From Octopus vulgaris (lineage: Eukaryota): 64,000 bases of DNA. Position 1 is the stretch's first letter, and each line of letters starts with the position of its first letter. This document shows positions 1 through 64,000 of this stretch, one piece after another. The translations under genes and the position numbers were made by a program. The DNA is taken from positions 12,958,001-13,022,000 of the forward strand of contig OX597814.1 of assembly GCA_951406725.2 (NCBI GenBank), read 5' to 3'. The notes under the pieces were generated by a model that was given only the letters and a program-made list of their open reading frames with translations, had not been told where the DNA came from and ran no database searches.

Positions 1-1050
1 AGTGGGTTTGGAGGAGAAAATGTCAATCGTCCAAGCTACGAAAACACCAGCGCAGAACTGGCTAGGACAGGGACTGGAAATAGTCATCTAGGCTGCCCCG
101 GAGGATTTGGAAAACATCATCGATACCATTGTTGTGGATGATAAGAGATTACGTGTTGTATTAGAGGGAAGAAAGCCGCTTTGAAATAAGTGTGGCCAGA
201 AGTGTCACACAAGAGCAGAATGCTCGCCACCTCTCGCGAAGGCACTGGTGGTTCCACCGGTTGTAAGGGAATACGCACTCTCAGCTATTGCGGCGTCGAA
301 AGAGGGAATATGCAAAGAGGAGCTATGTGCGACGGAAAAGGACAAACAAGTGGAGGAAGAAACAGCAAATAGATGACATAAAATCACCCAAAGAATCAGA
401 AAGAAGAGGAAGCGAAATCACACCAGTGATGATGTCACCCACTCTACAAAAACCCTTGCATTCTCCACTCTACCCGCGCAGACACCAGTCCATGACCTGC
501 CCCACCAAACAATGACGCCGAGACTGACCCTACAGACACACAAGCAAACATACACGGGTGCCCAAAATCTTCCAGCCCCCACCCTGTGAAAAGAGTTGTG
601 TTATAGCTTTCAATGAGCTGAATAATGTGCGGAAGAAGGAAATAGACAGGTTAAAAGACATTGTGAAAATTGATATTCCTGCTTGTAGGAAGTATCTCTT
701 AAACATGAGATGAGTTCTTGTTAGCAGAGGGCAGTTTCGCACACAGAAGGGGAAGTTAGAGAAAAGTTTGTGTCTTACAAACGTAGAAGCCGATATCGAA
801 ACAATGCCATCTACGGTGAGCTTTCTAGATATTTTAGAATACGTAGAAAGACTTTCATAATGTAATAGGTTGTAAAATAGTTCAATGTTGTCACTCGGAG
901 TGTGGGGTTCGAGTTGCTGTCATTCTAACTCTTTATTAATTTTCTCTCATCTTTTTCCGTTCGATTTTTCCCCCAATTATGTGATTTCGTCTGTTCGTGT
1001 GCTGTCCACTCCACGTTTAACTCTTTGTAAATGATTTAAAATAAATAAAT
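1..1050 (+). mobile_element. Decayed ORF1/gag-like (zinc knuckle) retroelement, no ORF2 seen; 5' end outside window
   Basis: Frame 2 reads ...DDKRLRVVLEGRKPL*NKCGQKCHTRAEC (decayed CCHC knuckle). The ORF ends near 860, followed by a ~190 nt 3' UTR and AATAAA near 1040. Homologous to 10505-11350. Confidence 0.7.
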
Positions 1051-1499
1051 TCGAAATTGGTCTGCTAAGAGTTAGTGTCGTTATCTACGGTCAGTGTCGC
1101 TTGTTTTCTTGTTATATTACAGTTGGTAAATTCTTGAATATTGTTATTGTGTGTGTTTATTACACCATTGTTTTACTGCTCTGCGGCGGCCTTGTTATCG
1201 CTTCCCCCTATAATCTGCAGGGGTGTCTTGCAGAACCATAGTTGGTGGAAGCAATGTGGGAAGTCCACCATTATATGTAATCAAAATAAGCAACAAGTTT
1301 TAACTGATGTAATACTTGCATTGTTTAATTAAATGGAGTCGCATGAAACGATCGTACTGCATTACCTCTGGATATCCTTGTTGCTTATTTTGATTATAGT
1401 CACCCCATTTTGAATTATATTGATAACACCATACTAAATTCTGGTGCCTTTAACTTAAGTAACATATTCAACTGAATCTAAGTTTTTACTGAACTTATA

Positions 1500-1888
1500 T
1501 ATACTCTCTTACTCTCTTATTTGTTTCAGTCATTTGACTGCGGCCATGCTGGAGTACCACCTTTAGTCGAACAAATCGACCCCAGGACTTATTCTTTGTA
1601 AGCCTAGTACTTATTCTATCGGTCTCTTTTGCCGAACCGCTAAGTGACGGGGACATAAACACACCAGCATCGGTTGTCAGGCGATGTTGGAGTACATACA
1701 GACACACAAACATATACACAAGCATACACAAATATATATATACATATACATATATACGACGGGCTTCTTTCAGTTTCCATCTACCAAATCCACTCACAAG
1801 GCTTCGGTAGGCTCGAAGCTATAGTAGAAGACACTTGTCCAAGGTGCCACGCAGTGGGACTGAACCCGGAACCATGTGGTTGGTAAGA
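1500..1888 (-). mobile_element. tRNA-derived SINE family A, 5' tip truncated
   Basis: Minus strand has a B-box-like GGGTTCAGTCCC and an internal TA/TG microsatellite; co-linear with 12248-12699. Confidence 0.9.
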
Positions 1889-2824
1889 TGATATTTATAT
1901 AATATGTCTGTATCGAATTATCAGCCTTTTTGTGTCTGTTAGCATTGCCTTCTACAGACTCAACTTTTAAGTGTTACGATTTCCGTCTCTTCAACTCTCT
2001 CTTGCCTACTATTCGCTGTTGTCTCCACCTCAACGATACCAACAAGTACTATCTCATGTTTACAGTGGCAAAATCTTTGAATTATCCCCGATGTTTGCTA
2101 GCATGCCAATTTTATGATTAAATAGTATTTAATTTAATATTAGTCAAAGCTCAACGCATTCTCGACAAATGATGGCGTGTAAAATAGATTATGAAATCTA
2201 GATACACAATTTAGTACAAGCGGTCATTACTGAAACCTTTCCTATATGATTTCAAGTGTGGTTAGTAACATTTATTTTTCAGGAAGTAATGAGTTGTATG
2301 GATGTAGTGTCACGAAACAATGCTTATGAACCAACAAAAAATAAAGAATGAAAAATAAAAATACCACTGAAAATCAATGATAATGATTTCTGACTTTTTT
2401 CCGCGGCGTTTTACGACTGGTCGTTGACAGCGAGAGTGTAGGCAGTGTGATTGTGACCATAGAAAAGTTAGATGACGTTCATTACATCAAGATTTCATTT
2501 ATAGGCTGAAAAGTCTTTTGTAAAATTATAAAATGCCAAATATAGCTGAGAAGATAATATAAAGCTTCAATATTTAGTTACGTAATTCATATAACTTGAT
2601 TATTAAGTTGCCATTACTACAGAGCAATTTGAGTTATTCAATATTTCTTCTCAAGTAATTGCCATTGAGATAGTGTGGTCCTGAATTTCTATATTGAAAG
2701 TTGCATGTCAAAAGCGATTTCATGTGTTCGTGCCATAGACCTCGAATACTTTGATTCGACTGGGTTCAATGGTTACTAATGGAAATCATTTTGTAATATG
2801 CTTTGGAAACTAGAAGATTAATAC

Positions 2825-2827
<3 letters not shown>

Positions 2828-2870
<43 letters not shown>
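2828..2870. repeat. (TA)n microsatellite
   Basis: Direct read. Confidence 0.97.
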
Positions 2871-2873
<3 letters not shown>

Positions 2874-3579
2874 TTGCGTATGGCCAAATAGATGTGGGAT
2901 GAGTACAAATATAACGCTATATTATCGAAATATTCCGCATATCATACTTGCAATATTCTTCCCGAGTATGTTTCTCACGAAGACGTTTAGAATACCAATA
3001 ACAGAAGGAAGGATTGCTAAATCATGACTTGTACTGTGTCTTAGCAGGTCATCAGTAGCTAGCATCCGCTGTGCCCCACATTTTTGACACTATGCGCTTC
3101 GGCGCTAATCACAATTATATATTATTGTATTTGAATTAATTTCTGTTAAGTGATTTAACTGAACTGTTTTCACCTACAAAAACTCAAAGTAAAATTTTAT
3201 TCCTAGCGCCAGTTTCTTCATGTCCATCTATCGTATAGTAATTTGGGTATCCTTTGTTGTAGGGTATAGCACTACTTGTATATTAACGTGGATAAAAGTA
3301 AATGTGAGAAAATTTTCCCTACTACTAGTTCACCGAAACACAATATCAGTTTAAATACCTCTGCATTTCCGAATCATGGGTGCGAAAACAAAAAGCAATA
3401 CGTGGCTCGAGTAGTCAAAACGTTAGGGATTCGACTGCGACTTCGTTCAATTTAGACATCGAACGATGTCTAAATTAAATTTAGTCACATAGCCTGTCAG
3501 ATATTGGAGATCAAACTGTCCGTTTCACACCGCTTAAACTTAAGATATAAAAATGTATATTCTGAAATTAAGATATAAC

Positions 3580-3793
3580 AATGGGAGGTGAAAATCTTTT
3601 GCGTTGTGTAAAATCAAATAAAGGAGGATTAGTTAATTATGATTTTATTCAACATATTCCTCTCTCATATTCACGCACTTATTGCAGCGGTCCTTAGATT
3701 TTCTAAGCTCTGTAGAAGAACTAGGAAGTTTGCGCCTCCAGCCAGGCATTTCACGATAACCGTAAAACCAGGAACTTTTCAGCACCCCCTCAT
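3580..3793 (-). mobile_element. Short mariner-derived MITE
   Basis: TIR-like TATGAGGGGGTGCTGAAAAGTTCCTGG and transposase C-terminus RCNKCVNMREEYVE*; related copy at 19282-19430. Confidence 0.7.
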
Positions 3794-3799
3794 ATAAGA

Positions 3800-4105
3800 T
3801 GCCTCTGGTGTGAGGATAAACAAACACACGTTAGCAGATAATCTTTGTTTATAGGATGATTTCGAGTTCAGTACTATTGCGTAACATCTTAGATAAGTGA
3901 GGAATATGTGTGTGCGTATGTGTCTGTGTTTGTCCCCCATTATCGTTTAACAACCAGCATTAGCTTGTTTACACTCACGTCATTTAGCAGTCCCGTAGAA
4001 GGAACCGATAAAATAAGTTTTGCTTTCGATACTCTCGGCTAAAAATCTTTAAGGAGGTGCCCCAGCATGGCTGCAGTCTAATGACTAAAATAACTAAAAT
4101 ATGAA
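3800..4105 (+). mobile_element. Degenerate SINE family A
   Basis: GAGTTCAGTAC B-box remnant; 3' part GGTGCCCCAGCATGGCTGCAGTCTAATGACT matches family A. Confidence 0.65.
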
Positions 4106-4860
4106 AAATAAATTATGAAAAATAGTTTCCAATCGCAGATTCTGTGACCAAATAGATTTCCTACTACTTACATTGATTATTATTGTTAGTTCTTTTTTAT
4201 TTTATCAAATAACATATAAATAATCGTATAAGAAGAATGAAGTTCGTTTGCTGTGTATAATTTTCGAATGAAATCTAATCCTTTGTCCTACAAAACTAAG
4301 AGAATTGGTGCGAAGTACAATAAGAAATGCGATGAAAAAGTGGATGAAAAATGCCGACCGTAATAGAGACCTTAAACATTGTCTTTCAGGATGTCTTCTA
4401 GCACCATATCAACTTAACAATGACAGGAAAACGTTTCGAAAATATCTGTTGCATTTAGACGAAATCTTGATTTTATAATTACATGACAAATTTGGACCAT
4501 TTTTTAATAGAAATTGGAGCTGAAACTTTCTTAGAATAATTAGATTTAATTGTTCTAAATCTTCATGAAAAAAAGATTGGGGAAATATTAAATTGTCTCA
4601 GTCCAATCAAACTGCTGCAGCTGTGCCAACTTAATTAGCTCGTGACAATCCAAAATCTAACATTATTTTCTCAACTCTTTTGCTTAACAAGTAACAAAAA
4701 TCGAATTTTTCGCATATGAATAATCGCAGTTGGAACTGAAAATTTCTAGGTTTCATCTTATACACCACTTACATTTGTTATTTTTGTAAATGAAAACAAA
4801 AATCATTTGATAGCTGGTAAATGTTAAATGTAAAATGAAATGTCACGAGCCTGATACATA

Positions 4861-5102
4861 TCAGGTCATTTCAGAACTTCTGTCCAAATTTTGAATAAAG
4901 AAAACACGAGATCAAATGTTATATTTAATTGAAATTTATTTTCAGTGTATCTGTCCTGATTATCTACGACTTCCATCTCTTTACAAACTTTTTAATATCA
5001 TCAATGTAAAACTCTTTTGGTTTCAAAACCAAGTACTCTGGAATGTCAGTTTCGACCTCCTCCTGGCTTGCAAAAGTTATGGCCCCCAAATGAATCTGTA
5101 AA
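4861..5102 (-). mobile_element. 3' end of mariner (same family as 35592 and 52829), abutting a Penelope element
   Basis: TA + TCAGGTCATTTCAGAACTTCTGTCC TIR; reverse complement aligns with 53780-54021. Confidence 0.85.
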
Positions 5103-7060
5103 CCAAAAAAGAATGGGCTGAGCGTAACAAATTAACGATAACAAAACAATAACAATCAAAGAGGCTGATAAAAGGAGTGCAGTTGTCTTAATGGACACGG
5201 TATACTATATAACTCTAGTAATATCCATATTAGAAAACACAACGTATTATGAAAAAGACCCAACACTACAGTCAGCAGAAAATAATGAGAGACCTAAAAA
5301 TCCATGTTAAACCTATACAGAGAAGGGGTCACCAACAAAGAATATGACTATATGACCAATTTCAAAAATGAAACCAGTCAATTCTACAGTATTCCCAAGA
5401 GATACACAAAAGTGAGAAAATAAGTTACACATGCAGGAAAGCCATATACATGGTAATCAAAGTCCCTACTCCTAATGACCTCAAATTGAGACCTATAATA
5501 CCAGTTCCCGCATGCGAAACTCACCACCGCCTCAGTAACATTTTAGATTCCCTCTTAGAGCCATTCCTCAAGCATGTCAAAATGCTATATAAGGAACAAC
5601 CTGGATATACTCAATCACCTACCTGAAACAATAAACAAAAACACCTTACTAGTATCCTTTGATATAGTCAACATCTATTCCAATATACCCCACAACCTAG
5701 GAATAGAGGCAATTCAATTCTGGCTAGAGAATTACGTCAACGAACTCCCACATCGCATCAAAAAAGAATTCGGGATAGAAGGGCTAAACTTTATCTTGGA
5801 GAATAACTACTTCGTCTTCAAAGACAACTTCTATAGACAAAAATCAGGGACTGCAATGGGTACGAGAATGGCTCCCTCCTTTGCTAACCTAGTCATGGGA
5901 TATCTAGAAACTAGTCTTTATCGTAAGATACTAGAAAATACGACAACCCGTTCTCCCTCTACATAGACATAGGAAATAACCGAAAGAGATACCTGGATGA
6001 CTGTTTCATTCTTTGGCATGAAATTATAGAGAGACTTAAAGAATTTCAAGCTTTTATAAGTGGACTTTGTGTAAACATTCAATTCACGATCAAATATAGC
6101 CATCAACAACTTCCATTCCTCTACATCCTCATTAAGAAATCTAACAACGTAATAGAAACAGATATATACTATAATCCTACGGATTCCAAGCAATATCTAC
6201 CTTCAACTCATGCTACCCAGACACACCATAATAAATATCCCCTTCAACCTAGCAAAAATGATATGTACTATAGTTTCTAATGCAATCGCCTGGGACACAC
6301 GAATACATGAAGTAAATGATATACTCATCGCCAGGAACTCCCCACCTTCACTAATTGACTTATGTTTTCAACGTGTCCTACAATCCAAAATTCACGAACT
6401 CAGACTTCCAAAGTTAAAGACGGATTTACAACCAAAAGCCCTACCATACATCTCCACACACAACCCTCTTAACCACGAAGCCTTCGACACCATCCTTCAA
6501 AACATTCCTCTGCTATAAAAAGAAGCACATAATGTACATAATCCTCCAAACACACACCATCATAAAAAGCAAGAGACAGCCCAAATCTATGAAAAGTCTC
6601 CTAACACAAACCCGAATACGTTCAGCAACAACACTGAAGCCGTCAATACAAACATGCGGAATACCCAAATGTAGGATATGCGTCAATTTAATTGAGGGAC
6701 CTGAGTTCTCTTACAAAAACAGGGACGTTTCACAGGGAAAAGCAGTTTCCCGTGCGCTTCGGAAAACCTGACGTATGTCCTAACCTGCTCTGGGTGTCAA
6801 GAGCAATACATAGGCCAGCCAAAAAATAAAGTCTACGCCAAAGGATGGCTCTGCACAGATCCCAAATCAAAATTCCGAAAACCAAAAATAGCATCCAGCC
6901 AACTCATCGACATTTGCGCCAGTAACAAAGATCCAAGCTTCAGAATGTTCACCTCTATCAATTCAAGGACTATACAACCTGTAGCCAGCGAATTAGTAAA
7001 GAGTCGTTCTTTATCACAAAATACAGACCCATTTTGAACGCATCCACTACAAATGACATA
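5103..7060 (+). mobile_element. Decayed Penelope-like retroelement (RT + GIY-YIG endonuclease)
   Basis: Frameshifted ORF with ITIKEADK, LVSFDIVNIYSNIPH, GTAMGTRMAPSFANLVMG, RYLDDCF, TDIYY.PTD, CGIPKCRIC and YVLTCSGCQEQYIGQ. Confidence 0.93.
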
Positions 7061-9007
7061 TCCACCACGACCTAGGAATAACACACACGCAAGTATTAAA
7101 AATGATGCATTTAAAAGAGCTATCTCTGAAAGAGACATCTGATAATATTCTCAAAGGCAAAGCGAGTTAAAATATTTGGCTATAAATGAAGTTATCCAGT
7201 TGTAGAACGGACGCAGAACACCGACAGAGCACGTTGTTGTTCAAATCGAATACTGAATTAGGCATGCACAACCCAATAACAATGCTAATTCTTATTTGTA
7301 AAAGTAGCAAACAGTAAATTTTTGAGACGTGCATAAAGATTCGTCAACCCGGAGGTGAGTAACTAGGATCGCAGGAAGGAGCACTGAATAAAATAAAATC
7401 GTACATCATCATATTTAACACATCGAAACACTGAACAAATAATAATTGTGTGTTATCATATGTGTGTACAGCAACCCAACATGACCGCAGTCTAATAACT
7501 GAAACGAGCAAAAGTAAAAGATATACATATATATCATAAATACTGAATATATTTACTTCCCAGTCTCAAGAATGATACAGGTAACATAGAATTGGAATGA
7601 GGTTGATCATCGGATATTACGGAACCTTCTGTCCTATAGACTTCCCAGTATAACATGGGTGGTCACTTTTTTCAATGATCACTAAATTAAATGTATATTA
7701 AATTTATATACAAAATTAAATGAAATACAGTACTTCTACATTAGCATAATTGAGGTCTGATTATTCGAAGTTCCAATCTTCCAGTCTCCGCAATTTAATG
7801 TAATTTATGATAGACTGTTTGCGCCTTTCTTCAAATTTTTAAGAGTTACATACATAGACCGTAGGAATAGTGTAGTCCTGATGAATTGGTGCTACTGCAC
7901 CAATTCATATCATATGTGTATTAGAGAGAGTAATAATTATATCAGAAATGTTTGTTTATTATATACAGTGTGTGTAAAGGCTGAGTGTTTCAATTGACTG
8001 AGTAGACAGAGAAACATTGCACCATTGGAATAGAAATTAACTTCTGTGTGGAGGTAGTCGTTTGCGCCCTCAGGAATTTTGACCATTAATTCAATTCATT
8101 TGTTTTATATATTCTCAGTAAAAACGTTTAAATTTTTATTGTTTTAGATATTCTAGCTGTCGTAAGAAAATGGCAGAGCAGGGAGGCTGACTATAAATAC
8201 TGAACGAAAATTAATTATAATCATATTCAGTGCAACATATTTCGCCTTTGTTTCGTTAGGCGAGGCTTGAGATATTTGCATGACTTATTATTCAATGAAG
8301 ACATATATTCGCTTGACACTTTGCAGTTATTTATTAATATGTGCTTATTATTGCTTGACGCAATGCTTAATTCCAGCTCCGAGATGCCACATATGTAAGT
8401 GACATTCTTTGAGGGATGAAAATTATATGCTATATATTTTTATACAATTAATTAATAAGGTATTAAATCTATGCATTAATTATATATTGATATGACATAT
8501 TGACATCGGAGTAATTTTCATGTTTCCTTTGTGGCAAGATTTATTGCTTCATACCATTTGCCGCATACTTGTGAATCATTTATACCTGGAATAGAGCGGC
8601 TAGATATCAAGAATCCTCATCTAGAAGGAAGATAAATGTTGAACAGATTACTTTTACGACATTTAACAATATATCTATGTCTCTGCGAAGGAAAAATTCC
8701 GTCTGGAACATTTGTGAGAGAAATTACACACACAAAAATTTAAACTCTAAACTTATTTGCAACACTTCAGTATCTTCTCTTGTAAACGTTTCCTTCCTAA
8801 GTTTAACGCATTTCTTGTGTAATGTTTCTTTTATATTTTTCTTCCATATAATTCGTATTTGAGAGGATGAATATATTGTATGAAGTCTTCTCAGCTTGAC
8901 TCTAGACCACTTTAGAATAAATGGATTCCCACTGAAATGTTGATTCTGATCATTGCAAATCAACACTTGTTTTGAATTAGTGGCACAATATATATATATA
9001 CACACAA

Positions 9008-9172
9008 CTAAGTTAAGTTAAGTTAATTTTTTGGCTCATAAAGCAAAAGCAAGGCCATGTAGGGGGACATGGAGTTATGTAGAGGGAGGGTGTTCATGGA
9101 AAGAGTTCAGGCTATTTCTGGTCAAGAGAGTCTTTGAACCGAGCGGTTGTCGGCATCTTCACTATCTTCACT
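9008..9172 (-). mobile_element. 3' end of CR1-like LINE with (TTAAC)n tail
   Basis: Minus strand KIVKMPTTARFKDSLDQK*PELFP*, short UTR, then TTAAC repeats. Confidence 0.6.
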
Positions 9173-9495
9173 AATATATAGAGATCGTATTAGGCCCCCA
9201 AATAATATGTTTCGCTGAGAGCATTTTAGGTTCGTAATCAGACAGAGCATTCAGTTGACATGACATATGCTATGATACATTCGTTGTTTAGGAGCCTTAG
9301 TATGTCCAATATTTACTGCTTGAATTTTTGTCTCACTAAAGAGACATTATCTCCACCAATTACCATTTTCAACATCCAAACTATTTATCCTGTATAGTAA
9401 GTAACTTGATGCAGTCATGTCCTATTTAACACACGTTTCTTATCATATTACTTCAAATAGGGGTGGATTGGTATCTTCAACACCCAGTTAAATAT

Positions 9496-9657
9496 TCTTT
9501 TCTACTCTAGACACATGGCCCGAAATTTTGGGGGATGAGTCCAGTCGATTAGATCAACCCCCGTACGCAACTGGTACTTAAATTATCGACGCCGAAAGGA
9601 TTAAAAGCAAAGTCGACCTCGGCGGAATTTGAACTCAGAACGTAAAGACTGACGACT
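9496..9657 (-). mobile_element. 5'-truncated SINE family B with 13-bp TSD
   Basis: Matches the family B body (GAGTTCAAATTCCGCCGAGGTCGAC); direct repeat CCCAGTTAAATAT at 9483-9495 and 9658-9670. Confidence 0.9.
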
Positions 9658-9867
9658 CCCAGTTAAATATGGAACTTAGTTTATGTAGTCTTCTGTCAAA
9701 AGATACACTTGAAATATAATAATATATGGAGAAAGTGAAGTATAGGCTTCAAAGGTACTATAATTCTTTGCAACTAAAACGGACAAAGCTAAAATGATTC
9801 AAATAATTCGATCTCAGAGTCTGTGACAAATGCACAACATTCCATAAGTAATATTTCGAACTGTAGA

Positions 9868-9932
9868 AGGCGGCGAGCTGGCAGTTATGCTAGCACCCCG
9901 GGCGAAATGCTTAGCGATAGTTTGTCTGTCTG
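9868..9932 (+). mobile_element. 5' fragment of SINE family B
   Basis: AGGCGGCGAGCTGGCAG...GGGCGAAATGCTTAGC matches the family B head. Confidence 0.75.
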
Positions 9933-10047
9933 TTATTGAAAATGTATTGTTGTAGTGTGTTGGTAAAGTAACTTTCTGTTAATTGTTATATCGTTATACC
10001 TCTTGTTGTGCCTATTGTTGGACTTATTGTTTAAAGATTGTATTATA

Positions 10048-10504
10048 TTGGGTTGTCCGGAAAGTTCGTGCCGATTTTTAAAGGAAAGAACAAGGTCAAT
10101 AAATACTTGCCACTACATTTTTAATAAACTAAATATGAACCATTTTGTTGCACAATGTGTCTCCATCTTTCCTGTAACTTGAAAATACCTTCTTCCCAGA
10201 ATTTAGGTGGTTTCATGGCAAAGAAGTCCTCAAAGTATCTTTTTACGTCATCCAAGTAATTGAAATTTTTACCACTAAGACTATTCTGCAGAGACCAGAA
10301 TAAGTAAAAATCCGAAGGAGCAATATCTGTTGAATATGGCGGTAACAAATCCCAGCCGAGCTGCAGCAATTTTTGTCTGGTACCCAAAGCATCAAGTGCC
10401 GAAAATGAACTTTCTTATCTTCCATTTTAAAAGGTTACAGAATTAACACATGTTATAGGAACATAAACCTTCTTCCACGAAAAGATAACTTAAACTGTGC
10501 TCTA
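10048..10504 (-). mobile_element. Internally deleted mariner, 5' TIR lost
   Basis: TA + TIR TTGGGTTGTCCGGAAAGTTCGTG. N-terminal MEDKKVHFRHLML is joined directly to C-terminal PPYSTDIAPSDFYLF...LQERWRHIVQQNGSY. Confidence 0.9.
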
Positions 10505-11350
10505 TGATTTTTATTTCCCATAGAAGGTTTACATAGAGGGGGACATCGCAATATACTGGGGACACAAAATACCAAAAATTAAAATTAAAATTAAAATAGA
10601 AACATAATAGCATGATGAAAGGGTGAAAATGAAGAATGAAAGCGATGTTAATCGCCCCATCAATAAACATCACTTACTTGCCCTCTTTTCATACGTCAGT
10701 AAAAAAATTATGTAGTCCTCTAGTTTCACCCCATATCGCTTCTCAAGTTCATATTTCTTTTCCGAGTGTATCCTCTTACTTACTAACATATAAACGTTTT
10801 TAAGTACTGTTTCAAGTTCTTTTACATGGTTTCTTGTTAATACTACTTCCATACCCCCATCCTCAGCCCAGCTGTCTGGAAATTCAACCTTTCCCCAATC
10901 CTTCAATATTTCAAATAAATCATCATTGTCTAGTGCATCTACATAATGTTCTGCGGGACTGGCATTTTCTGAGTTATCCTGTGTGTCTGTTTTCTTGTTG
11001 ATGGGGAGTGGGTAGGTTTAGTGTCTGCAGAGGACGGATGGGGCGCAAAGCGTGTGGGTGGTGCTGGGATGGGTTGGGGTTCAGTATAGCTTGCATTTTT
11101 TCTTTTTCTCTTCTTCCTTTTTCCAGTGGTTTCCCATTCTGCTGGATCCTCTTCTTCGACAATTTTTTTCTTTTTCACTTCTGCCTTTTTCTGTCATTCC
11201 TGTGGTTCTTCTACCCCTTTTGCTGGTTTCTTCATTGTTTCCTTCACTAGTGTAGGGTAATTAGCTCTTATGTGGCATTTCAGGCCACATTTGAAACACT
11301 GAGGAGCTCTGCCCTCCAACCATACTCTTAAGTTTATGTCTCCCATTGTA
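10505..11350 (-). mobile_element. ORF1-like zinc-knuckle retroelement with 3' tail, no ORF2
   Basis: LRVWLEGRAPQCFKCGLKCHIRANY, then a K/E-rich and P-rich linker and a C-terminal domain ending at 10670, a short UTR and AATAAA. Confidence 0.72.
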
Positions 11351-11351
11351 A

Positions 11352-11830
11352 TTGTTTCTGATACTGGCTAGCGTGGACACGAACTGGCAACAGAATGATT
11401 TTATCCCCAGATCTGTGCGCCGGGGAGTGGTGACGTTGATCAGGAAGGACCCGGACAAGTGGGATATTTTAGATTATTTCAGACCCATCATTCTGTTAAA
11501 CGCAGAAGTGAAGATTTTGGACAATGTTTTAGCAAAAAGTTTGGCGCGTGTCGTGAATGGTATAGTCATGGAGGCATAGACATGTGCCATCCCTGGCAGA
11601 ACCATTCAGGATAATCTCCATCTTATTCGCTATAGCATAGAGAGGGTTGGCGATAACTCTGGCAAAGGTGGGGCATTGGTGCAATCTAAAGCTTTTCATG
11701 GGGTCGACCATCGATACCTAGCGACTGTGTTTGTGCGGTTGGTCTGGGCCTTTGTTTCCTCAGGTGGTTCATTGCTCTGCATCACAACATGGACTCGATA
11801 GTTCGGGTGAACGCATAATCTTGTCCGATA
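11352..11830 (+). mobile_element. Tx1/L1-clade reverse transcriptase fragment
   Basis: GVVTLIRKD..FRPIILLNAEVKIL..AIPGRTIQDNLHLIR..SKAFHGVDHRYL. Confidence 0.88.
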
Positions 11831-12167
11831 GAAATAATCCAACGGTATCTGTTATTTGGGTCGAGTGCGAGGATCCCATAGTAATATCGAAGAACTTAAA
11901 AGTAGCTGATTTGGACCAGTGTTATTTTCCATAATTTATCAGGTTCATTCTAGTTGCTTGGATAATCTCAATATCTAAATGCAGAAAGTATTGAAGGCGA
12001 CACAACGTCACAAAAAAGTGCCAGAATGAGGGTGGCATCTTGCGACAGAAGAAACAAGTCTGGGAAACCCAATTAGCATTATGCCTCTCTCTGATAGAAA
12101 ATAACAAATATAGAATATAGTACTAATTGGATTTTCAGCTGTTGTTTCTTGTTTTGCAAGGTGTCAC

Positions 12168-12220
<53 letters not shown>

Positions 12221-12247
12221 ATTATTATATAAAAGATTATATATATA

Positions 12248-12463
12248 TACTCTTTTACGCTTTTACTTGTTTCAGTCATTTGACTGCGGCCATGCTGGAG
12301 CACCGCATTTACTCGAGCAAATCGACCCCAAGACCTATTCTTTGGAAGGCTAGTACTTATTCTATCGGTATATTTTGCCGAACCGCCAAGTTACGGGGAC
12401 GTAAACACACCAGCATCATTTGTCAAGCGATGTTGGGGTACACACAGACACACAAACATACAT

Positions 12464-12537
<74 letters not shown>

Positions 12538-12699
12538 GACGGGCTTCTTTCAGTTTTCGTCTACCAAATCCACTCACAAGTTTTTCGTCGGCCCGAGACT
12601 ATAGTAGAAGTCACTTTCCCGAGGTGCCACGCACTGGAACTTAACCCGGAACCATGTGGTTGGTAAGCAAGCTACTTACCACACAGCTACTCCCGTGCC
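12248..12699 (-). mobile_element. Full-length tRNA-derived SINE family A
   Basis: Minus strand begins GGCACGGGAGTAGCTGTGTGGTAAG (A box) with a B-box-like GGGTTAAGTTCC; co-linear with 1500-1888. Confidence 0.92.
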
Positions 12700-13159
12700 T
12701 ATATACATATTAATGATTTTTGCAATACATATGTATTACTCTCCAACAATGTTGTTCTACGCGTAATAAGACTGGGTGTAAACTTCATAGTTCAATTAGT
12801 CGCGCAAATTGTCTTTGATATCGCCAGGGAATCAACGTATCTTCTGTATACGCTGTTGGTTGCTATCAATACTCGTAATCTTAAATATAAATGCTGCAGC
12901 ATTGCTTACATCTACTTTCACTTAGTATTTACTGAATTTTGACTTTCACGTTCTCAGCATGGATCTTTTAGTCACCTGTATAATGAAAATAAAATTTCAA
13001 AAATTTTCAGATTTTACTTGTTTATTATATGTCTATATTTGTGGGTAGATGCAGAATACTGCTTATAATCGCGGTTTGAATAGCATCAGTATAGTATACT
13101 TAATACTTAATAGTATACTTAATGGTAATACTTAATAACCTGCTAGAAGACAATTTTAA

Positions 13160-13398
13160 TAGAGAGAGTGAGATAGAAAGAAAGAAAGAAAGAAAGAAAG
13201 AGAGATAAAGAGAGCTAGAGATAGAGAGAAGTAGAGATAGATAGATATATATAGAGAGAGAGAAAGAGAGAGAGAAAGAGACATAGAGAGAGAAAGAGAG
13301 AGCTAGATGATGGTCTACATCCTAGATATTAAGTTTAGGAAATTCTGCAACACATTTCAGCATGACATGAGGAAATATTTTCAGGATTTATTAATAGA

Positions 13399-13475
<77 letters not shown>
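13160..13475. repeat. AG-rich, (TA)n and (TG)n microsatellites
   Basis: Direct read. Confidence 0.9.
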
Positions 13476-13479
<4 letters not shown>

Positions 13480-14174
13480 TTCTATACCTTTAATAAAGGA
13501 TAACCAATCCAGGCGAAGATCTCAGCCGAAAAAAATACACCAGGCTAACAAAAGTGGATTGTGACCCGCATAGGTTTCTGACTAATCAGAAATAAAAGCT
13601 ATTTGCCAGTCAAATGTATCAATCTATGAATCTATTACCCAATTAGGATGACATTTTTTACAGTGATACAAAATATAGACAAAAACAATGGGTTATATAC
13701 ACTTACATGCATATATTTTCCCCAAAATATAGCAGTAACCACCAACAGTCAGCCACTGACCATAAGGAGGTTCTCGTGTATCAAATTTCTTGAATGGATG
13801 TCAAAACCATTTACGCGTCGTAAGAGTTGACAATGGATAAACTATTGATGGCTAGGGAGGATCTAGTTCAATATAAAAAATATCCTTCTTTTTTTCTTTT
13901 GTACATACTTTCAGTCGATCTATCGATCGGTTGATAAAATTCAACCATGAACACAACCAAAAGCTATCTGAAATACCTGTAAGAATAATAATAATATAAG
14001 GATGTAACCCATTATTTCTGCTTATTTTATACGTATGTATGTCATTATTTAGTTTCATTTGAAGATTTCTTGCCAATAGAGAAAGAGCCGGCTTCTAACC
14101 TACATCCAATCCCTAACCCTTACCCTAACCCTAACCCTTGGAATTTCAAAATCAACAACAGGGTATTTTTGTAT

Positions 14175-14176
14175 GC

Positions 14177-14209
<33 letters not shown>

Positions 14210-14330
14210 TGAATGTATGTATGTATGTATGTATGTATGTATGTATGTATGTATGTATGTATGTATGCATGTATGTATGTATGTATTATGTATGTATGTA
14301 TGTATGTATGTATGAATGTATGTATGCATA
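14175..14330. repeat. (TATG)n microsatellite
   Basis: Direct read. Confidence 0.97.
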
Positions 14331-14409
14331 TGTTCAGATTTGTATGTTTTGTTTTATGTATCTATTCTCATGCATACAGTTGCAAATCTAGACATGCTCA
14401 TATATATAT

Positions 14410-15860
14410 TTAAATGATAAAGTTCTGGAAAGTTTTACAGATTTTTACAGTTCCAGTGATGGATTGAAACTGTGGCCTTCTAATTAGCTTTCTCCTTTCT
14501 GGTTTTGAGAAGCCTGATTTCTCAAGATTGGTATTTAGGCAGTGTGTTACGTATCCCAGGGCTTCAATAATTACAGATATAAACCTGAACTTGTAATCTG
14601 TATAGAGTAACTCAAGATTTCGTAATAGTTCAGCGTAGGTATTCGCTTTTTTGGTGAACTTCAATTTTATATCGTCATCCGCTGGGCAGCTAATTTCCAC
14701 AACTGTACACAATTTCTCTTCCCTATCCCAATTCATCACATCAGCTCTGTTGTGCTTACATTCCAACAGTTTTCCCTTTTATTATGAGTGGCTACGGCTT
14801 CTACAAAACTGTGGCTCCTTATTTCTTTGTTCTCTGGGTTAACTACAACGTCATGTCTCATCGGCAGATAATACCATGATGACATTTTCGGACAACGTCT
14901 TATGATGTGGATGAATTCTTCAGTGTTAACTCCGCAAATCTGCATCGATTGTAAAATTTTACAGGTTTTCTTGCATCTCTAACCCGTTTGTACACCAGTT
15001 ATTTGAGTGATATTTCCTGTTCCTGGATTGCAAATGCATATCCTTCAAAGTGGGAGGTAGTAATCCCGTTGTTGTTCCATGATAAACTACTTTGATGATC
15101 AACGTTATTATCATCTCGGAGCTTTCTACTAACATATCCATGTATGCTCATATATTTTACTCACATATGCTAATATATGCTAATCCTGCTCATATATGCT
15201 AATCCTTTCATCTCATGGTACGTTGCGGTAGAGTCGTGCGACTTTTTGAGGCTTGTATTTAAGGTTATCAGACAAGAAATGTTGCTCAAGGAGCTGTCTT
15301 CCGAGTCTTATGATATTATCAGCTTTATGTATGATATTATCAGCTTCGACATTTGGTGATTAAAACATACTGCCGAAGGGATATGATACGGCATTCAAAT
15401 GCATTTTGGATCGATGTTAAACCTCTACCGCTTTGATTTCGTTTTAGATAGGGGGTTAGGTCACTGTTTATGTGAAACTTTTATATGTTGTTAGTATTTT
15501 CCGGGTTTTCACATCTAAGGCTCGTATTTCATCAAGATTCCAATCAAGCAAACTAAATATTGGCATGAGTACTGGCCCTGCAAACACATTCTGACCACAG
15601 TTTTATTGAAGGCAAAGAGTTCTGAGGCCTAAATGTTCTTTATTCTTTATTGATAGGTGTTTTGTTACAGGTGCCATTATAAGATATGCTTTCATTCACC
15701 TAGATACCTGCAACATTCCTTATCAGATAGAGGGAAAACAGTCAAGTCATTGATGGAGATGTTACTAGTCTGGTTTACAGTTTCCCCCCTTTTCATAACC
15801 ATATAACATTTATACTGACCAAACTCCAACCCTACATCCTTTGAGAACGTAACTAGGTCA
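14410..15860 (-). mobile_element. R4/Dong-type non-LTR retrotransposon, decayed 3' half
   Basis: GLEFG, YLG, LYLKRNQSGRGL, CCHC finger remnant, RHD and REL endonuclease HNRADV..CTVVEISCPAD..K. Confidence 0.88.
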
Positions 15861-16964
15861 AGGCTCCTTTTCTACTCGTGCATTTCGTTTGCATGACGTT
15901 TCAAGTCTTCCACAAAGAAACAGTGGACCTTTGGTATTCCCGTTTCCTTGTGAACTAGTGAGATATCCTTCAGAATTCCTTAACCTGAAAGACAAAGGGT
16001 TTACAGAAAGTAATAAGCAGCATCACAGACACGGACAGGTTGACTTTGGAATATACCTTTGCGATACTGTATTCTATGTCTATCTGTTTGTCTGTCTGCC
16101 AGTCTGTATGTATGCATGCAAGTTTGTATGTCTGTATGCATGCATACATGCATACATACGACTCACTTATGCTTCCACTTCGAGGCGTCTATCTACAATG
16201 TCGTATCTGCAAATCTCAGTGGCGAAAGCTTTTCCGTGGAAAGATTTACATTCTGATTTCGGAACGTCATAAATATTTTGAAGTCGTTATAAGTATTTTA
16301 TAGTCGTTATTATGACACAAACTCTGTACTACTCCATTTGACACAACAAAGAAACGTATTACTGCCGAGTCCCCTCCACTCCCCAAAAATATATGATCAC
16401 GAAAACATCTCTGACATTTAATGAATAACGACACCAAACTATGTGGAAAAGATATATAAATTACAAATAAATATACTATTGCGTATTTTTATATTTCTTT
16501 TCCCTCAAAAAACAACAATATCTGTAAGGAAAAGTAGTTGGGCATCAACATTAACGATAACAAGAATAAAAATGTCGACATGAACAGAAAAAACAAATGT
16601 GATATTTTTTTTAATCATGGTAGCAACAACATCGGCGTTCGAACCATTGCATCTGTAACAAGATAAAAAAAAAATGAAAGAATAGGTCTAGGAAAGATAT
16701 ATTTTTTATTTCATATTTTTCTACCAACCAATTACAGTAAAAACAACTAATACTTGTTTAACAATAACGACAACGGCAGCAACCACAACGACACAAATAA
16801 CAGCCGCATCAACATCAACAATATCAGCAGCAGCAGCAGTGAAGACCAGAAGAAGATACATTGCAATTTGGCCTACAATTCTATGAACTGATTATAAAAT
16901 CTTATCCTCACTTCCCTACCATTTTTCAAGATCTGAGAGACCCCCATTTCCATCGCAGCTCATT

Positions 16965-16965
<1 letters not shown>

Positions 16966-17019
<54 letters not shown>
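16966..17019. repeat. (ACT)n microsatellite
   Basis: Direct read. Confidence 0.97.
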
Positions 17020-17021
<2 letters not shown>

Positions 17022-18093
17022 CGTACCGTTTCGCTTCTATTTTTCTTTTTCGTAATCGCTTTCTTTGTTAATTCTCTTCTTTAATACATTTCCTCTTCCC
17101 AATGTGTCTCCTTACAAATGAGTGCAGAAAATCTACTTAAGAAGGTGTTTCCAATATTTTGTTCAAACGCTTCTTTTTTTTTATTCTTTTAAAGCTTTCA
17201 ATCGTAGGACTGCGGCCATGCTGGAGCACCACCTGAACTTCTTTTCTATCATTTTCTTTTCTTATTTTAAGACAGTAAGTCCATGCATGATGCGTTTGTA
17301 GCAGCTGGCTTTCCCTAAGTGTTTATCTGATTCGGTATCTTCGTTTGGAGTTTAGCTGTGTGGTTATAAAGTATCTCTTTGTTAACTACGGAATCTTGCA
17401 TACCATTATCTAATATGTGTTGCGTGTTAACTCGTGGAAATAATACAAGAAACAAACTTAAAAATAACAACATGACTTTATTCCACCACTAAATTATACA
17501 GTGGACCAAATAAACACATAACGGATTTTGGTGGTTGTACAGGTCATCCATCCTTTGGATAATTCAGCTCTGAACGTCGTTTGTTACAAGTGCTTTGTTA
17601 TAAGATCAGGAAAATATAACACGTCCTCCTGGAATCTTCTCACCTCTCTGTCTATAGAAGACTTATCAACCCATTATATAAACAAACATGAGCTCCAGTG
17701 ATAGTTCATGTTAGATATTTTCGAATATATTACACAGCGCATGATTGGATCCGAGCCCCATATCCCACACAATACTCACATGATAGGTCATTAACGATTA
17801 ACGTGTGGAGCCTCTAAAAGGCTAGTCGACTACAATATGACATAATAGATATTGATCTTACCACAGGTATGTCTCCAATGATTTTTCTTAATGTTTCAGT
17901 GGAAGTTTTATTTTTATACTTCTGTTGTTTCTTAGGTAAGCAGTTGAAAATTCGATGACGGCTAGATATCAAACATGTACAATAGAATGTTTCTGTTCGT
18001 GATTTCGTAAGTGCTATGTTCGGAAATGGTAACAAATGGTTATTTTAAATCAGTTAGTACACTACCACATATTTTATCTTCAACATGTTTGTA

Positions 18094-18325
<232 letters not shown>

Positions 18326-18741
18326 ATATATATACATATATGTATGTATATATATACATGTATGTATGTATACATGTATGTATACACACATATACATACG
18401 TGGGCATAAACTCACACTTACACGCACGCTCATACACACACAAACACACACACAGGCATGAACACATATGATCTAGGAATCTACGTACTGAGAGTAAAAA
18501 GAAGTCAGGTAAAATATAATTGAATCATGATAGGACCAAAAGCAACAACTTATGAAGTATAGACTTAGAGAACAATACAAAATTTTACGTCTTTTTTATT
18601 TGTTGATCCGATTTTACGTGTAAAATGAAAACATGACAAAATGTATTTTCTAATTTTAAGTTATATGTCTAAAATAAACAATATATATTTTTGTTGTTGT
18701 GTTCCGCTTATTTTTCTATATATCTATCTATCCGTCTCTCA

Positions 18742-18776
<35 letters not shown>

Positions 18777-19281
18777 CTTCCCCCTCTCTCTGCTATTATA
18801 ATCAATCATACTACAATATCGCTACTGAATACTATTTCAGAAATCATTTAATAAATATTTATCACTATATTATCATTAAAAGTTCACAAAAGATGCTTAC
18901 TTTTCTTTGAAATAAAGCAGAGGAAAAGATGTAAGAAAATACATGTGGTATTTGCTGAGATTTGCATTGAAAATCTCTCTCGAATAACAAAGAACTTGAA
19001 ATCATAAAAATTTCCAATGGGTACCATTTTAGAAGTTACTCAAAGTTCATTGTACAGCCCATTTTCATCTATTGTTAAACATATTGTAATCAAAGCCATC
19101 GCATACATTATTTCCACTGACTTATTCACAAGAAATGTATCTGGCCTTTTTGCAATGTACAAATAGTGTTTCTTAGTTAATTTTTAGATGATAGGGCGTG
19201 GTTTAAATAGGTAGCCCCTAGCAGGTTTGTAGTTGACTCGTTTTAAGACTTGTTATGAAATGTGATCCTTTGTGTTACTAG

Positions 19282-19430
19282 TACGAGAAGTTGGTGAATA
19301 GTTTCTGGCTTTGGGTAAAAGAAAATAGAGGTAGATCAGTTAATTATGATTTAATTTAATATATTCACCTCTCAGATTCAAACACATTATTGCAGCGGGC
19401 CTTCGGGTTTTCTAAGACCAGTAATGGAAC
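19282..19430 (-). mobile_element. Partial mariner MITE, same family as 3580-3793
   Basis: Shares AGTTAATTATGATTT..ATATTC..TTATTGCAGCGG..TTTTCTAAG. Confidence 0.65.
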
Positions 19431-19439
19431 TCCAACCTC

Positions 19440-19457
19440 ATGATGATAATGATAATA

Positions 19458-19510
<53 letters not shown>
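19440..19510. repeat. (GAT)n microsatellite
   Basis: Direct read. Confidence 0.95.
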
Positions 19511-20745
19511 AGTCATACTAGGGATGATTCTGGTGAGAGAATTTTATCTCATACGCAGCCGAATTAAAAAATTAGCATCCAAATTATTAGAATTAGCAAT
19601 AAAATTATATATGCCATTTAATTGTGTTCATGCTGCAAGCAGTAGTTTTGTTGAACTGTTATTTGTACGGAGGCATTCGTCTTCCAAATAGTTATGCTTT
19701 AAAGTGCCTGAAACTGCAAATTCGTTGATTCTATTCGATAGTGATAATATATATTGGAGTGTAGATCTATTCTGTTATAAACGTAAAATAGCTTCGAAAC
19801 AAAAACCATTTTCATACGCACTACTTTGATGGATTACTTTCAAACAGAATTGCGTTCCTCATACTTCATATCTAGAGGAAGGTATGTCTTCCATGTTAAG
19901 CTATTACAAATACATTGAACGTTGTTTTCACTGCTCTAAATGTTTCTTATGCACATCAAATACTCCCTTTGTTTAAGATTCGCTGTAAACTTTGTAATAC
20001 ATTACAATTAATCTCAGTAAATATGATACATGAGAAATATTATGCTTAATTTGTCACAGGATATGTGTGACATTGTGAATTAAAGATCTTAACTGAATGT
20101 GAGATTAAAGGAGTTGATGTTAAATATGTATATCTGTAAAGTAAAGTATGAAAATATATAATTATATAATTATATATATACATCTATATATATTTAATTA
20201 TAGAAAGCTGAATGTCCGCGGATATATGGTTAAGCAAAGTACCTTGTTTTAGAAAGTAATTCACATAATGTTTAAGAGAAATATGAGATTCAATAATATA
20301 AAATGCGCTTGGGTTGCGAAGGTATGTCGATTGCGATTACAGAAAAGATTAATCACACATCGAAATAGAAGATGCAGAAAGAGCATGCACAGTATTTAGG
20401 GTACTGGCGACTGTATCCAAGTTTTTGTAAATATTTTAAACTTTGACTGTGTCACAAGTGTTATATTACAAAAAGAAACGATAGAATGTCTAATCCACTG
20501 TTGATAGTTTTGGAGGATCTGAAGCTTATCAGAGTGGAAGTATTTTTGGACACAGTTCAGAAAGCCTAGATTTTGTAATCTATTCTATAATGGAGAAAGC
20601 TGCTTATTTATTAGGCATGTAACACGTACTGAAAATACTAAAAGAAAAGTTGGGTAATTACCTTTAGAAGACGAGGAAAAAAAGCAAAAGGTTACCGACA
20701 AGTCCTCGACACTTGCACCTTATTCACAGTTTCCAAACAAATTCA

Positions 20746-20780
<35 letters not shown>

Positions 20781-21532
20781 GCGTGTAAAAAAAGAGTTTT
20801 CAAAACTTGTTTCCATACAAAGTTGCTCCTCCAACCCCATCATTTCGAAGGACGTGGTTTAAAAAGAAAATGGAGAAAATCCCCGAAACATTTTACCCAC
20901 AAATTTCTTTATAATCGTATTCTATGCCGTTTGATTAAAAGATACCCATCTTGCTGAAAGTTACGAGGAGAAAAATCAGATCGTGTGAATTTTCTGAAAC
21001 TCCTCTCTCCACCCCATCGCAAAACTTCATTACCATAAATCCCCAAATACTCTGAAGCCACAATATTCTAAGCGGTTTTGTAGGAAATTTTATTAAAATG
21101 TGTTCATTTTTCTAGATGTTATGCGGCAACAAAGTCGGATGTGCATACATCTGTATTGAAGCCTTTTTATTTATACGATGTATTCATTCATTGTTTGCAA
21201 TGATGTTTCTTTCTTTCTCTCACACCCACTGCAAACCTTACAGATGGGCTGCTGAACTGAAATCTCTATGTTGCTTTGAGGGGAAGGTAAAACTTGACAA
21301 ACTGCTTCTCCCTCTGTTGATGGACTACTGAGACGTTTGTTTTAAAAAGTGAGATTATGACTGATAAAATAAGGAAAGTAAAATTTACTAAGCAAGTGAG
21401 CACTATTATCAAATAGTTAATTAGAGGTAAAATATAAAAATTATTAGAAATGGGAATCAAATGAAAACATATTATGAAGGGGCTAGTAGAAAACCGGCCA
21501 TAGGTCGCTTTTTCTGCTAGTAAGATTAAAGC

Positions 21533-21577
<45 letters not shown>

Positions 21578-21899
21578 TATATATAATGACTATTTCTCAC
21601 CATCCCATGCTGATACTAAGCTTCTTTTATGCAGATTTCCCACGTCTTTAATTTGTGCTTCTCAATTTATGCTTAGCTTCTAGTTTACACAAGATAAGGT
21701 AGACAAATTAATGTACGTATCACGCACAATAAGTACAAATCCGTGGAAGGTTTAGAATGATTTACTTGCTGTTATAACTAATATGCAGAATTCTTGATCC
21801 TTGAGATCATTTGGTGTCGGCACCATTTGGTGTTAAGCCACTAATCTACCATCTCTGTGAGCAGAGACAATTTCCACAAATCCCGAATTTTTGGTACCG

Positions 21900-22460
21900 A
21901 CATCATGACTGATGATCATTGCTCTGTGAACTGTAAAAGCTGTAAGACGTAACACGGACATCATGAAAACAAAGTCCGCCCAGAGTGTGACGGTGTCTGG
22001 ATCTCCATTGTAGGTGACGTCATACTGCACCACGTCTTTAAACAGACAGGGTGTTGGGTTCAATTTAGACGTCTATGTGAAGCCGTTTGTGATCGTGGTT
22101 AACCTCTGGCTGGATTCGGTTGTTGCTGGAAGATCATATGTGTGGCAGCAGGATTCGGCTGTTCACCATAGCTCTGGAAAGAGTCAGAAGTGGTTGTCGG
22201 GGATTTTAAAAACATCAGCCATCAGCAGTTCCAATTTTTGGCCTCCTCATTTCCCTGATTACAATCCCATAGACTATTATATGTGAGGTGCAGTTGAGAA
22301 GGTTATCATCCGCTCTGCCTGCGACAATAAGACCGAACTGATGACCAAGACCAAGGAGGTTTATGTAGATCTTCAGGGGCAAAGAGTGTGGAACGAATGC
22401 ATTCTTGGGGCTGTGGTAGAAGCTGATGGCAAACTCTTTGAATAAACAATTATTTTTCAG
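21900..22460 (+). mobile_element. Decayed Tc1/mariner-superfamily (maT-like) transposase fragment
   Basis: YVWQQDSAVHH and FWPPHFPDYNPIDYY; related to 57887-58766. Confidence 0.82.
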
Positions 22461-23004
22461 CTACAATCCACGTGATATTTTTGGATTTCTTAAAATACTT
22501 AATTCTTCACTGGCATATTGTGTTCTTCGCTTTTATGTAAACAAAGTGTCAGATTTAACTTGAACTTAACTTACCGTGTGTGTGTGTGTTTCTCTATATG
22601 TGCATGTGTGTGTACAAATATGTGTGTTCATGTATGTGTCTGTGCGTTTGCGTACGTATGCGTATGCGTGTTTGTGTGTACACACAGATTGCTGCTTAAA
22701 CATCTAATGCCCAGAGTTAAACGATATATTAATCTCAAGAACTTTCATTAAGCTATGCAATATATCTTTCTGGTTCATCGGCTAATGTTGTAAGACACTG
22801 TTTGTTAGATTTCCTTGAAAGTTGAAACAAGAATATACACTATATTTACTCTGCGATAAAATAATACTTCATCCTTAGGAATGTTTTCTATTCAGCGTAA
22901 ACAACCTAGCATTTGGCAAATAAAAAAAAATACACCAAGAAAAATGTCCTAGTTTAGAAATAATTGATTTTAAGAATGTTCATGTTTGCGAAATCCCCCA
23001 TACA

Positions 23005-23155
23005 AACATACATACATACGTACGTACGTTATGTACCTATGTATGTATGTATGTATGTATGTATGTATGTATGTATGTATGTATGTATGTATGTATGTAT
23101 GTATGTGTGTATGTATGTATGTATGTATGTATGCGTGTGTATGTATGTATGTATG

Positions 23156-23192
<37 letters not shown>
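23005..23192. repeat. (TATG)n/(TA)n microsatellite
   Basis: Direct read. Confidence 0.95.
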
Positions 23193-23197
<5 letters not shown>

Positions 23198-24271
23198 AAA
23201 TGTTGCGTTTCTAAAGTAAGAATTATAACCTAGAAGGATTGTATGTGAATTGTATGAATATGCGCTTTGTACAAAAGCCTTTTCCTACAGATCGTTTTGA
23301 CGAAATAAAAATATGTTTTTCAATTGTTAAGACCCTAACACTCTTTCATTAGATTTGTTCATTTAGAATGTCATATCGGTTCTTATTAGTAATGATCTAG
23401 CTGAAGTATTAGATTTTCAGGGTCTCCTCATATTTTCGTTTGCAATTAGGGGACATTTGATTCAGAATACACAGAATCGAAATAAATGCAACACGATATC
23501 TCTGTTTGATGCATTAATTTCTTACAAACCCATAAACTTGGATAATTCTCTTTTAACGGCTCTCATTGTATGAAAAGCAACGTCGGTCTATGCGCAGAGA
23601 GTAGGGATAAATACCGCAGGGTTTTCTCTATCTGCGGTGGTAATGGCAATTCGAAATATGGCACCCAAAATTATCTAAATTATTTTAATCAAAGTGTACA
23701 CACACACACACATACAAACACACACACACGCACACACACACACTCACTCACACACATGCATACATATCTACGGTTCACACGTCACTCGTAATCAGTTTTC
23801 CCATTTCTTTGCCTTTTTTTTGCACCGGACGCTCAGCTAGCATATCGATAACTACCACTCCTCTTGCTGTTCGTCTTTCTATATCCATTCAGGATTTCTT
23901 CCAGGTGTTATCCATCACCTCCGCTTTTATGGCCGAAAGGCCGTATTTTCCCCGTCCAACTATTTATTGTTTGTCAATCGTTTTAAATTACATTTGTTTA
24001 CTTTTCTACGTTCACTCTGTATCGGTGTGTTCCTTGAAGCCCCAATTCTTCGCAAATTTTTCGGGTACCGCCGATATGCGAAGCTCTCAGTATTATCATT
24101 AAAGGTATGAAATTGAGTATTAACTTTCGGTTGATAACTGATCAAGAATTAGGGCCATCTACGTGTCTGTCCTAAGTATAGGTTTTTTTAGTAGTATCGT
24201 TGTTTTTTAATGCATTTTTCATTTATTGAGTAACTGAATATAGGTTGCCCGTTATTTGTTAACAGTATATA

Positions 24272-24316
<45 letters not shown>

Positions 24317-25945
24317 ACATTTTTGCCTTTGACACATAAACCGGTAGATACATAACTATATACATACATATACGCCCACGCTCACATACACACATCAACA
24401 CACTCACATGCACACATAAACACATATATGACGTCTACATGTTGCAAATGAAATGCTTTTCAGCTGGGCTACACTAGGAGCTTACGAATATTTTCAATTT
24501 CATACTGTGTCTCTAGCATCATTACGACTGGCGTGTGCCTGTACTTATCTTCTAATATGGTGTAACATTTTATAAAATATAGCATATCATATGTTCTGTT
24601 GTGCAGCATGATATTAGTGTTCAGAAATGTCCACCAGTTTCCACAGTAATTGTTCTTATGGATAGAATAAGCTTATCTATTCGCTCTTGCTTCTTATTCT
24701 CAATTCATGATTTGTTTCAGTCCTTCTTTAAAACTTTTATGTGCGTGTAATAACGTTGAAAATAAATCTTCGTCATATTCCAGTTTTCTGCTCCATAGAG
24801 AAGAATTCCATTTGTGTTTGACCAGAGCAGAGACAGCCGGGTTGTCTCAAAATGAGTTGATTGTTGTTACAGACACTCCATACTAATCTTTACGCGTCAT
24901 GAATTAATTCTCCCTGTTAGCAACATATCACCTGTTTACTTGTTTGACATCTTTGGAATATAATGGCATAAGTATTTCAGCGTCATTTTCTGGAAATACT
25001 GAGTCTTTTACTTTGCATTGGGAAGTAGACCAACTTTGACTGAAGTATTCTGAACGAGTGGTTAAATTTTTTGTTCATAACGTTGTGCATGATTTTGGAC
25101 AGCCAAAATCAGAAGTATAGGATTTGTTGAGCTCTCGACCCCGTCTGTTTCTTGGTGGGTCTTTTTCTTGAACGGAATGGAAGTTAGAACCCAAGCATGT
25201 TGTTCACTATAGTAACCGAGCCACTAGATTGCCATGCTGTTGTTCCAAACTCTGTACATGACGTTGATGGCTTTCTCGATGCATTGTCTAAGCGGACTAT
25301 GTAACACTGTCCTTCAATTTAAACTATGAAATGCTTTAGAGAATTTCACAAATACGATTGATTCGTGAGCTCGGAGACTCTAAGCTAAAACTAGCTGCAC
25401 GTTTTTCTGTCAAATCACTTCAAATCATCTTACACTTTAGTGGCCATATTGGATAATATGTTTCTAAATAAATTGAATGAAATTAGCAATAATCTTTCAC
25501 CTAAGTGTCTCACTAATTGTCGAAAAAACATCGAAATACTATTTCATACAAATACGATTATGTATAGAATATTTGATAAACTTTGCAACTACATTTTTCC
25601 AGATCAAGTATAAAAGACGTGTATGAAAATACGAATAACCACTCAGAAATTATCTTATATAAAAGATACAAACTATATGTATTCATACAGACGCACACGC
25701 ATGTATATGTGCTCGTAAATATATATGTGCATGCGTATGCATATTCTTATGTATATGATATGTAAACATATTACACACACACCACACCACACTCACACAC
25801 GCACACACACACAACACACACACACGCACACACACACATATATATATATACATATATTATACTATCTTATATAGGTTTTTTTAACATTAACGATACTCAG
25901 AAACAGGCTAGAATCGAAGTGCTCAAATTGAGCTAAGTTCCAATT

Positions 25946-26925
25946 TATAATTTGAATGGAGGCAATACGAATGGAAAACTAGAGGAACATGACCTATTAT
26001 CTAATAGAATATTCAGTATAGAGGTGTACTTTCTTCGACATTAATAAATCAATATAAAGTTCGAAATAATATTAGTATTAATAACATACAAGCATATACA
26101 CATATAAATACTTAATATTTGAAAATACACAAATGTTTAAAAATACTCAAATATTTAAAAAGTTTCCTCGACGGGCCATTTGGGAGACGAGTTTTTTTTT
26201 TCGAGTTGGCTCGAATGCGATAATGTAAGTTGTCCTCTTCGGTGTTGTTTTCATTGTGGCTTTCGTGTTGTGAAGCATCCTAATGAGGATAGTGTCTGTT
26301 ACCTTAAATATGAAATTTTATGTCATATTATCTGACACGTCTCCGAAACTGCCCGTCGAGGAAACTTTTGGATCCATTGAACATTATCTTCTTATATTAG
26401 TATGTCCTTTTAATGTTTTATAATTTCAAACGTTCCACTGCACACCGTGTTGTAACTTGTAAATTATTATTCCTTTATATCTTAATGTGTGAATTAATAA
26501 TTCGCTATGTCTTATACCATATTGATGTTTTCTATTTTGCCTGCGTATTTATTTATATTTATAAATATCTTAAAATATTTTTAGATATCTACGAGGTTTT
26601 AAACATCTTATAGACTTGTGTGGTAACTTGTAAATTATTATTCCCATATATCATATCGTGTGAATGTATAATTCACCATATCTTATATCATATCGACGTT
26701 TTTTATATCTATTTATGTATCTGTTTATGTGTTTATATATTTTTAAAATGCCTACGTATTTTTAAATATTTGCGTATTTTTAAATATTAAATAGTTATAT
26801 GTGTATATGCTTGCATGTTTTTAATACTAATATTATTTCGAACGTTCCATTGATTTATTAATGTCGAAGAAAGTTCATCTATATACTGAATATTCTTCCG
26901 TTCGTATTACCTCCATTGAAATTAT
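25946..26925 (+). mobile_element. Fold-back non-coding element with hammerhead-like motif (putative PLE pseudo-LTR)
   Basis: 25946-26160 is inverted relative to ~26740-26925, and 26158-26195 relative to 26335-26370. Internal tandem duplication at ~26450 and ~26620. Confidence 0.7.
26276..26361 (+). ncRNA. Degenerate type I hammerhead ribozyme motif
   Basis: CTAATGA (G5>A) - GGATAGTGTC...GACACGTCTCC - GAAAC tgccc GTC. Confidence 0.55.
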
Positions 26926-26940
26926 ATATATATATATACA

Positions 26941-27031
<91 letters not shown>

Positions 27032-27674
27032 TTGCAGGCTCCTCACCTAGAGTGTAATAGCTGACTTTTTGCACATCTAAGATCAAAACATATAGAGGCC
27101 GGATGTTTTTACCTCGCTTACCGAAGTCAGGCAAGCCTGAAGCGCGGGTTAATATTTAATGGTAAAAATTAACACAATCAATAACTTTAGTTAGTATTAT
27201 TTACAATATATGGTTTTGTATGCGGGTATCAATCAAACAATGAACAGCGGTAAAACGCACGTAATGCTAGAAGATTATGTGAGTTTATCATTCGATAAGA
27301 ATGACCTAGGTCACCTAGTTCCGCAAAAAGATCACTGCTATCAGCCATATAAATAGTAATCATAGATGTCATTCACAACGTATAATGTGATGAATATGCT
27401 CTTAGATTCATTCCATAATGCCTTTTTCGTAGTGAAAAGAAATATATTGAAATATTGTTGCTATACAGGATCTCTTCATGAAGCAATGAAACATTACGGA
27501 ATGTCACCAATAGATCCATACGCGTAATCAGAAGGAACGATATGTACAGCAGATAACACACACCTGCACACACACACACACATACGCACGCACCCCCCCA
27601 ACACCCACCGACATTTTTATATAAAATTTACAAAAGAATAATGACAAGGCAAGTTGTCATTTCAATGACAATTG

Positions 27675-27952
27675 GGTAGAGGTTAAAAACCCTCTTCGGT
27701 CATGAATGATACAGGATTGCACCTAGAAAGTTTCCCTCCAAGGCAGAAAGTTGTTTATGGGTAACCAACAGTCACCCATACATACCAGCCTCCGCTCTCC
27801 ATACGATGTTATTCAAGCGCATCACCGAGGTCGTAAATTATTTCCACAGCTGACTGAACTGGTTGCTCAACACACAGCCTGGTCCAAGAATCGAACTCCC
27901 ACCCGGACAATCGTAAGCCCGACATCCTGACCACTGAGTAATGAGCCTTCAC
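27675..27952 (-). mobile_element. Degenerate tRNA-headed SINE (27840-27952) plus adjacent retroelement fragment
   Basis: Minus strand GTGAAGGCTCATTACTCAGTGGTCAGG...GAGTTCGATTCTTGG (A and B boxes). Confidence 0.6.
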
Positions 27953-29005
27953 TACATTACATTGCGTATTAAACCTCTTTTATTAGGACTTACATTAAGC
28001 TGGTTAGACGAATTTGTATATTTAAAACTTTTTCGGAAGAACTGTTTGTTATCTATTGGTATGTTCTATAATAATTTATAGTAACGGAACAAAATACGGT
28101 TAACAAACCAATAATTTAAGCATGTGTATGCCAAACGGGTACAAAACAAAAACCTTTCGTTTTGTACTTATTTTCACCTTTAAGTAGTTATATACTTATT
28201 TTCATACTGTAAGTAATTACAAAAACTGTAATAACCGTTAGTCTCTCGCACAATAACATCTATAATCTCAAGAAAAAGTACTGTATTCACTTGGTTTTAA
28301 CGATGGCCGTATCGATGTAAAATTTTGGAAGCATCAATACAGGGTTCATCTTCAATCATGCAACCAGGAAATTGAAAACTATGGAAACTGAATTTCCATT
28401 TTAATTTGCCTCTAATGCTTTGGGCTTCTAGATAATTAAATGTGTCAAGCAGGGCTGAAGGTGATGACTCTAATAATAAATACAGCATTTCTCGCTTTGT
28501 ATGTCCGCACACAATTTGTACAGACAAATTGTTTACAATCGTCGTATAGATTGATAGAATATTATGACAATAGAACGAAATGCTGTAAACACAAGTAATT
28601 TCATGTACACTCTCGATATAAATATTTGACATTATATAAGGAAAATAGGACAAGATAGAAAATGCTAAAATAATTTTGTCATGAAATACATTTTGCAATG
28701 GTCAGTACTGGTTTTAGTCTTTTCGATTTTTCAACTAAGTGTAAATCAAAGGCGTATGTTAATTAAGGAGAAAACAATTAACTTGAAGGAAACATTAAAT
28801 GAAATGTTTTGTAAATATTTCCATAGTCTTCAAATAGGTAGGACATTTTCCTTTTTCCTGTCTCCTTCTCTATCTCTCTTTTTTCCTTTGTGAATGCTCG
28901 GTATTTAGCACCAGATCTGAAAAATTAGTGTTTATATGCTCAGAGGACGTTTTTGGTTCTAAAGCTTAATGGTTTAAACAGCACCGACCGAGGAAAGATA
29001 AGGCG

Positions 29006-29100
29006 AAGAAGAAGGAGGAGGAAGAGGAGGAGGAGGAGAAGAAGAAGAAGAAGAAGAAGAAGAAGAAGAAGAAGAAGAAGAAGAAGAAGAAGAAGAAGAG
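29006..29100. repeat. (GAG)/(GAA)n microsatellite
   Basis: Direct read. Confidence 0.95.
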
Positions 29101-29159
29101 AAAGAAAAATAACAAGAGTGGTATGACCCTATACTAGAGGCTGTGTTTGGAATCTACTT

Positions 29160-30175
29160 TAATGGTCAAGTGACCTACATGACACATGTTTTTATTTTGC
29201 TGTTGGATCTCTTAAGGAGGATTTCGAGGAATGGAAGTTGTAAATTAAATATTTAAGTCAAGTCCTTATAGAAGTGCTTGAAATTCTTTAGGTTCCTCTA
29301 TACGTTCATACTAAAGAATGAAGCAGTCCTCTAGATGTCTTTTCCAGTTTTTTTCTATGTAAAGGGAGAATGAGTTTCCGTATATTCGTAGTAGCTTACG
29401 ATAAAAAGTGATTTATAGGTACCCCATCACTAGGTTAGCAAAGGGGGTGGGGGGCAATCTCGTAATCATTGTGTCCCACGATTTCTGTTGATAAATGTTG
29501 TCTCTGAATACGAAGAAATTATTCTCCAAGATGAATTGTATTCCTTCTATAAAAATTCTTTTTTGATGCAGTGTAGGAGAAAATTATTGGAGAATTTTCT
29601 AGCCAGATTTGTATTGTCTCTATTCCTAGGTTGTGGGGGATATTAGAATACATGTTGACTACATCGAAGGATACTAGTAGGGTTTTTTTTTGTTTTTGTT
29701 TTAGGGAGGTGGCTGAGAATATCTCGGTCGCCCCTAATGTAGCTTTCGATATGCTTGACGAATGGTTTTTAGAAGGGTATGTAAAAAGTCGCTGAGGTTG
29801 TGAGTTTCGCATGCAGGGACTGCTATTATAGCTCTTAATTTTAGGTCAATAGGTGGAGGTACTTTGACTATTATGTCTGTGGCTCCCCTGCATGAGTTAC
29901 TTATTTGTTTCACTTTTGCATATCTTAGGAATACCGTAAAAGTAACTGGATTTAGTTTTGAAGTTTGTCGTGTATATATAGTCGTATTTTTTGTCGACGA
30001 GCCCGTCTCTGTATAAGTTTATCAGATATTTTTAGGCTTTTCATTATTTTCTTCTGACTGTAGTGTTGGGCGTCTTCGTAGTATGTTGTATCTTTTCATA
30101 TGGATAGCACTACAATCAGATAGTTCACCGTGTCCTTTAAAGCTACTGCACTCCATTTATCAGCATCTTTGTTAT
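29160..30175 (-). mobile_element. Second decayed Penelope-like RT copy
   Basis: Co-linear with 5150-6200; LLVSFDVVNMYSNIPHNLGIETIQIWLEN. Confidence 0.9.
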
Positions 30176-30220
30176 TCCAGTTCTATATTTAAGAGATGAG
30201 GAATTATGTACAATATTTAC

Positions 30221-30331
<111 letters not shown>

Positions 30332-30332
30332 A

Positions 30333-30841
30333 AACTGATTGGAAGTGTTATCATGTACATTGTTTTGTCTTGGTATAAAAGATGGGCTACAGCAAATATT
30401 CTGCTCAATACCACAGATTTGCTTGTCAGTTGATTGACCTTAACCAGTTGAGCATGTCCCTTAGTGGCTGACGATATGTGCATCTCTGATCACGAGCAGA
30501 AGTAGTGGGGGAGCATCATAGCCATGTGTTGAGAAGGATTCTTTGGTGTTTGAATAATTCACCTCTGGAAACATGGGTGTTTCGTTCAACGTCCTTAAAC
30601 AACCCTTTTTCAGGGACCTTTTGAGCGGAATGGGCTACTCGATCTGAAGAAAATTCTAACTGGGCTCCACCTGCAAGGTCATGTGCTGTTTATCTTGATA
30701 TGAGATCACCATGTCGCGCACATATGGTTGTGATGCATGTGCCTAGTGTATCCTTATCAGACGGGTAGTCATGATGGGTATACTGGGCTTCGTATATTTT
30801 ATCCCAGTGTCACTTTGATGGCATGCTCTGCTCGCTCACTC
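30333..30841 (+). mobile_element. Non-coding retroelement 3' segment inserted in (AAT)n
   Basis: About 20 mismatches in ~510 nt versus 43011-43566 by eye; same 3' end; both copies flanked by (AAT)n. Confidence 0.85.
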
Positions 30842-30869
30842 AATAATAATAATAATAATAATAAGTATA

Positions 30870-31048
30870 ATAATAATAATAACATCGAAACATACCTTAG
30901 GAATGTGAACCCAGGTACGAAAATTCCCCAAGACACCTGATGAAGACTTGGCGGGTATTTCAGCCGAAACGTTGTGTTAACAGCAAACAAGATGAGGACA
31001 AATATCCGTCAAGTGTAAATAATATAAATAATGTAAATAATGCTCTTT
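30870..31048 (+). mobile_element. Hammerhead-bearing SINE-like element, head missing
   Basis: Co-linear with the reverse complement of 40797-40950. Confidence 0.8.
30932..30978 (+). ncRNA. Minimal type I hammerhead ribozyme motif
   Basis: GACAC-CTGATGA-A-GACTTG...CAGCC-GAAAC-GTT-GTGTT; stem I GACAC/GTGTT, palindromic ACGT stem III, imperfect stem II. Confidence 0.72.
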
Positions 31049-31299
31049 GTTACTATTTTATCATCCATTAATCTGTTTAGCTCAACCATTCGTTCTTGCA
31101 GAGGTTTGGCTCGTAGTGTGTGTGTGTGTGTGTGTGCATGCATGAGTAGAAACAGGTATATGTGTGAAGAAAGTTCATATTTGAATTAAACATTTCTCTG
31201 TACAACAGTATAGAATTTATGTGAAATACTTAGAAATCAGTGGGAAATCCTGAAAATGATGATTTAACTATCTCAAGCGTAAAATATGCTTTGAAATAT

Positions 31300-31362
<63 letters not shown>

Positions 31363-31513
31363 ATGTTTGTATGCTTGTATGTATGTATGTATTTTAAAAC
31401 ATAAATAGGTCACTTCGCATTGCATATGAAATTTGTTTACAATAAAGTAAAATAAAAGAATCGGCCTGTCTAAACGTGTGTACTGTAATAAATTTTGCAA
31501 TATTTATCTCATC

Positions 31514-31712
31514 TGAAGGCGGCGAGCTGGAAGAATCTTTTGTAAGCTGATATTTCTTCTGCCGTTACGTTCTGAGTTCAAACTCCGCCGAGTTCGACTT
31601 TGCCTTTCATCCTTTCGAGATTACGCACTGGGGGGTTGTAATCGATTTCATCCCTTTGTATGTCCTCATTTGTCCCCTCTATGTTTAGCCCATGTGGGCA
31701 ATAAAGAAATAT
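31514..31712 (+). mobile_element. SINE family B (Tx1-like tail) with 14-bp TSD
   Basis: GGCGGCGAGCTGG head and GAGTTCAAACTCC B box; ATATTTATCTCATC repeated at 31500-31513 and 31713-31726. Confidence 0.9.
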
Positions 31713-32233
31713 ATATTTATCTCATCAAGGAAGACCGTAAAGTAATAGGAGACGTAAAAGTAATGTATATACCATTAACACTGCTCTTTATAGGTTATAA
31801 ACAATTTTTGCTTCAAATTTGAAATTCTTCACTTTAAATGTACAAAAACTGAAGGTAAACTACTGAGAATACTATGGAAAAATTGATTCTGAATAATAAA
31901 CACAAAAATGCGCGTGATTTATGCGTAATACAAGTAGAGATTCGGGATGAAAGAGATAAAAATATATTTGCATAAAATATTCTTAGACTAAGTGTATCAT
32001 AAAATCTGCCTTTTAAAATTGGAATTGGCCCTTTTTTGCATATCGAAAAGGATGTATATATACATTAACATAACTGGTGGGACGTAATCACATTTCTCCA
32101 AAGTATATTTACACAAAGAGCAAGTTACAGAATCACACACATGTACAGAGAAATATCAGCGTGCGCACACATATACGCAAACGCGCTTGCATACATACAC
32201 ACACATACGCACACCCATACATATTTCTGATTA

Positions 32234-33810
<1,577 letters not shown>

Positions 33811-35591
33811 AATTTAATTCTGAAGTAATATTGACAATAAATTCTGATTAGGTTCTCATGCTTCGCCCAACGGTTCTTTTGATTATAAGGTGTTTTAGAA
33901 ATACGTTCATAGTTGCATATTCTGAGAGAGGAGAAAGAATAGTAAAATAGAAAACATGATAGGAAGATTAATGGAATATGTAAGAGTGAAATTTATAGAG
34001 ATAATCCTATATATTACTGCGTAATTTGTAGGGAAGAAATCTTTAAACGTAAGTAGCTGAATATAACGGATAATTCGATAATTGATCGTAACCAATATAT
34101 ATCACCTTAATGGATTTTACCTGTTGGCAAAGTAATTAGTTCATTCACGAATTGTGTATTTAGATGGCAAAAGAAATACTTCAATTGTTAAGGGAAGGAT
34201 TTTAATAGCATAGTACTATTTTAGATTCAATATTAAGCACATAATCTGATTGCAACCCTAAAGAATACTTTTGTCGCTGATAGTTCAACACCTGATGGAA
34301 AGGAAAATTTAGATGAGTACAATGTGCAAAATTTAAAGCTTGTGCTGTGATAACATATTTAATTCGCTCGAATTCTGTTGAGAATAAATAATATGAATTA
34401 ATCTGGATTTGGTAAACATAGATATTTTACTAAGAAGCAAAGGTGTTTGCTCCCCAGTTAAAGACTGACAGCTTGAAAAGTTTGGTGACATCCTAACATG
34501 ATATCTCGTAAAGAGTAGAGACTCGAATAATTATAGGGTTACTCTCTGCAGCAATGGAAATATTGGACAAAATTACCATGCAAAGGATATTAAATATACA
34601 AACGATAATTTATTTTAAAATTACTATTCTGTTGCAAGCATGTCATTGAGTTAATCTATATATCTATTGATCTTCTCCAAATCTACAACGACAAAATCCA
34701 ATAAAAGATCTTTAGCTATTTCAAAATTCAAAATATCAGAGCTCGCCCTGCTTATTTGATTCAATCTTTGATGATGCATACTTTGTAATACTATTATGTA
34801 AAGTAAATGCTAGGCATGAGTTAAAATTGTAAGATGCAAATAAATATTCCGTTCGGAACATGAATGGTAGATAACACCTGTTCCTTAATCACTAAATAGC
34901 CGAGTTATATAGTAACGCATGCATTTTAAGGGAGCAAATGTTTTTCATTTATTTTGAACATGTGCATATCGAAAGATGTAGACTCTAGAAACGTTATAAG
35001 GGCCAGGGTAAAAATAAAGCATATGAGACTACTAAACCACTTGTAGACATGTAAACCTAAAAACATGTATTTAACTAGTTTTGGAAAAGAAAAGAAACAA
35101 AAAAGTATTTCTAAAAATTCTAATGTTGCGTCCTGAATTGTAGAATAATGTCAGCAATTGAAGAACAATTCAGTATTTGGCTATATGCACATAGCTCACA
35201 ATGTTAGTAATATATTAAGAAAGCGATTAAATGTAAAGAGAAATAATAATGAAATATTACCATTAATTTGAAATTAATTCCTGGTCGACTTATGAAGATT
35301 TAGAAATCGGCTTACAATGTCATACAGAACTCGAAATCAGGAATCGTTCGTTTTCGTTTAAAGGTTCGGATGTTATATTCTTTCTTCTCGCTTCGCAACT
35401 GTAAAACATATCCCTTATATATAGTAAATTCACTTTTTCATTTTTGCAAATCAACGTTTAATCATTGTAATTATGTAAAAAAATTAAATATAAAGAATGA
35501 GATACTGATCATTTTGAAATCATATACACGACCCCACAAATTGCTTTTAGTAAAACCCCAGGACAGAGAAACAAAGATTTAGCGCCATATA

Positions 35592-36834
35592 TCAGGTCAT
35601 CCCATAATTTCTGTCCGATAATATGTTTTAAAAAATTGAATGAAATTTAATAGTAGTTTAGAATGTCTAATGGAATTTAAAGTTTTCTTATGCACACATT
35701 TAAACGAATTAAATATTCTACAGAATAATATAATTAAAAGTTCTTTGATTAAAACCATTTCTAACATGAGAGTATCCAAAGAGCATTTGAAGCACATAAT
35801 GCTTTATGAGTATAATGGTTTATGCTTTATGCAGCCGAAACGACTCGAAACATATACTCAGTTTATAGGAAAGAATGCTTGAATGAATGATATTGCAGAA
35901 GATGGTTTGCAAAATTCAGAAATGAAGATTTCAGTCTTCAAGATGAAGAACGAAAAGGACGTCCAGTTGAGTTTAATGATAAGCACCTTGAGGCATTACT
36001 TGAAGAAAATCTTGCATTATCAGTTGAAGAATTGGCAATAAAACTTAGTTCAAACCCTACAACTGGAGAATGGGTGTCTTATGAATTGTCTAAAAGCGAC
36101 CGCAAATTCCGAGTTGACATCTGATTTTCTCTCCATTCTCGCGAACTCATTTCACCTTTTTTGGATAGACTTGTGACTGGTGACGAAAATTGGATATTCT
36201 ATCGAAATGTTAAACGTCGTAAACAGTGGCTTGGTAAAAAGGAGAAAGCTGAACCAAAACCGAGAAGGGAACTCCATGGGAAAAAAGCTTCTTCTTCTAT
36301 CTGGCGGGATTGCAAAGGAGTAATTCACTTTGAATTGTTACCACCTAAGGAAACAATTAATGTTCAAATCTACTGTCAGAAATTAGAGCATTTGAACCAA
36401 GATTAAATAAAAGAACCGCTTTAGTCAATCGAAAAGGAGTGATGTGATGCTTCATCAGGACATTGCGTGACTGCACGCTGCAAAGATCTCATTACAGAAG
36501 ATCGAAGTGTGTGGTTGGGAAAAAAATTCGTCATCCAACTTATTTTCCCGACCTTGCTCCTTCAGGCTACCATTTGTTTCGTAGCTACAGAATCAATTGT
36601 GGGACATAAGTTTCGCAAGCCAAAAGGAGTTCAAAACCGACATTTCAGAATTCTTCGCTTTGAAACCAAAAGAGTTTTACATTGTTGGGATTAAAAAGCT
36701 TGTAAATAGATAGAAGATGGAAGTCATAGATAATCATGGTAAGTAAATGGATGACAAAATTTCAGTTAAATATAATATTTGATCACACTGATTTCTTTAT
36801 TCAAAATTCGGACAGAACTGATGCAATGACCTGA
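35592..36834 (+). mobile_element. Near full-length decayed mariner, TIRs and TA TSD
   Basis: TA-TCAGGTCATCCCATAATTTCTGTCCGA ... TCGGACAGAACTGATGCAATGACCTGA-TA; DRLVTGDENWIFY and PDLAPS motifs; frameshifted. Confidence 0.95.
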
Positions 36835-37556
36835 TATTTACCATCACTGCATTGATATAACCTTATTGTAATATGTTTACTTCTTTTGAATGTTTTACTG
36901 TTTTCTCTTCTTTTCACCAACTTTATCTAGCATATATAGTAATAGTCAAATATTCAATGAATAGTAGCACAGTAAACTACCTACTGAATATACATATCTG
37001 TGTTTCTTTACTTTCACATCTCAGTATTCTTATGCAGCATAACCATATACTCTTTTAATAACCATATACTAGTTTACTTCTCTTCGCGCACATAAAAAAT
37101 ACCTCTATATAATTCAGGTACGTATTGATTTTAAACTTGTCTGCATATTAATGAAATTATTTGTTTCTAAACTTTAATATATATAGCTAATGGAGTTTTC
37201 TGTGTTTTTATACAATAAAATGATGATCATTTTGAAATGAAATTAACTTAGAGCGCATTATGAATATGAATTTTAAATTTCTCAGTATTCCATTATGTTT
37301 ATGACATTTCAAATATTAGCAATACCCATGCGTGATGACCATTATTAACTAAAGGCAGCTTATTTTACATAAATATTAGTTTGCATAATTATATTTTCTT
37401 ATATCTTACACTTTGACATATAAATCCATTATTTTCACCATCATAATTTAATAACCATACGTATTTACAATGTTGCTTTCGTTACTGTTAAATTATACCA
37501 TTTTATTAAGTTATTCAACAGTAAAAAGTTTTTGTTTATTGATTATCTAAGTATTA

Positions 37557-37640
<84 letters not shown>

Positions 37641-37662
37641 GTCTGTCTATCTGTCTGTCTGC

Positions 37663-37722
<60 letters not shown>
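37557..37722. repeat. (TCTA)n upstream of the Tx1 insertion
   Basis: Direct read. Confidence 0.97.
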
Positions 37723-37724
<2 letters not shown>

Positions 37725-39300
37725 CTCGCCCGGCAATAGGCCGAGAGGAAACTGTCCCTAAAAGGTCGGGCGGAGGTGGCGAACACGTACATCGCATCCG
37801 TCATCTACTACCGCCTGACCGTCGTACCTTGTCCCGACCCTGCCATCACCAAACTACAACGCATTCTCTTTCGCTTCTTGTGGAAAGGATTCGTCCCGAT
37901 GGTCAGGCGATCCATTTGCTGTCAACACCCGTTAAAAGGAGGGCTGGGCATGCCGTAGTTGATGATGCGCAGACACGCGCTGAGACTGCGACATCTCTGG
38001 CTCTATGTAGACGACGGTGAACAGGTGTGGTCGCCGTTTCTGAGGCACGCTTTCCCGCAGCTCGTCTCCATGACCGAACTGCAGTCGTGGATCAAAAAGA
38101 GGCCGAGGAAGGGCGAATGGCACCGCGAGTGTCGCGTTGCTCTCAAGCAACTCTGCCGTCCTGCGTCGACCTTGAGTGACTTCAACACAACCAAAGCATT
38201 CTATCGGGGATTAGTGGAGGGGAGGTACGACGACGAGCTCGGGGCGAACCTGGACGTCGACGAGGAGTACCAGACCCGCCTGTTCGGGACGACTTTCGGG
38301 CCAGGGCCCATGGACAACTTCCAGAGATCCCTGGCCTTGCAGTGCTACCGAGAAGCGCTACCCGTTCGGGATAAGCTCTACAGACACGGCTCGAGAAACA
38401 CGGGGCCGACCTGCCCGAGATGCGGTCAGAGCGACGAAACCGTTCTGCACGCACTCGTGCAGTGTCCAACAATTTCCGACCTGTGGGCTTATGTCGAACA
38501 ACTGCTGTCACGTGTGGGACGAGTCGGTTTATCAGCTGAGTCTATCGTCAATATTGTCACGCCTCCTTCCTTCAAACGGGAAGGAAGAGCTATTTTCATA
38601 ATCCTTGTGGCTATGGCGAAAGAATGTATCTGGTGGACGCGTCTGAAAGGATTGGAGACAAACACTTTCCTCTCTGGTCAATCTCTCATCAACTTCTTCA
38701 AGTACCACTTGAAAAGGAAAGTGAGAGTAGAGAGGCAAGTTTTGTCTAGCGAATGTTTTAAAAAAAGATGGGTGAATGTAGCAAGGATGGCACGTATGAA
38801 TGACGAAGCCACCTTGAGCATAATCCTATGAAAAAAGAAATTGAATACAGAGGGTTACCCACTTGCAAACAAATGTGGTAATATATAACAATATTGACCA
38901 AGGTTACCGTGGTCTTTTTCGTAGGCTATTCTTCCCACGGATAAACCTTACTTGCTTTCCCTTTTACACCATATATCATAACACTGTGATACACGATCCT
39001 TATTGATCGTTCTTTTTTCCTCTTCCCCTTTTTTTCCCCCTTTTTTCTTCTTTTTTCATTTCGCTTTCCTTTTGTTCCTTTTCCTTTTCTTTTTTTCTTT
39101 TTATTCTTTTTATTTATTTATTTTATTTATTTATTTTTTTATTTTTGTTCTTTTCTTCCCTTTTACGATCCCTCTTGATCGAAAACCTACGCCACCCCTT
39201 TTTTTCTTTTGTTTTTTGTTTCCTTCATCCCCCAAAAGAAAAGCTCTACCTTGTAACTTGTCCCATCTGTGTGCAGCCCTGTGTGGCTAATAAAGAAACT
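37723..39300 (+). mobile_element. 5'-truncated Tx1/L1-clade LINE (ORF2 C-terminus + T-rich 3' UTR)
   Basis: [30 protein letters not shown] and CPRCGQSDETVLHALVQC. GC/CpG-rich, few stops, ends AATAAAGAAA. Confidence 0.93.
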
Positions 39301-39510
<210 letters not shown>

Positions 39511-39579
39511 TCACTCTATCTAAATATTCATTGATCTCTTTCCTCACATATTTATACAGAGATAGAGTGATAAAGGCAA

Positions 39580-39618
<39 letters not shown>

Positions 39619-39799
39619 TAGAGATAGAAGATGTAATACGCAGCTTCAAGATACTTAAACAGCAGCAACTTAAAATTTTTATTCCCAAAATAGTATATAA
39701 AAATATATTATATTCAAAGAAAATCTTAGGAAAGTTCTAAGAAGTGGTACTTAAGTGGAATTATAATCGAGTATTGAAGGAAACTTTTCCATTACTAAT

Positions 39800-40022
39800 T
39801 TTTAATATGGGTTCGAAATTTTGGAACAAGGCCAGAAATTTCGGAGAAGGTGGATAAATCAATTACATCAAACAGGTGTTCATCTAGTACCTATTTAGTC
39901 GGCCCGGAAAAGACAAAAGTCTAAGTAACCTTATAACGTAAAGATGGAACTTATACCATAAAGACATAAGAAATATCGCTAAGCGTTTTGCCTGGCGTCC
40001 TAGCGATTCTACCAGCTCGCCA
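39800..40022 (-). mobile_element. Degenerate SINE family B
   Basis: Minus strand GGCGAGCTGGTAGAATCGCTAGGACGCCAGGCAAAACGCTTAGCGATATTTC. Confidence 0.7.
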
Positions 40023-40796
40023 TATAGCTAAATTATAAAAATATTTTATTCTATACATTAATATTTTAAAAGTATCTTTGATGCCTTTCAGTCATCTAAT
40101 TTTTCTCTCATATCTTAAACAATTTTTTTAGGAAGGCTGGTGATCAATTAGCTAACTTATATAATTCAGTTTATTAGTTTATTAATTTGATGGCGCACGC
40201 GAACAACGAAAACACACCCATACATATTTCTGTTTATTTTTATTTTTTCACACTATCATCAACGAAGCCATTTAAGATTACAGAATTCATATTTAGTGTG
40301 TGTTTTAAATTTCTTTTAATTAGAATTATTCTTACAAGAAATCAAAGTTGCTTTATATGAAAGAAACAGAGCAGTATCGCGACTACAATAACGGCAATTA
40401 TTGCGTGCTGAAACTTAGAGAAACTGGGTGTTTATCTTTCCTGTCCTCTTTGAAAATTTTATCTACAAAATGCACATTATTTTGCTTCTGCCTTCGCTTG
40501 AAAACCTTAGCTTTTTATTATTTTCATTTCACTATAATGTGAATTTGTTATTATGACAGAATAGCTGCAATCAGAATTACCCGCCCTGCTGAATTTTTAA
40601 GTCCGTCGTGGGTCAAATTGACAGATTAACGTTAATTAAAAGGTACAAACAAAAACAAAAAAAAAACGATGTTATGTTTTTTTAAAAATAATTTTCCAAG
40701 TAGTCTACACACGATTTCATTAAACGCATTTGCTTTTCTTTTCTAATAAACTGCTCTTTTCTCAAGCAGCAGTTTAAAAATGAACTATTCTCTCGT

Positions 40797-41040
40797 ATTA
40801 TTTACATTTGACAGATATGTGTCCTCATCTTGTTTGTTGTTAACACAACATTTCGGCTAATGTACCCACCAGTCTTCATCAGATCTTGGGGAAATTTCGA
40901 ACCTGAGTTCTCATTCCTAAGCTATTTTTCGATGTTGTTATTGTTGTTATTATTATTACTATTATTCAGGTCACAGCGAGGAATCGAACTCGGAATCTTT
41001 GGTTTAGTAGCCCGCGCTCTTAACCACTAAGCCCTATGTC
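40797..41040 (-). mobile_element. tRNA-headed SINE carrying a hammerhead motif
   Basis: A box GGCTTAGTGG, B box GAGTTCGATTCC, (AAT/AAC)n linker, then CTGATGA-A-GACTG..TAGCC-GAAAT-GTT-GTGTT. Confidence 0.82.
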
Positions 41041-41599
41041 TACAGGCTTATAGCGTAGAGTTTAAGTGGATAAATGCTCAAAACAGTAAAGCTATTAAAA
41101 TTACATAAAAGAATCTACACTGCATGCATCAATATCAATGTTAATTGTTTTCTAAATTAGTCTTTATTTTGTCGTTTTTATTCGCTACAATTATAACCAT
41201 TACTTACTGATGTCATCGAGTTTCCATTGGAAATGTTTCATTCCTTTTAATCACGGGTGTCCTTTCTGTAATATTTTTGGATAAATATTTTTAAGAATAT
41301 ATTTTCCCAGAAAGTCACCAGCAAAAGTTTAAATGCCAGGTTAACGGAAATTCTATTTGTCTACCCTCCGACCATCTACAGAAATAACATTAGCAACAGT
41401 AGTAAACAAACAAGTCTTCTTGGAAGTACCTAAGATTCTAAAAGCTGTGAAACCGACAACAGTATCAGCAATGCTGCACTGTTTCAGCTTGTGTGGAAGA
41501 CAGTGATTTAGAAGTTGCCAACGCTCTAAATATTGCAAGACATTTTGTGCTTAATGATCGGTTGGAAATACAAGCCTCTAGTGAGGATGCTTCAACTAT

Positions 41600-42300
41600 A
41601 GCGGAGAAGAAATAAACGCTCGGACAGTATACAGACACAGCAATACATGCAAGGATTTCAAAATAAATAATCAATGAAAAATTAGTGAGGCCCAACACCA
41701 AAGTACTTCGAGTATCACAGTGAACTCTCGAAACTATAGTGTAGAAGGAGTTTCGATATAAACCGTATGTGCGGAGGAGAGGCCAATCTATGCCTGTAAA
41801 GACAAAGGAAAAACCTTGATCACTGTAAATTGTTCACTGAACGAGGTTAAAAACTCTTCCGGACATGGCATAATGTGGTTCTTGTCTCATGAGAAAAGCA
41901 TCGATGAGAAGGGGCAGATGTTAACCTGTACATCGTTTTAAATTTCCAGGAACTGTGATGGTTTTAGAAATGGTAAAGGAATTTAATGTATTCCGCCACA
42001 CATATTTCCATAGGGTCTTAGAATTAACATTGTGGTATACGTTGATGTGTCAGAAATTGTTATTAGATCGTCGATGGGTGGAGAACGAAATGAAGGGCTG
42101 TAAGTGCTCCAACAAAACTCAGTACATTCTCACAAAGATCACGCAACTCAGTAATGAATTGGCGTTACATGATTTTATGATTGTCTTACACCAAGGTTAC
42201 GGCCTCCAAGCATGCCGCGTTTAGATCCCATGAAGTACTATGGTTGGAGCACAATTCAAAAGATTATGTATTATCAGTGTACACATATATAGTAATAATA
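41600..42300 (+). mobile_element. Highly decayed maT/Tc1-like transposase remnant
   Basis: QNSVHSH and RPPSMPRLDPMKYYGW resemble QDSAPxH and WPPxSPDLNPxDYxxW. Confidence 0.5.
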
Positions 42301-42894
42301 CGAGAGATATTAGTCAGAATATGAAGGTAAATCTCCAATATTTATATGCATAGATGATAAATCTGGAAATGCTTATTTTATCTTATTTGTAATCTTGTAT
42401 CACTTGCTTTGTTCTAAAATCTATCACAGAAATCAAGACAGCTTGTTTCTGTATCTAAACAAAGATACTGCAGTAAAAATCAATTGTGCCTAAATAGAAT
42501 ATTTGGTCTTTATCATATATTGATCACTCGCTGTAGAACAGTAATATAACTAATTATCTGTCTCTGTATACATATATGTAGACATACATAGATATGAAAA
42601 AAATGTATGTGAATTCAGCAACACCATCTGGCCAAGCAGCTGCTCGGTGTTGATAAAGAGGAAATATACCAGAAGCCAGTCCACATATGCTGTTTTACGC
42701 TAGGAATGAGTATTGAACTCCCTGTTCAAAAATATAAGGACACAGATATTTTGTCGTATAGCCTTCTGGACACGATGTTTCCTGGGGCTAAAACAACAGT
42801 AACATCTTCACTCACAGAAGAGCGGCATTATGTTGGCAAATAGCCTTTACTTTCAACAATTGTTACTGAATGTCTCTCTTTGAGACATTTAGAA

Positions 42895-42954
42895 ATAATA
42901 ATAATTGTAATAATAATGATGATGATGATGATGATTATGATACTAATAATAATG

Positions 42955-43010
<56 letters not shown>
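42895..43010. repeat. (AAT)/(GAT)n microsatellite
   Basis: Direct read. Confidence 0.95.
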
Positions 43011-43011
<1 letters not shown>

Positions 43012-43566
43012 TGCCCTGATGCAGTACCAGGCAGTGGCTCTCATGGCTTCTGATCTTAACTGATTGGAAGTGTTATCATGTACATTGTTTTGTCTTGGTA
43101 TAAAAGATGGGCTACAGCAAATATTCTGCTCAATACCACAGATTTGCTTGTCAGTTGTTTGACCTTAACCAGTTGAGCATGTCCCTTAGTGGCTGACGAT
43201 ATGTGCATCTCTGATCACGAGCAGAAGTAGTGGGGGAGCATCATAGCCATGTGTTGAGAGGGATTCTTTGGGGTTTGAATAATTCACCTCTGGAAACATG
43301 GGTGGTTCTTTCAACATCCTTAAACAACCCTTATTCAGGGACCGTTTGAGCGGGATGGGCTACTCAACCTGAAGAAAATTCTAACTGGGCCCCACCTGCA
43401 AGGTCATGTGCTGTTTATCTTGATATGAGATCACCATGTCGCGCACATATGATTGTGATGCATGTGCCTGGTGTACCTTTATCAGACGGGTAGTCATGAT
43501 GGGTATACTGGGCTTCGTATATTTTACCCCAGTGTCACTTTGATGGCATGAACTGCTCTCTCACTC
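43011..43566 (+). mobile_element. Second copy of the (AAT)n-inserted retroelement 3' segment
   Basis: Near-identical to 30333-30841, ~47 nt longer at the 5' end. Confidence 0.85.
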
Positions 43567-43621
43567 AATAATAATAATAAAAATAATAATAATAATGTAT
43601 TATATATATATGTATAAATAT

Positions 43622-43835
43622 ATAGGGAAAATTTACGCAAAAAACAAAAGGCGAAGACAGGTGGTGTACAAAACAAACAGATGTATTAGTATTACGCTCA
43701 GGAATAGAAAAAAGTATTTTACGTTTCGAGCCTACGCTCTTCTACATAAAGGAACACAGAAAAAACAAGGAGAGAAACAAGGAGAGAAAAAAGAGAAAAA
43801 CAATGTGTGTAGTGGCTAACGATCTATCATGGCGT
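43622..43835 (-). mobile_element. Short element between (TA)-rich tracts with a variant hammerhead-like motif
   Basis: Minus strand TTT-ATGTAGA-A-GAGC gtag GCTC-GAAAC-GTA-AAA at 43750-43717. Confidence 0.55.
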
Positions 43836-43837
43836 CA

Positions 43838-43897
<60 letters not shown>

Positions 43898-43984
43898 GTG
43901 TTTGTGCATGTGCGAGCAAGTGTCCGTGTATGGACGTATGTATGTATTATATGTGCATGTATATATATATATATATATATATTA

Positions 43985-44282
43985 CGTGGTCACGTGACTG
44001 ACCACACTAACGGATATTGTTGTACATCGATGGTTAAATGCGCTTCGCATCATTTTCGCCTTTCAATGACGATACCTACTAGATAGGTGAGCAGGCCGAC
44101 AATCTCCATGATACGAAGGCTAGTACATCGTAAGTTACATTTTTATAGTTGGATGGACTGAGAAAACGTGGAAGGAAGAGTTTTGCTCAAGAACATAAAT
44201 CGTAGCCGGTCTGGTGATCGAAACCAGAATCTCACGATCTTGTGTTTAACACTCCCAATAACTAGACAACGAACCTTCGCAC
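43985..44282 (-). mobile_element. Degenerate tRNA-headed (CORE-like) SINE
   Basis: Minus strand GAAGGTTCGTTGTCTAGTT...GGTTTCGATCACC...TTCTTGAGCAAAACTCTT. Confidence 0.6.
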
Positions 44283-44574
44283 ATGCACACACATACGCAC
44301 ACACACACTCACTTACACACAGAAACAAATACACTCACACGCACACATATGTAAATACATTTGTTTTTGTGTTCGCATGATTATAAATCAGACAATTAAG
44401 CTTTCTACCATGTTATTAAAGTATTTTCTAATATTCGAGAGGGCTTTTTTAATTTCAATTTTAGAACTTTAGCAATATTCACAAGTTGTCAATTTCCCAT
44501 TTAATATAATTTAAAACCAAATGCCATTATATTATATTCTATTATATTATATTTTTATATATATGTATACATAC

Positions 44575-44652
<78 letters not shown>

Positions 44653-45044
44653 CCAGGAAATGATGGCGTTGTGTTAACCACACGTGGAAAAATGATAGGA
44701 GAGGGAAAATCATAATAAGGCAGAATACTTTCATTTCAGCATTCTGCCTTATTATAATTTTTTCTCTCCTATATATATATATATATATATATATGTATCT
44801 ATGTATCTATGTATATATGTATAAGCAAAAACATTCGAAAGTTTACATTTGAAATAAGATGTTACTATTGTTAATACAATCTATGGCATATATTTTTAAT
44901 TGATAATATTAACAGCAGTAACATAGGCGGTTCACAGCTTTAATAACATCATAAGCTATAAAATATTAAATTATCACGAAGCCTTAAGGATGCAGTGAGC
45001 ATCAACCTATTTAGAGATGAAAGCTAAATCTCAATTCAACAGCC

Positions 45045-45370
45045 AGAAGGCACCAAAATGATAGAGAATAACAGAATACGAGGAAAGGTACAAAGAATTA
45101 AAAAGCATAAAGATTATATACCATGCTCATGGTTTGAAGTGTTGGCCCGAGGGCACCGACCTCACTCAGTTTGATTTACAGGCGCAAAACAAGCCAGAGC
45201 GCTAATGGATTCATTTATAACATGGCGGATTTGGAATTTCTTGCCCAGGAACTCATAATGAGGAAGTTTGAGGTCTCGGGCGAACACACGAAACCATGGT
45301 ATATGTATGCTTTTTAATTCTTTGTCCGTTTTCTCGCATACAGTTATTTTCCATTATTTTGATGCTTTTA
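45045..45370. mobile_element. Fold-back element with hammerhead remnants in both arms
   Basis: 45045-45175 is inverted relative to 45255-45370; GAAACCATGGTA at 45290-45301. Confidence 0.55.
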
Positions 45371-45397
45371 TGCTCTCTCCATCTTAAGGCTTCGTGC

Positions 45398-45530
<133 letters not shown>

Positions 45531-46446
45531 GCAAGTGTGTGTGTAAACTCGATGGGATAAAATATTCATGTTTACCTTTAATGTGTGTCATTAGATCAAG
45601 AAGAAAATATTATTTGGCGATGAGATTTGTATTTCATCGTGCTTTGTAGATATTAATTTAAAAGGGGGTGTATTCTCTTTAAAAGAAATATGTTAACTAA
45701 TTTGCACTGATTTATACAAGCAGGTGCTGTGTTAAAAGTCTTGAAGCAAGTAGTTCTGAATTAGAATATATTTTAATATTTATGTTAATCGTTTCCCTTT
45801 CAGTTGTATATTGAATTATATTTAAGGATATGTGAATACAATTTAAGAGAAAATGTAAAAAGTCGTGTAATTAGTATAGATTCTAAATAAAGAAACACAT
45901 TATATTACATAATTTTGCTTTAGTAGTGTTATGGATCACTGGACTTCTTAAACGAAAATTAATCACACTGAGTTTTACAAAATGAATATAAGATAAATTT
46001 CAAATGAAATGTCTGTCAAATATAGTGTATGGTATACTTAAATGAGACACCTGACGTAAATGTTGCAACGTAACTTATGTTTACTATTTAGCTTGCTTCT
46101 TAACGGTCAGTTCTATAGAATATATTCAATGGAAAGGTTTCAGATATGGCAAGTAATTCAGAAGAGGATTTTGCAGTACATCTATGTAATTGCTGCAGTT
46201 TCTGCGATGTGCTATGTATATCCAATGTTTATTTCAGTTAAACCTTCGAACTATTATCTCTTTTATGATTAAAGGCTTCAACATTTGCTGCTACAAATGT
46301 GTAAATATGGGCGTATGTGTGAATATTCTTGTGTGCGTGTGTGAATGTGTGTCTATGTATGGGAAGGTGTGAGAATGCAAGTTTTACTTGTCTACATATT
46401 TGGATAAGAGTTTGATAATTATGATATTTTTTTATTAAAGACTCAG

Positions 46447-47445
46447 AAGGCGCTGAGCTGGCAGTAACGTTAGCACGCCGGGCGAAATGCGTAGTCGTAT
46501 TTTTTCTGTCGTTATGTTCTGAGTTCAAATTCCGCCAAGGTCGACTTTGCCTTTCATCCTTTCAGTTGTCGATTAAATAAGTATCAGTTACGCACTGGAG
46601 TCGATATAATCGGCTTAATCCGTTTCTGTGTCCTTGTTTGTCCTCTCTGTGTTTAGCCCCTTGTGGGTAGTAAAGAAGTAGGTATTTCGTCTGTCTTTAC
46701 GTTCTGGGTTCAAATTCCGCTGATGTCGACTTTGTCTTTCTTCGATTAAATAAGTATCAATTACACACTGGGACCGATGTAATCAACTTAATCCCCTTGT
46801 TTTCCCCCCTCTATGTTTAGCTCCCTGTGGCCAATAAAGAAATAAGTATTATTATTAAAAATTCAATTGGCGGTGAGATGGTAGAAATGCTAGCACTTCG
46901 AGCGAAATGTTTAGCAGTATTTTGTCTGTCTTTACTTTCTGAGTTCAAATTCCGCCAAATTCGACTTTAATTTTCATCCTTTCTAGGTCGCTACGTTAAG
47001 TACCAGTTGCATACTAGGGTCTATGTAATCGACTGGCCACCCTCACCCAAAATTTCGGGCCTTGTGCCTAAAGTAGTAAACAATATTTTATTTACATTCT
47101 GAGTTCATATTCCGCTGAAGTCCACTTTGCCTTTCATCCTTTCGCGGTCGAGAAATTAAGTACTAGTTACATACTGGTGTCGATCATATCGACTGGCATC
47201 CTCCCCAAAAGTTTCGAGCATTGTGCCTAGAGTAGAAAAGAATATTTCTAAGGCGGCGAGCCGGCAGAAACGGTAGCACGCCGGACGAAATGCTTATCAG
47301 TATTTCGTCAGTCTTTACGTTCTGAGTTCAAATTCCGCCAAGGTAATATTTACCTTTCATCCTTTCGAGGTCGATAAATTAAGTACATTTTGCGTAGTTG
47401 GGTTAGATCTAATCGACTGGCTCCTCTCACAAAATTCGGGCCTTA
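46447..47445 (+). mobile_element. Head-to-tail cluster of five SINE family B units
   Basis: Five recurrences of TTCTG(A/G)GTTCA(A/T)ATTCCGC near 46517, 46702, 46937, 47097 and 47321; two tail types. Confidence 0.9.
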
Positions 47446-47479
47446 AACGTCTCTGGAGATGTAAAAGCGTCTCTGGAGA

Positions 47480-47995
47480 TGTTGAGTGATTTGGAAGGTC
47501 TTCCACATGCATCAGTCCCGGAAATGTGGCATTGTACATCGCGAATTCGTCTCCCTGGGCCAGGCAGTCAATCGAAAGTTCTACTACAGCATTTTGGAAC
47601 GCATGAGTGAGGTCATTCGCTGAAAGCGACCGGATCTCTGAAGCGCGAAGAATTGGATCCATAACGACGACAATGCACCTTGTTACCGATATAAAACAAT
47701 ATATTATCGCTTCTGTACCCGCCCTATTCGCCAGATTTGGCACCTGTGGACTTCCATCTCTTCCCTAAAATGAAAATGCTGCTGAGAGATCGAAATCCAA
47801 AGCGGATTACAGATCCTCCACTTGCTTACGGAAAAGGATTTGCAGGCTTGATTCCAAAAGTGACAGAAACGCTAGCTCCAGTGTATTTCTGCGCAAGATG
47901 GCTATTTCGAAGGAGGTGATGTTAAAACTTTTTTTTTTCATTAAAGTTATTAAAGCTTTTTTTTTTTTATTAAAAATAACTTTTCCGGGAACCAT
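47480..47995 (+). mobile_element. Mariner transposase 3' fragment (different subfamily)
   Basis: PGQAVNRKFYYSIL, KRPDL, DNAPC and PYSPDLAPVDFHLFPKMK. Confidence 0.85.
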
Positions 47996-48299
47996 AATCT
48001 GATAACTAAATTGAAATTGGAATTGAAGGGATTTAATCTAATATGCTGACAAAGAAACCTCATCAGGTTTAATATCCAACTTGTCTGATAAAAGCTGAAA
48101 TATTCCATATCAGCAATCACGTATTTTTGATTTGTGTCTCCTTTGTCCGATTATTCTTGTTTATGTTATTTTCTACTGCTTTTTATGAAATGTAATCTCC
48201 ACAATTTTGTTTTATATTTTTTCTTTTCTAATTTGCATGGGTTGTTCTACCAATGAAACGTTTTGGTGTTTCATCTGCTTTTATGATATGTACACAACA

Positions 48300-49500
48300 T
48301 ATTTATGATGCCTTTTGAACATTCTCTTCATTTTCAGTTTAGCTCAATAAACGTTGATTGGTTAACTTTTCTTTTCAGTAAATACATAGTATTCTTTCAA
48401 AATGCCAAACTTGAGAGCTATTTCTTTTCAGATGCCTAGCATTCGGATCAATACTTTGCTTTTGGGAATATCAAAGTTTGCATCAATTTGAACTTATTGA
48501 TAGCTTTTCCAAATGTGCTACATAGAGATAACAGATTGTACTTTTGAAATCCCTAATTTTATCTCTTTGCTGTTATTATATTGATTCACAACTTCACACC
48601 GATTGAATATGAACTATTAAAACATTATCTTGAGCATTTGTTTAGGAGAAAATGATTGATTTAGTTGTGTCAAAATTAATGAATAAGTCACGTTTTCACT
48701 TTTCTCTTCAATTTCTTCATCAAAATTCGCAAATCCTCTTAGCGAATAACAGTTAGAAGAGGTCATGATCATAACTCAAATTGCGGCCTTTGATTCACCG
48801 ATTTTAACTGGAAAGCTACATTTGCATAGTAGAAGAAATTTATATTTATCCCTCATATTTGCCCACAGAGTGCAGTACCGTAATTTTCCGCACACAGCTT
48901 GAAACCTTCCCGGTAAGATTTCTTTAAATTTTCCCCAGAATTCCCTGCTGTAATCTTTGTTCCAAGGCTTTTGCTCTTTTTCCTAACATTTTTCACAACA
49001 TATTTATTTTTTATATTTCAGATACTGGAGATAGATTTCTCTTTCAGCATCACAATCTTTACTTCGATCATATTTATTACATACTAGTTATTTAACATTT
49101 CTTATAAGATGTAACTCTATTCCTTTTATCTGATAAACAAACGCACAAAATATACGCCCACATAGATGGATAAATTGATTGATATTTTCTTTCAAAGCGC
49201 ACATTGCCTTCATTGTCTTTGATGACATAATTTCTTGGGGCAAATGTAATTGTTGTTTGCTTCAATGCTTTTAGTAGCTCTTTAGTAGTTTTTGAAGTTG
49301 AATTATTTTTCAACTTCACAAAATTTGTTGATGTTTTTCTTACTTGCATTTTCATATGTTTGTGAAGATTATGACAAAGATATTCATATTTTCTTTACCT
49401 TTTCATATTATACACTTGCTTTGCATACCTGTTTTTCTTTTATTATTATGTATTATTGCAGCTGATATTCATAATAATAAATGTTTGGTTTTGATAATAT
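48300..49500 (-). mobile_element. Very decayed LINE (RTE-like) remnant
   Basis: TKELLKALKQTTITFAPRNYVIKDNEGNVRFE resembles the RTE EN-RT linker; the rest is poorly readable. Confidence 0.35.
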
Positions 49501-51825
49501 AGATCCTGCTATTTGCAAAAGTTCATTTTTCCTTCATTTCGCGTTGTGTTAGTTGTTTATTGTTCACTAAGTAAATGCGGTTCAAATAGATTTTCTTTTA
49601 TTTGTGAATTATGTGCATTTCTATAGAATGAGCGAGAACCCCATATCTCAAAGGGAAATGAAGAAAGGTTTCCCATCTGAAGATGGATGAGGTTTACAAG
49701 AAGAAAATGCGAAAGGGTATAAAAATTATAATACAAAGCGTAAATGTAAATATCTGAAGGTGGCTACGATAGATAATTGATATAATATTCATTGTTCAAA
49801 TAATACGGGAAGCAAGATGCAAAATATCGCCGGATAAAAAAACTATTAATTTATACATTTCAATGATTCTAAACAGTCTGCCGTATTTAGTTCTACTGTA
49901 CGCAGAAATATACGCATTTAGATTAAGTGACTCTTGGAAATTTGGAGAAAACCTACTTTAGAAAGAGACAAAACGTCTTTGCCGATGATTTTCATAGCTT
50001 TGTTACTCTATTTCTTATGCGACTGCGAAGATGTATGCCGTGCAATCTATATAGGCAGAAATATGATGGACTGATTCAAGACCTTCTCTGAGCATACTTC
50101 TTTAAATAAACTTGATTAAACAATTTTCATATTTAGCATTTTTCTAGGCAGATACATGGAACATTATATTATTTACTTCATAACAATTGTTCTTTTCATT
50201 AGCGTAGTATATAATGTATGTTCTGTAGTGTTTGTAAATAAAACTACTGATGCAGTCTAATAATACACTACAGAACATACATTATATACAGTAGACATTT
50301 GTCCAGTTCTTACACCTGGGATTGTTCTAATCTCTACTCTCACGCACATTCTAGGCCTTAGGCAAAAAAGCCACGGAATTGATTGGTCAGAAGCCGCTTA
50401 CAACTCGTCTGCAACTCCTCTCCAACTACTGAACCACTGATATGTTTCTTCTGCTTCTACCATTTGACTTGTATCCAGTTTGTTTTATTCATAGTCTACG
50501 CATGTGCTCCTGGTGCACTCCTATATTCTCTTACAAACTGTATTGCTTTATTTTCTTCATCACCCATGTCATACAAAACACTTCCCAGAGCATTAGTAAC
50601 TTAAGTTCTATTCTCTCTATATTTTTATTATTATTATTATCCCAAATTTGAGCTAAGATTTTCTAGAGATGTAATTTTGCTTCAAATAATACTGTCTTAC
50701 AGCCCTTCCTGCTAAAACCGCATCATTTGTACTGGCAGTATTTGTTCTTCTCATGTACAAGAACAAACGAAATGTAGATCTCCTTTGGTGACCTTTGATC
50801 CATTCACACACAATGTCGAAAGAATTTGGATTGTATTATCGGCATAAGAATAATCGATTATATCATATCCAGTACTAGAATGACACTTCAATTCTTGTCC
50901 AATTACATAAGGACGGTAAAATCAACTCAAGAGAGACATTTCTGAAAGTTTTTAGTCCCTTTTCTTCAAATCCTTACATAGTCGATGAAAGGTCATCACA
51001 GATTTTCGGCTGAGTGTATCTTTAGCAAAGCTGCAATAAAGTTTATGGAGTAGTGCACTTATTCACAGAGACACTGGAGTTATTAGTGACACTACTCTAA
51101 TTCATCCGCCTCTCCTCTATGGTGCCGAACCTAAGACACTGCACCAATATTAAGATAAAATGCTTAGTCAGTCTTCTATGTTTTGCCTAAGGAAGACTCC
51201 ACAAATCAAAGAATAGAATTCCGTTTGCAAAAGTTGTAATATGTGCAAATGCATCCAGTATATTTGTTAAGCTCAAGCAAACAAAACTGCTTTGTGGAAG
51301 ACAATTCTTTTTTCTAGAATACCTGTATTTCGACTGCAAATAAAAATCTTCTATTCTCAGCTTGCAAATAGGGGGCTCAGAGTCGCTACATCTCGTAAAA
51401 TGTTTACAGATAAACTGACATCTATGTTTTTTACGTGTTTAGTTCGTAGTAGGGTTAAAACTGTCATATGTTAAGGTTAATGCTAATATCTAGGAGGTTC
51501 ACTTCATTAAGGCGGATTGCAGGTTGACTTCTTTCAGTACCACTATTAGTACCTACCTCAATACAACTCTATTGTTCCTGGAAGTGATGTTTTACCTCCT
51601 GCGAACTTCCTTTGCGCTGAGCAAAATCTGAAGATGGACCAATCTTTTACGGTACTACGTTCTTAGCAGAATATAGCCCAACTAACTAACTAACCAAGCA
51701 ACAGTCCATGTAACTAAGGGTAAAAGTGTATACATATGTGTTGTGCGTGTGTGTGTGTGAGTGTGTGTATGTATATATATATATATATATATATGTTTAT
51801 ATATATATAAATATATATATATATT

Positions 51826-52700
51826 GTGGAAATTGAAAAGGTGGAAAATTTAGAAAAATGTCATACCAGCACGATTAATAAAAGTCATTTCATACATAAA
51901 ACGTGTACACAAAAAGGCGACCCTTTACAGGACGCCTTACATGCTAGGGAGGGCAGCCAAACCCAAACCCCGAGAAAAGTTATTACGAAGAGAATGAGAG
52001 CCACAATTATTTATAGTTAATCCCTCACTCGAATTTCAGTATTAAAGAACAAATAAATTAAGTTGTCTTCATCATTGTACTTAATCATTGGGACCTATAA
52101 TAACTATTTAGTAAAGACGCACCGACATTCCACGTGAGCTGCATACTTATACATTTAGGTAAACTGCAAGCGCAGTCATTTACTCCGCAGCAAATAATAT
52201 AATTAAAAATGCTTATCATGCTTTGAAATTATGAAAATTTTACTGTGGATATTAAAAGGGTAAAACCTTTACAGAAAATTCATACCAGCGACTAGCATGC
52301 GCGATAAAAGTCAATAGACTACATCTTTTCATACATAAAAAGTGTATAGTGTTTATGAGACGAAACAGTCGAACTTTAAAAGGACGCCTTACATACGAGA
52401 GAGGGCAGCCAAACACTAACCACGAAAAAAGTAATTCCTAAGAGAATGTAAATAAAAAAATATTTAATCTCAAAATCAAGTTTAGGCGCGTATTTGCTAC
52501 ATAATTATATCTTGTCTTAGCTGATCCCACTGATGAAGTACAGATGTCAAAATAATTTATTTGTTCATTAATACTCGAGTTTGTGATTAACTGTAAATAA
52601 TTGTTATTTTCGTTCTCTTTCGAATTACTTTCTTCGCGAACTGAGCTTGGCTGCCCTCTCTAACATGTAAGGTATGTAACGCCTTTTTATGTGTATATAC
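51826..52700. repeat. Compound direct plus inverted repeat element between microsatellites
   Basis: The GACGCCTTACAT..GAGGGCAGCCAAAC unit occurs at ~51930 and ~52383 (direct) and inverted at ~52555-52690. Confidence 0.8.
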
Positions 52701-52715
52701 ATACATACATACACA

Positions 52716-52820
<105 letters not shown>

Positions 52821-52828
52821 ATTAATAC

Positions 52829-54017
52829 CATAAGTTCTGACCGACTTTGCCTTTTAAATTGAATGAAATTTAGTAGAATTTTAGAATGTCTAATTGAATT
52901 AAAAATTATTTATAAGCGTACGTGTACATTTAAACAAATTAAATATTATTTTACAGAATAATAAAATAAATTTTCTTTTGATTTAAACTATTTCTAACAT
53001 GGAAGTATCCAAAGAGCATTTGAGGCACATAATGCTTTATGAGTACAAAAAAGGAAACTCTACAGGCGAAGCGACTCGAAACATACACTCAGTTTATGGG
53101 AAAGAAAGCTTGAATGAAAACATCTTGCAGAAGATGCTTTGGAAAATTCAGAATTTCAGATTGCAGCCTTGAACATGACGATCGAACAGAGTGTGCAGCT
53201 GAATGTGATGATAAGCTCCATGAGGCATTACACGAAGAACATCCTGCATTACCAGTTGAAGAATTAGCAATAAAGCTTAGTCCAGATCATACAACTGTTC
53301 ATCGTCATCTTCAACAACTTGGAAAAGTTCCTAAACTTGTAAAATGGGTGCCTCATGAATTGTCCGAAAGCAACCGCAAATCCCGCGTTGACATCTGCTT
53401 TTCTCTCCATTCTCGCAAACTCATTTCAGCGTTTTTGGATAGTCTTGTGACTGGTGACAAAAAATGGATCTTCTAACGAAATGTTAAACGTCGTAAACAG
53501 TGGTAAATGGGAAAATCTCAACCACAACCTAGAAGGGAGCTTCATGGGAAAAAGGTTCTTGTCTCTATCTAGTGTGATTGCAAAAGAGTAATTCACTATG
53601 AATTGTTACCACCTAATGCAACAATCAATGCTCAAGTCTACTGTCAGCAATTAGAGCGTTTTAACCAAGCTTTGAAGAAAACAAAAAGACCCGCTTTAGT
53701 GAATCGATCACTTCACAAAAGATCACTTCACAAAAGATCGAAGAGCGACCTTGCTCCTTCAGACTACCATTTGTTTCGAAGTTTACAGAACCAGTTGGGG
53801 AACTTAAGTTTCGCAAGCCAGGAGGAGTTCGAAACTGACATTTTAGTGTTCTTCGCTCTGAAACCAAAAGAGTTTTACATTGATGGGATTGAAAAGCTTG
53901 TAAATAGATGAAATGAAGTCATAGATAATCAGGGAAAGCACATTGATGATTAACTTTCAGTTAAATATAACATTTGATCACTTGTTTTCTTTATTCGGAC
54001 AGAGCTGATAGGATGAC

Positions 54018-54021
<4 letters not shown>
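52829..54021 (+). mobile_element. Decayed mariner, same family as 35592
   Basis: ATG at 52999 (MEVSKEHLRH), KWVPHEL, VTGDKKWIF, DLAPSDYHLF; right TIR + TA. Confidence 0.95.
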
Positions 54022-54044
<23 letters not shown>

Positions 54045-54048
<4 letters not shown>

Positions 54049-54251
54049 TCTTTTCTACTCTAGGCACAAGGCGCGAATTTTGGGGGGAGGGAGCCACTCG
54101 GTTAGATCGACACCAGTATGCAACTAGTAATTAATTTATCGAACCCGAAAGGGTGAAAGGCAAAGGTGACGTTCGCGAATTTGAACTCAGAACGTAAAGG
54201 CAGACGAAATATCGCTTAGCATTTCATCTGCTGTGCTAACGTTTCTACCAG
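54045..54251 (-). mobile_element. SINE family B
   Basis: Reverse complement of the family B body and tail. Confidence 0.85.
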
Positions 54252-54599
54252 TTTATTGCGTTACATATGTACATATATGTTTACACACACACTCACACAC
54301 AATCTCTCTCTCACACACAATCTCTCTCTCACACACACACACTCACGCACACACATACATACATATATGTATATAGTTACTGTTAAGCATTTTTACTACT
54401 TTCATTACTTACAAAGATTGTCTACTTTACTTGATATATATCTATATATAAATATGTGTGTATATATACATACATACATATATGCATACATACATGTATA
54501 TGTGTATGTATGTGTGTGCATACATATAAGAATATAAACAGACATGACAAAAGCAAACAGATACCCTTTTAAAATTAATTTTTTTTTAAATGTGAAATT

Positions 54600-55560
54600 A
54601 CACATTCAAACAATTCATCAATTGATAAAATGTGAATATTGAATATATATATGCCCTTTTTTCTTTTTTACTTCAAGGACACTATTAGGCATGTTACTGA
54701 TCAGATGGTGAATATTTTCTTGCGGGATTTCTTGGCAAGATCCATGCAGTAATTTAAAAAGATCTGGTTTTGAAGATGCTTTCTTGTTCTCTTTATGAAG
54801 TGTTCTGTCCATTATTTCCCAGGGGTTTCTATTAGGGTTCATATCTGGTTACTTGCGGGGCCAAGAACATTTTTTAATGCCATTCTCATTCAACAAATAT
54901 TGGGTCATTTTAGCTGCGTGACAAGAAACTCCATTTTCCATAAATAAAGTGTATCCTTTAACCATTTCACCACTAGTGAAGATTGAAAATAGTCCTTTCA
55001 GCAAAAATGGACGCATTTGTATCTGAGTTTATGTTTCTATCACACTCCACCAGCTCTGATCAACCGTTGCTCCAAATTGCTCCCCAGACCATCACAAAAT
55101 AGTTGCCATGAAATACAGCAAATCTGAACAGAGAATGCGAGTGTCCCACAATTATAGTGGCCACTCTACAATCTCATTGGCCGAACCTCTTCTCCGCTTG
55201 ATGTTGGCTGGTCGAAGAAGTGGCTTCCTTCTTGCTGCTCGGCTATGGTAACCAAGTTTGTGGAGATAACTGACTGCTGTTCTGGGACTGGAATCAACTT
55301 GCTCTGCTATATCAGAGGGCCCTGGTTGATGAGGGCGAAGTGATGTGGTTCCTTCCCCTTTCTGGTGCATTAACTCTGTAGAAAGTAGGATCCCAAGGTT
55401 TTCTGCGTTTTTATGCTGACTATGTTCACCTTCGAAATGACTCACAATATGGCCTCTTTGAAGTCCAGTCAGTTCCAAGGCTTCTTTTGTACGCGTCATG
55501 ATTAAACAGTCACATATAGAACGTGAGACATAAAAAATATCAATTAATCAAGGACAAACA
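54600..55560 (-). mobile_element. Decayed Tc1-like transposon
   Basis: ELTGLQRGHIV, ARRKPLL, FMENGVSCHAAK and DMNPNRNPW. Confidence 0.85.
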
Positions 55561-55624
55561 TTTACAAATTAGAATAAACATAAAACGATGTTTCATAGGG
55601 TTGGGTATTTACTTCTGTTATGTC

Positions 55625-55691
<67 letters not shown>

Positions 55692-56571
55692 GTATGGTAT
55701 GTATACACTTTCAAACACACACATACAACTCACACACAGCACACACACGCACCCACATGCCCGTTTTTAAAGAATGCTATTGTGCAAAGCCGGATATTGC
55801 GAGGAGTTACAAAATATACTACGAAAGGAATAGAAAACAGAAACATGATGCAGCTGTACCTTGTATATACATACATATATATATATACATACATACATAC
55901 ATACATACATACATACATACATACACATATATATATATATATGCACATTTGTATTTATTTATACGTTTAACAAAAACAAATTATGTTCAATTCCACTAAA
56001 ACTGAATATTGAAAATATTTATCTTCCGATGTGTCTGCGGAAATATTTGGTCTTTCAAAAGTTTTGCGAAATTTAATAACTTTGTAATTGCATGTTTTTC
56101 TTGCATATAAGCCGCATACAATTTCTATGTAAAAATACTCTCTAGAATTTGCGAAACATGAAGAATATTTTCGTTTGAGTAACGCCAATATTCAAATCCG
56201 AATTCTTTATAGATTGAAGAGAGATAAAATGAGGAAATTAAGAACGAAATAAAATGTCATTTATGTTCAAAAGATATTTTCTGGCGACTTTATAAATTAC
56301 ATGACATTTTATAACTCTAAATTTTGGCTTATATAACTTAATATTATTATGTAAAAAATATGGGCAATTAGAATGATTCATGCATGTATGTGCGGGGGGG
56401 TGGTGGTGCACGTGTGTGTGTAATGGTGGTGGTTATCGAATATACTGTAGCTAGTATTCGTTCATCTGAATTACTTGCTCCTGAATTACAAATTGGCTGA
56501 GCATTCCGGAAATACGTCTCGTGTTACATAAGAAAGTCCACAATACGTTCTTATGTAATATCAGCTTGACA

Positions 56572-56712
56572 ATCCGCCGAGGTCGACTTTGCCTTTCATC
56601 CTTTTGTGTTCGATAAATAAAGTACCAGTTGCGTACTGGGGCCGATCTAGTCAATTGGGCCCCCTCCCCACAAATTTCGGGCCTTGTACTTGTACCTAAA
56701 GTAGGAAATAAT
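56572..56712 (+). mobile_element. 5'-truncated SINE family B
   Basis: TCCGCCGAGGTCGACTTTGCC...; flanked by repeated AATATCAGCTTGACA (probable TSD). Confidence 0.88.
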
Positions 56713-56949
56713 ATCAGCTTGACATCGTTTGACAAGGTTTTATCCATCTGGCTGGCTTCCGTTAGTTTCCATCTATCCATTTTCAGACCCCAGAACAGAC
56801 CCCGAGTGTAGAAAGTAGCAATTGTCCAAGTTGCTCATGCAGCAAGATCAAACACAGGAACTTGTAGTAGCAAAGGAGCGGCTTCTGTTATTTGCCCATT
56901 TTGCACCAAGACCAGCACCCACTAACATACCAAACATACCAAAACGTTA

Positions 56950-57205
56950 TGAGCTGATTTGTTAGACGGAACCTGAAAGAAGCCCGTCGTATAGGTATAT
57001 AACTATGTGTGTCGGTGTGTCTGTGTTTGTCTCCCACCACCTCTTGCCAACTGATATTGGTGTCTTTCCCTCCCGTAACATAGCGTTTAAGCAAAATAGA
57101 CTGATCGCATATGTAGCAAGGTTCAAAAATCAAGTACTTTGGTCCATTCATTCATTCCACTAAAAACAACTACAAAGCGATGCCCCAGCATCGCCGCACT
57201 GTGAC
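56950..57205 (+). mobile_element. Degenerate SINE family A body
   Basis: TAGACGGAACCTGAAAGAAGCCCGTCGTAT ... GCCCCAGCATCGCCGCA. Confidence 0.75.
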
Positions 57206-57268
57206 GATTCTCTCTCTATCTCTCAATATACATACATGTATGTATATATATATACATATACACACACA

Positions 57269-57329
<61 letters not shown>

Positions 57330-57414
57330 TATATATACATATAAATATAAATATTAATATACATATATATATATACACATATAAATATATATATACATAT
57401 AAATATAAATATTA

Positions 57415-57456
<42 letters not shown>

Positions 57457-57459
<3 letters not shown>

Positions 57460-57848
57460 ATATAAATAAAAGAGGCAGACAACAGATTGCTTAGCCACAT
57501 AACGAAAATATTAGAAATAGCAGTCAAAGACTGTTTATTTCTATTTCCTACAATGAGAAGTGGAGGTACGTAGCATTTGATAAATCTATTTTAGTGGGGG
57601 TTTACGGTGAGGAAAGACATGGAATTTATATTTTATTATATTCCTAATCTAGAAACGCGTTCGTAATTAACCGTTAGACTTTGTTTTCGTTATTTCTTCC
57701 TTCTGTTTTGCATATGTGAATTACAGGAATATGTCATATGTGGAGTCTCATTTGTAGAAAATAGAAATAAACAGTCTTTGACTGCTATTTCTAATTTTTT
57801 CGGTATGTGGCTGAGCAACATGTTGCCTACCTCTTTTATTTATATACA
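57457..57848 (+). mobile_element. Fold-back element (~100 bp arms) enclosing a minimal hammerhead motif
   Basis: 57457-57557 is inverted relative to 57747-57848; flanked by (TA)n. Confidence 0.8.
57602..57666 (+). ncRNA. Minimal type I hammerhead motif (C3 mutated)
   Basis: TTACG-GTGAGGA-stem II-GAAAC-GC-GTT-CGTAA; perfect 5-bp stem I; palindromic AACGCGTT. Confidence 0.65.
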
Positions 57849-57886
57849 AAATATATATTGAACTTTTATATATATATATATATATA

Positions 57887-58765
57887 CAGGGTAGGGTGGG
57901 TAAATTGTTGCCGTTTTATATTTTTTTTTATTTCGCGCATGTGAAATATTTGTTTGCATTTTGACGACGATACTAAAGTCAGTAAGTTCAGTTGGGCACA
58001 GTCTTTGAGAAAAAGAGTACCATGACACACAGTTCACTTTGCCAGAGATTTGGAAGCAATATACTATACTGCTTGGCATTCGCGCCAGAAGATCCAATGC
58101 AAACAGTTCAGAGTGTTTAGGTGTCCATATGATGATAGTGTAATGTGATAATATATACCGAGAGAGATAAAAATCAAATATCCAGTCAACATCATGGAGT
58201 GATAACTAATGATGGCGACGTTATACCTCCATTCATCCTCCCATACTGCTTGAAATTCAACATGGAAGCCTACATCAAGTTCTTGGAGTGGGGAGTGCTG
58301 CCTTTTGTCAAGACAGAGGCTGCTGGGAGACTCTATGTCTGGCAACAGGACTCTGCATCATGCCCCATAAGCAGGAGAACCCTGTCGGAGCTGTCAGACC
58401 ATTTCTACGATCATATCATCCCTAACATCTAGCCAACTAACTCACCAGACTGCACCCCACTTAATTATTTTGTGTGGGGCGCAGCTGAGCGGGAGACCAA
58501 CAAAACTCCTTGTATTACAAAAAAATGAACTGAAAGCAAGGATTGTGGCATCATACACCAACTTAAACAAGGAGACCGTCGCGAAGAGTTGTAGGAGATT
58601 CCGGAGTCGTCTAGATGCTGTGGGTGAAGCAAATGGCAATTATATTAAATGAATTTACTCTTTATTATTTCAAGATATTATATTACTTTGGTAAATATAT
58701 CTGTTAAAATGTGATGTCATTGTTATTTTCATTTTTACTTAATTTGATAACAGATTATTCACTCT

Positions 58766-58766
<1 letters not shown>
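57887..58766 (+). mobile_element. Internally deleted maT-like (Tc1/mariner) transposon
   Basis: TA-CAGGGT..GGGTAAATTGTTG at the left end and CAGATTATTCACTCTG at the right; YVWQQDSASC and NSPDCTPLNYFVWG. Confidence 0.85.
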
Positions 58767-59336
<570 letters not shown>

Positions 59337-60844
59337 CATATATATATAGACTAGCGGGCCTTTCGGCCTTCGGCCCGGTCTGTGCGCTGTTGAAGTGTAT
59401 TCATAAGGCACATATTGTTATCTATCGTGATGCCCATTTTCCTTACAATAGAAGTTGTTAAAAATGTGTGTATATTCGTCTATTTGTGTTAGTGTGCCCA
59501 TATGTACTTACGAATAAATATGTACATATACGAGTATGTACTTCTATTGTTTCTAATATATTGATATAAAGCAACACTGAATTAAAAAAAAATCAAGACA
59601 TATATTTAGTTTTCCTTTTATTATGTGTGTGATAAATGCAAAAGAAAAAAATCGATGTCTAGTTTATTGCATTTGAACACTTCTACTTTATTGAATTATT
59701 TATGCCCAGTTTGTGACTGGGTCTGTTTGCATTATTTAAATCAATGGAAAAATATGTTGTTATCCAGTACCATTCAAAGCAATAATGAATAAATTGAGAC
59801 AATATATTTGCAACGATTTAATGTTTTCTTCTCATTTACCTGTATCATTTCAAAAATATTATTTATTGAAGAAAATAAAGTTATCTTTTATCTTTGTTTT
59901 TCAGCGAGGATTTCTAACCTGAAGACCAAAGATGAAGCATCCCTGTTGATGAATACAAGCAGTGATAAAAAAGTAAATGCCTGAAACCTTATAAAGTTAA
60001 GTTGATAATTAATAAAGAGAGCTACGTGAATGAGAATGGAATATTGTCTTCCCTAACACTAATGTCAGCTCCAAATATTTTAGATACTTCTGCTCATTTA
60101 TTCATGAAACGTTATAGATGACCTAGTGAAAAACCTTTAAGTAAAATCATGTTTCTTTGTAAATTCTCATATTTTCATTGACAATTTACTGTGTATGAAA
60201 CTAAAATACATACTTTCTATTATCCCTAGGGATGTTCCAGAGGTTAGAATATTTCACTGATGTACATAGGATATTCTTTGTAATGATCAGTATTTATTAA
60301 CTTTTAGCATGAACGTTACTTAAGACGTATGCCAATCTGTATCAATAACATATATCAGTCACCATTCCACTTATTTCATGTACTTTGTTCCACGTCAGTT
60401 CTCTACACATTGATTCTCATATATAAATAATCTGGTAAATATGGAAAAGATGAAGTTTATCACCAATATAATAGTTTTGAACCCTTGATTTTGACAAAGA
60501 AAATTCACTTTACAGAATTAAACTGAAGCTCTAAATGCTACTAGAAAACTCTACTGCGCAAATGAATAAATTATAAGACTGGAAATAACAAGCAAAATTT
60601 CTTTACTGATAGTTTAACTCTGATTCAAATAAACAAGTGTTAGCATACTTTTAAATACTATATTAAGCATATAGGATATTATTAATCGAACGTGCCGAGT
60701 TAAAGTTACTGTTTTGTTAGGAGTGTCAATCAGATTATTTTTGTTTCTCGTATAATAACGAATGAAAATATGACTGTAATATAATATTTTTTAAAGTAAC
60801 CTAGAAACATACATACTAATCTCTATACAATATTTATACATACA

Positions 60845-60983
60845 ATACATATATATGCATATATGTGTATATATATTTATATATTTTTATATGTACATAA
60901 CATATGATGTGATGTTATGTTCGTATGATTATATACATATATACATAAACACATACATTCACATGCACACAAACACATACACA

Positions 60984-61077
<94 letters not shown>

Positions 61078-61100
61078 CATATGTATATATATTTATATTT
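60845..61100. repeat. TA/CA-rich microsatellite tract
   Basis: Direct read. Confidence 0.9.
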
Positions 61101-61534
61101 ATAAAATTCACCTCAATTAGCAATAAACATTTGCATTAGTATACTTTAGACGAAATGTATATTTACACATATCCCAGCGCCGCGCAAATATTCGAAATTT
61201 TTATAGTATATTTTTATATATAATATTTCTATAATATATTTTATAGATATAAATTCGTTCTGACTCAACTGATTTAAAAACACTAAGGGAAAATTGCCAT
61301 TACCATTTAAAGTAGATCAGATTTTACTAATGCATAAATTGTTGGTTCATATTAATGTCTTCTTAGATGGGAGATTGATATTTTAAAGTAATCATATTTT
61401 CTTCCGATCTAAAATTCCAGGCGTTAATTTAATTATATAAACAATCCTGCTGATTCCCGGCCTAAAGTCAATCCGTATTTCTACATTTTTCTGCTTTTCT
61501 GAAAAGTAGTACCCGTGTTCCGAAATTTCGAAAG

Positions 61535-61760
61535 GAGTGACAACCATAGAGGTACCTCCCTGTGTGTATTGCCGGGAAGATCCTTGGAAGTGTTGTCTTA
61601 AACAGACTAAATGATGCCATTGCCAGCTTAGTGGTACCTGAATCTCAATGTGGATTTCGGGCTTATAGAAGGGTAGTGGATATGAATTTTAACCTAAGGC
61701 AGCAGCAGAAGAGTGCACGTGAGAAGAACCCAGAACATGTTTTCCTTTATGTAGATCTGG
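61535..61760 (+). mobile_element. RTE-clade LINE RT fragment
   Basis: DNHRG..CIAGKILGSVVLNRL..VPESQCGFR..VDMNFNLRQQQKSAREKN..YVDL. Confidence 0.85.
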
Positions 61761-62290
61761 GTAATCTACTGTTCTTTGTGATGAAGTTTTTCTTGATTGT
61801 ATTATGTATTTGTCTCCATCTACAGATGTCCGTCTATGCGGTTATTCGATCCTCAATCCTGGTCGCAGTTATATCTGTCACTTCAGAATATAGCCTGTCA
61901 TTGCTTAAATTTTCTAGTGCCCGTCTATCATATATTTCTCAAGAGATCACGCAGATCTCTATTCCTTTATCTGATGTTAAGTATAGTCTTTATAGTTTGA
62001 ACGGTTAGTTTAACTTGCACTTTACTTCAATAGAGAAATCTACTTCTAAGCCTTTGAACATTTTTTCAACCAACGTATCCCTCTTTATTTGTTCTCTACT
62101 TATTATTTCTTTAACCCTTCTCTTTCTAGTATCTGCCTTTGACGTCTTGTTGTTGAGATAGGCTCTCTTTCTTTCCTGATGAGAAGATTGCATTTTATAC
62201 CGTTTATTCCTTTGGAATAAAACCAATGTTGTCTTCGAAACATATGTGGAAAGTAAAAGAATTTTAATAACATCTGCGTTCAACTCCATT
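61761..62290 (-). mobile_element. Penelope-like RT N-terminal fragment (third family)
   Basis: SDKGIEICVIS*EIYDRRALENLSNDRLYSEV resembles the PLE ADKG-V-Y-L-D-Y motif. Confidence 0.6.
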
Positions 62291-62444
62291 TACTTATACT
62301 ACACAAATTACTGCACATTAACCCGGAGTTTCTATCTTTGAATTGGTCGCTTCATTCGTGTTACTTGCGTGAATTTTGCTACCCTGGTAACTGTTTATTG
62401 AATTTTCCAAGTTAACGGTAAACAAAGGATAATTCATTCATCCA

Positions 62445-62516
<72 letters not shown>

Positions 62517-63399
62517 CATACATATACAGAAATGCACGCACATATAGTATTCGTGTAAGAATAAATATACTTTTCCATACCTACCTACATATATATGTGC
62601 ACTCGCAAAAATACACTCACATACCAGCACTTTAACACAATCAGTCTTAAACATACATATATAACATATTGTCGTCTTAATGAAACATTTTGTGATAATT
62701 AATGTTGAAACTGAAGTTTTCCTTTGAATTGTTCAGCAGAGATTGAAATACAGGACTGAAAAATGATTTAACTGTGACAAAACGATAGCTTGCACTTTAC
62801 TTTATATTTCTGTACAGCTGAGGTTATAGAAATGAATAAATAAGTAGATTGATAGATTGAAATTTAATTTTGCAGGTTTGGGGTCTAGACATAATTTGTA
62901 TTGTTGTTCAGGGCATTGTTCATTACAATCTCTATGAAAAAAGACACCTTATCATCTAGACGCCGCATAAATAATCAAGTGTAAAGAAAACGAATTAAGA
63001 ACCATAAGAATTCTAAATTGAATTTTAAGTTGAGGAAAATCCTAAACTATGCTATAAAGAAACTACTTAAGTATCAACGGATAACAACTGAAAAAATCAA
63101 TATGGAAACTCAGGCTATGCGTAATATAATGATAGAAAAAAACAGCCTCGAAATATATCTGCATATATATGTATATATGTGTATAGTAAGTGAAAACATA
63201 TAAAGAAAATACTTCAATCCAGAAAAAAAAATAGTGATTGCTCTGAAAAGAGTGATACCAGCAATTGATTTTTAATGTAAACCATTGACGCTGTCAAAGA
63301 ATCTCGCTTTTGAAATCATTATTCTTTCTAGTGGTTCTATCAGCCATGCTCTTTATTTCTAGACATAGGCACTCTCATGAAGTATTTTCCTCTTTTAAC

Positions 63400-63650
63400 A
63401 TTTCGTTCTTACAGTCATTAGACTGCCATCATAGTGGGCCAGTGCTTTGGAGAATTTTAGTCAACGGTAACGACCCCATTATTTATTTTTAAGCTTGGTA
63501 TTTAGACGATCGGTCTCTTGCCGAAACACTATATTCCGTGGATGTAAACACACCAGCAATAGTTAGAAAGGTTCCATGGTACTCAAATACAGAAGCAAAG
63601 ACATACATATACATATACATACAAACACACACAAACAGACACGCGCACAC
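63400..63650 (-). mobile_element. Degenerate SINE family A 3' part
   Basis: CAGTCATTAGACTGCC..GACCCC..ATCGGTCTCTTGCCGAA..GTAAACACACCAGCA. Confidence 0.7.
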
Positions 63651-63670
63651 ACGCATATATATGAATATAA

Positions 63671-63674
<4 letters not shown>

Positions 63675-63712
<38 letters not shown>

Positions 63713-63715
63713 TTA

Positions 63716-63751
<36 letters not shown>

Positions 63752-63787
63752 TGTATGTATGTATGTATGTATGTATGTATCTATCTA

Positions 63788-63830
<43 letters not shown>
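63675..63830. repeat. (TA)n/(TATG)n microsatellite
   Basis: Direct read. Confidence 0.95.
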
Positions 63831-63833
<3 letters not shown>

Positions 63834-64000
63834 ATAAATCTCTGAACGAGGTATAAACAGTAACTGCACAACAATGTGAGGTATACTTGCCATCTCAATA
63901 TGGCTAACCACTAAGGGTGGGTGTCACTGTAGATTGTAGCCCCAGGAGAACATCGTCTCCATCTGACTTGAGGCACACTTTCTGTGCCCTTATTGTATTT

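Follow-up and report, generated by a model that had tools for sequence, protein, structure and literature searches.

We find that the repeat on the minus strand at 41041–40797 of the window (the whole 64,000-nt stretch of Octopus vulgaris DNA that was analysed) is, almost certainly, a decayed solo pLTR of an autonomous Penelope/Poseidon element. The sequence evidence leads us to regard it as likely that this dead copy arose when the element's own RT copied the front of an RNA that would have begun, under Pol III, at the tRNA-like head with which the pLTR opens. The earlier note on this DNA had described a SINE that captured a Penelope end; that description has the direction wrong, in that the head sits in the pLTR of the autonomous element itself.

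The head, linker and hammerhead core that had been named in the locus are indeed present, all on the minus strand. The 75-nt tRNA-like head occupies 41041–40967 and forms the 5' end of the retrotransposon unit; its A-box lies at 41034–41024 and its B-box at 40991–40981. There follow an (AAT/AAC)n linker of variable length that belongs to the 5' UTR (40966–40937), and the pLTR body (40936–40797), which comprises 22 nt of UTR plus the first ORF codons, stops near the 'short' end (see below) and has no tail. The ORF start codon is the ATG at 40914, the frame of which is broken in this copy by a 2-nt deletion. The string GGTTCGAAAT at 40903–40894 had been read as a second B-box; the B-box consensus ends in an invariant C that is missing here, and the string spells the codons Q-V-R-N, so we dropped it as a promoter box, which it probably is not. 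Both this string and the linker, previously assigned to a SINE, are parts of the retrotransposon: coding sequence and 5' UTR, respectively. Further downstream is a decayed minimal type I hammerhead (40887–40842) with a broken stem I: its core CTGATGA is at 40882–40876, its stem II, with one mismatch, at 40874–40855, and its GAAA-TG-TT segment, GAAATGTT, at 40854–40847, with the predicted cut site between 40847 and 40846. Unlike the family form, this hammerhead does not conform to the minimal type I plan. The suspicion that the copy is inactive was well placed: it carries GAAAT, a CpG decay found in 28 of 206 arms, together with the broken stem I, and is probably dead. Overall, the copy is 91% identical to the family majority over 41038–40797. 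It contains zero T4 runs, as had been claimed, and the nearest is ~17 nt downstream. At 41044–41068, on the plus strand, the opening ~25 nt of the head recur in inverted orientation (19/25 identical); an alignment comparison favours the head start over the ORF end as the source, and such a short inverted 5' arm is typical of Penelope-like insertions.

Scored against a profile of 18 tRNA genes of the same genome, the head reaches 26.7 bits (best of 430 shuffles, 3.7), and it is the sole match of at least 12 bits across the 64,000 nt. Its best pairwise match, among the 8 isotype/anticodon classes sampled, is tRNA-Arg, with 49–51 identities over about 75 nt. ARAGORN and Rfam applied to the window, and Rfam applied to a well-kept copy, called neither a tRNA nor a hammerhead; at a relaxed score ARAGORN gave inconsistent calls with many chance matches, which we left out of the evidence. 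In the family majority the A and B boxes fit the consensus, the acceptor stem is lost and the cloverleaf fold is gone. As a control, the same profile was run over 38 related pLTR regions, namely the related loci that have downstream sequence, and over 3 Neptune-like regions; only one of them (L307, described at the end) is weakly tRNA-like.

The element behind the repeat emerged from a family majority built from 46 pieces of 42 loci. Its unit of 2664 nt (about 2.66 kb) consists of head, (AAT)n, ATG, one 835-codon ORF, a 29-nt spacer and then the next head. The family pLTR is composed of the 75-nt head, (AAT)n and a 176-nt body; the ORF begins at body position 23, the body includes the first 154 nt of the ORF, and the hammerhead overlaps the first ORF codons. 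Of 30 loci selected by similarity to the ORF, 28 have a head directly downstream of it; one of the 30 is L054, the source of the ORF query, where a decayed RT/GIY-YIG frame ends just upstream of the head, and 8 on C31 seem to be duplicates of a single insertion. The eight C31 copies (L159–L166, G000:C31) are near-identical and have a common 5' breakpoint and flank, which points to a duplicated contig segment. At the other end, 13 of 30 loci that were selected with the N-terminal part of the ORF show the body continuing directly into it, and three of 20 long loci examined (L203, L207 and L216) are pLTR-ORF-pLTR direct repeats. DNA contigs of 4 runs, with 4 organism labels, also carry the family, and some of these bridge ORF and head. 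The reading frame through the hammerhead is kept in a relative (TPD-G...PKRCVNN, 44% over 151 aa). Because the body runs into the ORF and this relative preserves the frame across the hammerhead, we conclude that the pLTR body is coding sequence, as it is in Anolis PAc. The hammerhead module had rightly been taken for a Penelope pLTR end. All copies examined are broken, and their non-CpG divergence is 4–5%.

The ORF contains the motifs DKG, MGSPLS, RYVDD and FLD; its match to RVT_1 (E 1e-4) is below the cut-off. It has 599 homologues at E<=1e-20, and those listed carry PF00078 and/or PF26215. The RT piece is 39% identical to an 836-aa Anolis carolinensis protein, and the C-terminus matches the endonuclease region of that protein (26% identity, E 8e-19), while a Pfam search for GIY-YIG on three broken pieces spanning the C-terminal region gave no match. 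An RT tree of 25 pieces, rooted at the midpoint and with Naiad and Nematis rows absent, sets the element and the Anolis proteins apart from two Neptune-like families (100/100); the RT of the element groups with Poseidon-like proteins. The architecture is that of Anolis Poseidon PAc (PMC11167929) and D. virilis Penelope (PMC2377424), which are described as having the same single RT plus GIY-YIG ORF of about 835 aa. Three other families, one Neptune-like with a 781-aa frame and two more that came from a GIY-YIG search, were tried as partners and rejected: they have no pLTR similarity. The Neptune-like family (L121–L132, e.g., G000:C6:133342500-133350500) is young, with copies 98–99% identical; an intact 781-aa RT/GIY-YIG frame stands behind a second 479-aa frame, and there are a 500-bp pLTR, a 30-nt tail and only a degenerate hammerhead-like motif.

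Six insertions of the tRNA-headed family fall within 40 fixed-position 10-kb stretches, which corresponds to about 42,000 insertions (14,000–77,000) in a genome of 2.8 Gb; a similarity search of the genome returned 4093 candidates, 40 of which were scored. Head and hammerhead, the linkage of which had been proposed from the query copy, are linked family-wide. The copies stop at two sites ~26 nt apart within the ORF start, at body position about 150 (short) or about 176 (long). Head-to-head pairs combine one long and one short end in 30 of 38 cases, and in 26 of 35 among 60 loci taken in order along C1. A shared flank of at least 8 nt surrounds 20 of the 38 pairs (null 2.7%) and 14 of the 35 ordered-locus pairs (null 1.9%, shuffled flanks); the figure for unpaired headed copies with such a flank duplication is 5 of 28 (null 4%). 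We did not find a 3' A-rich or simple-repeat tail with a TSD round a single copy: the TSDs flank the inverted unit. PLEs are characterised by an inverted 5' copy together with a tail on one side only (PMC8557442); in the Anolis PLE, two internal RT start sites delimit the tail (PMC11167929). The earlier idea of mobilisation by Penelope RT fits the insertion anatomy (inverted pairs, one-sided tail, short TSDs), which matches that of Penelope RT/EN. The Penelope/Poseidon PLEs that have been described share with the octopus family a pLTR over the ORF start, a hammerhead near the start codon, two end sites, a one-sided tail, an inverted 5' copy and AT-rich targets; what distinguishes the octopus pLTR from these descriptions is that it opens with a tRNA-like A/B-box head, and that copies start there. 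At 2 of 5 body sites the paired arms have source variants in common, and they share 45 non-CpG changes (22 by shuffle): the arms of one pair derive from the same source haplotype, which fits fold-back and two RNAs of one master alike.

The sister copy near 30870, which had been reported to keep stem I and GAAACGTT, does so, and it has neither a tRNA head nor an undamaged stem II (one mismatch and one extra base). It is an inverted pair, without a head, that spans 30178–31032: the minus-strand arm at 30178–30222 is body 132–176 with the 'long', tailed end (98% identical), and the plus-strand arm at 30881–31032 is body 1–151 with the 'short' end. A candidate 9-bp TSD stands at 30166–30174 on the left and 31044–31052 on the right. 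Inside the (AAT)n run of this sister insertion is a 530-bp high-copy repeat that is foreign to the element (30331–30860). A second copy is present in the window at about 43058–43585; the repeat is flanked by (AAT)n, is 91–97% identical in many loci (including L038, L053, L158 and L274) and is several times placed within the (AAT)n linker of the tRNA-headed family. Scanning it with the tRNA profile gave no match.

The hammerhead of the family has a stem I of 5 bp, a stem II of 5–6 bp, the palindrome AACGTT, a CUGANGA plus GAAA core and a UH site. An exact 28-mer from it occurs 2999 times in the genome (reversed control, 0), and both parts of the core are intact in 100 of 206 arms; in related metagenome loci we observed 22 hammerhead motifs of the same plan with differing stems. 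In predicted energy the hammerhead fold exceeds the MFE fold by 1.4 kcal/mol, and the MFE folds of the two hammerheads in the window are not better than those of shuffles. The predicted intermolecular (dimer) helix is worth -5.7 kcal/mol in the family form versus -1.4 in the query copy. The family hammerhead would cleave only as a dimer or with the help of protein, and it appears to set neither end of the copies. In vitro, mutation of the hammerhead of Anolis PAc was without effect on insertion (PMC11167929). The minimal hammerheads described for PLE pLTRs (PMC4209133) have the same short helix I, longer helix II and extra base after position 9, and are also palindromic at 15.2-16.2; they likewise occur genome-wide as solo motifs in truncated PLEs, and as dual motifs on opposite strands 100–700 bp apart. 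The octopus ribozyme itself is no different from those in that report, in the available text of which a tRNA head goes unmentioned.

Is the short form a SINE in its own right, that is, an independent non-autonomous Pol III SINE with a captured Penelope end, its own masters and mobilisation by Penelope RT? There are observations that would suit such a lineage: head copies exceed ORF-end copies about 4 to 7 fold, and solo copies retain both boxes of the head as well as the two end sites. Moreover, a tandem hammerhead array of 239-bp units was found at one locus (L035), and a dozen or so pLTR-pLTR copies, in which the join falls near body 280–340, are without most of the ORF; array and joined copies may be small non-autonomous offshoots. 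As in a tRNA-derived SINE, the head carries both boxes. What such a SINE should also have, however, is non-coding sequence of its own that differs from its partner's 5' end; instead, the repeat is the partner's own pLTR plus ORF start, the autonomous element itself carries the head, and the body is coding sequence. The age and variants of the copies also argue against separation: among 244 arms (33 ORF-linked and 211 other), a sample that would miss small subfamilies, every variant that reaches 8% occurs in solo and ORF-linked arms alike, and non-CpG divergence is similar in ORF-linked and other arms (4.8% vs 4.3%). Recurrent indels are mostly multiples of 3, among them a frame-keeping 9-nt insertion in 44 cases, and there are 36 scattered 1-nt insertions too. 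Because solo and ORF-linked copies share their variants and their age, no separate SINE lineage is visible, and we judge an independent SINE to be very improbable. The tandem array was encountered in one of 60 similarity-picked loci and in zero of 60 ordered loci, whereas a retrozyme family would consist of tandem units of 170–400 nt, each bearing a hammerhead; the family does not qualify as one. This locus (L035 839–1888, G000:C22) is itself retrozyme-like: four whole head-plus-body units and one partial unit join the short end to position -7 and share private changes. As to the pLTR-pLTR copies, in ten loci (L387, L394, L396–L398, L400, L409, L410, L412 and L413) the body runs to about 280–300 and then jumps to a second pLTR; this recurrent junction zone may be an RNA end, a limit of RT binding or a small deleted subfamily.

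Having identified the repeat as the pLTR of an autonomous element, we can ask where its RNA begins. Among 47 head segments in the 60 ordered loci, 28 begin at -8 to +4 relative to tRNA position +1, 13 within the head, 1 at -17 and 5 in the ORF. Put another way, 28 of the 34 arms that reach the head start stop at -8 to +4, where the loss rate inside the head would predict 2.3. These clustered starts have their larger mode at -8 to -6 (9/28) and a second mode at +1 (7/28). Arms that run on into the ORF (30 loci) behave likewise: five of the six that reach the head start begin at -8 to +4 (counted by eye). Of these five, only 2 continue for over 800 nt of ORF sequence, and in one, L408, head and body are separated by 1.3 kb. 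Counts of exact 21-mers placed 60 nt apart fall from 3681 in the head to 831 upstream of it, and among upstream loose ends in the contigs of the 4 DNA runs, -7 and about +1 lead in each. Because 5' ends pile up at the head, the template RNA, ORF-bearing RNA included, most likely began there. A Pol III start directed by the boxes is expected upstream of +1. From the position of the starts and the state of the boxes, we consider that Pol III probably initiates transcription at the head.

The pile-up might instead reflect ordinary 5' truncation, the RT stalling or folding back at a GCCC-AC-GGGC hairpin of the head start. Some inverted junctions, the query copy's among them, fall exactly on that hairpin (six were counted in long-plus-short pairs, with polarity 3 GT, 2 AC and 1 CT, too few to read), and strong 5' truncation is usual for such elements (PMC8557442). 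Nevertheless, the clustered starts are mostly not mirror junctions at the local hairpin, since most adjoin a unique flank or a differently cut arm; both arms are full in only 2 of 43 long-plus-short pairs, template jumps depart from -6, -7 and -11 also, and a folded head should halt the RT at its 3' side. We therefore rate this explanation as the least probable of those considered here, a long shot even beside an independent SINE.

A further observation, bearing on how far Pol III could read, concerns T4 runs. There are 0 in the 2664-nt family majority, against 4.7 expected from composition, 2.9 from synonymous shuffling (P 0.03), 5.8 from a codon model (P 0.001) and 2.6 from a dinucleotide null (P 0.08); G4 is likewise 0, with 3.2 expected. 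The one T4 in our initial family majority proved to be an insertion private to the backbone copy (1/21) and was discarded. Real copies contain 0.4 T4 per kb. The control was a set of 59 ORF stretches left from 79 related loci once 20 short or duplicate ones had been dropped; here the median is 3.1 per kb, and T4 is in overall excess (279 observed vs 208 expected). Neptune-like ORFs have T4 counts of 9, 2, 8 and 1. Three of 23 related ORF stretches of at least 1.5 kb are T4-free, and two of these belong to one head-less family. This related Poseidon-like family, with T-rich repeats, no tRNA head and almost no ORF T4 (L323, L333, L334 and L385), cautions against leaning on terminators. We regard the absence of T4 as supportive of, not decisive for, Pol III read-through of the unit; that the whole 2.66-kb unit would be one Pol III transcript is correspondingly a tentative proposal, to which we give rather less than an even chance. 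In the single raw RNA run that was analysed, which has another organism label and of which about 6% was read, the library was unsuited, both strands were equal and there were no peaks of starts or ends; among the holders listed as carrying the family there is no RNA run.

Several points count against a Pol III origin. The head has no cloverleaf fold and gets no Rfam call; the +1 starts are explicable by cleavage of a tRNA-like fold or by fold-back at the hairpin; an uncapped RNA offers no obvious path to protein; the T4 signal is modest (dinucleotide P 0.08, G4 also 0); and the D. virilis Penelope promoter is described as internal and LINE-like, with a downstream promoter element (PMC2377424). 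These considerations feed the principal alternative for the same pLTR, in which the 5' end at the head comes from an internal Pol II promoter or an RNase-P-like cut and the boxes are a tRNA relic. That alternative has the known Penelope promoter as its precedent (PMC2377424); the +1 mode equals the 5' end of a mature tRNA, a capped RNA would solve translation, and T4 loss is seen in head-less families too. On the other hand, the larger mode of starts, at -8 to -6, is where a box-directed start would fall, and the retention of boxes with loss of the acceptor stem is the opposite of what processing needs. Furthermore, UTR, ORF and spacer are all T4-free, and the head-less T4-free relative has T-rich repeats. 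Bearing in mind both sets of arguments, we hold the Pol II or RNase-P-like origin to be unlikely, albeit the strongest of the competitors, and prefer initiation by Pol III at the head.

We hypothesize that the element is propagated as follows. Pol III, directed by the A and B boxes, would initiate at about -6/-7 and, there being no T4 in the unit, could read through the ORF into the next pLTR. The RT/EN would then nick AT-rich DNA and begin reverse transcription internally, at the short or the long site; internal RT starts at such sites have been demonstrated in vitro with the Anolis element (PMC11167929). Depending on whether the RT begins in the first or the second pLTR, the product would be a SINE-like copy of 280 nt or a copy that bears the ORF, respectively. 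We propose that there is a mass of solo copies because internal RT starts copy only the first pLTR. Protein might be made by cap-independent use of the A-rich leader, or from a separate Pol II transcript. Taken to its full extent, this would be an autonomous element with a swapped-in tRNA Pol III cassette, purged terminators and cap-free translation that sheds SINE-like solo repeats, a composite picture that we put forward as possible, with the balance tilted slightly against it.

What is already known for this class of element includes minimal hammerheads, insertions with inverted arms and a tail, and solo pLTRs. The closest precedent for the combination with Pol III is Schistosoma SM-alpha / Sj-alpha (PMC6765202), short repeats in which a type I hammerhead likewise follows a Pol III promoter; those are non-coding tandem repeats that the ribozyme cuts from multimers, whereas the octopus repeat is a coding start, mostly dispersed or inverted, with ends that are not at the ribozyme cut. 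Non-LTR retrozymes (bioRxiv 10.64898/2026.07.22.740005; PMC7229834) are non-autonomous PLE derivatives and likewise short pLTR-related hammerhead units, presumed to be mobilised by PLE proteins; tRNA and Pol III are absent from the main text of the preprint (10.64898/2026.07.22.740005), and the tandem form is rare in the octopus family. Our literature search, confined to the main text of papers, found no tRNA-headed pLTR or Pol III-driven PLE, though a supplementary family library may already name the element; a recent octopus repeat annotation leaves hammerheads unmentioned in its main text (PMC13282606).

Octopus SINEs of tRNA-Arg origin, OK, OR1 and OR2, were reportedly described by Ohshima and Okada in 1994. 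Their copy number is of similar order to that of the tRNA-headed pLTR family, and a tRNA-Arg-like head is said to be common to both. Compared by description only, the short form may therefore already have been named as a SINE (OK or OR1). OR2 is a CORE SINE (PMC4758252) and, because the body of our family is PLE coding sequence, does not fit it.

The tens of thousands of loci that look like tRNA SINEs should accordingly be annotated as Penelope solo repeats, and they illustrate how internal RT starts convert a 5' UTR into many SINE-like copies. Pol III is usually associated with short non-coding RNAs, and SINEs are taken to acquire their ends from LINEs. Pol III transcription of a protein-coding transposon would thus be unusual, and a tRNA-type head at the start of a Penelope transcript blurs the boundary between SINE and autonomous element. 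If the proposed origin is true, a Penelope element has a ready path to becoming a SINE that Penelope mobilises. The element also lends itself to a clean test: is the RNA of a long, ORF-bearing retrotransposon made by Pol III and then translated?

The weakly tRNA-like control region, L307, is from a marine metagenome contig and belongs to a distant Poseidon-like element with a unit of 2791 bp that is repeated identically and contains two T4 and no T5. At 2840–2990, between the stop codon and the hammerhead, it has a weak A/B-box stretch and a short AAT run; the box scores 6.5 bits, exceeding all 430 shuffles, and Rfam gives no call. This region is a possible independent case of the tRNA-headed design and, with its weak box and two T4 per unit, hints that the design may have originated repeatedly.
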